Of a stretch of 64,000 bases of DNA, positions 1-64,000 are shown piece by piece. Where the stretch lies: assembly GCA_963718615.1 (NCBI GenBank), contig OY970368.1, positions 3,424,001 to 3,488,000 of the forward strand, in the 5' to 3' direction. The position numbers were made by a program, and so were the translations under genes. The notes under the pieces are model-generated. The model did not search any database, was not told the DNA's origin, and worked only from the letters and a program-made list of their open reading frames with translations. This stretch comes from an uncultured cyanobacterium (lineage in GTDB: Bacteria > Cyanobacteriota > Cyanobacteriia > PCC-9006 > JAAUQQ01). How positions within the stretch are numbered: position 1 is the stretch's first letter; every line of letters begins with the position of its first letter.

Positions 1-234
1 TTTCAGAATGAGCTGGACCGCCTGGTCAACTTCGGGTTCGTAATCGGTGGAGCCATACTGACTGTTGAGATCGCTAATCACCGCGATCTGCGTTTTAGAC
101 CGCGTTTTTGGCTGTCTATCGGACGGCTGGTCTGGGTAGACTTGGCCCTGTAATCGCTGCTGCCCCAACCCCAAACCCCAAACCCCCGCAGCGGCTGTGG
201 TTAATGCTAAAAAGTGGCGACGGGAAAAAGACAT
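1..234 (-). CDS. Tat-exported metallophosphoesterase, N-terminal part (runs off the window edge)
   Basis: Not in the ORF track. Manual translation from ATG 234: MSFSRRHFLALTTAAAGVWGLGLG...QIAVISDLNSQYGSTDYEPEV. It has a twin-arginine motif SRRHFL plus a hydrophobic stretch, then the first metallophosphoesterase strand (IAVISDxN). Confidence 0.75.
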   Translation of the reverse strand, partial: MSFSRRHFLALTTAAAGVWGLGLGQQRLQGQVYPDQPSDRQPKTRSKTQIAVISDLNSQYGSTDYEPEVDQAVQLILK

Positions 235-255
235 ACAGCAACCATTGCCAGGGGG

Positions 256-864
256 CTAAAACAAACCATTCCGGCGACTGCTGGACCGGAACCCCATTTG
301 CGATCGCCCTAGGTCAATCCGACAGCCGGTCGCCTTAATTAACGGTTCTGCTGAGACAAAGTTGCAACGATAGCTCGCTAAGGCAGCACCACGGGTATCA
401 AAAATCTCTGTTCCATAGCCAAAGTCCCGCGCCGCTAGACCAAAGGAATTGACAAACTCATAGCGCGTAAAATAATCCAGAAGGCTCCAAGCCTGGGGAT
501 TGACAATTAGCTGAACCTTGCCTGCTTCCCCAGCAACTTCACGGGTTGCGATCCAGTTATTGACCAGTTTCTTGTTTTTCAGTTGGGAGGCCAGTTCCTC
601 TTGGGTCCACCACAGACTCGGGGGGGTCAATCCCTGCTGGCAGACGGTGTCAGCCGTAAATCTTGTTCCGGCAGGATAGTCCGCCGCCGTCGCCGCACAA
701 ACCATCGTTAGCTCCGCTGGTTCACCGGAGAGATTGGGAGAGAGAGGCTGGATGGCTAGTTTTTCCTGTGCCCCTACAAAGGACTGACCAACCAACAGAC
801 CGCCCAAAAGGCCCAAGCCGCTGGGAAGCAAGGTGCGGGCAGCGCTGACAACAGAAAAAGACAT
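256..864 (-). CDS. Conserved-type cyanobacterial hypothetical protein with N-terminal signal/TM segment
   Basis: 202-aa ORF with a hydrophobic N-terminus and motifs PSLWW and WSLLDYFTRYEFVNSFG; co-oriented with its neighbours. Confidence 0.65.
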   Translation of the reverse strand: MSFSVVSAARTLLPSGLGLLGGLLVGQSFVGAQEKLAIQPLSPNLSGEPAELTMVCAATAADYPAGTRFTADTVCQQGLTPPSLWWTQEELASQLKNKKLVNNWIATREVAGEAGKVQLIVNPQAWSLLDYFTRYEFVNSFGLAARDFGYGTEIFDTRGAALASYRCNFVSAEPLIKATGCRIDLGRSQMGFRSSSRRNGLF

Positions 865-893
865 ATTGAAAATCGGTGAACGACGGTGTTGAA

Positions 894-1400
894 CTACCAG
901 CTTGAGCGGATGCGGCCTGTTCTCAAATCAAATTGCCCTGCAGGCCGATCCTGGGAACGGCTTTGCCAGGACCGTTTTCCTTGACTAGCATCTTCCAAAA
1001 CGGTTTCCAACACATCCGGAAGATTATCCCAATCGAGCTCTGGCTGCTGCAAAATTCTCCGCATTGCCCGCAAGGCGCGTTGGGCTTTATCGTCCACCTG
1101 AATATCAAGGGGCACTGCATGTCTGAGGGGGTCACGCTCCACTGCTGCAATTCCCTGACGGACGGCGACCTGAATGTCCTTAGCCAGTTCGTGACGCGCC
1201 TTGTGCTCCTGAAATTCGTAGCCTTTCGCGCTGTTGGCATAGAGCGGAGACAAGCGGTTCAGTGCGTAGGTAATCACCTGCTCAGGCTTGAGGAAAGCGA
1301 GCTTTTTCGCCGTGACCAGCCCTAGCTGACGCTCCACCTCTTCGCTCACCAGCCTCTCCATCACATTGATCCATGTGGGTTGGGTTGAGACTTTTTTCAT
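894..1400 (-). CDS. ComFB (late competence development) family protein
   Basis: INVMERLVSEEV...VITYALNRLSPLYANS matches the ComFB-family pattern NxME...ALNxLPxxY. Confidence 0.85.
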   Translation of the reverse strand: MKKVSTQPTWINVMERLVSEEVERQLGLVTAKKLAFLKPEQVITYALNRLSPLYANSAKGYEFQEHKARHELAKDIQVAVRQGIAAVERDPLRHAVPLDIQVDDKAQRALRAMRRILQQPELDWDNLPDVLETVLEDASQGKRSWQSRSQDRPAGQFDLRTGRIRSSW

Positions 1401-1690
1401 GGAATACCCTGCAATCTTGTAAATAAACGGGTCGTGGATAGAGGATCCATTTTGCGCGATCGCTCATAGAAAGAACTCGGTCACGAAAAAAAGTCACCCT
1501 GATGATGCTCTAGTCCAAATATAGCGGTTTTCACCAGGAATGCTTGGAGGCTTCTAGCTCTTTATACCAGGTTGTCCTTCTCCCTATGGGCAAAAGCGCT
1601 GAGGGTTCAAGCAGGCTTCACAGAAAACTGGTGAACGTTTGTCGAAAGGGTCAAAATCTATCTGGAGAGAGGATCTACGCCCGGAGATCT

Positions 1691-2134
1691 CTAAGCCGTT
1701 TTGCGGTGGCGAGCTGCAACCTGGGCGAGGGCATGCTTAACCGCTGGCACCAGATTAGTCCAGTTCAGATTGGAGTAACCCAGAAACGTTGAAAGCTCCG
1801 TTAGGGCTCGTTGGGCATCGAACAAATTAGAGTCTGGGGAACAGAGCCGATTATCGTGGCGATCGGGCGCTTGGTGAACCACCATCATCCCTTGGCAAAC
1901 GGCATTGGCAATTTGAGGGGCTAATTCTTTTTGGGCACGGGTCTGTTGCCACTGCCACCCTGCTTCTGTGGTGGCATAGAGGGAGGGCAGAGAATTGAGC
2001 GCGTAGGCAATCACATCATCAGCGTTAACCATCTGAGCTACGCTGGGCGAGATTTGCTGCATCTGTCGCTGCACTTCCTGCACGACCAAAGGTTCCATCG
2101 CGTTGCGGTAGGTTTTGGAGGGCGGATTGATCAT
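1691..2134 (-). CDS. ComFB family protein (paralogue)
   Basis: YRNAMEPLVVQEV...DVIAYALNSLPSLYATT; same motif as 894-1400. Confidence 0.85.
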   Translation of the reverse strand: MINPPSKTYRNAMEPLVVQEVQRQMQQISPSVAQMVNADDVIAYALNSLPSLYATTEAGWQWQQTRAQKELAPQIANAVCQGMMVVHQAPDRHDNRLCSPDSNLFDAQRALTELSTFLGYSNLNWTNLVPAVKHALAQVAARHRKTA

Positions 2135-2295
2135 GGCAGTGGAGAAGAAAGGCTGCTGAAGTACTGCGTACCTCAGCAGCTCATATGGGTGTTGTGAAGT
2201 AGTGGAGAACGGGGGTTGTTCTGTTAACTTTTACACCCTATACAGAGGGGGTCAGGAAACTCGTTACTGAAGGGAATGTTGGGTGAAATTATGAT

Positions 2296-3420
2296 CTATC
2301 CCCACAACCGTCGGCGATCGGGGCCATTGAGGCGTTCATGGGTATCTCTGAGCAGTTGGGGAATATTGAGCGCTTCTGGACACCGGGGTAAACAATCTCC
2401 GCAATCGGTGCAGTGCTGGGCTTTGCGGCCCGGAAACCAATGGCCCGCCTGCTCAAACATGCGGTAGCGGTATTGGCCAAACGGGGTCATGTCGTAGGCG
2501 ATCGCCAAGTTGCGCAGCCGCAGCACTTCAGGAATCTGAATCGCCTCGGGGCAGGGTAAGCAGGCATAGCATTGACTGCATTGCTCTAGGCCAAGGGCGG
2601 TTTGGCGCTGGCGATCGAGGCGATCGAGGACCATTTGTTCGGTGGCAGTGAGGGGGCCGTCGTGATCGGCGATCGCCAAGGCGGCGTCCAGTTCTGCGGG
2701 GTGGGCGGCCCCGAGGCTGAGGGTGGTAATGCGGGGGTCGCTGAGTAAGAATCGATAGTTGAGCTGTTGCGGGGAAAAAGGAGCGCAGAGGGTTCGCAAC
2801 TGCTCGGGGGGGGCGTAGAGTTGGCCCCCTTTATCGGTGGGGGAGATGATGAAAATTCCCAGATCGAGGTTTTGGGCGAGGGCGATCGCCGGAGCATGGC
2901 GTTGAAAGAAGAGATAGTAGTGCAAATTCACGAAATCAAAGCGATTCGTTTGGATCGCATCCAGAATTAAGGCCAAGCTGCCATGGGTCGAAAACCCAAG
3001 ATGTCGCACCAGTCCCTCTCTCCGGGCCTGCTCAAGGGCAGCCAAGGCTCCATCCGGTGCGAGGGCAGCCTGCAAATGGCTGTCTAAATTGATGCCGTGC
3101 AACGCCACACAGTCCACCCCATCGATTTGCAGGCGATTCAAGGATTCTTCAAGGGTTTGGCGGGTTTGAGCCGCATTTGCCGTTGGTGAGAGCTTGGTTG
3201 TAATCACGACTGACTCACGGGGCACTTGCAGGGATTGCAAGGCTTGGCCGATAAAGCGTTCGCTCTCTCCATAGCCCCGCGCAGTTTCGAGGTGATTAAT
3301 GCCTGACCGTAGGGCCTGGGCGAGCGTCACCTGAGCGGCCTGGGCTGAGGCCAAACGCATCGTCCCTAGGGAAAAAACCGAGAGCTGGAGATGGGTGCGG
3401 CCAAACCGTCGATATCGCAT
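2296..3420 (-). CDS. Aldo/keto reductase with C-terminal 4Fe-4S dicluster domain
   Basis: MRYRRFGRT..LSVFSLGTMR, GINHLETARGYG, GFSTHG, and CSQCYACLPCP / CTDCGDCLPRCP. Start moved to the MRYRR Met. Confidence 0.9.
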   Translation of the reverse strand: MRYRRFGRTHLQLSVFSLGTMRLASAQAAQVTLAQALRSGINHLETARGYGESERFIGQALQSLQVPRESVVITTKLSPTANAAQTRQTLEESLNRLQIDGVDCVALHGINLDSHLQAALAPDGALAALEQARREGLVRHLGFSTHGSLALILDAIQTNRFDFVNLHYYLFFQRHAPAIALAQNLDLGIFIISPTDKGGQLYAPPEQLRTLCAPFSPQQLNYRFLLSDPRITTLSLGAAHPAELDAALAIADHDGPLTATEQMVLDRLDRQRQTALGLEQCSQCYACLPCPEAIQIPEVLRLRNLAIAYDMTPFGQYRYRMFEQAGHWFPGRKAQHCTDCGDCLPRCPEALNIPQLLRDTHERLNGPDRRRLWG

Positions 3421-3444
3421 GGCCTCAAGGGTCGACCTCATCGA

Positions 3445-3924
3445 CTAAAACTGGGCAAAATCACCTGGGCTAATGGTATCGAGAAACTGGCGGAACGCTC
3501 GCCGCTCTTCCTCATCTGCATCCCGATCCGCCGGAATTGAGGCATCGGCAATCACCTCTTCCATCACCCAAATCGGCGCATTGGTGCGCAGCGCCAGGAC
3601 AATGGCATCACTGGGACGGGCGTCAATATCTTTCTTGGCCTTATCCTTTTGTACCTGCAGAACCGCAAAGTAGGTATTATCTTGCAGGGAATGAATCACA
3701 ATGCGTTCAACGACCAGCTCCCATTCCTCCAGGATCTTCACCATGAGATCATGGGTCAAAGGACGCACGGATGTTTGCTGCTCAATGGCAAGCTTAATCG
3801 CCTTGGCCTGCTCTTGGCTGATCCAGATAGGCAATGCTCGACGCCCCTCTGTATCGATCAACATGACGATGGGGCTCATGGTTGCGGCATCAAAAGCGAT
3901 CCCGTCAACTTTCATCTCAATCAT
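3445..3924 (-). CDS. Bifunctional nuclease family protein (DUF151)
   Basis: MIEMKVDGI...RALPIWI...RPLTHDL...DARPSDAIVLALR. A GGAG RBS precedes ATG 3924. Confidence 0.9.
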   Translation of the reverse strand: MIEMKVDGIAFDAATMSPIVMLIDTEGRRALPIWISQEQAKAIKLAIEQQTSVRPLTHDLMVKILEEWELVVERIVIHSLQDNTYFAVLQVQKDKAKKDIDARPSDAIVLALRTNAPIWVMEEVIADASIPADRDADEEERRAFRQFLDTISPGDFAQF

Positions 3925-4053
3925 GGCTCCGCCTCTGAACTCCCAAGAGCTAAAGAAAGGCAACGTCTTCATTATGACGGCCATTGCCCCCGGTTTGATG
4001 CAATTTGGTAATTCTTTTATGAAATCTCGAAAATCTAGCGGGAGGATGGGGCC

Positions 4054-4782
4054 ATGTTTACGGGTTTGATTCAGGGCTTAGGCTATCTCAAAGCGTTAAA
4101 TGCTTACCAGTTGCAGATCGACTGCGCTGATCAACCGGAGCAATCAGCCGCGCTGATTTTGGTGGATTTGGCCCTTGGGGATAGCGTGGCGGTTAATGGG
4201 GCCTGTTTGACGGTGGAGAAAATTTTGCCGCGAGGGTTTATTGTCTCCATTTCGCCCGAAACTTTGCGCCGCACAACCTTGGGTGAAAATCCCGCTGGAC
4301 TGCCGGTCAACCTAGAAACGTCTTTACGGGTGGGGAGTAAGCTGGGGGGACATTTTGTTTCGGGCCACGTGGATGGTCAAGCGACGTTGGCCAGTGCGCA
4401 ATCGACGGCAACCTCTTGGGAGATGCGGTTTACTCAGGTGAGTCCAGCCCTGCGTCCCTATTTGCTCGAAAAGGGGAGTATCGCGGTGAATGGGGTGAGT
4501 TTGACGATCGCCACCTGCGCTCCCAGGGGTGAGTGGTTTACGGTGGCCGTGATTCCCCATACCTACGCCTTAACGAATCTGCACTGCCTCAGCCCCGACA
4601 GTCCGGTCAATTTGGAAGCGGATCTGCTAGGCAAGTATGTGCATCGGCTACTCCAGTGGCCTTTGTCTTCAGGAGGTACATCGGCTGGTGGCTTTGATGG
4701 TGATGCCTTGGATGGTAATGCTCCGATGGCTAGACCCCAGGGAATTACAGCGGATTTTTTGGGGGAGCATGGTTATCTTTGA
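4054..4782 (+). CDS. ribE: Riboflavin synthase (alpha chain)
   Basis: MFTGLIQ start, GDSVAVNGACLTV, GGHFVSGHVDG, KGSIAVNGVSLT, VNLEADLLGKYV. Confidence 0.95.
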   Translation: MFTGLIQGLGYLKALNAYQLQIDCADQPEQSAALILVDLALGDSVAVNGACLTVEKILPRGFIVSISPETLRRTTLGENPAGLPVNLETSLRVGSKLGGHFVSGHVDGQATLASAQSTATSWEMRFTQVSPALRPYLLEKGSIAVNGVSLTIATCAPRGEWFTVAVIPHTYALTNLHCLSPDSPVNLEADLLGKYVHRLLQWPLSSGGTSAGGFDGDALDGNAPMARPQGITADFLGEHGYL

Positions 4783-5018
4783 AAAGGCCATAAATTAAAC
4801 CCATTCGTTGCAAAAATTTCAAACTGATTAATTTCTGTGAGCCTTTCTGTCAGCATTGGGGTGGGGCGATCGCCCAGGGCTCCAGTCCATCCAGTATCTT
4901 GGATACCATTCACAATTTTTTTCGATGGATTTCGATGGATTTCGACGGATGATGTGGGCGGCGCGTCCGTCACCGTGTGTTTTTTGCTGTTTTATAAGAT
5001 ATTTCTTCGATTAATTCC

Positions 5019-5603
5019 ATGGCTTATTACTGGTTTAAGGCGTTTCACCTAGTTGGCATCGTTTCCTGGTTTGCAGGAATGTTTTATTTGCCTCGGCTGT
5101 TTGTCTATCACGCGGAAGCCTCCGAGCAGCCAGAACCGGCCCAGAGCATTCTCAAAAGCCAATACCAAATTATGGAAAAGCGGCTCTATCGGATCATCAT
5201 GACACCGGCCATGCTGCTTACCGTGGCCATGGGGGTGAGCCTGATTGTCACCGAGCCGGGTTTGCTGCACGATACCTGGCTCCATGTGAAGCTGACCTGC
5301 GTGGCAATTTTGCTGGGCTACCACCATTACTGCGGTCGCATCATGAAAAAACTGGCGGCTAATGAATGTGCCATGACCGGTCAGCAATTTCGCTGGTTTA
5401 ATGAGTTTCCCACAGTCTTTTTTGTGATTGTGGTGATGCTGGCGGTCTTTAAAGGTAACTTTCCCACCAGTGCAGCCAGTTGGAGTATTTTTGCCATGAT
5501 TGTGGCCATGGCTGCCGTGATTCAGCTCTATGCCCGCAAGCGTCGTCTCGATCGCGAACAGCAGGCGGCCAGTCCCGCTACGACCCTCGAAAATGCCTCA
5601 TGA
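5019..5603 (+). CDS. hemJ: Protoporphyrinogen oxidase HemJ
   Basis: WFKAFHLVGIVSWFAGMFYLPRLFVYH...MEKRLY..IMTPAM...FRWFNEFPT. Confidence 0.95.
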   Translation: MAYYWFKAFHLVGIVSWFAGMFYLPRLFVYHAEASEQPEPAQSILKSQYQIMEKRLYRIIMTPAMLLTVAMGVSLIVTEPGLLHDTWLHVKLTCVAILLGYHHYCGRIMKKLAANECAMTGQQFRWFNEFPTVFFVIVVMLAVFKGNFPTSAASWSIFAMIVAMAAVIQLYARKRRLDREQQAASPATTLENAS

Positions 5604-5907
5604 CCTGCCTTTGGTGTTGGTTCATGGGAGACAGTTTGTTGGGGGGCGATCGCTTAACTTAGGGCAATGGATTGCAATGGGTCATGGCGTAATTTTCGAA
5701 ATGTAATTTTCGAAACCCTGGACCTTGAAACTGTAGGCTTGAAAGTGGGCGATTTGTTGAGATTCGCTACAATGGATCTTCTATTCGGTCGTTACCTGCT
5801 TTTCCAACCTTTTGAATCCTGTTGGTTTGTTCTATGGGTTTGAATGCGCTTGGTTAGACTGTTGGTCAGAGCCCGTTCCCGTCGCTTTGCATTTCCCTTA
5901 AAGAATC

Positions 5908-6618
5908 GTGACTCGCTTAAGCCTTGATTTTGCGCCTCGACAATCTCCTTTAACTCCACAGGCTAAGAAGCTGTGGCAAGTTTTCGAGGGAATTGAGGCG
6001 GAGAGCTGTCCGCGAGTCTATAACTTTCACATGCATACGGTCCATTCCGATGGTCAGCTTCACCCCCAGGAGGTGATGGAGCAAGCCATGGAAATTGGCC
6101 TGCACGGCATGGCGATTACGGATCATCACAGCATCGAGGGCTATTGGGCGGCAGATCGATGGGTGCAAAATTTGCGCTGGAAATGGGGAAATCGGGTCAA
6201 GCCCCCAAAACTCTGGACGGGCGTTGAAATCAATGCTGAACTTTGTAGCGCAGAGGTCCATATTCTCGGCTATGCCTTTGATCCGGAGGGTCTATCACTC
6301 CGTCCTTATCTTCAAAGTCGGGTTTCTAAAGGCATTTGTCACCGGGCTCCAGTGGTGGTTGAAGCGATTCAGCAGGCCGGTGGCATTGCCATCTTGGCCC
6401 ATCCCGCTCGCTATCGACGCCCGCTCCCCAAACTCATTGCTGCCGCTGTAGAGTGTGGCATTGATGGCGTGGAGGCCTACTACGCCTATGACAATCCTTC
6501 GCCCTGGCGCTCTAGCGAGGAACAGACGGCAGAGGTCTGCCGCCTAGCGAAGCAGTACCACCTCTTGAGTAGTTGTGGGACAGATACCCACGGTAAGAGC
6601 TTACTCAAGCGGATCTAG
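5908..6618 (+). CDS. PHP domain phosphoesterase
   Basis: FHMHTVHSDG, AITDHH, GVEI, HILGY, LAHPARY, GTDTHG. Confidence 0.9.
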   Translation: MTRLSLDFAPRQSPLTPQAKKLWQVFEGIEAESCPRVYNFHMHTVHSDGQLHPQEVMEQAMEIGLHGMAITDHHSIEGYWAADRWVQNLRWKWGNRVKPPKLWTGVEINAELCSAEVHILGYAFDPEGLSLRPYLQSRVSKGICHRAPVVVEAIQQAGGIAILAHPARYRRPLPKLIAAAVECGIDGVEAYYAYDNPSPWRSSEEQTAEVCRLAKQYHLLSSCGTDTHGKSLLKRI

Positions 6619-6644
6619 GTCTCTTCTAGCGCGTTGAACGATCT

Positions 6645-6752
6645 TCACAGAACACCGGATGCCATGGTCATTAGGGTTAGGAGCCCGATGCTGACGATGA
6701 GTAATCCGAGCACTAAGCTGATGAGATTGCCAGGGGTTTTTGAAATGTTCAT
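6645..6752 (-). CDS. Putative 35-aa single-pass membrane microprotein
   Basis: Manual translation MNISKTPGNLISLVLGLLIVSIGLLTLMTMASGVL*, with a GAGGGA RBS 7 nt before the ATG. Below the ORF-track size cutoff. Confidence 0.6.
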   Translation of the reverse strand: MNISKTPGNLISLVLGLLIVSIGLLTLMTMASGVL

Positions 6753-6821
6753 GGTGTGATTCCCTCAGGAATGGGCGTGATGTAGAGGCGATCGGACAGA
6801 AATCTGAGAAGAAATTCACAA

Positions 6822-6849
6822 ACTGTATCCGACTGTGTCTATCTGTAAC
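6822..6849 (-). promoter_or_regulatory. HLR1 (RpaB-binding)-like direct repeats
   Basis: Minus strand GTTACAGA-ta-GACACAGT-cg-GATACAGT with a 10-nt period, resembling (G/T)TTACA(T/A)(T/A)-N2 repeats. Confidence 0.4.
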
Positions 6850-7099
6850 GATAGCGATCGCTCTCCCAAAGCTTCACCAAGATTGCGGTTTCGCGATTAA
6901 ACGTTAGGGATCAACGCAATCGAGAGAGTCATTGCTGCGATCGCCCCTTCTCATAAAACTGGGCCTTTCAGCAGGCTTAAAAAGGGCTTAAAGCCAACGC
7001 CCATCTACTTTAAATCCGTAGCCTAGGACTCCTTTTAATTCTTAAGATAAGTTAAGCTTATTTAAGGAATAGTTACTCTCCCTCAGCAACGGACAAGCA

Positions 7100-7507
7100 A
7101 TGACTGGATTTATTCGTGGCCTCTTTGGTGGTGGCAACAAGAACAACGCTCAAAACGGAGATGTCTTTTATCTCGATCAAGATGAAGCGCAGTCTTTAGG
7201 GAATGCGAAATACATGCGCAAGGCCCAAACCATTCGCAGAACCTTCCCCAAGAGTCTAAGCAGCCCGGACAAGAAGGAACTGATTCAGGATGTTTCGGCC
7301 ATGGACAAACAAATTGTGAAGTCCTCAGGAACAATTTTGAGTGCCGGTGGCGTTAAGGCGAAACCTGCGCAGCCTGGATCTGGGGCAAGCTCCGGGGCCA
7401 GCAATACGGCTAATACGGCCAAGAGTAATGGGGCAGCGCCTCAGCCTCGGCGTTTGGATACTAATCTGGACATGTTCCGTAAGATGGCGAAGGACGTCCG
7501 TAAGTAG
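7100..7507 (+). CDS. Cyanobacterial hypothetical protein
   Basis: 135-aa ORF with motifs FYLDQDEAQSLGNAKYMR..IRRTFPK and C-terminal DTNLDMFRKMAKDV; it has its own AT-rich upstream region. Confidence 0.8.
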   Translation: MTGFIRGLFGGGNKNNAQNGDVFYLDQDEAQSLGNAKYMRKAQTIRRTFPKSLSSPDKKELIQDVSAMDKQIVKSSGTILSAGGVKAKPAQPGSGASSGASNTANTAKSNGAAPQPRRLDTNLDMFRKMAKDVRK

Positions 7508-7611
7508 GGACAGGTGATTGCGTTAGACCGACAACGGTTCAGCAAGGTTTAGCAACCAAACAATCAACCAGACAATTTTTTAGCGTTTCGTTTTTTTAGC
7601 GTTTCGGTGGA

Positions 7612-10600
7612 CTAATTTAAACTGCGGGTTTCGATCTGCTCTTCGGCTTGGAGGGCGATCGCCCGCAGTTTTTCTATGAGTTCCCCATCCGGGTTTTTCC
7701 ACAGCCCCCGCTGACCCGCTTCAAGCAAGCGCTCGGCCATATCCCGCAAGGCCCAGGGATTATGTTGCTGGACAAAGGCTTGAACCGTTGGATCGAGGAG
7801 ATAGGTCTGGGCCACGCCTGCGTACATATGGTCTTCGACGCAGTGGGTCGTAGCGTCGTAGGCGAAGAGGTAATCGACAGTAGCAGCCAGTTCAAAGGCT
7901 CCTTTGTAACCGTGGCGCATCACTCCGGTGATCCATTTGGGATTGACGACGCGGGAGCGATAGACTCGGGCAATCTCTTCGGAGAGTGGGCGAACTTTGG
8001 GATTTTCAGGTCGGGCATGATCACCGAAGTAGACCGTAGGATTTTGACCTTGAACCGTGCGCACAGCGGCGGTGAGCCCCCCTTGAAATTGGTAGTAGTC
8101 GTCGGAATCCAGCAGGTCATGTTCGCGATTGTCCTGGTTGTGGAGGACAATTTGCAGGGTTTTGAGGCGCTGCTGGAAGGCTTCTGGGGCGGCGTGGCCT
8201 GGGGAGGCTCCAGAACCAGAACCAGACCCGTAGGCGTAGCTGCTCCAGTTGATGTAGGCCTGGGCGAGGTCGCGATCGCTCTCCCAGTTCTGCGCTTCAA
8301 TCAGTCCTTGCAGTCCGGCTCCATAGGCACCGGGTTTGGAACCGAAGATGCGGTATTGCGATCGCCGCTGGGCCTGGTCCGGGGATAACCCTTGCCCTTG
8401 CCAATCTTGGGTTTCTTGGCGAACGTGAGCGGCCAGGGGATTTTGCTCGGGCGATTCGTCGAGTTGTGCAACGGCGATCACGGCCTGGTCAAATAAATCG
8501 ATCAGATTGGGAAAGGCATCGCGGAAAAACCCGGAAATTCGCAAGGTCACGTCAACCCGAGGACGACCCAAAATTGATAGGGGCAAAATTTCAAAATCGA
8601 CGACGCGACGGGCGGGGCCTTCCCAAACGGGGCGAACGCCGAGGAGCGCAAGGGCTTCAGCCAAATCATCGCCACCGGTTCGCATCGTCGCCGTCCCCCA
8701 TAGCGATAGGCCAAGGGTACGGGGATAGTCGCCCTGGTCCTGGGTGTAGCGTTCGATGACCGCTTCGGCAGCACGGCGGCCCACATCCCAGGCGCTTTCG
8801 GTCGGCAGGGCGCGGGTATCGACGGAATAGAAGTTTCGCCCAGTGGGTAAAACGTCACTACGGCCTCGGGTGGGGGCTCCGGAGGGGCCGCTGGGGATGT
8901 ATTGGCCATCGAGGCCGCGCAGGAGGTTGTGGAGTTCGCGATCGGTTTGGCGGAGGCGGGGGAGGAGGTTGTGGCGAATCCAGGTGAGTTCGCGTTGGGT
9001 TTGGGGACCGGGGGTAGGGCTGTGATGGAGGGATGGGGGGATGGGGTCGGGGGGTGGGGTGTTGGGCGTGGAATTGGGGGTGGGGATGAATGGGTTGACC
9101 CAGGCGATGGCTTGTTGTTCGAGGGCTTCGATGCCATCCCCGAGGGTTCGTAGGGGTCCGTGGATACCTTGGCGGTGTAATTGGCGGTGTAATTGGTCGC
9201 GATCGCCCTCGCTTAAAGGTTTACCCATTTCGGCGGTGAGGGGATCGAACTCTAGGTTCCAATCCAGGGCGATCGCCCGAGTTAATCCCAAGCGGCCTGG
9301 GTCGGGGAGGCGGGCGATGGCGATGGCGAGGTCTCGCAACTGGGGGCCTTCGGGGCATTGGCCAAAAATGTGGAGGCCGTCGCGGATTTGGGCTTCTTTA
9401 AGTTCGCAGAGGTAGGTATCCAGGGGCGGGAGGACGGTGGTTTCAAAAGCGTTGGTTAATGGGGCATGGAGCAGATTGGCGGGTAATTCGATCCCTAGGT
9501 CTGTTTGTAAATGGGCGTCATGGAGGGCGGTGAGGAGGCGATCGCGAATAACGCTGACCCGCTTGGGATCGAGCCGCTGGGCGTCGTAATATTCATCGAC
9601 TAAGCTTTCAATTTGGCTGAGGGGTCCGTAGAGTTCGGCGCGGGTCAGGGGGGGCGTCAGGTGGTCGAGGATGACGGCCTGGGCGCGGCGTTTGGCCTGG
9701 GAGCCTTCGCCGGGGTCGTTGACGATGAAGGGATAGAGGTGGGGCAGGGGGCCAAGGGCAACTTCGGGGTAACAAGCTTCGGAGAGGGCGATGCTTTTGC
9801 CGGGGAGCCATTCCAGGTTGCCGTGTTTGCCGACGTGGACGATGGCCTGGGCTTGAAATTGCGATCGCAACCATCGATAAAACGCCAGGTAGGTATGGGT
9901 TGGCTCTAAGTCGGGCGCATGGTAGTTGAGCGATGGATCCTGGTCGTAGCCCCGCGAAGGCTGAATGCCCACGAAGACCGCGCCCAAATCCAGTCCCACC
10001 ACAGGAAATTGCAGGTCGGTGGGCGATGGTGATTCAACCTGAGGCACTCCCCAGCGCTGTTCAATGCCTTGCCGGACGGCTGCCGGTAATTGCAAAAAAT
10101 AGTCTTTGTAGTCTTCCAAAGACAGGCCTTGGAGGATTGGTCGAATGCCTTGGCCTTCCGGGTCGTTCGTTATTCCCGCCGTTAGCCATTCGATCAGCGC
10201 CTGCCCCGACGGGGGAATTCGCGTCAGCTCGTACCCCGCCGCCTGCATGGCCCGCAGAATGCGCACACAGCTTTCCGGTGTATCCAGGCCGACGCCATTG
10301 GCCAAGCGACCATCGCGGGTGGGGTAGTTGGCCAGAACCAGTGCAATGCGACGCTGGGCGATCGGGGTTTGCCGCAGTTGAACCCAGCGGGCGGCCAGTT
10401 CCGCAACGAAAGCAATGCGATCGCCCACGGGCTCATAGGACACCACCTCCGTTTCCAGCCGCTCATCCCGTGCCTGCACCGCCTTAAAGGAAATGGCCCG
10501 CGTAATAATCCGTCCATCGACCTCCGGCAGCGCCACATTCATTGCCATGTCCGCCGGGGAAAGACCCTGCCAGCCCGACCGCCAGCGCTCTTCGGTGCCA

Positions 10601-11544
10601 CCGCTGCAAATGGCTTGGAGAACGGGGACATTGAGCGATCGCCAAAATGAATGCTCCGAATCCGCAAACGTTTGCGCCGAATCGATCGCAAACCCCGTTG
10701 TATTGATCAAAACCTGAATATCAGCCCCAGCCTTGCCCAACCGTGCCAACACTTCAGCTTGAATGGCTGCTTCCCGTAATGACGAAATATAAAGGGGCAA
10801 GGGGTGGAGACCTTGCTGGGCGATCGCCTTACACAGCGCATCAATGGGAGCCGTATTACCCGCTAAATAGTGCGCCCGGTAAAACAGGATTCCGACCGTG
10901 GCTGGGGTTTGGGCGGTGGGGGCGGCAGAGGTGGGGGCGGCAGAGGCGGCAGAGGCGGGAGAGACAGAGACGGAGACGGAGACACCTGTTCCTTGCCAGT
11001 CGTAGGCTCCGACAGCGGGGACGGGGGTGGGGGGGTGGGGGCGTTCTAAGCGATTAAAAAATTGTTGACCCAGGAAGAGAAAGCCTTGGTGCAGATTGGC
11101 TAGGCCCCCCTCGCAGCAATAGCGCCAGAAGCGATTGGCGATCGCCAAGGGAACCGTTGAACGGCTGATCAGGTCTGGGTCCGGGCGATCGTCCCCCGGT
11201 AGCAGTAAGAGCTGGATGCCCTGATCCGCTGCCAGGTTCTGCACCACTTCTAAACCGTAGGACCAATAGGACTGTCCCCCCAACAAGCGGACAATGATCA
11301 CTTGGGCCTGACTCAGCACGTCTTCGGCATAGGTATCAACCGTCAACTGCTGCTGGAGCTGCAGTAAATTCGCCGCTCGCACTGCCGGAAAATTCTCGGG
11401 CAACACCCCACAGACCCGCGAGAGGGTTTGGATTTCCGTGTCCGCTGCGGTCAAAAAGACAATGGGAGCCGGGGCTTGCTCCACAAAAATCACCCCCTCG
11501 GTATCCGGTGTCCAACCACCGGGTGTGGCCGCAAGACGATGCAT
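7612..11544 (-). CDS. cobN: Cobaltochelatase subunit CobN
   Basis: MHRLAATPGG start, MNVALPEVDGRI, HVGKHGNLEWLPGK, LPTGRNFYSVD, RPRVDVTLRISGFFRDAF, HNQDNREHDLLDSDDYYQF. Confidence 0.97.
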   Translation of the reverse strand: MHRLAATPGGWTPDTEGVIFVEQAPAPIVFLTAADTEIQTLSRVCGVLPENFPAVRAANLLQLQQQLTVDTYAEDVLSQAQVIIVRLLGGQSYWSYGLEVVQNLAADQGIQLLLLPGDDRPDPDLISRSTVPLAIANRFWRYCCEGGLANLHQGFLFLGQQFFNRLERPHPPTPVPAVGAYDWQGTGVSVSVSVSPASAASAAPTSAAPTAQTPATVGILFYRAHYLAGNTAPIDALCKAIAQQGLHPLPLYISSLREAAIQAEVLARLGKAGADIQVLINTTGFAIDSAQTFADSEHSFWRSLNVPVLQAICSGGTEERWRSGWQGLSPADMAMNVALPEVDGRIITRAISFKAVQARDERLETEVVSYEPVGDRIAFVAELAARWVQLRQTPIAQRRIALVLANYPTRDGRLANGVGLDTPESCVRILRAMQAAGYELTRIPPSGQALIEWLTAGITNDPEGQGIRPILQGLSLEDYKDYFLQLPAAVRQGIEQRWGVPQVESPSPTDLQFPVVGLDLGAVFVGIQPSRGYDQDPSLNYHAPDLEPTHTYLAFYRWLRSQFQAQAIVHVGKHGNLEWLPGKSIALSEACYPEVALGPLPHLYPFIVNDPGEGSQAKRRAQAVILDHLTPPLTRAELYGPLSQIESLVDEYYDAQRLDPKRVSVIRDRLLTALHDAHLQTDLGIELPANLLHAPLTNAFETTVLPPLDTYLCELKEAQIRDGLHIFGQCPEGPQLRDLAIAIARLPDPGRLGLTRAIALDWNLEFDPLTAEMGKPLSEGDRDQLHRQLHRQGIHGPLRTLGDGIEALEQQAIAWVNPFIPTPNSTPNTPPPDPIPPSLHHSPTPGPQTQRELTWIRHNLLPRLRQTDRELHNLLRGLDGQYIPSGPSGAPTRGRSDVLPTGRNFYSVDTRALPTESAWDVGRRAAEAVIERYTQDQGDYPRTLGLSLWGTATMRTGGDDLAEALALLGVRPVWEGPARRVVDFEILPLSILGRPRVDVTLRISGFFRDAFPNLIDLFDQAVIAVAQLDESPEQNPLAAHVRQETQDWQGQGLSPDQAQRRSQYRIFGSKPGAYGAGLQGLIEAQNWESDRDLAQAYINWSSYAYGSGSGSGASPGHAAPEAFQQRLKTLQIVLHNQDNREHDLLDSDDYYQFQGGLTAAVRTVQGQNPTVYFGDHARPENPKVRPLSEEIARVYRSRVVNPKWITGVMRHGYKGAFELAATVDYLFAYDATTHCVEDHMYAGVAQTYLLDPTVQAFVQQHNPWALRDMAERLLEAGQRGLWKNPDGELIEKLRAIALQAEEQIETRSLN

Positions 11545-11792
11545 CTTAAATCCTCAATAACCCTCAATCGCCTTCAATAACCCTGGGTAGGCCGATCTAA
11601 TCCCTGCCAGCTTACCAACATCGAAGTCGGGGCATCCGGTTTACAAAAAAATAACCTTGTTGTTAGAAGGAGTGAGTTCCTAGGAACCGATTAAGATGGA
11701 AAAACCATGGCAAACGCCCAGAAAGTTTGGCATTCTGGCCCGTAGCCTCGCTCCCTTGGCTTTATTCGGCTGTTTCAGGCTATTGCTGCCCC

Positions 11793-13397
11793 ATGCAGGA
11801 TTCAGAGGTGGTTCATTCGCGAGAGTTTTCAATTCATACCTATCGCTGTTTAGAGGCTACCTTGCTGCGATGGTCGGAGGAACGTGCAGAGGCATTGCTC
11901 ATCCGGCCAGGGTCTTTGCATCAAACTGCTAGCACAACCCAAGCCCACAATTCCCAGGCCCACAATTCCCAGGCCCAAACCTTTTGCCTCTTTCTCTCCC
12001 CTCAGTTTAATTGCCTGCTCCAGCAATCGTCCTATCTAGAGCCAGGGCTTGGCGTCAATTTTCAACCCGATGTGATTCGCCGGTTTGCAGAAGGGTTGTT
12101 CAACCTAGACTTTGTTGAACCTGACCTCCTCAAACGCTTACGGGTCAAGCTTGAACAGGTTTGGCCGCCAAACGATGCGGATGATCACAGCCAATTTTTG
12201 CTCGCGGCCTTCCAACCGCCAGAATCAAGACCGCTCCGCCAAACGGAATTGTTGCCCGAACTCCAAGAAGCTTGGGATGCAGTGCGTACGGCTGAACGGG
12301 CGAAGGAAGAGTTTATGGCATTGATGAGTCATGAACTGCGGACGCCGCTGACCTGTGTAATTGGTATGTCTGCAACGATGCTGCGCTGGTCCTTTGGTCC
12401 GCTGAGCGATCGCCAACGGAATTGTCTGCAAACCATTCACGACAGCGGCAATCACCTCATGCAAATTATCGACAGCATTTTAGAGCTGTCCCAAGCCGCT
12501 TCGGGAAAAACGGCACTCAATATCCACCCCCTCTCCCTGCGCCACACCATTAAGTATTGTGTTCAGCTCTTTCAGGAAACTGCCTTTGAACGGGGCATTG
12601 AGCTGCGAACCTCCAGCAGCCTGGTGACGCCAGAAGATGATGTCTTTATTGGGGATGTTCAGCGACTGCGCCAAATTTTGATTAATTTGCTCGATAACGC
12701 GATTAAATTTACCGAGATTGGCGGCACCGTACGAGTGCGGATCAGCCGCGAGGACCGAGCCCTCTTGCTCCGGGTGGAAGATACAGGTATTGGGATTGAT
12801 CAGCGCGATCGCGATCGCCTCTTCCAAACCTTCCAGCAGCTCGAAGCCTCCCATCGCCGACGGTTTGGCGGTACAGGGCTGGGACTTGCCCTCACCAAGC
12901 AGTTGGTGGATTTACATGGGGGCAAAATCGAAATTGAATCCAACCCTGGCCAAGGCTCACGCTTTGTGGTTTGGTTGCCCGAACAAGCCATTCCCCCCCG
13001 GCCCCACAAAGCTCCGATCCCCCAGGGGGAGGTGGTTTTGCTCGAAGAAGATGAGTCTTCGGCAACGCTGATTTGCGAGTTGCTGACGGCGGCGGGCTAC
13101 AAGGTGTTTTGGCTGGTCGACAGCTCGACGGCCCTAGAGCAGATTCAGATGCTGCATCCCGTCGCGGTCATTGTGAATCTTCAGTTTCAAGGGAGCAGCG
13201 GTGAAGAGTTGGTGCGCCATGTCCGCCAGATTGCTTTAGCTCCAATACCCCGCATCATCGGCCTCTTGCCCCGAGAGGTGGTTGGAATTTCTGCGGCCAC
13301 AGTGCCAGAGCCGGGGGGGGTAGATGCCTATGTGTTTACGCCCTTCCATCCCGAGGAATTGGTCGCGCAACTGGACCCCTTTGAGCGAGAATCCTGA
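11793..13397 (+). CDS. cikA: CikA-type histidine kinase with C-terminal pseudo-receiver, apparently lacking the GAF domain
   Basis: H-box MSHELRTPLTCVIGMSATMLRWSFG, N/G boxes (NLLDNAIKFT, DTGIGI, GGTGLGL) and pseudo-receiver VLLEEDESSATLICELLTAAGYKVFWLVD are characteristic of CikA. The start is uncertain (11727 or 11793). Confidence 0.75.
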   Translation: MQDSEVVHSREFSIHTYRCLEATLLRWSEERAEALLIRPGSLHQTASTTQAHNSQAHNSQAQTFCLFLSPQFNCLLQQSSYLEPGLGVNFQPDVIRRFAEGLFNLDFVEPDLLKRLRVKLEQVWPPNDADDHSQFLLAAFQPPESRPLRQTELLPELQEAWDAVRTAERAKEEFMALMSHELRTPLTCVIGMSATMLRWSFGPLSDRQRNCLQTIHDSGNHLMQIIDSILELSQAASGKTALNIHPLSLRHTIKYCVQLFQETAFERGIELRTSSSLVTPEDDVFIGDVQRLRQILINLLDNAIKFTEIGGTVRVRISREDRALLLRVEDTGIGIDQRDRDRLFQTFQQLEASHRRRFGGTGLGLALTKQLVDLHGGKIEIESNPGQGSRFVVWLPEQAIPPRPHKAPIPQGEVVLLEEDESSATLICELLTAAGYKVFWLVDSSTALEQIQMLHPVAVIVNLQFQGSSGEELVRHVRQIALAPIPRIIGLLPREVVGISAATVPEPGGVDAYVFTPFHPEELVAQLDPFERES

Positions 13398-13418
13398 TCG
13401 CCCTTCCCGCTCGTGATT

Positions 13419-14171
13419 ATGACTTTTCTCTTAACCAATGATGATGGCATCGATGCGCCGGGGCTGGCGGCACTGGCTGAGCTCATGGCTGATTTGCCCC
13501 ATTGGATTGTGGCTCCCCGCCATCCCCATTCTGGCTGTGGACATCAGGTCACGACCCAGCGCCCCCTGTCGCTCGAAGTCTTTGGATCTCGCCGCTACGC
13601 CGTTCATGGCACCCCCGCCGACTGTACGCGGTTGGCGATCGCCCAACTCTGCCCCGAAGCGCCCCACTGGGTTCTGTCGGGCATTAATCCGGGGGGCAAT
13701 CTTGGCGTCGATGTCTATACCTCTGGAACCGTAGCCGCCGTCCGCGAAGCGGCCTATCAAGGGATTCCTGGCATTGCCCTTTCCCAATATCTCCAGGGAC
13801 GTCAGCCGCTCAACTGGACGATTACCCAAGCCTGGGCCGGCAAAGTCATGGCCCATCTGCTCAAGCATCCGCCGGAACCGGGCCATTTCTGGAATGTTAA
13901 TTTGCCCTGGCCCGGACCGGATGCCACCGTCGAAGCGCTCCCGGACCTGGTGTTTTGTAAACCCTCACGGGATCCGCTGCCGTTGGTCTATCAGCGCCAG
14001 GGGTCAGAGGGTGGTCTGGCTCATCGCTCGGATGATGGCTCGGATGATGGCTTAGACTCCCTAACGGAGTTTGTGTATGTTGGTCGGTACGGCGATCGCC
14101 CCGCTGCCCCCGGTACTGATGTGGCGGTTTGTTTTAGCGGAGCCATTGCGATCACGCACCTCTCTTCCTAG
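13419..14171 (+). CDS. surE: 5'/3'-nucleotidase SurE
   Basis: LLTNDDGIDAPGL, GTPADC, SGINPGGNLG..YTSGTVAAVREA. Confidence 0.95.
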   Translation: MTFLLTNDDGIDAPGLAALAELMADLPHWIVAPRHPHSGCGHQVTTQRPLSLEVFGSRRYAVHGTPADCTRLAIAQLCPEAPHWVLSGINPGGNLGVDVYTSGTVAAVREAAYQGIPGIALSQYLQGRQPLNWTITQAWAGKVMAHLLKHPPEPGHFWNVNLPWPGPDATVEALPDLVFCKPSRDPLPLVYQRQGSEGGLAHRSDDGSDDGLDSLTEFVYVGRYGDRPAAPGTDVAVCFSGAIAITHLSS

Positions 14172-14246
14172 GATGAGAAAGGTTCTCGAACGGACCGAAA
14201 AACCATTACAACCATTACAACACCATCACAAGGGGCGAGATTGAGT

Positions 14247-15179
14247 ATGCGCATTTTGGTCATGGGCGGCACGCGCTTCATTGGCGTCTTTCTCACCCGG
14301 TTGCTACTGGAACAGGGTCATGAGGTGGTGTTATTTAATCGGGGCAATCGTGAAGCTCCGGCGGGTGTGGCGCAGATTCGGGGCGATCGCCAAGACCCCG
14401 AGCAGCTCAAAACCGCCCTTGCGGGTCAGTCCTTTGATGTCATTTTTGACAACAATGGTCGTGAACGGAGCGATACCCAGCCCCTGGTTGAGCTTTGTCA
14501 AGACAGCCTGCAGCAGCTAATCTACGTCAGTTCGGCTGGGGTTTATCAAAAATCCGATGAACTGCCCCTGCGGGAAACGGACCCCGTTGATCCCAAAAGT
14601 CGTCATCGCGGCAAATTTGAAACGGAAGCTTATCTACAGGAACAAAAAGTCCCGTTCACGGCCTTTCGCCCGGTTTATATCTATGGGCCACAAAATTACA
14701 ACCCCTTAGAAGCCTGGTTTTTTGACCGGATTGTTCATCAACGGCCCGTTCCCATTCCGGGCAACGGCTTGCATATTACCCAGCTCGGTCATGTGCAAGA
14801 TCTGGCGGCTGCCATGGTCGCGGCACTGGGAAATGAACAGGCCAAGGGACAGATTTATAATTTGGCGGGCGATCGCTACGTCACCTTTGATGGATTGGCG
14901 CGAGCCTGCGCGATCGCCGCAGGCCAATCCCCGGACTCTCTAGATATTGTTCATTACGAGCCAAAAGCCTTTGACTTTGGCAAACGCAAAGCCTTTCCCT
15001 TGCGTCTTCAGCATTTCTTCGCCGATATCCACAAAGCACAAACCGAACTGCACTGGTCGCCCCAATATAGTCTGATTGAGGGCCTGAAAGATTCTTTTCA
15101 AAATGACTACCAGCGGCAAGCCAACCCTAGCCACGAAATTGACTTTTCTCTTGATGATCAAATTTTGCAAGCCGTGTAA
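14247..15179 (+). CDS. NAD-dependent epimerase/dehydratase (CSP41b-like)
   Basis: MGGTRFIG Rossmann motif, YVSSAGVY, RPVYIYGPQNYNPLEAWFFDRI, FDFGKRKAFP. Confidence 0.9.
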   Translation: MRILVMGGTRFIGVFLTRLLLEQGHEVVLFNRGNREAPAGVAQIRGDRQDPEQLKTALAGQSFDVIFDNNGRERSDTQPLVELCQDSLQQLIYVSSAGVYQKSDELPLRETDPVDPKSRHRGKFETEAYLQEQKVPFTAFRPVYIYGPQNYNPLEAWFFDRIVHQRPVPIPGNGLHITQLGHVQDLAAAMVAALGNEQAKGQIYNLAGDRYVTFDGLARACAIAAGQSPDSLDIVHYEPKAFDFGKRKAFPLRLQHFFADIHKAQTELHWSPQYSLIEGLKDSFQNDYQRQANPSHEIDFSLDDQILQAV

Positions 15180-15694
15180 GCCTTGAACTCTGGCTTTTTA
15201 GCCTTCTCCGGCTGTAATTGTCCCGAATTCCACTGACTTCCCTGACTCCATCTATTTGGCGGGCATGGGTTTGTCTTTATATTTCCTTTATGGTTTTGCG
15301 ACAAGCTTCATTCTTTCTACATCCAGAAAACCCGTGATTTTACGATTTTTCTAGCGCTAGCTCTATGGATAAATAGGAATGTGTTTAGCGTCCCAGCGTT
15401 AGCCTCTGTATAACCTATTGAGTGAGTCTGCGTCCCCCTTTCCAAGTTTTATCTAATCCTAATCTCTAGCGCCAGAAGCCCTGTCAGATGCGTTAGTTTT
15501 TGGCTGATTCTTATTTCACTAGATATTTAGTGAGAGGGTCAGCTATTTTCACTGAAACTTTACTAAACGACCCAGAACTTCGGCATATCCTTAGGAACAG
15601 GGACTGCAGGCGCTTATTTTGGTCATCAGCTTACTTGATTTCCCTGAGAGCGTGAGGTGCAACTTCTTACTGTTCTGACTCTGGGACGCTTCGT

Positions 15695-16663
15695 ATGACT
15701 CAGGTTTATAAAGGGCTATCTTTTGTTCCGTCCATTTTGTTGGCGGGTTCAGTTTTTGCGATCTTAACGGTTCCGTTGGCAGCCTTTGGGGCTCGTCCAG
15801 TGGAGGTGGAGCTTCAAAACCGCACCGTATTTTCTGGTAGTTTAGAAGAAGTTGCTACTTCCTATCTCGGTACCACTGCGGCGCTCAGCCTTGCTGTCGG
15901 TCTTGCCGGTCATGGCTGGCGGCAGCGTGCTCGGACTAAGGCATCAGGCAAGGCTGTAGCTGATTCTACGGATGAAATGCTGCAACTCCGAGCTAAAGAA
16001 TTAGAAGAAAAACTAACTTTAGATCAGTTGCAGGCGTCAGGCCTCGACTTTTTTTTGGATAATAGCCAGTCTCCCGATGGGTTGGATGCGGTGATCCAGT
16101 CTCAATTATCCCCCTTGCCGCATCATCGTGCGTCCTTCCCGCAGTCTAATCCTTCACCTGGGATTGCTGCTGCCTCTAACCAGGTGGTTTCTGTGCAGGT
16201 CCATGCTACTGGACCTCAGGCTGCAGGACGGGTCATTCCCATGGCTCCGTCTGTAACGCCACCGACGGTTCGGGGGACTGCCAAGGCTCGGATGGCGATG
16301 CCGCATTTGCCTGCCGCACAGACCTATATGAGTTTTGCGCGATCGCCCTTGGGTGAGACGCTCCACTCGGTTCAGGCTAACCGCGATTTGCAAGCAGAGC
16401 TAGAGGCCCTCAAGCAGCTTGAGCAAATGCGCGAACAAATCCGCTCCCTCTCCATCAAGATGGAACAACTCCAAGTCAATCTGAATCGGGGAGGCCCGGA
16501 GGCACCGACGTATCGCCCTTCTGGTCCGCAGCGATTGGTCCCGCTCCGGTCTGTGCCCCAGCCGGTTCCCACCTATACCGTCCGCTCCATGGAAGTAGTG
16601 AGTCTGGAAGGGGGCCTTGCGGCTGATTCGGTCCGGTCTGGACGCCATCCTGCTGCGTCCTAA
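15695..16663 (+). CDS. Hypothetical membrane protein with coiled-coil
   Basis: 322-aa ORF with two N-terminal hydrophobic segments, an LQASGLDFFL motif and a C-terminal heptad-rich stretch. Confidence 0.7.
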   Translation: MTQVYKGLSFVPSILLAGSVFAILTVPLAAFGARPVEVELQNRTVFSGSLEEVATSYLGTTAALSLAVGLAGHGWRQRARTKASGKAVADSTDEMLQLRAKELEEKLTLDQLQASGLDFFLDNSQSPDGLDAVIQSQLSPLPHHRASFPQSNPSPGIAAASNQVVSVQVHATGPQAAGRVIPMAPSVTPPTVRGTAKARMAMPHLPAAQTYMSFARSPLGETLHSVQANRDLQAELEALKQLEQMREQIRSLSIKMEQLQVNLNRGGPEAPTYRPSGPQRLVPLRSVPQPVPTYTVRSMEVVSLEGGLAADSVRSGRHPAAS

Positions 16664-16713
16664 TCTGTGCCCCTTGAAGGCAGAGCGGTAAACTAAGTAC
16701 CAACTGTTGTACT

Positions 16714-17460
16714 TTGTCGGTTTTGCTTATGGATCTGCTGCTTTCTGGGTTTGCTGCTGTGCAGCGCCCGCTCCGATCGCTCCTGAGGGTGGCGATCGCC
16801 TGTTCTGCCGTCTTACTGCTCACATTTGGGAGCCCCTGGCTCTCGCCGGCAACAGCAACCGGAGTGAACGAGATTCCGGCGATCGGTCCTGGGGAAAAGA
16901 CCGGGGTCATTGATCAGTCAGATGTTCTGAGCCGTTTTAATGCGGGTCAACTGAACAGTCGGCTGGACCAAATTCGCGAAAAGACCGGTGCAGACGTTCA
17001 TTTTGTCCTGTTTCGTCGATTGGACTACGGCGATACAATTGAGAGTTTCACGGAAAAACTCTTTGACGCTTGGTTTCCCACGGAAGATGTACAGGCCAAT
17101 CAGGTACTGATTGCGTTTGACACCCTCACCAATCAAATCGCCTTGCGGGCGGGAAACGAGGTGCAGGATCGGCTGACCGCTGAAATCGGCGAAAGCATCA
17201 CCCAAGAAACCATGATGGCCCCGATTCGTAAGGGCGATCGCTACAATCAGTCGCTGTTTGATGCGAGCGATCGTCTGGCTGCCGTTCTGGCCGGCGAAGC
17301 GGATCCGGGTCCTCCGGCGGTAGAAGACGGGATTCGGGTGGAAGGCACCTTTGCGTCAGCGGAAGAAACCCAGGATAGTAACGCCACCGTGATCGTGATT
17401 ATCTTGCTGATCGTAGCGACCGTTGTTCCGATGGTGACTTATTTTGTTTACGTTCGCTAA
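16714..17460 (+). CDS. psb32: Photosystem II repair protein Psb32 (TPM domain)
   Basis: ATGVNEIP..VIDQSDVLSR, RRLDYGDTI, YNQSLFDASDRLAAVLAGEADPGPP and C-terminal TM ATVVPMVTYF. The start is uncertain. Confidence 0.9.
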   Translation: MSVLLMDLLLSGFAAVQRPLRSLLRVAIACSAVLLLTFGSPWLSPATATGVNEIPAIGPGEKTGVIDQSDVLSRFNAGQLNSRLDQIREKTGADVHFVLFRRLDYGDTIESFTEKLFDAWFPTEDVQANQVLIAFDTLTNQIALRAGNEVQDRLTAEIGESITQETMMAPIRKGDRYNQSLFDASDRLAAVLAGEADPGPPAVEDGIRVEGTFASAEETQDSNATVIVIILLIVATVVPMVTYFVYVR

Positions 17461-17562
17461 GGGGTGCATCACGAATCCTGCGTTGGGCGTGGAATGCACG
17501 CCCCTATGATTCGCTCGACGTCTTCCTGGTATCACCCTAATATCACCAATATCACTCTGATA

Positions 17563-18603
17563 TTACCGCTGATAAAGTCCTAGGACTTGTTCCAAAGGCA
17601 GCCGAGACTGGACCCCAAGCGTCAGTGCTGAGGTGCGGCCTCTGCTCAGGTGTTCGCTGGCGGCACAGGCGATCATCGCTGCATTGTCCGTGCAAAACTT
17701 CATCGGTGGAAACAGCACCTGAATGCCTAGGGGAATGGCGGCTTGGGTGAGCTGAGCTCGCAATCCTCGATTCGCCGCGACCCCTCCCCCAACGGCGATT
17801 GTCTTGAGGCCAAAATCCTGGGCGCAGGCGATCGCCCGCTTCGTCAAGGCCCGCGCCACCGTGGCTTGAAAGCTTGCCGATAGATCGGCCACGGGCAGCT
17901 CGCCCGCCGCTCGCAGCTTCTCTGTTAGCCGCAGCATCGCTGTTTTGAGGCCACTAAAGCTGGAATCGTAGGGATGATAACCTCCGCTGGGCAGAGAAAT
18001 TTTGCCTTCCGGCAGGGCAAACGCCGCGCTATTCCCCTCCTGGGCCCATTGATCAATCACCGGGCCACCAGGATACCCCAAGCCCAAAAGCCGAGCCACC
18101 TTATCAAACGCTTCACCCGCCGCATCATCACGGGTTTGGCCAAGGGTTTCATAGTGGCCACAATCTTTCACATAGATCAAACTGGTGTGGCCACCCGACA
18201 CCAGCAAACATAGAAATGGGGGCTGGAGTTGAGGCTGGTCCAAATAGGTCGCGCAGATATGTCCCTCTAGGTGATGAATTCCTAAAAACGGCTTGTCATA
18301 GAGCATCGCTAGGGTTTTACCTGCCATGGCACCCACCAGCAACGCGCCGACCAGCCCTGGAGCCACCGTTGCGGCAATGCCATCCAGGTCAGCCCAGGTG
18401 AGTCCCGACTCGGTGAGGGCTTGGGCGATCGCCGGATTGACCATTTCCAAATGTTGCCGAGACGCCAACTCCGGCACCACCCCCCCGTAGGTTCGGTGCA
18501 GCTCTATTTGAGAACTGACGATACTGCTTAAAACTTGACGATTTTTAACAATCGCCACGGCGGTTTCGTCACAACTTGTTTCGATCGCGAGAACTGCTGT
18601 CAT
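17563..18603 (-). CDS. tsaD: tRNA threonylcarbamoyltransferase TsaD
   Basis: [55 protein letters not shown]. Confidence 0.97.
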
Positions 18604-18845
18604 GAGGCTGATACCGTTGATGGAGGCTAGGCAGAAATGTGTAGAACCTTAAACCCGTCGTAAAGAATTAGGTACTGTTCTGGGAACCTAGAGAATAGGT
18701 CTATGACTTAATATTCTAGGGTCCTTCATTTTAGGAAATGGCGTGCCTATCTGATTTTCTGGGTTTACCGGTGGAGCTTACTCTCTGCTTGTAGGCCAGC
18801 ACGCTCCCTATAGAACACTGCTTGAAATAACAAGGAAAAGTTTCC

Positions 18846-19325
18846 ATGAGACGATTGTTTGCGTTGGTGCTAGCAGTTTGTCTGTGGTTTAGTTTTGCGC
18901 CAACGGCTTCTGCCGATGTCGCGGGACTAACCCCCTGCAGCGAATCCCCTCGCTTTGTTGAGCGCGCTAAAGCGGCCACCACAGACCAGGCTAAGGCCCG
19001 GTTCGAACGCTACTCCCAGGCTGTTTGTGGTGAAGAAGGTCTGCCCCACCTGATCGTGGATGGCCGTCTGAGCCATGCAGGCGACTTTACTATTCCCGCC
19101 GTGATGTTCCTGTATATTGCAGGCTGCATTGGCTGGGCAGGTCGCTTGTACATTATCGGTTCCCGCTCCAAGAAGGATCCGGCGATGGAGGAGATCATTA
19201 TTGATATTCCTCGCGCCATTGGCTGCTTCGCGGGTGCGGCCCTTTGGCCTTTGGCTGCCTTTGGTGAGTTTGCGAGTGGCAAATTGCTAGCGAAGGAAAG
19301 CGAAATTACGGTTTCCCCCCGCTAA
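18846..19325 (+). CDS. psaF: Photosystem I subunit III
   Basis: [56 protein letters not shown]. Confidence 0.97.
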
Positions 19326-19410
19326 TTTCCCCCCGCGAATCTCCCTTTGCATGTCCTAAATTCTCATTTGGACGATTTGATTTCATTTTAGAAATTGGAG
19401 CTGATCCGCT

Positions 19411-19527
19411 ATGATGCGATACCTGTCGACCGCCCCGGTGGTCCTCACCCTTTGGTTATTTATGACCGCTGGCATTGTGATTGAATTCAATCGCTTTTTC
19501 CCTGACTTACTCTTCCACCCGATGTAG
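19411..19527 (+). CDS. psaJ: Photosystem I subunit IX
   Basis: Manual translation [38 protein letters not shown], with a GGAG RBS; follows psaF. Confidence 0.95.
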
Positions 19528-19547
19528 GTCTTGGGGTCGTAAAGCTT

Positions 19548-19577
19548 AAAAAGGGAGCCCTTTACGGGCTCCCTTTT
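19548..19577. terminator. Bidirectional intrinsic terminator between psaJ and gmk
   Basis: AAAAAGGGAGCCC-tttac-GGGCTCCCTTTT hairpin between convergent genes. Confidence 0.85.
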
Positions 19578-19641
19578 AGGTTGTTATTAGGGGTGAAATG
19601 AGTGGGGATGAAATGATTGGGAAGGAAATGAAATTTGGAAG

Positions 19642-20202
19642 TTAGACCGCTGCGGCAAACAGGGCGGATTCTAGGCGTCGCAGGGCATCTTGCAGATTGT
19701 CGTTGACGATTTGAATATCAAACTCATCCGCTGCATTGACCTCAATGCGAGCCCGCTGGAGTCGACGGGCGATCGCCGCCTCTGGATCCTGGCCCCGTTT
19801 CCGAATTCGGTCTTCGAGTTCCTCCAAGGAGGGGGGCATGACAAAAATCTGTAGTGCTTCTGGGAACGTTTGCCGCACCTGTCGCGCCCCTTCCAGCTCG
19901 ATTTCGAGAATGACGAGCTTGCCGTCTCGAACCTTCTGCAACACGGCTTCCCGAGGGGTTCCGTAGAGATTTCCGGCGAACTCAGCCCATTCCAAAAACT
20001 CCCCTTGGTTCACCAAGGACAGAAACTTTTCTCGGCCCATGAAGTAATAGTCCTGACCATCGATTTCCCCTAGACGAGGCGATCGCGTGGTCGCTGAAAT
20101 TGACAGATGTAGATCAGGATGTTGCGGGAGGAGCGATCGCAGCAAGGTTCCCTTGCCTACACCACTGGGTCCCGTAAACACGATCACTTGTCCTAAGCCC
20201 AT
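19642..20202 (-). CDS. gmk: Guanylate kinase
   Basis: [11 protein letters not shown]-loop, [30 protein letters not shown]. Confidence 0.97.
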
Positions 20203-20369
20203 AAGCGACACTCACACGATAACTCGGGTTTTCATGGTCCAATGCGGAGGAACAATTGACAAGCGGTCCTGTGACCAGCAGTCCTGTAACCAGTGTTCCT
20301 GACTCCCTGAGAAGCCTAGTGTTGAAACCTAGTTATAAAACCTAGTTATCTTGACAATAGCGCCGCAGG

Positions 20370-20651
20370 CTAGTGAGTAACAACCTTAGAATTGCTATCT
20401 ATTCCATCTTTGTTCAGTACAAAACGATTCGCCACCGTTTCCGGCTGAATGGCGGAAAGAATGGCGTGACCTGAGTCCATCACAATGACTGCCCTCGTTC
20501 GACGACCATAGGTCGCATCAATGAGCTGACCCCGCTCCCGTGCATCGCTGATGATACGCTTAATTGGAGCTGACTCAGGACTCACAATCGCAATGACCCG
20601 GTTAGCGGACACGATATTGCCAAAGCCGATATTTATGAGTCTAATGTCCAT
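20370..20651 (-). CDS. remA: Extracellular matrix/biofilm regulator RemA (DUF370)
   Basis: [40 protein letters not shown], in the conserved position upstream of gmk. Confidence 0.92.
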
Positions 20652-20911
20652 AGGTCTGAGATTCATCCATAGCGTATAATGCCACCAAAGAATCTTTAGA
20701 AAAACTTATATTTATCCTATCCAGCCGTATCCCCATCCCATCGCGACCGCAGGTATTGGTATTGATTCTTTGAAAATCTTTACAAAGCCGCAGATTTCAA
20801 CATCCTAATCAGCGCAGTTAATCACAAAAAATTATGTTTTCATCGATTCTTGACTATTTTTGGCGTCTTCTCGCCTAATCGTGCTGTTATCCTTTCTTAA
20901 CAAATTAGCCT

Positions 20912-22663
20912 GTGCAACCCTTTGATTTCACCACTCAATCTGCTGTTTGTGCTGATTTGTATCAGGCTTGGCTGCCAGCTCGGTTGGAATCTGTATATCA
21001 GCGCGATCGCCACACCCTCTATCTTGCTCTGCGCACGCTCCAGGGACGCGGCTGGCTGGTGATTTCCTGGCATCCCCAGGCGGCCCGGATTCACATGGGG
21101 GCTCCACCGCCCCGTGACCCGGATACGTTTACGTTTAGTCAGCAAATTCAGTCTCAGCTCAAGGGCTTGGCGCTGAGTGCGATCCAGCCGCTTACCCCCT
21201 GGGAGCGGGCGTTGGATTTACAGTTTGCGCGGCGTCCAGGGGAGGCGGTACTTTGGCATCTTTATGTGGAGATCATGGGTAAATACAGCAATGTCTTGCT
21301 GGTGAATGAAGACCATCGGGTGGTAACGGCGGCCCAGCAGGTCAATGCCCAGCAGTCGCGGGTGCGGCAAATCCAAACGGGCCAGGTCTATGAGCCGCCG
21401 CCTGGGCTCCGGGATGCGATTCCATCAGTGCAGGAAACCCAGGCCCGTTGGCAGGAACGGGTGGCGCTGGTGCCGGGACCGATCGCTAAGAATTTAATCC
21501 AGGTCTATCGCGGTGTGAGTTCGGCCTTGGCTCTGTCATTGGTCCAGGCGGCGGGGCTGGATCCCCAGGAGAATAGCGATCGCCTCACCACCTCTCAATG
21601 GCAGGCCCTGTTTGAGCAATGGCAGTTTTGGCTGCGATCCTTAGAAACCGAAATGTTTCAGCCCGGTTGGACGGCCTCGGGGTATACGGTGCTGGGCTTG
21701 GGGCAGGTTGAAGCAGCGGCGGATGTGCAGGTGATGTTGGATCGGTATTATGGGGGGGCACGCGATCGCCAACAGTTTGACCAAATTCGTCACCAGATTG
21801 CCCAGAAGTTGATGAATGGGCTAGGTAAGCTGCGGCAAAAGGCCAGCGGTTTTGCCCTGAGGCTTCAGCAGTCCGATGGGGCGGACCAGTATCGGGCTCA
21901 GGCCGATTTGCTTATGGCCCATTTGCATGAATGGACACCGGGGTTGAAGGTTTTAAACCTGGCGGACTTTGAAACGGGGCAGCCGGTAAAAATTGCCCTC
22001 AATCCTGAGAAAAGTGCAGTCCAAAATGCCCAAGCACTGTATAAGCAGCACCAGAAACTGAAACGAGCTCGCGCGGCGGTGGAGCCCTTGCTAGTAGCGG
22101 TGAATCAGGAAATTCGCTATCTCGAACAGGTGGAGACCAGTCTGGCGGAGCTGAGCCAGTTCCGGGACCCGAGCGATTTGTTGGCGTTGCTGGAAATTCG
22201 TGATGAGTTGGTTCAGCAGGGCTATTTGCCTGATCCCGAGGGGCGGCTGCGTCGAGGGGCGGAAGAGTCGAAAATTGATTTTTATCAGTATCGATCGCCC
22301 CAAGGGGTAATGCTGCTGGTGGGTCGCAACAATCGCCAAAATGACCAGCTCACGTTTCGCCAAGCCACGGATTACGATCTCTGGTTCCACACCCAGGAAA
22401 TTCCGGGGAGTCATGGACTGCTGCGGCTAGAGCCAGGTTCAGTGGCAGATGAAACAGAGTTGCAATGGGCGGCGGATATTGTGGCCTATCACAGTCGGGC
22501 ACGGGAAAGCGAACAGGCTCCAGTGGTCTATACGGAGCCGGCTAATGTCTATAAACCGAAAGGAGCCCAGCCGGGGATGGTGATTTATAAAAAAGAACGG
22601 GTCATTTGGGGCAATCCGCAGCGGGGAAAAGAGTTGATTTTGCGGAGTCGTTCTCTAGAATAA
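20912..22663 (+). CDS. NFACT/RqcH (FbpA-like) ribosome quality-control protein
   Basis: MQPFDFTT, LYVEIMGKYSN, NAQALYKQHQKLKR, VGRNNRQND, WFHTQEIPGSH, KPKGAQPGMV. Confidence 0.92.
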   Translation: MQPFDFTTQSAVCADLYQAWLPARLESVYQRDRHTLYLALRTLQGRGWLVISWHPQAARIHMGAPPPRDPDTFTFSQQIQSQLKGLALSAIQPLTPWERALDLQFARRPGEAVLWHLYVEIMGKYSNVLLVNEDHRVVTAAQQVNAQQSRVRQIQTGQVYEPPPGLRDAIPSVQETQARWQERVALVPGPIAKNLIQVYRGVSSALALSLVQAAGLDPQENSDRLTTSQWQALFEQWQFWLRSLETEMFQPGWTASGYTVLGLGQVEAAADVQVMLDRYYGGARDRQQFDQIRHQIAQKLMNGLGKLRQKASGFALRLQQSDGADQYRAQADLLMAHLHEWTPGLKVLNLADFETGQPVKIALNPEKSAVQNAQALYKQHQKLKRARAAVEPLLVAVNQEIRYLEQVETSLAELSQFRDPSDLLALLEIRDELVQQGYLPDPEGRLRRGAEESKIDFYQYRSPQGVMLLVGRNNRQNDQLTFRQATDYDLWFHTQEIPGSHGLLRLEPGSVADETELQWAADIVAYHSRARESEQAPVVYTEPANVYKPKGAQPGMVIYKKERVIWGNPQRGKELILRSRSLE

Positions 22664-22697
22664 ATTGCCTGAGGACATGTCTGATGATTCCAAAACA

Positions 22698-23552
22698 TCA
22701 TTCCAAAACATCCTGATTTTTAGTCCGCACCCGATTGTAAAACTCTTCCATCGCTTCAATAAAGGAATTCTCGCGGCTCCAAAAGGCGGGAAAATCTCCC
22801 TGTTTTTTGATTAAAATCCCAGGGACAATAGCACTACTTCCCGATACTAGGGGAGCCTTGAATCGTTTCTCCCCCTGCCAAAAGCTGCGCAAACTGATGG
22901 CTTCTGATGTGGATGCGGGAGGATGAACTTGAGGGCGGGTAAACAAGGCTTCAACGGGTTCCGCAAGGGTTTGGGTCATGCCCATTTCTTGGGTTAGGGC
23001 TTGACCTAAAGGCGATTTAGCGAGCTCTTCTTTCAGTTCATCCCGCGATAGTCCCCGGAGTTCAAACAGTAAAAATGGATCGCGATCGAGTTCCTGGGCC
23101 ACCCGATAGTACACTCCAGCCACATGCTTACAAGGATTGCTATAGTCCGGACAAGTGCAGCTCGTAATACAGTCTTGTCGTCCCCGAGGCAAAAGATTGA
23201 GTCCTAGTTGGATAAAGCTTTCTTCAATGTCGTCTGGAATCTCATTCATCATCAGCTTGGAAATCGTGCCCGCCTGCAGGGCAATATGCGCAATGATGGC
23301 ATTCCAGCGCGATCGACTAATGGGCTGAAATTCGATTGTGGTCGTATAGGTCGGTTCTTCATACACGCCATAATAGGGATTTTTGTTGCCCCTAACCCGT
23401 GCAAAAACCAGACCATCCCGTTCTATTTCGAATTCCTTCAATCGATAATTGCTAGAGTAGGCTCGCCCTCGGGCCAAACGTCCTGCATCGGTGAAGCTTT
23501 CTAGGGCTTCTAAAAATTGCTTTTCCCACCAAGTCCGAATTTTTGTAGCCAT
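22698..23552 (-). CDS. SWIM zinc-finger protein
   Basis: GRLARGRAY, CTCPDYSNPCKHVAGV (CxCx5CxH), LDRDPFLLFELRG. Confidence 0.92.
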   Translation of the reverse strand: MATKIRTWWEKQFLEALESFTDAGRLARGRAYSSNYRLKEFEIERDGLVFARVRGNKNPYYGVYEEPTYTTTIEFQPISRSRWNAIIAHIALQAGTISKLMMNEIPDDIEESFIQLGLNLLPRGRQDCITSCTCPDYSNPCKHVAGVYYRVAQELDRDPFLLFELRGLSRDELKEELAKSPLGQALTQEMGMTQTLAEPVEALFTRPQVHPPASTSEAISLRSFWQGEKRFKAPLVSGSSAIVPGILIKKQGDFPAFWSRENSFIEAMEEFYNRVRTKNQDVLE

Positions 23553-23633
23553 GGTCGTTTTCCAATTATTTTGATGATTATTTTGATGATTATCTTGATT
23601 GATTAGCTGAATTGATTATCTAAATTAATTTCT

Positions 23634-26600
23634 CTAATCCAAAACTGCATTTTTATTCAGAATGATCAACCGTTTGAGGGCCTCATTGTCTAATTCTGTT
23701 AACCAAGACTCATCATTCCCCACAACGACGCCTGCTAGTTTCTTCTTGTCTTCGATCATTTGATCGATACGTTCTTCTAGCGTGCCGATCGCCACAAATT
23801 TATGCACAAAAACATTCTTCTTTTGACCAATGCGGAAAGCTCGATCCGTTGCCTGATCCTCCACCGCCGGGTTCCACCAGCGATCGAAATGAAAGACATG
23901 GTTTGCCTTGGTCAGGGTAATCCCAACCCCCCCTGCTTTGAGCGATAAGACAAAAATGGAAGGTTCAGTCTCTGGATTTTGGAACTCCGCTATCATCTGC
24001 TCCCGCTTGTCACGATTTACACCCCCATGGATATAGTAGGTGTTGTAATGACCGCTATGGCGGAAATGATGTTCTAGGGCATCGCCCATTTCACGAAACT
24101 GGGTGAAGATTAAGAGGCTTTCGCCCTCTTCCATCACCTCATCAATCATTTCCGTTAGACGTTGGAACTTGTGCGATCGCTCCACCCCAAATTCACTACC
24201 ATCATGTAAAAACTGGGCTGGATGATTACAAATTTGTTTGAGCTTGGTCAAAGTGGCCAGAATTAAACCTTTGCGTTTGATGCCGTCATCTAGGTTATTT
24301 AAGCTGCCTTCCAGTTCTTTAACAGTGGCTTCGTAGAGGGATGCCTGTTCCTGGGTGAGATGGCAAAAGACCTTTTGCTCGACCTTGTCAGGTAAATCTT
24401 TGATGATGGTTGGATCGGTTTTAACGCGACGCAGAATAAAGGGTTCAACGAGTTGTTTGAGCGTCGCTGATTTGATCGGATCGTTATAGCGCTGGACTGG
24501 CCGTTCAAAGTTGCGGCGAAACTGATTTTCTTTGCCCAAATAACCAGGATTGAGAAAATTGAAAATGGACCACAGATCTAGGAGTCGGTTTTCCACTGGC
24601 GTGCCGGTTAAAGCTAAACGATGTTGGGCTTGGAGTTTTAGAATCGCTTTGGTTTGCGCCGCCTGCGGATTTTTGATGTTTTGAGCTTCGTCTAGAACAA
24701 TGCGTTGCCAGATTGCAGATTGAAAAAACTTGGCGTCTTTTCTGGCCAGGGTAAACGAGGTGATCACGACATCCATCGATTGGCAAGCGCTTTGAAATTC
24801 CTTGGCGTCCTGAAGGCGATCGCCCCCATGGTGAATCATCGCCCGCAGTTGCGGCGCAAACTTCTTGATTTCCCGCAGCCAGTTGCCCACAACAGAGGTG
24901 GGTGCGATCAGCAGCGTTGGCGCAATTTCCGCCTTGGCCTGCTCTCGCTCCTGTACCAGTCGAGCAATGACCTGCACGGTTTTACCCAAGCCCATATCAT
25001 CTGCCAAACAACCATTGAATCCCAATTGTTCTAGATAGTTGAGCCAGGCAACACCCCGCTTTTGGTAGTCCCGTAGATTACCTTCAAACTGATCCGGATC
25101 TTCAATTAATTCCATCTGACTGCTGTCGTGGAGTTTGCTCAGCATCTCTTGCAGCTTGCGATCGCGCGAGACATCCACTTCAATATCATCTCCCGCCTCC
25201 GCTGTCAGTTTCATAAAATCCATCAAACTCATGGCGGGATGCTTTTTTTGATGCTCCTGCCAAAAGTTCAACATCTCCTGCATTTTGTTAGGATCGAGCT
25301 GCATCCACTGCCCCCGAAAATGTACCAGCGGAGCCTTAGCGTTGACCAGTTGATTCCATTCTGCTTGGCTCACCGGCTCACCACCGATCGAAAGCTCATA
25401 CTGATAGCTAATCAGCTTATCGACTGAAAAATAGCTTTTCGCCCCTTGTCCTGCTTTTGCGGATTGTCCCTGGGCACGGAGTTTAATCTTGGCCCGTCGC
25501 CGTCCTTCTGGGGTCCACCAAGCAGGAACAATCACTTTATAGCCTGCATCTTCCAGGACCCACGCGGCCTCTTGCAAAAACTCGAAGGCTGTTGTTAAAT
25601 CCAGTGGAATTCCGTGGGGCTGATCAGTTTTGAGGGCTTCCCAAACTTTGGGATAGATTCGAGCTGCATAGCCCAAATTGAGCAAAAGATGTTGTTCAAA
25701 CGCCTCACCAAACTGTTGCCGCATGGCTTTTTGCTGATTTTTGCGTAATCGCCAATAATCGAACAATGTCAACTTTAAGGAGGGATCGGATTTGGGGGCT
25801 ACCTGAAAAATCAGCTGCCAGGGAGATTCCGCTTGAGCGGGTTCTTGCAAGACAAAATAGAGCCAAAAAGGTAGGTTGGTTTGGGTGCGGGTGATGCGAT
25901 CGCGCCAAGCCTGCCACTGTTGATAGGTTTCGAGCTTTTCAGGGGAGACATTGGCCAGAAGGGGAGATTTGGGAGAACGACATTGTTCAATTAAAGAGCC
26001 TTCGATCTTTTTCTGAAAACTGATGGGAAGTTCCGTTGAGGTGACCAAGTGGCTGAGCAGATATTCCGAAAAATGGCGTAACAGGGTTTCGCCGTCGTAC
26101 AGTTGAGGGGTTGCAGGACGGTCTGAAAATCCTGCCCCACAAATTCGGGGCATGGCGGCGATCGCCTGTTCTAAAGCCTCATCGTACTGACGACTCACGA
26201 TTTCCCAGGTGGGATAAATCTCGAACTTGCCTTGGCTAGACTTACCTTGGCTAGACTTGCCTTTCAGTTTGCGGTATTTCAGCGCTGGAATATATTGATC
26301 TTTGAGAATAACGGTTTTGAAGCTTTGACTATAGTTAAGCCAAAATAGCAGGTCTGCCCCTAACTGAATTTCTGCCAGTTGATGCTGTGCAATAAAATGG
26401 AGTTCGGGCAAGAGTTGAAATAAATAGGCGAGGCGATCGCGATAGTCTTTGCTCCCTTTGGCATAGGTCCCCACCTGATAACAATCAATTCGCCAATATT
26501 GCCAATCAAAGGTGTCAGGCAGTTCGGCTTCGAGATAGCGCGATAATTCGAGAGAGGGCAGTGGTACCTTTTCCGCACTAGGTAACAGGAAAAAACGGCT

Positions 26601-26813
26601 GACGATGAAATCCTTAAGCTGGCGATGGGGTGAAACGCGAAACCCCAGGTCTTGGCTCAAACAATCAGCCAGATCGGCCTGGGGTAAATGGCGGGGATGC
26701 CGATCGTCTTTCCAACGGCGTGGCTGATCGGTTTCAACCCAGAGATAAAATCCCCCACCCTGGTGGAAATCATTGGTAAAATCTGGAATCCAAGTACCGT
26801 GAAGAATCTTCAT
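23634..26813 (-). CDS. SNF2-family DEAD/DEAH helicase
   Basis: Start MKILHGTWIP; LRDYQKRG, LADDMGLGKT, LDEAQNIK, LTGTPVEN, SLKAGGVGITL, DRWWNPAVEDQATDRAFRIGQ. Confidence 0.95.
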   Translation of the reverse strand: MKILHGTWIPDFTNDFHQGGGFYLWVETDQPRRWKDDRHPRHLPQADLADCLSQDLGFRVSPHRQLKDFIVSRFFLLPSAEKVPLPSLELSRYLEAELPDTFDWQYWRIDCYQVGTYAKGSKDYRDRLAYLFQLLPELHFIAQHQLAEIQLGADLLFWLNYSQSFKTVILKDQYIPALKYRKLKGKSSQGKSSQGKFEIYPTWEIVSRQYDEALEQAIAAMPRICGAGFSDRPATPQLYDGETLLRHFSEYLLSHLVTSTELPISFQKKIEGSLIEQCRSPKSPLLANVSPEKLETYQQWQAWRDRITRTQTNLPFWLYFVLQEPAQAESPWQLIFQVAPKSDPSLKLTLFDYWRLRKNQQKAMRQQFGEAFEQHLLLNLGYAARIYPKVWEALKTDQPHGIPLDLTTAFEFLQEAAWVLEDAGYKVIVPAWWTPEGRRRAKIKLRAQGQSAKAGQGAKSYFSVDKLISYQYELSIGGEPVSQAEWNQLVNAKAPLVHFRGQWMQLDPNKMQEMLNFWQEHQKKHPAMSLMDFMKLTAEAGDDIEVDVSRDRKLQEMLSKLHDSSQMELIEDPDQFEGNLRDYQKRGVAWLNYLEQLGFNGCLADDMGLGKTVQVIARLVQEREQAKAEIAPTLLIAPTSVVGNWLREIKKFAPQLRAMIHHGGDRLQDAKEFQSACQSMDVVITSFTLARKDAKFFQSAIWQRIVLDEAQNIKNPQAAQTKAILKLQAQHRLALTGTPVENRLLDLWSIFNFLNPGYLGKENQFRRNFERPVQRYNDPIKSATLKQLVEPFILRRVKTDPTIIKDLPDKVEQKVFCHLTQEQASLYEATVKELEGSLNNLDDGIKRKGLILATLTKLKQICNHPAQFLHDGSEFGVERSHKFQRLTEMIDEVMEEGESLLIFTQFREMGDALEHHFRHSGHYNTYYIHGGVNRDKREQMIAEFQNPETEPSIFVLSLKAGGVGITLTKANHVFHFDRWWNPAVEDQATDRAFRIGQKKNVFVHKFVAIGTLEERIDQMIEDKKKLAGVVVGNDESWLTELDNEALKRLIILNKNAVLD

Positions 26814-26878
26814 GCATACTGCCACATCTCTTGCTATGACTGTAGCAGACCTCTGTTGATCAGCAAGGGAATGGATAT

Positions 26879-28600
26879 ATGCCGCAATACTGCCAAGGAC
26901 CCCAACGACTCCAGTCACCTCGATGGCGGTGGAGTCTAGGTTTAGGGCTCGGGTTGAGCCTAGGGGTTGGGATTTGGGGCTGTCAACGCTCGATGCCTGC
27001 GCCTGTATCGTCATCGGTTCCAGGCTCGCCTGTATCGTCTGTATCGCCGGACTGCGGTAGCCCTAGCGGGGGTCCTCGCCAAAACCCGGTGGCTCAACGG
27101 TATCCCCAGGAGATTCCAGGGGCGTTGGCCTGGACCCAAACCCTTCCCTGGGGCTGTGTCTACAACATTGAGGATTTTGAGGGTAAAACCGATGGCGATC
27201 GCTATCAAGCGGCGAAAACTGCGGCGATCGCCCAAGGCGGTGGTGTCATTTACTTCCCCGCAGGGGTCTATCAATTCACGGAAGATTTGGTTTTGGCCCA
27301 GGGCATTGTTCTGCGGGGAGAAGCCTCGCGACAGCCGGATGCCAAAGCAGCAGCCTACAAACCGTTAACGGAATTTCAGTTTCCTCGCTATGAGCCCAGT
27401 GCCACGGGAACCGGGACCGCCAACACCACGGCGTTTAAAAAAATTCGCACCGAGTCGCCAGATACAGATAGCAATCTCGGCTTAGTTGACTTGGACATTA
27501 ATCGCGCGGGAATTGAGTGGGTGGCCGATGCAGACCGGGGGACCAATCGCAATTTGCTAGTCTTGGGTATTCGCAGTAACAATGTTGCTGAGCCTGACCC
27601 TAAGGTTCCGGATTTGAGCTTTCAACCGGCGAGTTTGCGATACAGCTATCGCTTTGCCGCCAATGTGCGGCTTCAAGCGACGGGTCAGATTTTGGTCGCA
27701 AATAATCGTCTCAATGATGCCATTACCGATAGCTACGACCAACCGGGATATGTGGTTAAGGCCTTGAAGGGAGATGGAACTGTGACTTATCGCGACGGCG
27801 ATCGCGTGCCCTTTGATTATGGCAATCACTATGGCATTGTGGTCAACCGATCGAAGGCCGGTGGCTTTCGGTATGCTAGTGAACCTGCTCAAGAACCCAG
27901 TCTATTTCGCCCTGGCATTGTGATTTTAGACAACTGGGTTTACCACACAATGCGAGTAGGCATTCAAGCCTCTGGCCAGGGTCTGCGGATTCAAGGCAAT
28001 GTGATTCAAGACCAGCCCGACAAACAAACCTGGACAGACCCAACGGGACTCAAACAGCCCCAGGGTTCAGTCACCTTGGAAAATCGGGCGATCGACTGGT
28101 CGGGTCATGAGGTTGTGATTGCCAATAATCTCTACGAAGTCTATCGCCACAAAATCATGGATACGCCCTATTTTAGCGTTGATGGCGAAGGGATTCTGAT
28201 TCAAGAATGCTGCGGTGGCACCAGTGTCCAGGGTCTAAAACTCCTGCGCAATCGAGGGAATGGCTACATTGGCCTTTATAAAGTGCCCCAAATTCAGAAC
28301 GTTCAAATTCGAGAGAATAGGGTTGAGGCTGACGGTGAAGCCTTGTTTGTCAGTGCAGATACGAATCATCAACCGGGTCGATTGGAGCAAGTGGCGATCG
28401 AACACAATCGTTTCCAGGGTGACATTCGAGTCATCGGCAGTGCAGGGGGGCAAGAAAATACGGTTGACCAAAACCAAGGCAGCGGTACCATCCGTTCCAC
28501 CTGCAACGTCGAGGTTGGGGAGAATCCAGGGTTTGCGATCGAGCCTTGCAAAACCAATGCACCCAATTCAAACAACACAAATGGTTCTAACGATTCCTAG
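26879..28600 (+). CDS. Putative lipoprotein with pectin-lyase-like parallel beta-helix
   Basis: Hydrophobic stretch ending in a GIWGC lipobox, GGGVIYFPAGVY (pectate_lyase_3-like N-terminus), and repeated I.xN.I/V beta-helix units. Confidence 0.7.
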   Translation: MPQYCQGPQRLQSPRWRWSLGLGLGLSLGVGIWGCQRSMPAPVSSSVPGSPVSSVSPDCGSPSGGPRQNPVAQRYPQEIPGALAWTQTLPWGCVYNIEDFEGKTDGDRYQAAKTAAIAQGGGVIYFPAGVYQFTEDLVLAQGIVLRGEASRQPDAKAAAYKPLTEFQFPRYEPSATGTGTANTTAFKKIRTESPDTDSNLGLVDLDINRAGIEWVADADRGTNRNLLVLGIRSNNVAEPDPKVPDLSFQPASLRYSYRFAANVRLQATGQILVANNRLNDAITDSYDQPGYVVKALKGDGTVTYRDGDRVPFDYGNHYGIVVNRSKAGGFRYASEPAQEPSLFRPGIVILDNWVYHTMRVGIQASGQGLRIQGNVIQDQPDKQTWTDPTGLKQPQGSVTLENRAIDWSGHEVVIANNLYEVYRHKIMDTPYFSVDGEGILIQECCGGTSVQGLKLLRNRGNGYIGLYKVPQIQNVQIRENRVEADGEALFVSADTNHQPGRLEQVAIEHNRFQGDIRVIGSAGGQENTVDQNQGSGTIRSTCNVEVGENPGFAIEPCKTNAPNSNNTNGSNDS

Positions 28601-28604
28601 AAAG

Positions 28605-28998
28605 CTAAGCCTTTTTGGTGTAGCTCAACCCACTGGCAAACTCTTCACTATAGGCTTCTTCTCCATGCTCACTGATATCCAAGCCTTCGTTCTCTGCTTG
28701 GGGGCTAACTCGTAAATCCATCACTAAACTGAGGCCCTTAATGATGATAAAAGTTCCCACCGCTGCAAAGATATAGGTTGCTACGACGCCCACAAACTGT
28801 TCCCATAGCTGGGCAGGATTGCCAAACAAAAGGCCGTTGTCTCCAAACTCATTGATGGCCTTTTGAGCAAAGACTCCTGTTAATAGAGCACCGATAGTTC
28901 CGCCCAAGCCATGCACAGGAAAGGTATCCAACGAGTCATCGAAGACTAGTTTTACCCGCAGACTGACTGCATAGAAGCAGCATACTGACGTGGTTGTG
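28605..28998 (-). pseudogene. amt: Ammonium transporter C-terminal remnant
   Basis: In-frame TTSVCCFYAVSLRVKLVFDDSLDTFPVHGLGGTIGALLTGVFA...LRVSPQAENEGLDISEHGEEAY matches the last Amt helices. An in-frame TAG lies a few codons upstream and the N-terminal part of the gene is absent. Confidence 0.88.
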
Positions 28999-29087
28999 TT
29001 CGAAACGAGACAACCCTACAGGGGATGTTCAGGCATCAATTTTGTATAGCTAACCTTACCAAAGACAACAAAACACCCCTTGATTTT

Positions 29088-29103
29088 TGTATTTTGTGCT
29101 ACA
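29088..29103. promoter_or_regulatory. NtcA-binding site
   Basis: TGTA-ttttgtgc-TACA matches the consensus GTA-N8-TAC and lies about 90 bp upstream of the amt remnant. Confidence 0.7.
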
Positions 29104-29193
29104 TTCCTATCGAGCTTAATAATTCTGAATAGTGTAAAAGCGTGGTGTCGTAGGAGACTCGACTGTCTCCGTCGTTCTTCCAAAAGTTTTACA

Positions 29194-29222
29194 GAGCTAA
29201 ACCCCTGTGGGGTCTAGCTCTT
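29194..29222. terminator. Stem-loop downstream of the 29305-30426 gene
   Basis: AGAGCTAAACCCC-tgt-GGGGTCTAGCTCT, a 13-bp stem with one mismatch on + (G.U on -). Confidence 0.5.
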
Positions 29223-29304
29223 GGGGCGATCGCCCCTCCATCTCCTAAACCGGCTGGACAGAGCTAGGGCCGATGCTCATGTTTCTTCATTTACCTTTCT
29301 AGGC

Positions 29305-30426
29305 TTACTTTTCTAGGCGATTCCAGGCCTTAATCACCGCTTGCAAAGCCTGGGGCAGGCGGTCCTGTGCCAAGTCAATGTACTCAACAGCCGCACCGGA
29401 AGTCTCTAGGCGCGTCGTGGGATAATCGGCAAAGGCGGCTTGGGTGAGATAGCGCATGCGGTTCAGATTGAGAAACCGTTGTGTCTGCAAGAGACTCTGA
29501 AAATCATCGACTTCCCGCTGGGACAGTTTGCGCAACACCGTGCGAGTGGGCTGATTGCCTGGAGTCCCCGGTCGAAACTGTTCGCGATAGAGAGTCCCAT
29601 CGGTGGCCAAGATCGTCTTTTGTACCGACCCTGTGAGATCGCCACTGAGCTGGCTCTGGAAAAGAATTTGGGGTTCGAGATCGGGCGAGGGATTGCCTAA
29701 CGGGAAAAACGAGGTTAATAGCTGGCTACCGCCACCGCTCGCGGTTCGGTTTTGGGCAAGGCGGGAGCCATCTTCACTCAGATGATAAACCCACTGCGAT
29801 TGTCCAGGGGTGAGGATCACTCGAAACCCGGCTACTGCCTGTTGTGTACAAAAGCGATCGGGTTCAAAGATGCCTAGACAACCGTCCCAAACCGCAGGCT
29901 GAACCTCCAGAATTTGTAAGCGTCTAACCGGCTGCTTGAGGTCCTGGGCAGCCTTTTTAAGCAATCGTTGGCTGACTTCTTGGGTAAATTCTCCTCGGGC
30001 AAAATCAGCAGCCCCGTCTAGGGGTTCGAGGCGGAGTAGCTGTTGGCCATTGCGATCGCTCCGGTAAAACCACTGCTGTTGGCGACTCGCTATCTGTACT
30101 CGCCAGCCTTCAACCGTTCCACCTTTGCATCGCTCGTTAGGACGACCCAAGCCCAAACATTGGTCCGGCCAAATACTAGGGGTTGCTTGAACAATCTGGA
30201 GAGTTTCTGGGGCAACATTGAGCCGATTGCTTAAGTCTCGCTGCATGCGCCGCGCGAGGGCAAAAGGAATCCTAGAGCCAGTGGCCTGACTCAGAACCTG
30301 GGACTTGACAGAAGGGGATACAGGAGAAGGGGATACAGGAGAGAGTTGGGGGGCTGCGATCGCAGCCATTCCACTCCCCAACACCACCAAACTCACCAAC
30401 ACACTGACAGAACGCAGAGAAGCCAT
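29305..30426 (-). CDS. Secreted hypothetical protein with two WxDxCLG..C repeats
   Basis: Signal peptide and duplicated motif WPDQCLGL...C...GWRV / WDGCLGI...C...GFRV. Confidence 0.75.
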   Translation of the reverse strand: MASLRSVSVLVSLVVLGSGMAAIAAPQLSPVSPSPVSPSVKSQVLSQATGSRIPFALARRMQRDLSNRLNVAPETLQIVQATPSIWPDQCLGLGRPNERCKGGTVEGWRVQIASRQQQWFYRSDRNGQQLLRLEPLDGAADFARGEFTQEVSQRLLKKAAQDLKQPVRRLQILEVQPAVWDGCLGIFEPDRFCTQQAVAGFRVILTPGQSQWVYHLSEDGSRLAQNRTASGGGSQLLTSFFPLGNPSPDLEPQILFQSQLSGDLTGSVQKTILATDGTLYREQFRPGTPGNQPTRTVLRKLSQREVDDFQSLLQTQRFLNLNRMRYLTQAAFADYPTTRLETSGAAVEYIDLAQDRLPQALQAVIKAWNRLEK

Positions 30427-30514
30427 ATAGAGAGTGACCTTGCAAGATAAATGAGCGTTACTCCGTTTTTATGAAGCATTCGCCCGATGGGATGTTTCCA
30501 ACCTAAGTCAAGGT

Positions 30515-31183
30515 TTACAATCCAATGGCTCGGTTACCAAATGGGTTACCATCCGGTTGTTCACGAGAGGAACTGAGGTCTGTACTAGGCCCTAAATATC
30601 GTTCCAGATACGGGGAAAACACTTCGTAAATCAACGTCAACGGTTGGCCATGGTGCCAAAACAAATAGTGCCGTCCCCAAAACGGGCCTGACTGACTAAA
30701 GGCTTTTTCAAGGGATTGGGAATGACCATAATGAATGCCTTGGACATCGCGATAGAGCTCCGTGCGCAGCCGCGCCAGACTCAGCCAAATGGGCAGCGAT
30801 CGATTCTGTAAATACTCATCCACATGGGACGCCTCCCACCAGGATGTCGCATAGGCCAATCGCTGCCCCGAGGCCGTGCGCAACCACACCTGCCGCCGCA
30901 CCCTTGGGCCGGGTACCACCTGGACCCGCTCCGGTGCCCCATCCCCGGCCTCCTCGACCCGCGACATATCAATGACATCCACCTCCGTCCGCTCTCCGGT
31001 CAAGAGCTGCAGGTGCCGGGTGGGTGAGCCATCGCCCAAGAGCAACATCTGCCAGGCCGGAGCCAGTTTCTCGTGGGGCAGCCCCTGCTGAACTACTGCC
31101 TCTCCCCCTTCCCACAGCGGTGTGAGACTATGCCAGGTCTTAGGATTGAGCTTGCCGTCTCGTTTATCGATCGTTGCTGTCAC
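30515..31183 (-). CDS. Chorismate pyruvate-lyase (DUF98/UbiC-like)
   Basis: WQMLLLGDGSPTRHLQLL, RRQVWL, LAYATSWW, WGRHYLFWH, LTLIYEVFSP. Confidence 0.85.
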   Translation of the reverse strand: MTATIDKRDGKLNPKTWHSLTPLWEGGEAVVQQGLPHEKLAPAWQMLLLGDGSPTRHLQLLTGERTEVDVIDMSRVEEAGDGAPERVQVVPGPRVRRQVWLRTASGQRLAYATSWWEASHVDEYLQNRSLPIWLSLARLRTELYRDVQGIHYGHSQSLEKAFSQSGPFWGRHYLFWHHGQPLTLIYEVFSPYLERYLGPSTDLSSSREQPDGNPFGNRAIGL

Positions 31184-31538
31184 GCCGCTTTACACAACTT
31201 AACCTCTCCCCCATCATAACGAGGTCTTGCGAGGCAGGCTGCAATGGGAGCCTTTTGCACCTGTGGCCCTCGGCCCCCAGAACCCTTCTCCCATCAGCCG
31301 ATGACCAAGTCCCGCTAAATTTGCGCGTATTCTCGGAGGAAAATCTTTTATCATGGATAAAGGGTCATCGCCTTGGGCATCTGCATTAAAGAAGCTTCAG
31401 TAAAATTACTGCTGGCTACACTAAATCTAAACAATTTTACTGCGGGATATTGCGTACCATAGGGTTACGTATTACACGCGCTTGATTGGCATGAACAGCG
31501 TTCGGCTTCCTACACCCGTGCAGACTCAGGAAGGGGCA

Positions 31539-32654
31539 ATGTCCTCTATGGCGAAGGTTTTGGTGATTGAAGATGAAGAGTCCGTACGCTTCAACATTTT
31601 GGAATTGTTGGAGGCTGAGGGCTTTGATGCCGTTGGAGCCGCCGGGGGTCAACAGGGGGTGGCGCTGGCCTTGGCGCTTAAGCCGGATCTGATTCTTTGT
31701 GATGTAATGATGGCGGATTTGGATGGCTATGGCGTTCTAGAGCAATTGCGGACGCGGCCCGACACCTCCATGATTCCGCTCATTTTTGTTACTGCTAAAA
31801 CCGCCCGTTCAGATCTGCGCCAGGGCATGAATTTAGGTGCGGATGATTACCTGACTAAACCGTTTAGCCATCGAGAATTATTGGAGGCGGTCAAGGTTCG
31901 CATTCGTCGTCATCATCAGGTGACAAAGCTGCAACAGCAGCTCCAAGCCTTGCAACGGTTGAATATTCTCAAGGATGATCTGATTAGTTCGGTATCCCAC
32001 GACATGCGATCGCCCCTGATGACCATGAAGCTGGCGATCGAAATGCTGCAAATCAAACCCGATTCCCCCCAACGAGAGCATTATCTCAACATCCTCAAAC
32101 AAGAATGTCTGCGGGAAACCGAGTTGGTCGACAACCTCCTGGAACTGCAGCAGTTGGAAGATCAGGGAGAGCGGCTCCAGCCCGAATCGATTGATGTCGT
32201 TACGTTGCTGGGTGAGCTGGCCCAACGGTTTCAGCTACGAGCGGATTCTGCTCAGCAGCGCCTAGCCCTGCGCGTTGCTGAAGACTTGCCTCCCCTCTGG
32301 TCCAATCGCCAAAAATTAGAACGACTGCTGGCAGAGCTGGTCAACAATGCCTGTAAATACACCCCTGAGGGCGGCACGATCGAGCTGGTGGCTCAAACCG
32401 TGGGCCTGGGGAAACCGCGTCTGAGTTTGCAGGTGCGCAATTCAGCGCCGATTCCGCCCCAGGCGCTGCCTCGGCTGTTTGAGAAGTTTTATCGCGTGCC
32501 CGAGGGCGATCGCCGCAAACAAGGGGGCAGCGGTTTGGGGCTGGCGCTGGTGCAGCGTCTGGTGCGCTTACTTCAAGGTAAAATTTCCGTCACGAGCAAC
32601 GAAACCTGGACGACCTTCACCGTCGAATTACCCCTTCAGCTTCGTCTGTCTTAG
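31539..32654 (+). CDS. Hybrid receiver-histidine kinase
   Basis: N-terminal receiver (VIEDE, ILCDVMM, YLTKPF), H-box SHDMRSPL, NACKYT, GGSGLGL. Confidence 0.92.
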   Translation: MSSMAKVLVIEDEESVRFNILELLEAEGFDAVGAAGGQQGVALALALKPDLILCDVMMADLDGYGVLEQLRTRPDTSMIPLIFVTAKTARSDLRQGMNLGADDYLTKPFSHRELLEAVKVRIRRHHQVTKLQQQLQALQRLNILKDDLISSVSHDMRSPLMTMKLAIEMLQIKPDSPQREHYLNILKQECLRETELVDNLLELQQLEDQGERLQPESIDVVTLLGELAQRFQLRADSAQQRLALRVAEDLPPLWSNRQKLERLLAELVNNACKYTPEGGTIELVAQTVGLGKPRLSLQVRNSAPIPPQALPRLFEKFYRVPEGDRRKQGGSGLGLALVQRLVRLLQGKISVTSNETWTTFTVELPLQLRLS

Positions 32655-32711
32655 TTTGTCTCGGCTGTGTTTTTGCCGTATTTCTGCCGTGTTTCTGCAT
32701 AGAAGGTACCT

Positions 32712-33617
32712 GTGTTGACCCGTCTTCAATATCTCATTCGCGAAACCTGGATTGGGTTGCGGCGAGGGGGCTGGATGAATTGGGCTGCGATCAGTACGGT
32801 CACAGTCCTCTTATTTTTGCTGGGGTTAGGGCTGCAAACCACTTGGCAAATCGAACGCCTCGTCAATCAATTTGGCAGTCAGCTCGAAGTCAGCGCCTTT
32901 CTCAAAAGCGGCGTGGAAGCCAGTCGCTTGACCCCCTATGTCCGTCAATTTTCGGGGGTAACAGCCTTGGAAACCATCTCCAAGGAAACCGCCTGGGCCG
33001 ACATGGTCCAGGAGTTGGGGCTCAAGGATGTCCAGGGCGCAACGGAACAGCTCAATGGTAATCCGCTGGTGGATGAGATTCGGGTAAAGGCGCGATCGCC
33101 CGAAGCCCTACCTAAACTGGTCGAACAACTGCGGGACCTCAACGGGGTTGATGAGGTTCAATACCTGCCCGAAGTCCTCCAGCGTTTGCGACAGCTTAAC
33201 CAAGGGCTCAATTGGCTGGGTCTAGGGGTCGTTTCCTTACTCACCCTCACCGCCCTGGCGGTCATCACCACCACCATTCGTCTGATTGTGGTTGCCCGTC
33301 GCCGAGAAATTGAAATTATGCAGCTCGTGGGAGCCACCTCCCTCTGGATCGCGTTGCCGTTTATTTTGCAAGGGCTCCTGTTTGGGCTCTGCGGTGGGGC
33401 GATCGGCTGGGGACTGATCCAGCTTGCCCAACATTTTCTGCTGCAACAGGTCAGCGACCAACCTGAATTTATTCAAACCCTTGTGGGGGGGCTCCAGCTC
33501 GATCCCCAACAGCACTTCCGTTTGCCCTTGATTCTCTTGGGCTTTGGCGGCGGGGTTGGGGTTGTGGGCAGCCTCTTTGCGGTCGGCCAAGTCTCGGCCC
33601 AGCGCCAATCGGCCTGA
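32712..33617 (+). CDS. ftsX: Cell-division ABC permease FtsX
   Basis: RRGGWMNWAAISTV, GNPL, TTIRLIVVARRREIEIMQLVGAT..I..PF; four TM segments. Confidence 0.9.
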   Translation: MLTRLQYLIRETWIGLRRGGWMNWAAISTVTVLLFLLGLGLQTTWQIERLVNQFGSQLEVSAFLKSGVEASRLTPYVRQFSGVTALETISKETAWADMVQELGLKDVQGATEQLNGNPLVDEIRVKARSPEALPKLVEQLRDLNGVDEVQYLPEVLQRLRQLNQGLNWLGLGVVSLLTLTALAVITTTIRLIVVARRREIEIMQLVGATSLWIALPFILQGLLFGLCGGAIGWGLIQLAQHFLLQQVSDQPEFIQTLVGGLQLDPQQHFRLPLILLGFGGGVGVVGSLFAVGQVSAQRQSA

Positions 33618-33678
33618 GCCCTAACACAAATTCCCCTTCCCGATAGAGCCCTTTTCCCAATAGAGCCCTGGTTTATAG

Positions 33679-33974
33679 CGCAACTGCTCCATCGTCGCGT
33701 TGCGTAGAACCATTGAACTTTTGAGCTTAAAATCACGCCCTCATTCTCTCAGCCCTGCGTACGTCCGGAGATCCGACGCAACCTACCCAGAAGGGCTGTT
33801 CCCCCTAGAAATTGAAGTTGCTTAGACACCATTGGCATGACCCCGTTGTAGCAATTCAGACTAGTGAACATCATGACGCTAAATCAACCGGTGTTCGCTC
33901 TGTTTACCGCTTTCCGGCAGAGCAGAGCGGCAGTCGCTGGGGGCTCATCTCAGGGCCCATTGTTTTAGCGTTAT
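33679..33974 (+). ncRNA. Candidate large structured RNA of unknown family
   Basis: Four consecutive base-paired domains with several G.U pairs that work only on the + strand; details in the findings. No family assigned. Confidence 0.6.
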
Positions 33975-33987
33975 TAGGAAACAAAAC

Positions 33988-34224
33988 ATGGGAACACGTG
34001 CAAATCCGGATAATCACCACACCCGTTTCAAAGGTCGGGGTCTTGGAACTCGCCATAAACAAGCGCCTTTGAGCGTTTTGGTTCATCATGAGATGGACCA
34101 GTATGTGCGAGCTAAACCCAGTAAGTCTGACTGGCTGCGGGAGGCCATCTCCGAAAAAATTGAGCGAGAAGGCTGGATCCTTGAAAATGACCACTTGGTG
34201 GAAGTGATGAAACGCTGCGGCTAG
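33988..34224 (+). CDS. Small CopG/ribbon-helix-helix-like protein
   Basis: AGGA RBS; PLSVLVHHEMDQYVRAKPSKSDWLREAISEKIERE has a strand-helix-helix pattern with the SxWLREAI helix; followed by a terminator. Confidence 0.65.
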   Translation: MGTRANPDNHHTRFKGRGLGTRHKQAPLSVLVHHEMDQYVRAKPSKSDWLREAISEKIEREGWILENDHLVEVMKRCG

Positions 34225-34263
34225 GTCGAGTTGCAAGAGACTCTTTCTTCTTTGAAAAGATTC

Positions 34264-34318
34264 AGTCCCTAAACCCCGCTGGGTGATGTACACCGGCAGG
34301 GAGTTTAGGGGCTTTTTT
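34264..34318 (+). terminator. Intrinsic terminator
   Basis: AGTCCCTAAAC...GTTTAGGGGCT long hairpin followed by TTTTT. Confidence 0.7.
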
Positions 34319-34482
34319 CTTGCGTTTCTGACTGAGCAGCAGGTTATAAAAATGGGCATTCTGAAGAAGGTAGTCAGGGAATTGTCATCGATATAGCACT
34401 AACACTGCATTGCTAGGGCCTGCAACAGGGTGCTTGAACCCTAAGGACGGACTAACTCCATTACGTTCCCTCTGCTTCTCCT

Positions 34483-34911
34483 ATGTCTAAACCGACGATT
34501 CTCTGCGTAGATGACGAGTCCATTATTCTGAGTAGTCTCAAGCGTCAGCTCAAGCAAGCGTTTCGAGACCAATATCTTTACGAAAGCGCCGAAAGCGCTG
34601 ACGAAGCCCTAGAAATTATTGAAGAGTTAGAAGAAGAGGGAGCCCACGTTATTGTCATTGTTTCTGACTGGCTGATGCCCGGAATGAAAGGGGATGAGTT
34701 TTTGTCGTTGGTGCATCAGCAGTTTCCCCATGTGCTCAAAATTTTGCTAACGGGTCAGGCGGATGATGCCGCCATTAGCCGCGCCCGCAGTGAGGCCGAA
34801 CTCCACCAATGTCTAGCTAAGCCTTGGGATGCTCAAGAGTTAATTGATTCTATTCAGTCCGGTTTAGCCCACCTAGAAGCAGGCAACCTGCTGCCTATCG
34901 AGCCGGGATAG
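34483..34911 (+). CDS. Single-domain response regulator
   Basis: ILCVDDE, IVSDWLMPGMKGDEFL, LLTGQ, LAKPW. Confidence 0.92.
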   Translation: MSKPTILCVDDESIILSSLKRQLKQAFRDQYLYESAESADEALEIIEELEEEGAHVIVIVSDWLMPGMKGDEFLSLVHQQFPHVLKILLTGQADDAAISRARSEAELHQCLAKPWDAQELIDSIQSGLAHLEAGNLLPIEPG

Positions 34912-34969
34912 GCGATCGCCCACGACAAAGTCCCGTCCACCGTTAAGATTCCTCATCCTGACTCTAGCT

Positions 34970-37816
34970 GTGCTATTGCCCCACGCTCCTGCGCCCATTT
35001 TCAAAGTTGGCATTCTGCATTCCCAAACGGGGTCGATGGCGGTGAGCGAGATGCCGCTGATTGATGCCGCGCTGATGGCGATCGAAGAAATCAATCAGGC
35101 CGGTGGAATTTTGCATCGTCCGATTCATCCGGTGATCGGCAACGGTGCGTCTTCTCCAACGGGATTTACAGCTCAAGCCCGTTATCTTATGCATGAACAG
35201 CGTGTGACTACGCTATTTGGTTGCTGGAGCTCGGATACTCGCAAAGCGCTTCTGCCCCTGTTGGAGGAGGCGAATGGGCTCCTCTGGTATCCCCTACAGC
35301 ATGAAGGTTTGGAGGCCTCGCGCAATATTTTTTATACGGGGTCCTGTCCTAACCAGAAAATTGAACCTGCGGTGGATTGGTTTACTCAACATCGGGGGAG
35401 CCAGTTTTATTTGCTAGGCTCCGATGACGTTTTCCCCCGGACAATTCATAAAATTATTCGCTCTCGGTTGGTTCAACAGGGGGGGCGGGTGGTGGGCGAT
35501 CGCTATCTGCCTGTGGGAACCCTCGATTTTCAAGACATCATCGAGGAGATCCAGCGGAGCAAGCCCGCTGTGGTTTTTAATACCCTCAGCGGCGAGAGCA
35601 ACCTTGCCTTCTATCGACAGTTCTATGAAGCGGGTATCACCGCCGAGAAGTTGCCGATTCTCTCCGTCAATTTTTCGGAAACGGACCTCAATTTTCTGGG
35701 GGCAGCGGCGATCGGTCACTACGCCGTTTGGAACTATTTTCAAAGTTTAGAGACCTCGGCCAATCAAGCCTTTGTTCAGCGGTTCAAGGCTCGGCACGGT
35801 CTGGCACGGGTGACGTCGGATCCGATTGAAACCGCCTACAGCCAGGTGTATCTCTGGAAGGAAGCGGTGGAGGCAGCTCAGTCCTTTGATGTGGATGAAG
35901 TGCGGGTGGCAGCCTACGGGGAAAGCTTTGCTGGGCCAGGGGGAGTCTTAACCCTAGAACCGAACCACCATGCCTGGAAATATTGTCGAATTGGCTGTGT
36001 ACAGCCGGATGGACAGTTCAAAATCGTCTATAACAGCCCGGACCCGATTAAACCGTTGCCCTGGTTAGGGGTTGAAGAAAGCGAATTTAGCGGTGCCGCA
36101 GCGGTCATTGACATGCTGGCAGAGGTCAGCCAAACGGTTCAAAAAAACTGGGTGATTGAGCAAAAATCCAAGATTTTGGAGGAAACGACCCGCCTCCTGG
36201 AGGCCGAAATTACCGAGCGACAGCGGGCGGAGCAGGAGGTGCGGCTGTTGTTATCCATCAGTCAGGTGATTAATCAAGCCCCCAATCTAGAGAGTGCGCT
36301 CAAATGTGCGCTGCAACAGCTTTGTCAGGTCACGGGTTGGCCCTACGGCGAACTGTGGTGGCCCAATGCCGCTGTCACCCAGCTCAAATGCAGCCCCATC
36401 TGGCATTTGGAAGAGAACCGCCTCACACCGGAACAGGGGGGAGCACTCAAGCAATTTCGCTGTTATACCGAACAGACCACCTTTGAAATCGATGAGGGCT
36501 TTTTGGGGCAGGTCTGGCAAACCGGACGAGCCCGCTGGAGTCGTCAATTTGGCCTGTACGGAGCCGTGGGAGTGCCAATTTTGAGCCCTCAGGCGGTGGG
36601 CCTGATGGGGGAGGGGGAGACCGAGGCGATCGCCTCCAGCACCGGCAAGCCCAAAGTCTTGGCGATTCTGGTGTTTTTGCTGCCAGAACTACGGGAGCAA
36701 AGCAAACGTTTGATCAAGCTCATCTCAGCGGTGGCCGCCCAACTGGGAACCGTCGTTCAGCAGAAAAAAGCCGAAGAAGCCCTGCGCCACAAAAACGAGC
36801 AGCTCGCCAAAACCCTACGGCAGCTCAAGGCCACCCAGAACGAACTGGTTTTATCTGAAAAAATGGCAGCCCTAGGTCAGTTAGTGGCGGGCGTGGCCCA
36901 TGAAATCAACACACCGCTGGGCGCGATTTGTTCATCCGTAGAGTACATCAGTGACTTTCTGGCTCAGGACCTAGAGAAACTGCCGGATTTCTTTCACGCC
37001 CTCTCGGATCAACGTCGTCAACTGTTTATTGAACTAATTCAAAAACTACGCCGCCCCGAACCCTTTTTATCCAACCGAGAACGGCGACAGGTGCGTCGCA
37101 AGCTGACGAAGAAATTGGAGGATCAAGGCATTGCGGAGGCCCATGGTTTAGCCGATTTGCTGATTGATTTGGGAATTTATGAGCAACCGGATTTGTTTCT
37201 GCCCATTTTGCAGGAAGAGGCGGATGGCCAAGAGTTTTTGGAGATGATGCAATGTATCTTGGGGCTTTACGGCAGCTCTCGGGATATTGCCCTCGCCGCT
37301 GAACGGGCCTCGAAGGTGGTGTTTGCGCTCAAAACCTACTCCCACTACGATCACACCGGCACCCAAATTGAAGTCAATGTTTTGGATGGACTGGAAGCAG
37401 TGCTGACGCTCTATCAAAATAAGTTCAAAAGCGGGGTAGAGCTAGTGCGTAACTATGGCGATGATTTGCCAATGCTGCTGTGCTATCCCGACGAACTCAC
37501 TCAAGTTTGGACCAATTTAATTCACAATGCGCTGCAGGCGATGAATGGCAAAGGTCGGTTGCTTTTAGAAGTCCGCAATTTGAGGCATGCGATCGAAGTC
37601 TGCGTCACAGATTCGGGCTGTGGGATTCCGGAAGAAGTCCGTCAGCATATTTTCAAACCCTTTTTCACGACTAAACCCCCTGGCGAAGGCAGCGGTTTAG
37701 GGCTCGATATTGTGCGAAAAATCATCGAGAAACATTGTGGGACGATCGCCATTGATTCGATTCCTGGACGCACGACCTTTGCGGTGACGTTGCCCCTTAC
37801 TGCTGAGCAAATTTAA
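34970..37816 (+). CDS. Histidine kinase with N-terminal UrtA/AmiC-like ligand-binding domain and GAF domain
   Basis: KVGILHSQTGSMAVSE..FGCWSS..LLWYPLQHEGLE (UrtA-like), GAF-like WPYGELWWP, H-box VAHEINTPL, NALQAM, GEGSGLGL. Confidence 0.88.
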   Translation: MLLPHAPAPIFKVGILHSQTGSMAVSEMPLIDAALMAIEEINQAGGILHRPIHPVIGNGASSPTGFTAQARYLMHEQRVTTLFGCWSSDTRKALLPLLEEANGLLWYPLQHEGLEASRNIFYTGSCPNQKIEPAVDWFTQHRGSQFYLLGSDDVFPRTIHKIIRSRLVQQGGRVVGDRYLPVGTLDFQDIIEEIQRSKPAVVFNTLSGESNLAFYRQFYEAGITAEKLPILSVNFSETDLNFLGAAAIGHYAVWNYFQSLETSANQAFVQRFKARHGLARVTSDPIETAYSQVYLWKEAVEAAQSFDVDEVRVAAYGESFAGPGGVLTLEPNHHAWKYCRIGCVQPDGQFKIVYNSPDPIKPLPWLGVEESEFSGAAAVIDMLAEVSQTVQKNWVIEQKSKILEETTRLLEAEITERQRAEQEVRLLLSISQVINQAPNLESALKCALQQLCQVTGWPYGELWWPNAAVTQLKCSPIWHLEENRLTPEQGGALKQFRCYTEQTTFEIDEGFLGQVWQTGRARWSRQFGLYGAVGVPILSPQAVGLMGEGETEAIASSTGKPKVLAILVFLLPELREQSKRLIKLISAVAAQLGTVVQQKKAEEALRHKNEQLAKTLRQLKATQNELVLSEKMAALGQLVAGVAHEINTPLGAICSSVEYISDFLAQDLEKLPDFFHALSDQRRQLFIELIQKLRRPEPFLSNRERRQVRRKLTKKLEDQGIAEAHGLADLLIDLGIYEQPDLFLPILQEEADGQEFLEMMQCILGLYGSSRDIALAAERASKVVFALKTYSHYDHTGTQIEVNVLDGLEAVLTLYQNKFKSGVELVRNYGDDLPMLLCYPDELTQVWTNLIHNALQAMNGKGRLLLEVRNLRHAIEVCVTDSGCGIPEEVRQHIFKPFFTTKPPGEGSGLGLDIVRKIIEKHCGTIAIDSIPGRTTFAVTLPLTAEQI

Positions 37817-37841
37817 TGGGTCATGGGTAATGGGGGCAATT

Positions 37842-38756
37842 TTAATGAACGGGTAGAACGGGTCGTGTCTGGCGGGTGATTTCTAGATAAACATGCTCTA
37901 GGCGTACTGGGTGGAGCGCTGCCCCATCTAAGGGGATGCCCTCAAAGGCGTCGAGCAGCGATCGCAAATTCATCGCCTGAGGTAACCACAGCCCCACGTC
38001 GCTCCCATACTTTCGGGTCGTATATCCCAACGCCTGGGCGCGGGCGATCGCCTGCCTCGGCTGAGTTGTTTCAAGGACTGCAATTTGCTCCGCCTTCACC
38101 CAGCGCCGCAGTTCTGCCTGAGTGCCCTCGGCTAAGAGCTTGCCTTGACGAATCATGCCAATCCGCTGACAGAGCCGTTCGGCCTCTTCGAGCAGGTGAG
38201 TAGTGAGCAGCACGGTGACCCCTTCCCCTTGGAGTTGACGAATCAGTTCCCAAATTTCGTAGCGGGCTTCGATGTCAAGGCCGGTGGTGGGTTCATCCAG
38301 GATGACGAGCTTGGGATGGTGGATGAGGGCGATCGCCATACTCAACCGCCGCTGCATTCCCCCACTCAGGGTTTCGGCGGGACTGTGCGCTCGGTCTAGC
38401 AACTGGACCCGTGCCAGACAGCGTTCCACCCGCTCTCGCCGTACCGCACGGGAGAGACCATAGATCTGGCCAAAAAAGTTTAGGTTTTCGGCACAACTCA
38501 AGCTGGGATAAAGCAAGTTTTCCTGGGGTGCGACGCCGACCAGAGACTTCGTCCGATGGGAGGCCGGTTGTCCTGCAATCGAGACGCTCCCGCCATCGGG
38601 TTGCAGCAAATTACAAATCAAATTAATCGTCGTACTTTTGCCCGCCCCGTTGGGACCCAAAAGACCATAGACCTGGCCCGGTGGAATTTGCAAGGTGAGC
38701 TGGTCGAGGGCGAGGCGATCGCCATATTTCTTGGTCAGGTTCTTAATCCGCAGCAT
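37842..38756 (-). CDS. ABC transporter ATP-binding protein
   Basis: GPNGAGKST, LSGGMQRR, ILDEPTTGLD, TTH. Confidence 0.95.
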   Translation of the reverse strand: MLRIKNLTKKYGDRLALDQLTLQIPPGQVYGLLGPNGAGKSTTINLICNLLQPDGGSVSIAGQPASHRTKSLVGVAPQENLLYPSLSCAENLNFFGQIYGLSRAVRRERVERCLARVQLLDRAHSPAETLSGGMQRRLSMAIALIHHPKLVILDEPTTGLDIEARYEIWELIRQLQGEGVTVLLTTHLLEEAERLCQRIGMIRQGKLLAEGTQAELRRWVKAEQIAVLETTQPRQAIARAQALGYTTRKYGSDVGLWLPQAMNLRSLLDAFEGIPLDGAALHPVRLEHVYLEITRQTRPVLPVH

Positions 38757-38759
38757 CCT

Positions 38760-39530
38760 CTACAGCCTCCGTTCTACCTGCAACATCCGACGATAGGACA
38801 ACCAACCCATGAGGGTGACCCCCAGGGCAAAGATCGCCAGAAAGCTAAAGTGGTCGCTAATTTCGCTCAGGGTTTTGCCCTCAGCAACCGTCCCTGAAAG
38901 GGCTTCATTCATGTGGTAAACGGGATTAAACCGGGCCAAGTCGATTAAGACCTGGGGAAAAAACTGCGCGGGCAAAAAGACACCGCCCAGAATCAAGAGC
39001 GGTACGCCAAAGGCCGCCACCAGCGCATTAACATCCTCGGTGCGGCGAGCAAACTGGGTCCCCAAAATAAAGCCGACCCCCACATAGGCCATGACGCTGA
39101 GAAAGATAATCAGCGCCCCCAAAATTAATTCTTGGAATTCGGCCCCGGAGAAGAGGGCGATCGCCACCACAATCAGCGTCTGCCCCAAGGCAATAAAGCC
39201 ATGGGCAACAAAAATCCCGAGGAAATAGGACAACCCGCTCAAGGGCGACATAAACAGCCGCTTCAGCGTGCGCTGCTCCCGCTCCGCCACCACCGTGGCT
39301 ACGCTGCCCCCCAGACAGCTAAAAAACAGTGCCGCTCCCACGAGGGCACCCGGAGCCGCCGATTCATAGGCCTGAGCCGTTGGGATATGAGCCCGCTCCG
39401 CCAAAATCAGGCTATTCAAATACAAAATCGTTGCGGGAAAAATGGCCCAAAACAGCAAGCTGCGGCGACGACGCACCAGCTCGGTCAAAATTCGCTGGGC
39501 AACAGCCCAGGTTTCCTGCCAATAGCGCAT
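38760..39530 (-). CDS. ABC-2 type transporter permease
   Basis: Six hydrophobic segments, EREQRTLKRL and NPVYH motifs; abuts the ATPase gene. Confidence 0.9.
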   Translation of the reverse strand: MRYWQETWAVAQRILTELVRRRRSLLFWAIFPATILYLNSLILAERAHIPTAQAYESAAPGALVGAALFFSCLGGSVATVVAEREQRTLKRLFMSPLSGLSYFLGIFVAHGFIALGQTLIVVAIALFSGAEFQELILGALIIFLSVMAYVGVGFILGTQFARRTEDVNALVAAFGVPLLILGGVFLPAQFFPQVLIDLARFNPVYHMNEALSGTVAEGKTLSEISDHFSFLAIFALGVTLMGWLSYRRMLQVERRL

Positions 39531-39760
39531 GAAAGTTGGAAAGCGGCTTTAGGAAGCGGCAAAAGATGGGTAAAAAACCTACCTCCTGAATTTACCCTCA
39601 CGGAGGATTTTCGTAACCGGGGCCAATGACCTTGATTGGACTTGATCAGGCCCGATTGGTCTTGATTTGCAGATTTCCCGAGCCGATTCCGCCAGAGACC
39701 ACGCTCCCCTATGATGGTTTCGCAGTTGATCACGCTGTTGATGCAAGAGGAGCGATCGCC

Positions 39761-40462
39761 ATGTCCGACCCCGTTACGCTAATGAAACAAGAAGTGGGCC
39801 GTGCCGCCGCTCAGCGGGTTCAGTCCAATTCCATTGTGGGTCTTGGGACTGGATCCACTACAGCCTATGCCATCCAGTACATCGGCGAACGCCTTCAGTC
39901 GGGCGAAATTGAAAATATCAAGGGGATTCCCACCTCATTCCAAGCTCGGGTGCTGGCCAAACAGTACGGCATTCCGCTGACAACCCTGGATGAAGTGGAT
40001 CACATGGATGTGGCGATCGACGGCGCTGACGAAGTTGATCCCCAGAAAAACCTGATCAAGGGCGGTGGCGCGGCCCATACCCAGGAAAAGATCGTCGATT
40101 CCCTCGCAGATTTGTTTATCGTGGTGGTGGATAGCGGCAAACTCGTGGACCATTTAGGTTCAACCTTCCTGTTGCCGGTGGAAGTCCTGCCCATGGCCAT
40201 GACGCCGGTGACCCAAGCCCTAGCAAAGCTCGGTGGCAAACCGCAATTGCGCATGGGGGTCAAAAAGGCTGGTCCGGTGGTCAGCGACCAAGGCAATTTA
40301 ATTATTGATGTGAAATTCGACAGCATTCCGGATCCGGCGGGTCTGGAAAAGGAAATCAACAATATTCCTGGTGTGCTGGAGAACGGTCTCTTCGTTGGCG
40401 TGGCAGATGTCATTCTGATTGGCGAAGTCAAGGACGGTCAACCCAGCGTTCGTGAGCTCTAG
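39761..40462 (+). CDS. rpiA: Ribose-5-phosphate isomerase A
   Basis: [45 protein letters not shown] precedes ATG 39761. Confidence 0.97.
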
Positions 40463-40778
40463 AGAACCGGTTCATGGGACTGATTAGCTGTGCTTATGTC
40501 CCACTCACTGAAAAACGTAAAGTTTTATAACGGGTTTTCGGTATTTCCAGTTACAATCTGACTGGGAATTGAATCGACTAATACAGAAATTCAAAGGTAA
40601 GTTGGGATCTTACCTAGGGATTTTCCGAAATTGAGAAACCACAACATTAGCAATTTTGTTAATGGAAGAGAGTCAGCCCTGCCACGGCTGGCTCTCTTTT
40701 TGTCGCCCGCTCCAGATTGGGTCAAAATGGTCAGCAAAGCCTGAACTCAAGAATCTGAATCTACAAGGTCTAAACCCT

Positions 40779-41624
40779 ATGACAGCGCCCAGCGAACTGG
40801 AAACCGTCACGGTCCCTGGGGAGACCGAGCAAAACGCGATCGCCACCTCTCTAGCTCCGGCAGCGAATCAGGCCTCGGACCGGGCATCAGGTCTGGACTG
40901 GAACGAAGCCCCAGGAGATGTGGAAATGTCCCTCTTCGACCACCTCGAAGAATTGCGGATGCGGATTTTCTATTCCCTAGGGGGGGTAATGATTGGGGTG
41001 GTCGGGTGCTTTTTTGCGGTCAAGCCGATCGTTCGGTTTCTCCAAGTCCCCGCAGGGAGCGCCCATTTTGTCCAGCTATCCCCTGGCGAGTTCTTTTTTG
41101 TGTCGCTCAAGGTGGCGGCCTACAGCGGTTTAGTGCTGGCCAGTCCCTGGGTCCTCTATCAGATTGTCCAGTTTGTCCTGCCGGGGCTAACCCGCCAAGA
41201 GCGGCGTTTGCTGGCTCCGGCGGTTTTGGGCTCAACGGTTCTGTTTGTCCTGGGTCTAGCCTTTTCCTACTACGCTTTGATTCCCGCTGCGCTCAAGTTT
41301 TTTGTCAACTATGGTGCGGATGTCGTTGAGCAGCAGTGGTCGATTGAGCGTTACTTTGAGTTTATTTTGCTGCTGATGTTTAGTACGGGGCTGGCGTTTC
41401 AAATTCCGGTTTTGCAAATGATCTTGGGGTCACTGAACCTAGTCACGGCCAAGCAGATGCTTGCGGCCTGGCGCTATGTGGTTTTGGGCGCAGCGGTACT
41501 GGGGGCGGTGCTGACCCCTTCGGCGGATCCTTTTACCCAATGTTTGCTGGCCGGGGCGGTGACGGGGTTATATTTCGGGGGGATTGGCATGGTGGCCCTG
41601 ATTAAGCGTCCGCTCAGGGCTTAG
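40779..41624 (+). CDS. tatC: Twin-arginine translocase subunit TatC
   Basis: EMSLFDHLEELRMR, SPGEFF, FVLPGL, GLAFQIPV, AVLTPSADP. Confidence 0.95.
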   Translation: MTAPSELETVTVPGETEQNAIATSLAPAANQASDRASGLDWNEAPGDVEMSLFDHLEELRMRIFYSLGGVMIGVVGCFFAVKPIVRFLQVPAGSAHFVQLSPGEFFFVSLKVAAYSGLVLASPWVLYQIVQFVLPGLTRQERRLLAPAVLGSTVLFVLGLAFSYYALIPAALKFFVNYGADVVEQQWSIERYFEFILLLMFSTGLAFQIPVLQMILGSLNLVTAKQMLAAWRYVVLGAAVLGAVLTPSADPFTQCLLAGAVTGLYFGGIGMVALIKRPLRA

Positions 41625-41640
41625 AAACCTTTACAAATCT

Positions 41641-41961
41641 TTAAGGATCCAGCATCCATTCCGAGGCGCGATCGCCCAAATCCAAATTCAGCGGAATGCT
41701 AATGGCCTTGCCCACACGGGGGCGGCTTTTTTCCTGGGCGATCGCCCCCTGCAACTGCTCGACCGCCCCCAGCGCCTGCAAATAGCTTCCCACCTCTTGC
41801 AGATGCTCCAAGTACTGTTCCGGTGTCATGGGAAACGAAGCCTGCTCCAAATAGCGCCACATAATCAGCACAAAAATCTTGCCCTGGGTCCGTCGCAGTT
41901 GCACATCGTAGGAGCGACCCCATTTGGCCTGTAGCATTGCTTGAAACGCTTGTCCGGTCAT
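41641..41961 (-). CDS. DUF3067 family protein
   Basis: KWGRSYDVQLRR..MWRYLEQASFP..RPRVGKAISIPL..RASEW; usual position divergent from petC. Confidence 0.85.
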   Translation of the reverse strand: MTGQAFQAMLQAKWGRSYDVQLRRTQGKIFVLIMWRYLEQASFPMTPEQYLEHLQEVGSYLQALGAVEQLQGAIAQEKSRPRVGKAISIPLNLDLGDRASEWMLDP

Positions 41962-42233
41962 GGCTCTTTTCTCAATGGTCAGCTCTCAATCGTCAGCGGC
42001 TTCGCCCCACTGCCTCACCCTGGGAAAATAATGTAAAGAAATGTTTCTTAGCCAGGGTGAAGCGGGGGGAGACCTACGGTGTAATAATACTTAAGGCCAG
42101 TTTGTAGCCTTCATTCGGACCATTCCTTAGGAGTTTAGAGGGAATCTTAGAGGAAGTTCGGAGGTTAGAGCTAGCGCTGTTGGTACCTGTCCCTCTGACC
42201 CATCCCTTCGCAGGACATTACATCACTGTAGAT

Positions 42234-42773
42234 ATGACTCAAGCATCCGGAGCCTCCGATGTCCCCAGTATGGGGCGTCGCCAATTCATGAATTTATTGA
42301 CCTGGGGGACGACCACTGGCGTGGTGCTAGGTGGTCTATATCCCGTTGTGCGGTACTTTATTCCGCCCTCGTCCGGTAGCGGAGGGGGAGGGGTCACGGC
42401 CAAGGATGCCCTCGGTAACGATGTGGTTGCTAGTGCTTTTTTGGTAGAACATCCGGTGGGCGATCGCGTTCTCGTTCAAGGTCTTAAGGGTGACCCGACC
42501 TACCTCGTGGTTGAGGGGCCTGAGGCCATTCAGGATTATGGCATCAGTGCCATCTGCACCCACTTGGGCTGCGTTGTTCCCTGGAACGCCAGCGAAAATA
42601 AATTTATTTGTCCTTGCCATGGGTCCCAGTACGACAGCACCGGCAAGGTGGTACGCGGACCTGCTCCGTTGTCTTTGGCCCTGGCCCATGTCGAGGTCAA
42701 TGATGACAAGGTCAGTCTAACGACTTGGACCGAAACCGACTTCCGGACGGGTGACGAGCCCTATTGGTCGTAG
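42234..42773 (+). CDS. petC: Cytochrome b6f Rieske Fe-S subunit
   Basis: [36 protein letters not shown]. Confidence 0.97.
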
Positions 42774-42780
42774 CGGCGTC

Positions 42781-42839
42781 TGTTTTAGGCCTGTGTTTTG
42801 GACCTGTGTTTTGGGCCTGTGTTTTGGGCCTGCGTTTTT
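42781..42839. repeat. 13-bp tandem repeat (GCCTGTGTTTTGG), about 4.5 degenerate copies
   Basis: Head-to-tail units with no spacers, between petC and petA. Confidence 0.8.
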
Positions 42840-42878
42840 ACACCCTTTAATGTGTTGGCGAATCCTAAACCCTTTAAG

Positions 42879-43859
42879 ATGAGAAACCTTTTTTTAACCC
42901 CTCGCTTACGGCGTGCTCTTAGCTGGGCCTCTCGCTCTACCGTGGTCGTCTTGCTGGCGATCGCCCTCTTCTTTAGCAGCGATCTACTGGCCCCTCAGTC
43001 CGCTGCGGCTTATCCCTTCTGGGCCCAAGACAAATATGCTTCTCCTCGGGAAGCCACGGGTCGCATTGTCTGTGCCAACTGCCACCTGGCCAAAAAGGCG
43101 GTAAAAGTGGAAGTGCCCCAGGCGGTGCTGCCGGATACGGTCTTTAAGGCCGTGGTCGAAATTCCCTACGAAGATGGCCTACAGCAAATCCAAGCAGATG
43201 GCAGCAAGGGCGGTCTCAATGTCGGTGCGGTGCTGATGTTGCCCGAGGGCTTCAAGCTTGCTCCGGCGGATCGTCTGTCTGAAGAACTGCAAGAAGAGAC
43301 CCAAGGCGTTTTCTATCAGACCTACAGCGCGGATCAAGAGAACGTGATTATCGTCGGTCCCTTACCCGGTGATGATAACCGCGAGATCGTTTTCCCCGTG
43401 CTCTCACCGGATCCCAGTACTGACAAGAGCGTTCACTTTGGTAAATATTCTGTCCATCTCGGCGGTAACCGGGGTCGGGGTCAGGTCTATCCGACCGGTG
43501 AAAACAGCAATAACAATGTCATCAAGGCCAAGACTGCTGGGACTGTGACGGCGATCGCCTCCAGCGATTCTGGCTCGACCGTTACCCTCAGCACCGAAAA
43601 TGGCTCTGAATCCGTTGATATTCCGGCGGGTCTGACCGTAGCGGTTGCTGAAGGCGATGACGTTGCCGTGGGCACGCTCCTCAGCAACGACCCTAACGTC
43701 GGTGGCTTTGGCCAAATGGACACGGAGATCGTGCTCCAAAGTAGCGGGCGCATTGCCGGTATGTTGGTCTTCTTTGCCGGTGTGATGCTGGTGCAAATCA
43801 TGCTGGTACTGAAGAAGAAGCAGGTGGAGAAAGTCCAAGCGGCTGAGATGAATTTCTAG
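42879..43859 (+). CDS. petA: Cytochrome f
   Basis: [22 protein letters not shown] (CxxCH), [30 protein letters not shown]. Confidence 0.97.
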
Positions 43860-43911
43860 GATGATGTTCTAGATAGTTATCGTTCTTTGATCACTTTGTT
43901 TAATCACTTTC

Positions 43912-43948
43912 AAAATGGGGGGCTCTGGTCAGGGTCTCCCATTTTTTT
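43912..43948 (+). terminator. Intrinsic terminator after petA
   Basis: AAAATGGGGGGCTCTG-gt-CAGGGTCTCCCATTTTTTT hairpin with T-tail. Confidence 0.75.
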
Positions 43949-43976
43949 GTTTTTGATGCTGCCGTCAAACTGGACT

Positions 43977-44004
43977 GGCAATGGGCAATGGGCAATGGGC
44001 AATG
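43977..44004. repeat. STRR-like heptamer repeat (GGCAATG)x4
   Basis: Four exact heptamer copies, typical of cyanobacterial short tandem repeats. Confidence 0.8.
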
Positions 44005-44099
44005 GGGCATTGTCAATGCGATCGCGAACCCCGACCTACGCCAAGCGTTATCATCGAAACGGATGTCAATGAAAGCAAGCTGCGTTACAGGAGACTGCC

Positions 44100-44678
44100 A
44101 TGTTTGCAAGCCAAGCCGACACCTCCATCTCTCCCGAAGAATATCTCGCGATGGAACTGGCCAGCCCGATTAAGCATGAGTATATTGATGGGGAAATCTT
44201 TGCGATGGCGGGGTCGAGTGATGACCATGCCACGATCGTTTTGAATTTAGCGGCAATTTTGAAGGGGAAACTGCGAGGAAGCAACTGTCGGCCCTTGGCA
44301 GATGTGAAGGCTAAGGTTTTTCGGAGCAGCCGCTATTATTATCCCGATTTGATGGTGACCTGCGACGAACGTGATCGGGGCGATCGCTACGTCAAACAGT
44401 ATTACAAACTGATTATTGAAGTCTTATCTGAATCGACGGAAGCCTTTGACCGGGGACGTAAATTTGAGGACTATCGTCGTTCAGAGTCCCTAGAAGAATA
44501 CGTGTTGATCTCCCAGGACCGGATGAATGTTGAGGTTTACCGACGCAATGCCGCAGGACGCTGGGAGTTGCAGGCCTATCAAACGGATGAGGTCGTGGAA
44601 TTGGTCAGCGTGGGGGTGAGTTGTGCGATCGCCGATCTCTACGAAGATGTGGCGCTTCCCCCGGAAGAAACCGATTAA
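44100..44678 (+). CDS. Uma2 family endonuclease-like protein
   Basis: HEYIDGEIFAMAG, YYPDLMVTC, IIEVLSEST..DRGRKF..Y, EYVLISQD. Confidence 0.92.
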   Translation: MFASQADTSISPEEYLAMELASPIKHEYIDGEIFAMAGSSDDHATIVLNLAAILKGKLRGSNCRPLADVKAKVFRSSRYYYPDLMVTCDERDRGDRYVKQYYKLIIEVLSESTEAFDRGRKFEDYRRSESLEEYVLISQDRMNVEVYRRNAAGRWELQAYQTDEVVELVSVGVSCAIADLYEDVALPPEETD

Positions 44679-44700
44679 CTTCGCCTCTGTGCATCAGCCT

Positions 44701-45294
44701 TCAGGCGTCCCAAGAAATCCCCTCGTAAATCTCTCCAAGCCCCATCTCAATATCAATAGAACCAAAGGCAATTACATCTTCCAGACTTTCATAAACCCGA
44801 TATTGCCAAAATCCTTGATCCGTCTTGATGTAATGTTGCACTTCCAAACTGTACTGATCGACCATCACATACTCTTGCAGACTATCCAAGGCGCGATAGA
44901 GCCGGAACTTGTCCGTGCGATCATAGGCCTCTGTGGACTGCGACAAAATCTCCACAATCAAACAGGGATTGGTTAGCGTATCCGTTCGGTTGTTATAGGG
45001 AATCGGTTCTCCTGCGATCGCCATGACATCTGGGTAGGTCATTTTCTGATACTTCGCAATCCAAACCTTGACATCCCCACTAAATAGCTTATAGCCCTTA
45101 CCACGCAGAGCATATTTCAAAAAAGCTGCAATATTCAGCGCCAGCGTATTGTGATTAAACGACCCACCTGCCATCGGCACGACTTCTCCATCATGAAACT
45201 CGCTCTTGAATTCAGCCTGCTCTTCCAACGCCAGATATTCTTCCAGCGTGTAGCGCTTTGGGGGGGCGATCGCCTCTCTATCTGTTAGCTGCAT
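44701..45294 (-). CDS. Uma2 family endonuclease-like protein
   Basis: SEFHDGEVVPMAGG, YPDVM, IVEILSQST..DRTDKF..Y. Start set at MQLTD. Confidence 0.92.
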   Translation of the reverse strand: MQLTDREAIAPPKRYTLEEYLALEEQAEFKSEFHDGEVVPMAGGSFNHNTLALNIAAFLKYALRGKGYKLFSGDVKVWIAKYQKMTYPDVMAIAGEPIPYNNRTDTLTNPCLIVEILSQSTEAYDRTDKFRLYRALDSLQEYVMVDQYSLEVQHYIKTDQGFWQYRVYESLEDVIAFGSIDIEMGLGEIYEGISWDA

Positions 45295-45406
45295 GGGATA
45301 TCTCTCACGGGCTCCTGATGAGGAAATTGTAGCCTTAAGGACAGGATGAAGCACAGTAAGATAAAAACGAATCAATTTCGCCATAGACCGTAACGTTTCT
45401 TTCCCC

Positions 45407-46732
45407 ATGCAAACCGAATATCGCCATCGTCGCGATCGCCTCCTCCGCAAACTGGGCAACAGCACCGCCATCTTCCGCAGTGCCCCCCAGGCCATCATGC
45501 ACAACGACGTGGAATACAACTTCCGCCAGGACAGCGACTTTTACTACCTCACCGGCTTCAATGAACCGGATGCCGTTGCCGTCTTCGCTCCCCACCATGA
45601 AGAACACAAATTTATTCTGTTCGTGCGGCCCAAGGATGCCTTGGCGGAAACCTGGAGCGGCTATCGCACCGGAGTGGATCTGGCGAAGGAACTGCATGGA
45701 GCGGATGCAGTGTTTCCCATTGCCGAACTCGATGAAAAACTCCCCGACTATCTCAAACAGGCGGACCGCATTTACTATCGGTTTGGGGCCGATGAAGCCT
45801 TTAATTCCAAGGTAATTTGTCACTGGCGCAAGCAAATGCGCGGCTTCCAACGGCATGGTACCGGACCGTTAGCGCTGGAGCATTCTGGACAGTTGCTGGA
45901 TCCACTACGGTTGGTCAAAAGCGAAGCGGAACTGGCCTTGATTCGGCGGGCAGTGGCGATCGCCACCGAAGCCCACAACCTCGCCCTAGACTTTGCCCAG
46001 GTGGGTCATTACGAATACCAAATCCAGGCGGAGATGGAATACCTGTTCCGCAAACAGGGAGCGCTGGGTCCGGCCTATCCTTCCATTGTCGCCTCGGGTC
46101 CCAATGCCTGTATCTTGCATTATGTCGAAAATAACCGTCAGATCCAAGCCAATGAGTTGCTGTTGATCGATGCCGGTTGCTCGGTGGATTATTACAACTC
46201 GGATATCACGCGCACATTTCCGGTGGGGGATGGGTTTACAACGGAACAGGCGATTCTCTACGATTTGGTTCTGGAGGCGCAGCAGCAGGCGATCGCCGCC
46301 GTCCAACCGGGCAATACATTTAATCAATCCCATGACGCCGCCGTCAGCGTTCTGGTCGATGGTTTTTTAGAACTGGGGTTATTACAAGGCGAAAAGGAAG
46401 AAATTATCAAAGAGGAAAAATACAAACACTTGTACATGCATCGAACTGGCCACTGGCTGGGTCTCGATGTCCATGATGTTGGCTCCTACAAACACAACAA
46501 GGACGACTGGCGACAGTTCCAGGCTAACCAGGTTGTTACCGTCGAACCGGGAGTTTATATTAGCCCCACCATCGAAGCCCCGGAGGGCCAGCCCCCCATT
46601 CCCGAGCGCTGGCGCGGTATCGGCATCCGGATTGAAGATGATGTACTTGTTACTTCGACGGGGAACGAAGTGTTGACTGCGGGGGTGCCGAAAGACCGAG
46701 CGGAACTGGAGTATCGTCGTCCCGGTTCGTAA
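45407..46732 (+). CDS. pepP: Xaa-Pro aminopeptidase
   Basis: FRQDSDFYYLTGF, LIDAG..YNSDITRTFP, HRTGHWLGLDVHD, VTVEPG, GIRIEDD. Confidence 0.95.
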   Translation: MQTEYRHRRDRLLRKLGNSTAIFRSAPQAIMHNDVEYNFRQDSDFYYLTGFNEPDAVAVFAPHHEEHKFILFVRPKDALAETWSGYRTGVDLAKELHGADAVFPIAELDEKLPDYLKQADRIYYRFGADEAFNSKVICHWRKQMRGFQRHGTGPLALEHSGQLLDPLRLVKSEAELALIRRAVAIATEAHNLALDFAQVGHYEYQIQAEMEYLFRKQGALGPAYPSIVASGPNACILHYVENNRQIQANELLLIDAGCSVDYYNSDITRTFPVGDGFTTEQAILYDLVLEAQQQAIAAVQPGNTFNQSHDAAVSVLVDGFLELGLLQGEKEEIIKEEKYKHLYMHRTGHWLGLDVHDVGSYKHNKDDWRQFQANQVVTVEPGVYISPTIEAPEGQPPIPERWRGIGIRIEDDVLVTSTGNEVLTAGVPKDRAELEYRRPGS

Positions 46733-47552
46733 GCGTTAACCCCAGAATCACAACGGCCCCCAGAACACAGGCCAGAAAGGCAAAGCCCAGCCAACGCAGT
46801 GACGGCTGGGTCCAAAGGGAGGGGGTTTCTGGCTTGACCCGGTGGGTTGGCCGACGCGACGGCAGTAAGCGAGCAGTGTGCTGAGGCTGAATGGTCGTCG
46901 GCTGAATGTGCATCGTCGGGAGTTGCGAGGAATGGACCGTCGTTCCTCGGGCTTGCGGGGTCAATGCGTTCAATGGGTTAGCCGGAAGGAGAGGGGGAGG
47001 CGGGGGAGGCAGTGGCTTTGGGGTGGGTCGCTGGGACAAGGTCCGAAAGGCTCGATCTACCCAAGCGGCATCAAAAATCGAGTGGTAAATGCGATTGCCT
47101 AAGATCAGTTGGCCCTGATGCCGCTGAACCAACCCAAGCTGTAGAAGTCTCTGCTGCACAGGATTTTGGAGATTCACATCCTGTGGTTTCCCCGCTAAAA
47201 CCGTTTGATACAGCCTCAGCAGGGACTGACTGCGCCCATCGGTTAAAATACTGCGACAAATACTGCGAATGTGCTGACGCAACTCTGGATTAACGCAGCG
47301 ATCGATACAGTAGGTTTGAATAAAGGTATCCACCCAATGGTCAAGGCTCGGATCAGAACAGGGGTTGCTGCTTGTCCGGGATGCAGAGAGCAGCATTCTG
47401 CAAACATGCTCGGTCAAGACGGGCTGTCCATCGGTCCAAGTGAGTACCCGCTTGAGAATCATCTCCGGGTCGAGCGATCGCTGAGCAAGCTGGACTTCGA
47501 AGTCAAAATCCTGAGTCATTTGACTCAGCAGGTAGTCGAAACGCGGTTGCAT
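46650..47552 (-). CDS. Hypothetical protein: AAA_35-type C-terminal helical region, Pro-rich linker, TM segment
   Basis: VLTWTDGQPVLT...LLQLGLV...NRIYHSIF..WV resembles the helical region that follows AAA_35 ATPases. No P-loop; C-terminal hydrophobic helix. Confidence 0.65.
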   Translation of the reverse strand: MQPRFDYLLSQMTQDFDFEVQLAQRSLDPEMILKRVLTWTDGQPVLTEHVCRMLLSASRTSSNPCSDPSLDHWVDTFIQTYCIDRCVNPELRQHIRSICRSILTDGRSQSLLRLYQTVLAGKPQDVNLQNPVQQRLLQLGLVQRHQGQLILGNRIYHSIFDAAWVDRAFRTLSQRPTPKPLPPPPPPLLPANPLNALTPQARGTTVHSSQLPTMHIQPTTIQPQHTARLLPSRRPTHRVKPETPSLWTQPSLRWLGFAFLACVLGAVVILGLTLTNRDDDTPVPLGLSAPPQSTLRSPSK

Positions 47553-47826
47553 AGGAGAACTAGCTGAAGGCAGGCTCGGTCTGGAGGGGGATGCAAATGA
47601 CTCGGAGATTAGCGCTGGGGAAAATTTAAGGTTTAAGGTCAATGATGCTCTAACCCTACCATGATTGACCAAAGCCCGAGAAGAGGGGTGTGGGCACGGT
47701 GCAGGGAAAAATTGGGGGCGATCGCCCGCTACGCCAATTGCCTTTGTTAGAACAGTGGGTGCACCCATCCCTCTAACAAAGGCTTCAGCAAACGTGTCAA
47801 CCAAGGTTTAGATTAGCCTTGGCGGA

Positions 47827-48228
47827 TTATGCAGGCATCAACACAGTATCAATGATGTGAATAACGCCGTTGTCAGCAGCTACATCAGAGGTTGTAACCA
47901 TGGCATTGTTAATTTTGACGCCGTGAGAGGTATCAATTTTTACATCTTCACCCTCAACCGTTTTCGCTGACTTTAACCCCATGATCTCAGCCTCCATCGT
48001 CTTGCCCGAAAGGACGTGATAGGTCAGGATCTTTTTAAGTTGGGGAACATCTTTCAGGAGCTTTTCAACGGTCCCTTTGGGTAACTTGGCGAAGGCTTCG
48101 TCTGTAGGTGCAAAGAGCGTAAAAGGACCCTTACCCTTCAGGGTTTCGACTAAACCTGCAGCTTTGACTGCGGAAACCAAAGTACCAAAGGAACCAGAAT
48201 TAACGGCTGTATCAACGATGTCAGACAT
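47827..48228 (-). CDS. Fasciclin (FAS1) domain protein
   Basis: [39 protein letters not shown]; no signal peptide. Confidence 0.95.
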
Positions 48229-48342
48229 TTGTTTTACTCATGATTGAATCTGTTCACGAGAGTATTGTGGCAAACCCATGTGAAGTGAACCCCTTCCTTT
48301 GGACAGAAAGATCTGGCCTAAGCGAGAGTTATTTTACTTTTA

Positions 48343-49212
48343 TCACACTTCTGCATTCTGTTGCTCGCGCATCCACTTTTCTTCAAATTCAGCCGGTGTC
48401 AAATAGCTCAATGACGAGTGGATTCTTTTCTTCATATACACTTCCTCTAGAAACTCTTCTATTCGCTCATAGACCTCACTAAAGTTTCGGTATTCTGATA
48501 GGTCTACTTCCTCTTCTTTGATCGTCCTCATTAATCTTTCCGCATATCCATTCTCCCAGGCTTTCCCGATAGCTGCCATACTAATCTTAACGTTGTGTTC
48601 TTCCAACATTTTTACATAGTCATTCGCTGCATATTGCACCCCTTGATCTGAATGATGTATCTCGGGAATTGCTTTCATCAATCCCTTCTCCAGTGCTGTT
48701 ATCATCAAGCTCTTCTCCATTGTCTTATCCAGGTACCATCCTCGTATACTGCGGGTGAATACATCCATCACCACTGCCAGATAGACAAACTCCTCCTTCA
48801 AGCGGATATAGGTGATGTCCGCCACCCACACCTGCTCAGGACGCATTACCAACAGCCCTTTCTCCAGATTTGGATAACGCCGATAGCCATGCACACTGTT
48901 CGTCGTTCGCTTCCGCCTCACCCGCTTTTGAGCTAGTAGACCTAACTGCCTCATCAGACGACTCACTCGCTTATGGTTGACACTCCATCCTTCTCGCTGA
49001 AGTTGTTTCGTTATCCGTCTGTAACCGTAAGTCGGATATCTTCCTGCAACTTCGATAATCGCTACTCTGAGCTTTTCGTCTTCATCTTCTTTCTCTGACT
49101 TCGGCTTGTAGTAATATCGGCTTCGACTGTATCCAATCACATCGCAAATAATTTGAATGGGATAGTCTTCCTTGAACTCCTCTATCATTTTCCGTTTCCG
49201 CTCAGGTTCCAC
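48343..49212 (-). CDS. IS3 transposase OrfB (DDE integrase core)
   Basis: YGYRRI, VNHKRV, WVADITY, HHSDQGVQY, ENGYAER..RTIKEE. Confidence 0.93.
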   Translation of the reverse strand: MEPERKRKMIEEFKEDYPIQIICDVIGYSRSRYYYKPKSEKEDEDEKLRVAIIEVAGRYPTYGYRRITKQLQREGWSVNHKRVSRLMRQLGLLAQKRVRRKRTTNSVHGYRRYPNLEKGLLVMRPEQVWVADITYIRLKEEFVYLAVVMDVFTRSIRGWYLDKTMEKSLMITALEKGLMKAIPEIHHSDQGVQYAANDYVKMLEEHNVKISMAAIGKAWENGYAERLMRTIKEEEVDLSEYRNFSEVYERIEEFLEEVYMKKRIHSSLSYLTPAEFEEKWMREQQNAEV

Positions 49213-49487
49213 ACATCCGAAGCTTTTTTTGACACTTCCAGCTCCATTGTCAATCGACCTATCATTCTTTCTAATTCGCTTATTCTCTCTGAGGCTTCGT
49301 CATTTGATTCTTTCCCTTCAAATGCTCGATGGGCCTGCTTGAGAAATTCATTCTTCCACCGGCATAGCACTGATAGATGGACCTTATGAGCTCGACTTGC
49401 CTCCGTCGGCGACCGCTGGCCGCTGACCATTTCCAGTACCACCTTGGCCTTGAACTCGCTGCTGTAATTTCTCTGTCTTTTTGCCAT
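49185..49487 (-). CDS. IS3 transposase OrfA (HTH)
   Basis: RNYSSEFKAKVV..RWKNEF..ELERMIGRLTME..KKA; GGAGG RBS. Confidence 0.92.
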   Translation of the reverse strand: MAKRQRNYSSEFKAKVVLEMVSGQRSPTEASRAHKVHLSVLCRWKNEFLKQAHRAFEGKESNDEASERISELERMIGRLTMELEVSKKASDVWNLSGNGK

Positions 49488-49557
49488 GACCCTTTTGCCT
49501 CCTAGACTTTAGCTTACTCTCTCTCGCCTCTGTTCAGGTTTTGGGGGTCACTTCAAA

Positions 49558-49689
49558 CTACTTTGATGGACCAAACAGCTCGACTACTGTATCTCCATAG
49601 GTTTTTGGAAGTTTCTTCTGTTTTTTGTTTCCATTTGAAACTGCTTTAGGCTTTTTGGATTCTCGATTGCCTTTGCGTTGTTTGGACAT
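49558..49689 (-). CDS. 43-aa Lys-rich microprotein
   Basis: Manual translation MSKQRKGNRESKKPKAVSNGNKKQKKLPKTYGDTVVELFGPSK*, with GGAG 7 nt upstream; co-oriented with the cluster. Confidence 0.6.
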   Translation of the reverse strand: MSKQRKGNRESKKPKAVSNGNKKQKKLPKTYGDTVVELFGPSK

Positions 49690-49937
49690 GGGAATTCTCC
49701 AGACTAAATGTCATTCATTGCAGTCAGGAAGACCACTAGTGGCTCAACCTGTGCATAGGGCTGTAGTTTTTTGTCAATTCTGTCGGAACTTTAGTGGCAT
49801 CCCTGTTCGGTTGCCTCGCAACGTGTAGCGTGTTCGCTTGATGTCTGTTCCTATTATAAGCGGCTTCAAGATATCTGTGAAAATCTATCTAAATTCCATA
49901 GATGATATGGATTCGCTATAATCTCTACGAAACTGTT

Positions 49938-50444
49938 TTAACTTAGGGAATAAACTTTTGAACAACGGGATAGCTGTTTTGTCTTTGCCTCCATCAATCG
50001 GCCTTGGAAAATAGGCAGAATCGTAATGATGGAAAGCTGTGCAAGATTCCAGACTTCACGAATAAACTGATCTAGATCAATGGGCTTGATTAAATAAGCC
50101 TCAATTTTGAGCTGAAGCTGATCAGTGAGGCAAGTAGAGGGGCAGGTTGAGATCACCATGACAGGAATCGTTCTGCTATCCCCAAGAGCAAGATGTCTCA
50201 CTCGCTGAATTAAGGGATAAACGGTTTCGCCCAAAAATCTCATTTCACAAATCAAAACGGTGGGTATGTACCAATCTAAAAAGTCTAGGGCTTCTTTAAC
50301 TGAACCGATCGCGGTTACGTTTGCACCATAGGTTTTCAGTACAAACGTATATAATTCCTGGCTACCTTGATCGTTATCAACTACGAGCACATGAACGTTT
50401 TTAAGAACGTCAGGAGTCAAGGAGATTTCATTAATAGCCGTCAT
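49938..50444 (-). CDS. Atypical single-domain receiver (phospho-Asp replaced by Glu)
   Basis: VLVVDND, VLICEMRF (Glu at the canonical Asp position), YLIKPID. Confidence 0.8.
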   Translation of the reverse strand: MTAINEISLTPDVLKNVHVLVVDNDQGSQELYTFVLKTYGANVTAIGSVKEALDFLDWYIPTVLICEMRFLGETVYPLIQRVRHLALGDSRTIPVMVISTCPSTCLTDQLQLKIEAYLIKPIDLDQFIREVWNLAQLSIITILPIFQGRLMEAKTKQLSRCSKVYSLS

Positions 50445-50641
50445 CTTGATTGCCCCAATTGTGATGAGAGTATTTCTGAAACTCAATAGCAGTAACCCTG
50501 TTTGACTGCTAAAGTTGTACGACTGTTTATCTAGGACTAGAAAAAATTCTCTTGCTACTCGGATTATATTAATGGATGGCCAGTTGATTTCCTGAGTGAA
50601 TTGATTGACTTTAGATTAATTGATGAAGAACGATACAAAAT

Positions 50642-52999
50642 TTAATCTCGTTGCCATTCGCGATCCTCCAGTTCTTTTTGGGAGAGGAGGAGCGTAGTTT
50701 CGATTTCTTGGCGAATTGCTGTGGTTACTTCACAGTTACTATTCAAACAATCGAGCAACAATTGATTGGCATCGTAGTAGCGCTGTAGCGTTTGTTGCTG
50801 CTCAGGACTAAACTGCCAGGAATGGTGGAGATTGCGATAGTTGGCGATCGCCTCTTTGAGCTGCTCTAACCAAGCAAAATACTTAATATTCCACCAAGTC
50901 TTAAATTGCTCATGATTCTGGCTAGCTAGAGGTATTTGATCTTTCAATTGCTGTAATGACTGATAAAAGCCAGCATCTAGAACCATAATCAGAATATTAC
51001 TCAAGGCCGAACCACAAGCATTTGCATGGGCAAAGTCCTGACTGTGCTCGATAGTGCAATCTAAGAGCAGCTTCTCTAGGGCAACATCTAAAAGCATTCC
51101 TTGATCAAGGGTACAGGCCAAGGTAAAATGAGCTGCGGTATTCGGGTTTTTAACCAGGCCTAAATAGAAGGCTCGCCTTGTTTCGATTTTAATTTCATCC
51201 GGAACCTGTTGTGATTTTTGGTTAGCCCACCTCAAGAATTCCTGTAGATAGGGATCTTGAGAAACCAAAGCATCAATCTGTTGTTTCATTAACTGTACCA
51301 GCGAGTCTGCGCTCCGAAGCATTGATGCAGTTAGCAAGAAGACTTCATGCCAATGGGGATCGGTGATGTGACTGACGAGTCCACCTAGGGCTTGCTCTAA
51401 GGCCCGAAGGTTATGGCTGGCAACAATCTTGCGAGCGGTGAAGTATTCTTGGAATACAAGATAGGAAAATGAGAAAATGCCTCGTGCTCGTTCAATTAGA
51501 AAACCATGCTGAGCCTCGATCGCTTTGAGAATCGCTTCACTTTCCAGTTGCAGTTCCTCGGGCTCTAAAACTGTGCCGGGTAAATTTTGTAAGTAATCGC
51601 CAATATATTGCTCAATCGTCCGTTGCTCAAAAAAATACTGTCCCTGCTCAAAGGTAACCGCCGCTAGCTGGCTGAGCAGCCTCAGCTTTTGGGGTAATAA
51701 AAATCCTCGATAGACATCATCTCGTTCAACCCCTCTCGCCTCATCCCATTTGCCGAGCAGTAAATCTAACCCCTGTTTGTAAAAGTCAGTTCGTTTCGTT
51801 GGAAACTTGCCTTGGCTATCAAATACCCAACAGGCTAAATGTAAAAATAAAGGAGTGACAACTAATTGGCGAAACTGCCAATTTTCGGGCAAATTCAATT
51901 TCTGTATAAATTGATCAGATAAATTTGGCTGTACTGTGGTTTTAGATATTATGTTTTTAGATACCGTGGTTTTAAGGGTTGTGCTTTTAGTTAATGCCAC
52001 AAACCACTTTTGCGCAAACGTGGCGATTTGGGCCTGGGTAAAGGGCGCAATTTCTACATCGGTAAAGCCTCGCAACTGAAGTTTTTGGGCTGCAGTACGA
52101 CAGGAAACTACAAATCGATTGCGGTGATACTTTTCTGAAAACTTGCGAACTTCTCGGTTCACCGCCCCACTATGCTGACTCAATACTTCATCCATGCCGT
52201 CCAGTAAAAGAAGGACTCGACCGGCTTGCAGGAGGGTTTCCAGTACGGATGAGTCAGTCTCCCCTGAGAAAACTAACATTTGATGAATGGTCTTAAAAAG
52301 ACTAAATTCACCCAGAGAACCACACTCTTCTGCAAACTCTCGCAACCGGATAAAGAAAACGACTTGATCGGCTGCAAATTTACCCTGATTACATTGAATG
52401 GCAAGATGTTGTAGAAATGTAGTTTTCCCTACACCAGGTTTTCCAAGAATTCTCAACTTTGAGTAAGTTTCAACGGCCTCAATCCCTGGGATTTGTTTCT
52501 GCTCAATCGCTCCGAGGCCAACGCGGTCGAACTCAGTGGGTTCTAAATTTTGTAAATCAGCAATTTCCAACCATTGTTGACTAGCAATTTCTTCTAAAAT
52601 GTTCACATCTACATAGATGTCATCTAGGCTGACTGGGTGGCTGATGTCCAGCAGTTGTAAAATGCCGCACTGGTTTTGAATGGTCTCTCGGTGTTGCGAT
52701 CGCACCTGTTCAACCAACGCATCAAGACTGAGATGAGCGGTGTTAACCGCCTCTCCAGGTTCAGGAAATTCCGCAGGTGGATGCTCCGCAATCTCTCGCC
52801 AATCCAAATCTAGAATGGAACAAACTTCTATGAACACCTGGCGATCGACCGGTCGTCCTGTAAACAGTCGCCAAATGGGTTGACGGGTCTTGAGATTGAC
52901 TTCTCCCGCCAGATTGTCTTGAGTCCATCCCTTAAGCGAGAAAGCTCGTTTAGCCCGTTGAATACCAGCGGGAGAGGCTTGAAGAGATCGCTTGACCAT
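50642..52999 (-). CDS. NACHT-domain STAND NTPase with N-terminal HTH-like domain and C-terminal helical domain
   Basis: WTQDNLAGEV...F.EVCSILDLDW N-terminus, Walker A GKPGVGKTT, Walker B LLLDGMDEV, VSCR, TPLFL, FSYLVFQEYFTA, WHEV, C-terminal YYDANQLLLDCL. Confidence 0.9.
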   Translation of the reverse strand: MVKRSLQASPAGIQRAKRAFSLKGWTQDNLAGEVNLKTRQPIWRLFTGRPVDRQVFIEVCSILDLDWREIAEHPPAEFPEPGEAVNTAHLSLDALVEQVRSQHRETIQNQCGILQLLDISHPVSLDDIYVDVNILEEIASQQWLEIADLQNLEPTEFDRVGLGAIEQKQIPGIEAVETYSKLRILGKPGVGKTTFLQHLAIQCNQGKFAADQVVFFIRLREFAEECGSLGEFSLFKTIHQMLVFSGETDSSVLETLLQAGRVLLLLDGMDEVLSQHSGAVNREVRKFSEKYHRNRFVVSCRTAAQKLQLRGFTDVEIAPFTQAQIATFAQKWFVALTKSTTLKTTVSKNIISKTTVQPNLSDQFIQKLNLPENWQFRQLVVTPLFLHLACWVFDSQGKFPTKRTDFYKQGLDLLLGKWDEARGVERDDVYRGFLLPQKLRLLSQLAAVTFEQGQYFFEQRTIEQYIGDYLQNLPGTVLEPEELQLESEAILKAIEAQHGFLIERARGIFSFSYLVFQEYFTARKIVASHNLRALEQALGGLVSHITDPHWHEVFLLTASMLRSADSLVQLMKQQIDALVSQDPYLQEFLRWANQKSQQVPDEIKIETRRAFYLGLVKNPNTAAHFTLACTLDQGMLLDVALEKLLLDCTIEHSQDFAHANACGSALSNILIMVLDAGFYQSLQQLKDQIPLASQNHEQFKTWWNIKYFAWLEQLKEAIANYRNLHHSWQFSPEQQQTLQRYYDANQLLLDCLNSNCEVTTAIRQEIETTLLLSQKELEDREWQRD

Positions 53000-53544
53000 A
53001 AAACAAAAAGCTCATCATGGAAGACTCAAAAGTTAAACTTTTATAACCGTCAGGATTTCATACTCTTTTCTCCCCTATAATAACCCTCTTTTGTCTTCAG
53101 CGAAGACTATCCAGTTTTTTGCTTCCGTAGTTTCCCGTTTAGCCCCAGGGAATCATCGCGATCGATCACGGCACAATAAGGTCTTCAGCTATTATGGCCT
53201 GTTTTAATCAAGGAGAATTGAAACGCTTCTTTGCTCTAGAAAGTAAGGTTTGATGTTATGGCTTTGTGCGATATCGCGCATTTAGGAACTTTATTGTTAG
53301 TCAACTATTAGCAAACAAAATTTATGAATGTGTAGGCAGTCAAAGAATGTCTGAATTGAATTGGATTTGTATTGAATTGTATAAAAGTTGAATTGCGCCA
53401 ATCTGCATCGCTGTTGGTCAGGGAGTCTCCTATTCCTAGCCAATCCGGTAGCCTTGGCCTAGGGCCATCGAAACACCTATCCCGTGACTGTGCTTGATAT
53501 TTTTCTGGAGACTCCCTTAGTACCATCATCAGGCTTAACCGTTG

Positions 53545-53589
53545 ATATTACATTCAGGAATATTACATTCGGGAATATTACATTCGGGT
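53545..53589. repeat. 15-bp triplication spanning the frp stop codon
   Basis: ATATTACATTC(A/G)GG(A/T) x3. Confidence 0.85.
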
Positions 53590-53904
53590 CAGCGCTGATA
53601 TTTTCTTGATTTTCTCGTGACTCAAGCCTTCTAGATCGGCTAAACTCAGCCATCCCTCTTGAACCAACTGAGCAAAAACAAACAACAGAGCTGATTCTCG
53701 ACCATCGTATTTCCCATCCAAGCCATGGCGCTGAATACTAAGAAAATCATGAAGTTTCCACAGGTCATCCACCAAGCGTAGCTCCCCAACCTTGCCTTGT
53801 ACCTCTGCAATCAGGGCTTGCACTTCGCGCTCATAGGCTTGCTCAAAAGCGATTTTGGCCACCTGCTGTTCCGTCTCAGACCATTCAATACTTGTCACTT
53901 GCAT
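53578..53904 (-). CDS. frp: Fluorescence recovery protein
   Basis: WSETEQQVA..AYERE..LWKLHDFLS..RH..DGKYD.R.S.L.FVFA.L..EGWL; downstream of ocp. Confidence 0.9.
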   Translation of the reverse strand: MQVTSIEWSETEQQVAKIAFEQAYEREVQALIAEVQGKVGELRLVDDLWKLHDFLSIQRHGLDGKYDGRESALLFVFAQLVQEGWLSLADLEGLSHEKIKKISALTRM

Positions 53905-54027
53905 GTTTTCTGCCAACGTTCAGAACAGGGACGATTTCTGGGAAATAATCCATATTCTTAAAATTATAATAAGTTTTGTCTCAGAAACCTAGAATTTTCT
54001 CATAATTTATTGAGTTAACGACTGAGT

Positions 54028-54885
54028 TCACTTGGAGGGACTCTCAATACCCTTGCGTGCTCCCCTGCGTGCTCCCCTTGTGCGCTGTTGAGGGAGTAAA
54101 TACCAGGGGGTTTGGGGAAAGGTGTGGTGCTCCCAATGGTATTCACCCAGGTGATAGCAACTGAGGACTGAACAGATCTGTTGTAAAGCATTGGGGGGAG
54201 GGCGATCGCCAGGCTGCAAAAGTGGCCCTCGGTGGGGCAAATAGGTGCCAAACCAAAAGAGTTGAATGGAGCTCAACGCCAATGGCAGTAGTCCAAACAA
54301 CAAGAGATTGAAGCGCGAAAGCTGAAATAGATAAGGTCCGAACAGCAGGAGACTACCCCAGGTCAGCCCAAACCCCAGACCATTGCGCCAGGACCAGTAG
54401 TTTCCCAAAAAATGGAGATACCAGCCGAAGGGCTGTCCAGGGTCTCCAGGATGAAAATCTGGATCACCCACCTGGGCCGGGGTCCGGTGATGTTGGCTGT
54501 GGTTGACACAACAGAGGTGATAGTTCAATCCGGCATACAGACCCACCAAAAGCTGACCGAGGTGATGGTTAAGGCGCTTGTCCTGGGGAATCAGGCTGCC
54601 ATGCATGGCGTCATGGGCCAAGACAAACAGGCCCGTTTGGACGAGGGTACGACCCAGAATTGCCAGGAAAATATCCCCCCACTGGAGCCCTTGCTGCCAA
54701 GTTCGAGGCAAGCCGGGGGGCAAAGTCCAGCCCAGGCAGCAGACCCAGGTAATGCCCCAACTGGCAATCAACAGCAATACCAAGCATGCGCCCCAAGCAC
54801 TCTTGAGTCGTGAGGACTGAGATGAATTCTGGAATGTGTTTCCAGGTAATTTTCGGGGCGAAGAGCGTGATGGTGACACAACCAT
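54028..54885 (-). CDS. crtW: Beta-carotene ketolase (CrtW type)
   Basis: His boxes TGLFVLAHDAMHG, HSQHH..DPDF, LFWFGTYLPH, YHWEHH..P.TPW; lies between ocp and frp. Confidence 0.85.
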   Translation of the reverse strand: MVVSPSRSSPRKLPGNTFQNSSQSSRLKSAWGACLVLLLIASWGITWVCCLGWTLPPGLPRTWQQGLQWGDIFLAILGRTLVQTGLFVLAHDAMHGSLIPQDKRLNHHLGQLLVGLYAGLNYHLCCVNHSQHHRTPAQVGDPDFHPGDPGQPFGWYLHFLGNYWSWRNGLGFGLTWGSLLLFGPYLFQLSRFNLLLFGLLPLALSSIQLFWFGTYLPHRGPLLQPGDRPPPNALQQICSVLSCYHLGEYHWEHHTFPQTPWYLLPQQRTRGARRGARKGIESPSK

Positions 54886-55001
54886 ATAGAAAGCGCCCTC
54901 TCGGAGAGCGCCTTACAGTGGAGACGAGGGCGATCGCAATGCTTAAGCACGATCCCCGTCCAACGGAATAAAATCAACGCGGCCGATGGGAGAAGAGCAG
55001 A

Positions 55002-55961
55002 TTAGCGCACCAACTTGAGGAGTTCCTTAGGAGAAGCCAACAGGTCGATCGCCACGAAGAAGATCTTATTGTCTGGCGTCAAGAGAAAGCGCCAAGCCAT
55101 ATTCATGCCCACTCCAGCGCCAAACCAAGGCGTTTGGACCCGACCCGTGACTTTGATCTGAGTAAACCCATCGTCAACCTCTTCTGCTACTCCCCGTTCC
55201 GGAATAAGCTTGAGGTTCTGGCAGTCTTCCCGGAAGAAGCGCAAAACCGCATCGGTTCCCACAATGGGGCGCTGAAAGGGGGGCTGGAGTGCGCCATCGG
55301 GGGTAAACAGCTTGATCAATTCGTCGAAGTCATTAGCGTTGAGATAGTTCATATAGCTAATCACCGTCGGGTTATCGATATCTTGGATCGATACACTTGT
55401 CCGTTGTGCCATATCTACAGGAACGACCACGGGCTCAGACACCCGCTGAGCCCCATCCAATTTGGCAGGGTCGTAGCCCATATCGACGACAGCATTGCGC
55501 AGCACGGTGATTTGCTGACCCGGATCCAACTCACGAATCGCGGCCAACACCGCCGTCGCATTGGCGGAAAGGCTATACCCCGTAGGAATCGGGGCAACCA
55601 AACCCTGATCCATCCAAACCCCCAGTTGGTACCAGAATCCCAGTTTGATATTGGCAGACCAAATAGCGTAGGTGCGACAAATTTCAGTATCGGTATGGTT
55701 AGCCAAGTCGCACATGACCTGGGTTTGCTCCCCAAAGGGCATTGCTTTGATCTGATTGAGGACGCCTTCTGCAAACTGCATACTGGCAGCTCCCGGTGCA
55801 GCGATGGTAATGCTAGTTCCCATTTCCAGGTAGGCAAACCAGATTAAGGCGAGCTGATCTTCGGTATTGAGCTGGCTAAAACGAGCGATAGTTGCGGGGA
55901 CAACATCTGCCGATAGGGTATCGGGAAAAATGCCACGAGCAGATTCGATGGTAAACGGCAT
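55002..55961 (-). CDS. ocp: Orange carotenoid protein
   Basis: MPFTIESARGIFPDTL..EDQLALIWFAYLEMG, KLGFWY, QQITVLRNAV, VQTPWFG, AIDLLASPKELL. Confidence 0.97.
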   Translation of the reverse strand: MPFTIESARGIFPDTLSADVVPATIARFSQLNTEDQLALIWFAYLEMGTSITIAAPGAASMQFAEGVLNQIKAMPFGEQTQVMCDLANHTDTEICRTYAIWSANIKLGFWYQLGVWMDQGLVAPIPTGYSLSANATAVLAAIRELDPGQQITVLRNAVVDMGYDPAKLDGAQRVSEPVVVPVDMAQRTSVSIQDIDNPTVISYMNYLNANDFDELIKLFTPDGALQPPFQRPIVGTDAVLRFFREDCQNLKLIPERGVAEEVDDGFTQIKVTGRVQTPWFGAGVGMNMAWRFLLTPDNKIFFVAIDLLASPKELLKLVR

Positions 55962-56014
55962 AGTTAGAACCTCATGGCCTGATACTCAACGTTTGCTCTT
56001 TCAGCATATTGCCT

Positions 56015-56042
56015 ACTGTAAACTTATGCAAATAAATGCAAC
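56015..56042 (-). promoter_or_regulatory. HLR1-like repeats upstream of ocp
   Basis: Minus strand GTTGCATT-ta-TTTGCATA-ag-TTTACAGT with a 10-nt period. Confidence 0.45.
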
Positions 56043-56222
56043 AAAAAGCAAAAAATAATTGACTATTCTTGGGATAGGCCAGTATCTATGGTTCAGCAGT
56101 CGTTGCCCATTGCTTGCTCTATCGATACGAGAGTCTCCCTTGGCGTGATCTGCCTTTGTTTTCTGCGAATCCGTTTAGAATTGCCTTAAGGCTCTCTACC
56201 TCCCATAGACTGGTCGCTGATT

Positions 56223-56756
56223 GTGCTTGAATTTTCCCCCCCGGATTCCCTAGGGCGTTTGCGCCGTCACCTGTCACATCTTTTCCTCGTTTTGCTGCTG
56301 GCGGGGCTTTGGGTGTTGCTGGCTACCCAACCCGCGATCGCCACAAGTTGGACGTTGGATTATACCTACGCTGACCTTGCCGACCAGGTCTTTGACAATC
56401 AGGATCTGCACGCGGCTAGTTTTGCCGGGGCCAATGCTCGACGGGCAAGCTTCCACAATGCCAATTTACAGAGTGCCATTTTGACCCAGGGGATCTTTCC
56501 CGAAGCAGATTTTACTGGGGCGGATTTGAGCAATACCCTAGCTGATCGCGTCACCTGGGAAGGCAGTAATTTAACGAATGCGATTTTGACGGGAATGACG
56601 GCCACCAGCACGAGTTTTTATCAGGTCGAAATCGCGGGGGCTGATTTTAGCGATGCGATTCTCGATCGCTACCAAACTGCAAAGCTCTGTGAGCGTGCCC
56701 AGGGGACAAACCCGGTGACGGGCGTGAGCACTCGCGATAGCTTGGGCTGTCCTTAG
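56223..56756 (+). CDS. Secreted/lumenal pentapeptide repeat protein
   Basis: Signal peptide, A(D/N)LxxA repeats, C-terminal [21 protein letters not shown]. Confidence 0.9.
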
Positions 56757-56778
56757 GCCAGCAGACTCAGCCGATAAA

Positions 56779-57489
56779 CTAAGCCAGTAAACTAGAATTC
56801 GCTAACGCCCAGTTCCGTAGGGGTTCCCACAGCAATACTTCGTCGAGGATTGTGGCGTAGCCCAGGGAATTGGGATGGAGACCATCGGCGCAGAGGCGAT
56901 CGCCAATCCACTCAGGATCATGGCTCATCCAAGCCGCAAAAATATCCAAATAGGGCACCTGCCGCGCGGCACAAGCCAAACGGGTGGCTTCTTTGTAGTG
57001 TTCTTGGTCGGCGTGGTTGTAGTAAAGGCAATCTAAAAACGGCATTTTGGCCTCATCTACGGGGGTCATGCCGATAAAGTAAACCTGGGTTGCTAGGCGT
57101 TGGGCCTGTTCGATCAGATGGGCGATCGCAGCTTCAAATGCTTCAAATCCTGTAAAATTTCGTCCACCGCTATGGCCCAACCGGGCAGAGTCGTTAGTCC
57201 CCACAGAAAGCAAAATCGCCTCCGGCAGACGGTTACGTAATTCGCCTCGGCGGGAAAATTCGGCCTCTAGTCGTTGGGTCACCTGCTTCACCCCATCCCC
57301 GCGCACGCCAAGATTGTAAATCACCGGGCCATCGGCCCCCATCCAGCGACGGCGCAAGCCCTCTACCCAGCCACCATTCTCCGGATCGCCGTAGCCATAG
57401 ACCGTGCTATCGCCCAGGGCAATCAGCTTGGGCGGCTGCACCAAGGGCGGAACCGGCGACGCAAAGGCGGGGGAATAGGCAGTTTGCAT
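56779..57489 (-). CDS. GDSL/SGNH hydrolase
   Basis: ALGDSTVYG, NLGVRGD, VGTND, DGLHPN. Confidence 0.92.
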   Translation of the reverse strand: MQTAYSPAFASPVPPLVQPPKLIALGDSTVYGYGDPENGGWVEGLRRRWMGADGPVIYNLGVRGDGVKQVTQRLEAEFSRRGELRNRLPEAILLSVGTNDSARLGHSGGRNFTGFEAFEAAIAHLIEQAQRLATQVYFIGMTPVDEAKMPFLDCLYYNHADQEHYKEATRLACAARQVPYLDIFAAWMSHDPEWIGDRLCADGLHPNSLGYATILDEVLLWEPLRNWALANSSLLA

Positions 57490-57536
57490 AGCAAAGTTCA
57501 GTTAAATTCTCTTGAATCTAACACTCTTGTCTTTTC

Positions 57537-57554
57537 GTTGCAATCCGTTACATT
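57537..57554 (+). promoter_or_regulatory. HLR1-like site between the GDSL gene and ftsH
   Basis: GTTGCAAT-cc-GTTACATT. Confidence 0.5.
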
Positions 57555-57706
57555 CACCCGGTTCGAGGGAATCTGTCAAGGGCTGATCTCCGATGGCCAA
57601 ACTCAGTCAAGAGAGGGAAATCTCCGCCTCTGAGGGCAGACCCTGAATCCGAACCAGATTTTAAGATAAAGGCATTACAGCCTAGTCGAGCCTTGAACGG
57701 AAGCAT

Positions 57707-59590
57707 ATGCCAATCAAAGACGATTCTCAAAAACCCCGTCGGTTCCAACTCGGCAATCTGCTCCTGCTATTGTCGGGCTTGATTCTCGTGGCCAACATTG
57801 TTTTGCCGAGTATTCTGGGACCTGCGATTCCTCGGGTGCCCTACAGCATGTTTATTGACCAGGTCAATGACGGCAAGGTAACGCGGGCCTCGGTGAGTCA
57901 GGAAGAAATCCGTTATCAACTCAAGACCGAAAATAGCGAAGACGCGCCTCAGGTCTTTAGCACCACGCCGATTTTTGACCTAGAACTGCCTCAGCGCCTC
58001 GAAGACCACGGTGTGGAATTTGCCGCGCCGCCGCCGCCCCAAAACCGCTGGTTCACAACGCTCCTGGGCTGGGTTCTGCCGCCCGTGATCTTTGTGGCGA
58101 TTTTCCAGTTCTTCGCCGCGCGTCGGGGGGGCATGGGAGGTCAGCAGGGAGCGCTGTCGTTTATGCGCAGTAAGGCCAAGGTCTATGTGGAAGGCAGCGA
58201 CACCAAGACCACCTTTAAGGATGTAGCCGGGGTCGAAGAGGCCAAGGTTGAGTTGACGGAAATCGTCGAGTTTTTGAAATCGCCCCAACGCTTTTTGGAG
58301 ATTGGCGCGCGCATTCCTAAAGGGGTGCTTTTGGTTGGCCCGCCGGGAACCGGCAAAACTCTCCTGGCCAAAGCCGTGGCCGGGGAAGCCGGGGTGCCGT
58401 TTTTCTCAATTTCCGGTTCGGAGTTTGTCGAACTGTTTGTGGGAGCCGGTGCGGCACGGGTGCGGGATCTGTTTGAGCAGGCCAAGAAAAAAGCCCCCTG
58501 TATCATCTTTATTGACGAGCTGGATGCCATTGGTAAATCCCGCGCCAGCAACGGTATGTTCGGCGGCAACGATGAGCGGGAGCAAACCCTCAACCAGTTG
58601 TTGACCGAAATGGATGGCTTTGCCGCAGGCGGGGCCACGGTGATTGTGTTGGCCGCGACCAACCGACCAGAATCCCTAGACGCGGCACTGCTACGACCGG
58701 GCCGATTTGATCGGCAGGTGCTGGTGGATCGCCCGGATCTCTCAGGTCGGGAAGAAATTCTCAAGATCTATGCTCAGAAGGTGAAGCTGGAGCCGGAAGT
58801 GGATCTCCATGCGATCGCCACCCGCACCCCCGGTTTCGCCGGAGCTGACCTAGCTAACCTGGTGAATGAAGCCGCTCTTCTGGCGGCCCGTGCCCAACGG
58901 CTCAAGGTGGCCCAAGCGGACTTTAATGAGGCGATCGAGCGGGTCGTTGCGGGTCTAGAGAAAAAGAGCCGCGTCCTCAACGAAAAGGAAAAAACCATCG
59001 TCGCCTACCACGAAGTCGGCCATGCCCTCGTCGGTTCGCTGATGCCGGGGGGAAGCAAAGTCGCCAAGATCTCCATCGTGCCTCGGGGCATGGCGGCCCT
59101 GGGCTATACCCTCCAACTGCCGACGGAAGATCGTTTTCTCATGAGTGAGGAGGAACTGCGCGGACAAATTGCCACGCTCCTGGGGGGTCGCACCGCCGAA
59201 GAGATTGTCTTTGGCAGCATCACCACTGGAGCCGCCAACGACTTGCAGCGGGCCACGGACCTGGCCGAGCGCATGGTCACCACCTATGGAATGAGTAAAG
59301 TTCTAGGACCCTTGGCCTACGAGAAAGGCAGCCAAAACGCCTTCCTAGGGCAAGACGGCATGATGATGAACCCTCGTCGCATGGTCAGCGATGACACGGC
59401 CCAGGCGATCGATGCTGAGGTCAAGGAGATCGTCGAAAGAGCCCATGACCAAGCGCGGTCAATCCTGAAGGAGAATCGCGATCTGCTGGAGCAAATCTCC
59501 CAGAAGATCCTGGAAACTGAAGTGATTGAAGGTGATGAGCTGCAAACTTGGCTGAAACAGGCGGCTTTGCCGGAAGCAGTGACGGCCTAG
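57707..59590 (+). CDS. ftsH: ATP-dependent zinc metalloprotease FtsH (FtsH4-like)
   Basis: Two TMs, [41 protein letters not shown]. Confidence 0.97.
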
Positions 59591-59664
59591 GCTGGGGGAG
59601 GTGAATTACTTGCCTAATTTTCAAGGTTGCTTTCGTTACGGTTAAATCAATTCAGTTTTTTACT

Positions 59665-59700
59665 AATGGGACGAGTCTGCTGGGCTTATCCCATTTTTTT
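59665..59700 (+). terminator. Intrinsic terminator after ftsH
   Basis: AATGGGACGAGTC...GGCTTATCCCATT hairpin plus T-run. Confidence 0.7.
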
Positions 59701-60123
59701 GATACTAAATTTCCATGTTCACGGATTGTCTGAGGGTTAATCACAATCATCAAGACAGCCGTAATTTACTTATAATTTCATTGTTTTACCCCTAGAAAAG
59801 CCAGTTCAAAAGCCTGTGTTTAGAAACTGCAAGAATGTAGCGTTTGAGGCGATCGCCCACTCTCACGTAACCCAGGCAAATCCGCGATTTCACAGCACTA
59901 TTCGGCAATAAATTAATTAATTTATACAGAACCATTTTCTTTTATTTAATTTCATAAAAACCCCTTCCAAAGCTTTTTCCTGATGCCAAGGGGGGCGATC
60001 GAAAAACTGTAGGTAAGGTCTCCAGCTTTCTCATATTTTGAGGTTCTCTGGGGATTCTGGATTTTTCCAGCGATTTCTAGAGTCACCCAACCACTCAGGC
60101 GATCATCCGCGACTAAATCCTGC

Positions 60124-62367
60124 ATGGAATCTCAGTACAGCCCCTCCCAGTACCATCCCGAAGAAGTCAACATTCAAAAATATTTTGATGTTCTTCGTCG
60201 TCGTTGGCCCATTGCGCTAGTTATTTTCGGAACATCCCTGGGCCTAGCCAGCGTTGCCGCCAGTTTGCAGGCTCCTAGCTACAAAGCCGAAGGCAATTTG
60301 CTATTTGAACTGAACCGCACCTCTTCCCTCTTGGAAGTTAACAGCAGTCTTGAGCAGCTCAAATCGCTCAATGCCAAAACGAGTCCGCTCAATACCCAGG
60401 CCGTAATTTTGCAGTCGGCTCCCATTTTAGAAACTGCGATTGATGAGCTGAAGCTGCGCAATGACAAAGGCAAGCGCCTAGAACCGAAAGATATTCTAGA
60501 GAACCTCACGGTTGAAACAGTCGTCGGCACAGATGTCTTGAAGGTGTCCTACAAGGCCAAGAACCCAGAGCTAGCGGCCAGTTTGGTCAATCACGTCATG
60601 CAGGCTTATTTGGCCAATGACATTCTCAATAACCGAGCCGAATCACGGGCGGCCCGAGAGTTTATTACCAGTCAACTGCCCACCACGGAACAGGCGGTGG
60701 ACCAGGCGGCAGAAGCGCTGCGTCAGTTTCTGGAGCAAAATCAAATTGTTTCCCTGCAAGCGGAGTCCGGTCGTTTGGTCTCGCTGATGAGCGAATTGGA
60801 TTCTAAAATTAATGGAGCCCAGGCCCAGTTACTGGATCTCAATGCCCAGATCCAAGAGCTCAACCGCCAAGCGGGGCTTCCCGCCGATCAGGCCGTGCCG
60901 CTGAATGCCCTGAATCAGTCTAAAGGGGTGCAGGAGGTGCTGGGACAACTGCAATCAGCCCAACAGCGACTAGCCCAGGCCCGGACGCTGTACACGGATA
61001 ATAATCCGAAGGTGGCGGCACTGCGGGATGAAGAGACGGCGCTGCGATCGCTCCTCTCCCAACGGGTTACCGAAATCGTAGGGACCAGCGCCGGGGTGAC
61101 GCCGGGGCTTTTGCAATTGGGTCCTTTGCAGCAAAGTCTGGCCTCCAAGCTCGTGGAAAATCAGGTGACCCGTCAAGGGCTCGAACAGCAGCTCCGGGCG
61201 TTGCTCGAAGTGCGAGAGCTTTATCGCAACAAGGCAACCCTGATTCCCGCGTTGCAAAAGCGTCAGGAAGAGCTGGAGCGCAAGCTCAATGCGGCCCAGG
61301 GCATCTATGAATCGCTGCTGAAAAAACTGCAGGAAATTCGGGTTGCGGAAAACCAAAATGTGGGGAATGCCCGCATTATTCAAGCCGCAAAGGTCCCGCG
61401 TACATCGAGTTCAAAGCTGGCCCCGCTCCTGCTCGGTGGCGGCGGATTTATGGGCCTGACCTTGGGCATTGCCGCTGCTTTTTTGGCGGATCTGCTCGAT
61501 CGCTCTGTGCGTACCGTGGCCGATGCCCAAGCACTCCTGGGGTATCCACTGCTCGGTTTAATCCCCCATTACAAAACCGTTGCGCTCCATGGCCAAGGGG
61601 AGGAAGAGCATTTCGAGGGGATTTCTCCCCGGATCGTGGTGGCCAATTCCCCCCGCTCCATGGTCAACGAGTCCTATCAAATGCTGCGGGCCAATCTCAA
61701 GTTTGCGAGCACTGATCATCCGATTCAAAGTCTCGTGATTACCAGTGCCGTGCCGGGAGAAGGCAAGTCCGAAGTCTCTGCCAATCTGGCCGCAGCCATG
61801 GCCCAAATGGGGCGACGGGTGCTGCTAATTGATGCGGATCTGCGCAGCCCTACCCAGCATCATCTCTGGGGTTTGATGAATGCGGTGGGGTTGAGTAATG
61901 TCATCGTCGGCCAGGAAAAACTAGAGCATGCCATCCAGACCGTAACCAATCGTCTATCGGTGCTGACCGCAGGCGTAGTACCACCTAATCCTATAGCTTT
62001 GCTAGATTCCAATCGCATGGCCCAAATCCTCAAGCTTCTGGCAAAGCAGTATGACTACATCATTTTTGATACGCCGCCCTTGGCAGGCATGGCGGATGCA
62101 GCGGTGCTGGGTACGATGGTGGATGGGCTCTTGCTCGTGGCTCAGCCCGGTGTGGTGAATGTGGATAGTGCAAAAATTGCCAAGCAAATTCTCGAACGCT
62201 CAGCGCCCAACGTGTTGGGATTAGTGGCCAATGGGGTCAACCTCAAACAAAACGGGGATGGGCATTTTTATTATTACAGTCGCGATCGCAACACCCCTCC
62301 CACTCACAAAACCGCAACCCCCTCAGCCTCGTCGCCTCGGAAGCGGCGATCGCTCCTCATGGGATAA
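60124..62367 (+). CDS. Wzc/GumC polysaccharide co-polymerase with tyrosine autokinase domain
   Basis: Two TMs flanking a coiled-coil; ESYQMLRANL, TSAVPGEGKS, LIDADLR, FDTPP; C-terminal FYYY. Confidence 0.92.
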   Translation: MESQYSPSQYHPEEVNIQKYFDVLRRRWPIALVIFGTSLGLASVAASLQAPSYKAEGNLLFELNRTSSLLEVNSSLEQLKSLNAKTSPLNTQAVILQSAPILETAIDELKLRNDKGKRLEPKDILENLTVETVVGTDVLKVSYKAKNPELAASLVNHVMQAYLANDILNNRAESRAAREFITSQLPTTEQAVDQAAEALRQFLEQNQIVSLQAESGRLVSLMSELDSKINGAQAQLLDLNAQIQELNRQAGLPADQAVPLNALNQSKGVQEVLGQLQSAQQRLAQARTLYTDNNPKVAALRDEETALRSLLSQRVTEIVGTSAGVTPGLLQLGPLQQSLASKLVENQVTRQGLEQQLRALLEVRELYRNKATLIPALQKRQEELERKLNAAQGIYESLLKKLQEIRVAENQNVGNARIIQAAKVPRTSSSKLAPLLLGGGGFMGLTLGIAAAFLADLLDRSVRTVADAQALLGYPLLGLIPHYKTVALHGQGEEEHFEGISPRIVVANSPRSMVNESYQMLRANLKFASTDHPIQSLVITSAVPGEGKSEVSANLAAAMAQMGRRVLLIDADLRSPTQHHLWGLMNAVGLSNVIVGQEKLEHAIQTVTNRLSVLTAGVVPPNPIALLDSNRMAQILKLLAKQYDYIIFDTPPLAGMADAAVLGTMVDGLLLVAQPGVVNVDSAKIAKQILERSAPNVLGLVANGVNLKQNGDGHFYYYSRDRNTPPTHKTATPSASSPRKRRSLLMG

Positions 62368-62409
62368 TACAGAAGTCTTTTCGCTGGCGACTTCGCACCC
62401 CACCTTCAG

Positions 62410-63534
62410 ATGGCCCAGTATTTTGCAACCGTGGCTCGGGGCCTAGAACCCCTTGCCGCCCAGGAACTCAAATCCTTGGGTGCCCAAGCCGTCACGCCGG
62501 GGTTTTGCGGGGTGGCCTTTGAGGGAGAGCGATCGCTCCTCTATCGCGTCAATCTCTGGGCTCGGTTGCCTTTCCGCATTTTAGTCAAGCTGGATGAGTT
62601 TTCCTGTCGCGACTCGGGGGATCTATACGCCGGGATCCAGCGGATCGATTGGGAACCCTATCTCACCCCTGAGCAAACCCTAGCGGTGGACGCAACGGGG
62701 AAAAATGCCCAGCTAAACCACAGCCACTTCACCGCGCTACAGGTCAAGAACGCCATTGTTGATCAGCAGCAGGAACGCTGGGGCAGACGCTCAACCGTCG
62801 ATACCTTTGAGCCCGATGTGCGGATTAATATTCACATTCGCCATGACCGCTGTACCGTCAGTCTGGATAGTTCGGGAGAAAGTCTGCATCGTCGGGGGTA
62901 CCGGCCTGCCATGGGCGCAGCCCCGCTGAAAGAATCCTTGGCTGCGGCCCTAATCCAACTGACCGATTGGACGCCAGACCAGGCCTTTTTTGATCCCCTC
63001 TGTGGCTCCGGCACCTTGCCCCTGGAGGCCAGCTTGGTGGCCCTGCGGATTGCACCGGGATTATTTCGCGATCGCTTCGGGTTTGAAACCTGGCCCGATT
63101 TTGACGCCCCGCTGCTCGACCAACTCATCGCCGAAGCGGAAGCCCAACAGCGAGAAGTCACCCCCGCCTGGATTGGGGGCAGCGATAGCAGTGAAGAGGT
63201 GGTTGAACAAGCGCGATCTAACGCGCGCAACTGCGCCGTCGATCGGCAGGTGCAGTTTCAATGCCAGGACCTCAGTGCCATCGAAGCGCCTGCCCAAAGT
63301 GGTGTACTTCTGTGCAATCCGCCCTATGGCGATCGCATTGGCAACCGGGAAGAATTGGGAGATTTGTATAAATTGTTAGGCGATGTGCTCAAACAGCGGT
63401 TTAAGGGATGGACGGCTTATATCCTCAGCGGAAATAAAGAATTGGCCAGCGCCATTCGCCTCAAATCAGCCCAGCGCCTTCCCGTGGACAATGGCGGTAT
63501 CGCCTGTCAACTGATGAAGTATGAGTTATATTAG
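62410..63534 (+). CDS. THUMP-domain SAM-dependent RNA methyltransferase (RlmL-like)
   Basis: YFATVARGLE, SLHRRGYR, APLKESLAA, DPLCGSGT, NPPYG. Confidence 0.92.
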   Translation: MAQYFATVARGLEPLAAQELKSLGAQAVTPGFCGVAFEGERSLLYRVNLWARLPFRILVKLDEFSCRDSGDLYAGIQRIDWEPYLTPEQTLAVDATGKNAQLNHSHFTALQVKNAIVDQQQERWGRRSTVDTFEPDVRINIHIRHDRCTVSLDSSGESLHRRGYRPAMGAAPLKESLAAALIQLTDWTPDQAFFDPLCGSGTLPLEASLVALRIAPGLFRDRFGFETWPDFDAPLLDQLIAEAEAQQREVTPAWIGGSDSSEEVVEQARSNARNCAVDRQVQFQCQDLSAIEAPAQSGVLLCNPPYGDRIGNREELGDLYKLLGDVLKQRFKGWTAYILSGNKELASAIRLKSAQRLPVDNGGIACQLMKYELY

Positions 63535-64000
63535 CGTTGAATGGCCGTTGGTCAGCAGCCCTAGAAATTCCCCAGTCAGCCTTACAAAACAAACGTTACA
63601 GCAAGCATTACAAAATCGTCATCGTCATCGCGGGCACTCTTCCAAACCCGGTTCGTCGGAAACCCTTAGCACCTAGATCTGACTGATAATCTTACGGGCA
63701 ATCTTGCGGGCAATCTCACCGTCAGAGGCTACCTGTATCTGGCCAAACTTCCTGAACGTTTATTAAGCTTCTCATATTGATAAATTTTAGGGTGGCTCTG
63801 GAAATTGCGTAGTCATTGCGCTATTGCCCGCCATACTTTGATTCTTTCACTGTTACTCAGCACGCTCAGGATCATTTACCAGTTTATGTGTACCGCAGGC
63901 CTTCCTTCTGCGCTCTTGCATTGGCATCTCAATGCAATTCGGCCTGAAATTCGACACGAAATTCAGCACAAAATTCAACTTAGGGGCAATCGGGGCAATG

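Follow-up and report, generated by a model that had tools for sequence, protein, structure and literature searches.

A conserved non-coding segment with a stable 3' domain upstream of a CopG-like gene in one cyanobacterial family: a possible structured mRNA leader

The 370 nt between ftsX and a 78-aa ORF in the window (the whole 64-kb stretch of DNA analysed) contain a stable three-way junction, domain D, which ends 1 nt before the Shine-Dalgarno sequence of the ORF. Immediately upstream of D lies an 88-nt block that is conserved and not stably folded. We favour, at a probability of about 0.5, the reading that the mRNA of the CopG-like gene has a structured 5' leader restricted to this lineage, of which positions 33781-33987 are the conserved part. 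Such a leader would have two parts: a single-stranded segment of 88 nt with fixed length and conserved sequence, and D, whose closing helix P1 would extend from an invariant CAT-N-ATG to 1 nt before the Shine-Dalgarno sequence. An earlier note on this DNA had described a multi-domain RNA of ~300 nt made up of four helix sets, A to D. The present analysis reduces it to one well-supported domain of ~100 nt plus a conserved unstructured block. Below we establish stability, conservation and, in two genera, a preference for the + strand.

The locus and its downstream gene

The features outside the helices of D are as follows.

32712-33617, + strand: ftsX, the upstream neighbour (Pfam FtsX_ECD, 6.7e-14; FtsX, 1.6e-10)
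33679-33704, + strand: hairpin A, with 6-bp arms and a 14-nt loop, present in the minimum-energy fold
33705-33710, + strand: TAGAAC, a -10-like hexamer and candidate promoter element (TA[GA]A[ATC][CT] in 7/7 orthologs, read from the sequences)
33781-33868, + strand: conserved 88-nt block, aligned without gaps in 7/7 orthologs, non-coding, not stably folded
33869-33875, + strand: CAT-N-ATG, a 7-bp palindrome at the boundary of block and D, invariant in 7/7; its ATG opens the 5' strand of P1
33976-33979, + strand: Shine-Dalgarno sequence AGGA, in invariant columns, 8 nt before the ATG
33988-34224, + strand: gene for a CopG-like ribbon-helix-helix protein of 78 aa with a basic N-terminal tail
34260-34318, + strand: intrinsic terminator of the small gene, a long GC-rich hairpin followed by a T-run

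The host genome is a single contig of 6.10 Mb, in which the element is present in single copy. The family comprises three genera: that of the window, the nearest genus (L002 and L003) and a third genus (L004 to L007, L006 being a near copy of L005). The arrangement of ftsX, intergenic region and 78-aa gene was found in six of the seven other family genomes. ftsX is syntenic in all seven family genomes with the locus, and the order ftsX, small gene, gene for a CheY-like receiver, gene for a large sensor kinase is kept at all seven loci. The six relatives are MAGs, and a scan of 185,579 species genomes returned the same six loci.

The small protein is 77-83% identical in the six orthologs, and its gene has a strong codon periodicity (51/70, 59/70 and 11/70 positions invariant, by codon position). 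Searches of Pfam and NCBIfam with the protein of the window gave no match, nor did Foldseek with its structural model at E<=0.001; a look-up in a protein atlas was likewise uninformative. A profile of 22 members, built from 6 of the 7 orthologs and 16 of 22 distant copies (ATG start, 55-90 aa), matched the CopG-family regulators 7etr_A (E 4.7e-4) and 6iya_A (E 5.7e-4) in the PDB. Pfam RHH_1 matched only 2 of the 22 members, at E>=0.12 and below the cut-off. The AlphaFold model contains an extended segment and two helices at residues 27-60, predicted with a pLDDT of about 93; its overall pLDDT is 77, and it has a C-terminal hairpin besides these ribbon-helix-helix-like elements. Judged from the profile and the model, the product resembles DNA-binding proteins of the CopG type.

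The leader would be transcribed together with the gene, and the mRNA would end at the terminator at 34260-34318. A hairpin followed by a T-run was seen by eye 3' of the small gene at six of the seven loci (window, L002, L003, L004, L005 and L007); none was picked out in L006. At the other end, TAGAAC is the only positionally conserved -10-like hexamer. As a promoter it would give a leader of ~270 nt, and its candidacy is weakened because the last base is C rather than T in the window and L004. A consensus promoter scan of 33300-34600 found 0 sites.

Domain D and the conserved block

All four helix sets of the earlier note are located where it had placed them. Helix A pairs 33679-84 with 33699-704, helix B pairs 33750-56 with 33792-98 and encloses GCGT/ACGC, and helix C is present. 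In 33600-34000 only two inverted repeats were found, and one of them closes D: its 15-nt arms, at 33873-87 and 33960-74, are 87% complementary. The note had also stated that almost the whole segment folds, and this holds beyond chance for D alone. D (33869-33979) had a folding energy of -49.4 kcal/mol and a z-score of -5.56, a value reached by 0/200 shuffles, whereas A to C together (33679-33872) gave z -0.32, with 72/200 shuffles at least as good. Therefore, D is the only thermodynamically exceptional structure of the region. For the whole intergenic region (33618-33990), z was -2.91 on the + strand (0/100 shuffles) and -0.95 on the - strand (13/100); the signal comes from D and bears out the note for that domain, not for A to C. 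The putative full leader (33717-33990) gave z -2.04, with 7/200 shuffles as good. In a close relative represented by two contigs (run X3), hairpin A carries four changes (33686, 33688, 33689 and 33691), all in the loop. As read from the alignments, the corresponding positions of the other genera do not make up a hairpin, and helices B and C are not kept there.

Domain D is made up of the following elements.

33873-33887, + strand: 5' strands of P1 (33873-83) and P1b (33885-87); seen as inverted repeat, in the minimum-energy fold, which equals the centroid fold, and in the RNAalifold consensus of the window and the nearest genus
33888-33893, + strand: 5' strand of P2; folds and RNAalifold consensus
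33894-33934, + strand: variable hairpin inside P2; 41 nt in the window, 49 nt in L002, 63 nt in L003, absent in the third genus
33935-33940, + strand: 3' strand of P2; folds and RNAalifold consensus
33941-33966, + strand: P3 hairpin (33941-46 / 33953-58) and, 3' of it, a T-rich tract; terminator-like in a terminator scan of the window, L002 and L003
33960-33974, + strand: 3' strands of P1b and P1; inverted repeat, folds and RNAalifold consensus

The three-way junction had the lowest energy of all predicted folds in the window, L002, L003 and L007. In L004 to L006 it lay 0.6-1.1 kcal/mol above the minimum, which was a competing local fold. Across six orthologs (L006 left out), the z-scores of D were -5.56, -3.46, -3.12, -2.78, -2.47 and -1.09 on the + strand and, in the same order, -3.42, -1.99, -0.09, -3.67, -3.74 and -1.43 on the - strand. 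The + strand thus beats the - strand in the window (-5.56/-3.42), L002 (-3.46/-1.99) and L003 (-3.12/-0.09). In the third genus, the - strand folded at least as well, with z -3.67 and -3.74 as against -2.78 and -2.47 on the + strand. Therefore, D favours the + strand in the window's genus and the nearest one, not in the third: its energy was well below that of the shuffles on one strand in the window, L002 and L003 and was not strand-specific in the third genus. The number of G.U pairs in the minimum-energy fold of D was 7 of 40 in the window, 7 of 42 in L002 and 9 of 45 in L003. In the window, then, the strand argument that the earlier note had drawn from these G.U pairs is upheld by both the count and the energies.

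The hairpin inside P2 differs in length and sequence among the window, L002 and L003, and it folds as one extended hairpin in each. Its z-scores in these three were -3.17, -2.82 and -4.11 on the + strand (1, 2 and 0 of 200 shuffles as good) and -3.45, -1.38 and -0.87 on the - strand; L002 and L003 have it on the + strand only. In the run-X3 relative, C-G replaces a U.G pair of P2 through a T>C change at 33892, and the tip of this hairpin carries two other changes.

The conservation of the region exceeds chance. Alignment of the ftsX-to-gene regions of the seven loci gave 47 invariant columns, compared with 2.6 on average and at most 5 in 20 mononucleotide shuffles. The next intergenic region of the same seven loci gave 4 (shuffles: mean 1.55, maximum 3). 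This difference, 47 invariant columns versus 4, indicates purifying selection on the non-coding DNA of the ftsX-to-gene region. The invariant positions cluster in 33785-33891 and 33961-33981. D itself is more conserved than the synonymous sites of the adjacent gene: its identity, compared with that of codon position 3, was 98.5 versus 68.6% for L004/L005, 78.1 versus 60.0% for L004/L007, 74.6 versus 57.1% for L002/L003 and 68.0 versus 52.9% for window/L002. It is in the block, outside D, that the conserved nucleotides are located. The run-X3 contigs showed 4 differences in the 264 nt of 33753-34016 versus 25 differences and 18 gap letters in 33552-33773, a contrast that is only a hint since the two contigs may stem from different strains.

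The block does not behave as coding sequence or as a stable fold. Its invariant positions are spread evenly over the codon phases (10/34, 8/33 and 8/33), and every frame contains stops in some ortholog. The z-scores on the + strand were -0.83, +0.05, +0.70, -0.44, +1.59 and +1.63 in six orthologs (L006 left out), and those on the - strand were similar. RNAalifold gave a marginal result (-5.97 versus -2.25 +/- 1.8 for column shuffles, reached in 10/200).

The pairing in D is consistent among the window, L002 and L003, in whose alignment 91.4% of the cells pair, as against 27-52% with the partners slid. Covariation was not significant: 1 of 27 pairs had changed on both sides, and 103-327 of 500 shuffles reached the observed measures, in a sample of seven sequences from three genera that is too small for power. 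In the seven-sequence set, 'covarying' helices of 4-5 bp were abundant in the coding region too. A covariance model of the window, L002 and L003 recovered only its three training sequences; with the filters off, D of the third genus scored 6.5 bits (E 3.5), which is noise. In that genus, P1 is in a shifted register, and P2 and P3 are perfect short palindromes. The pattern of the third genus fits inverted repeats at the DNA level equally well.

Several further candidates were set aside. A very low RNAalifold energy was obtained from a structure-guided alignment of D; because its helices had been aligned by hand, the result is circular and was not counted as evidence. Because short 'covarying' helices also abound in the coding region, we likewise discarded two long-range pairings that were no better than the chance helices there, one between 33783-87 and 33847-51 and one, proposed by RNAalifold, between 33786-97 and the 3' strand of P1. 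The GACCCCG segment can pair with the GRGLG codons, but, as read from the alignment, the third genus does not retain this pairing. An ORF on the minus strand (33749-33874) has a stop in L002 and L003. A pyrimidine tract pairs well with the Shine-Dalgarno sequence in L005 and L006 only, so that an anti-Shine-Dalgarno function is not conserved.

How the leader might act and what else the element might be

In the preferred reading, D would act in cis on the mRNA, at the level of translation or of mRNA stability. The ribosome-binding site would then lie open in an A-rich stretch next to the conserved single-stranded block. A trans-acting factor could use this arrangement as a platform from which to control translation or mRNA stability, and the nucleic-acid-binding protein that the gene encodes would be the obvious candidate for that factor. 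P3 and its U-tract may in addition serve as a terminator within the leader (attenuator) in the window's genus and the nearest one. If the leader is real, it would be an undescribed structured mRNA leader without a counterpart in Rfam and would add a lineage-specific regulatory RNA. The earlier note had left a choice between a large ncRNA and a complex cis-regulatory leader; the second agrees with the conservation, with the adjacent conserved gene that has a terminator of its own and with the stable + strand fold of the last ~100 nt in two genera, and the first is not supported.

D resembles structured cis-regulatory 5' leaders, such as riboswitches and protein-binding leaders, in that the helix closing its three-way junction reaches up to the Shine-Dalgarno sequence and in that its conservation is above that of synonymous sites. 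Many Rfam leaders carry peripheral hairpins of variable length, and the variable hairpin of D resembles these. In riboswitches, the junction nucleotides are the most conserved part. Here, in contrast, they differ between genera: the strands joining P1, P2 and P3 are of different length and sequence in the window, L002 and L003 on the one hand and in the third genus on the other. Unlike riboswitches, moreover, the element shows no conserved occlusion of the Shine-Dalgarno sequence and no terminator switch, and it is known from seven genomes only. The predicted unpaired probability of the Shine-Dalgarno G's was 0.5-0.77 in the window, L002 and L003, 0.32 and 0.87 in L004, and 0.0-0.09 in L005 to L007; no common switching logic across the orthologs is visible.

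The autogenous translational operators of ribosomal-protein leaders and of threonyl-tRNA synthetase offer another parallel. As here, a conserved structured leader ends at the ribosome-binding site of a gene for a small, basic, nucleic-acid-binding protein. The difference is that the present product is CopG-type and resembles a DNA-binding protein. We know of no report of RNA binding by a CopG-type fold. If the protein does bind its own leader, a ribbon-helix-helix protein would, unusually, be acting on RNA. A bolder proposal, that D and the block form a new class of cis-regulatory RNA recognised by its CopG-like protein or another ligand, we regard as improbable. Were it true, the RNA would control a regulator whose gene is flanked by ftsX and a two-component system, in a cyanobacterial family that has barely been sampled. 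With its narrow reach (seven genomes known) and a putative mechanism, the element is of modest wider impact.

The main rival to a leader is promoter and operator DNA, a view that we consider rather unlikely, although it explains the unstructured block of fixed length and the perfect palindromes of the third genus. The block and CAT-N-ATG would be the promoter and operator of the small gene, for example sites for the ribbon-helix-helix protein or an activator, transcription would start just after 33875 and include D only in part, and D would represent hairpins in a short 5' UTR, the complementarity of P1 being incidental. This agrees with the lack of structure in the block on both strands in the six orthologs tested (6/6) and with its fixed length and scattered invariant positions, which are like those of phased protein-binding sites. 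CAT-N-AT has the A at position 2 and the T at position 6 of a -10 hexamer, and an invariant T.GT lies exactly 17 bp upstream of it (alignment reading). With C at the first -10 position and a weak -35, it would nevertheless be a poor sigma-70 site, and the consensus promoter scan did not detect it. The CopG-like product and the palindromic nature of CAT-N-ATG also suit an operator; small ribbon-helix-helix genes of the CopG, Arc and MetJ type with autoregulated operators are comparable in having a conserved non-coding block of fixed length with palindromic elements. In the third genus, P2 and P3 too are perfect 5-bp inverted repeats; as read from the alignments, L004 and L007 have the same arms and different loops.

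Distant homologs of the small gene bear on the same question. Palindromes of the type CC-N2-3-[GA]TA[CT]A[CT] occur upstream of the gene at 9 of 22 distant loci (shuffles: mean 2.6, maximum 8), often in two or three copies, which speaks for an operator. The type is, however, missing at the family loci (0/7), and a strict palindrome finder returned nothing informative. Ribbon-helix-helix operators also differ from the present element, in whose main stems G.U pairs occur, with a preference for one strand in two genera; here 72 nt separate the arms of P1 and 41-63 nt those of P2. Operator DNA leaves unexplained the 15-nt inverted repeat that closes D, the many G.U pairs together with the strand preference in the window, L002 and L003, and the upkeep of a hairpin that varies in length.

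Transcription attenuation is a decidedly improbable reading of the element as a whole. P3 and its T-tract would stop transcription that had started at a leader promoter or had come through from ftsX, and alternative pairings offered by D and the C-rich block would decide on read-through into the small gene. Like an intrinsic terminator, P3 in 3 of 7 orthologs (window, L002 and L003, at the same place) combines a GC-rich hairpin of 5-6 bp with a T-rich tract behind it, and in the window it is the only terminator-like site between ftsX and the small gene. The G-run at the P2/P3 boundary could find pairing partners in the C-runs of the block. Against this, the stem is short and the T-tract interrupted. 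The number of terminator-like sites per region equals that in shuffles. The third genus has no T-tract after P3, as judged from its sequences and from the scan of L004, which found no terminator-like site at D. Unlike known attenuators, P3 is embedded in a larger junction, no antiterminator was found, and no alternative fold competes with D at -49 kcal/mol.

An independent ncRNA of ~300 nt with the four domains A to D, one of the two options of the earlier note, is very improbable. The z-score of -2.91 for the whole intergenic region on the + strand fits it, as do the non-coding character and the lack of an Rfam match. A to C, however, fold at the level of chance, with B and C not kept in other genera, and the block (z -0.83 to +1.63) and the covariation lend the multi-domain RNA no support. 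It also lacks a delimiting pair of promoter and terminator: there are 0 promoter-like sites, and the sole terminator-like site, P3, lies inside D, 10 nt before the Shine-Dalgarno sequence. The segment runs straight into that sequence and a conserved gene and is single copy in the genome.

The chance that block and D encode an upstream ORF or an N-terminal extension, in + frame 1 or from the invariant ATG at 33873, is close to negligible: a frame-1 pattern W-x-[DS]-P-x-V ... A-H recurs, the frame is open across the block in 5/7 orthologs and in L004 runs in frame into the small gene (204 aa open), but there is no third-position excess of variation, the window contains stops and L007 two of them, one inside the shared motif, the orthologs, whose D measures 78-148 nt, do not share one frame relative to the small gene, and the ORF from ATG-33873 has 31 aa in the window, 7 aa in L007 and no shared sequence in the third genus (alignment reading).

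Known families and occurrence

The earlier note had recognised no known RNA in the segment, and we agree. The 4227 models of Rfam 15 gave 0 matches at the gathering threshold in the whole 64-kb window. At E<=10, 33550-34350 gave three unrelated matches far below gathering, the best being that of a miRNA model (mir-7918) to the hairpin of the downstream terminator at 34260-34318, which is spurious. The six homologous loci at E<=1 gave two unrelated miRNA matches elsewhere and nothing relevant. A literature search, at the level of listings, returned no description of the element.

The impression that related sequence occurs in other cyanobacteria was borne out only within the family, as far as genomes were sampled. 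A DNA search of 41 genomes gave matches in seven including the window's own, all from the window's family, in which 6 of the 7 other genomes matched, and these matches begin only 0-58 nt before the ATG. A core motif of 17 positions was present once per genome in all seven family genomes with the locus. It matched 1 of 393 other cyanobacterial genomes, inside an ORF of 331 aa; the pattern read backwards as a control also matched once, and the single match outside the family is due to chance. Therefore, as far as sampled, the element is restricted to one family with three genera. Two motifs of the block were found upstream of 0 of 22 distant homologs. In metagenome scans, the protein alignment picked out 121 pattern stretches with 0 relatives among them, and the DNA motif gave two matches to the same unrelated sequence, which has neither ftsX nor the small gene.

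The protein has a wider distribution. A six-frame search detected weaker relatives in 37 of 401 cyanobacterial genomes, with several copies per genome in some, and a collection of 5.8 billion proteins contained four clusters of the 78-aa protein.

Gene order around the small CopG-like gene

The order ftsX, small CopG-like gene, response regulator, sensor kinase was common to the family loci (7/7). The members of the cluster in the window are as follows.

32712-37816, conserved gene cluster: ftsX, the CopG-like gene, a 142-aa receiver-only response regulator and a 948-aa sensor kinase

Its retention in all seven loci suggests that the small regulator and the two-component pair are functionally linked.

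Palindromes upstream of distant homologs

Distant homologs of the 78-aa protein occur in other cyanobacteria, in some genomes in multiple copies (five matches in G255). Upstream of such homologs there are often two or three copies of a 16-bp palindrome, imperfect and with the form CCC-NN-GTATAC-NN-GGG.

L016, L018, L019, L021, L022 and L030: loci bearing the palindromes upstream of distant homologs

A loose version of the pattern was matched in 9 of the 22 distant-homolog loci, compared with a mean of 2.6 after shuffling. These palindromes are probably the operators of an autoregulated ribbon-helix-helix family.

Repeats, reading frames and hairpins at the locus

The region that follows ftsX contains a 16-nt direct repeat, TTCCC[GA]ATAGAGCCCT, in two copies with a spacing of 17 nt.

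33637-33669, direct repeat pair, immediately 3' of the ftsX stop

Several small deletions fall within this stretch in the close relative represented by contigs of run X3. GAGCCC/AGCCCT words recur at 33615, 33647, 33663 and 33751; their complements are G-rich words, located at 33792-98 and within P3, a helix of the three-way-junction domain (33873-33974).

At one ortholog locus only, L004 (G005:C578), the frame of the small gene extends upstream without a stop for 204 aa, continuing in frame through both the junction domain and the conserved 88-nt block (33781-33868). The other orthologs carry stops or are out of frame relative to the small gene.

Within the small gene, 8 bp of complementarity join TTCAAAGG (34027-34034) and CCTTTGAG (34066-34073). 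Every position forms standard pairs in at least six of the seven orthologs, and both arms are altered in L003. This pairing may be a mere consequence of codon conservation.

The hairpin at 34260-34318 matched a microRNA precursor model below threshold (24.9 bits versus a gathering score of 80); we regard that identity as spurious and the feature as the small-gene terminator.
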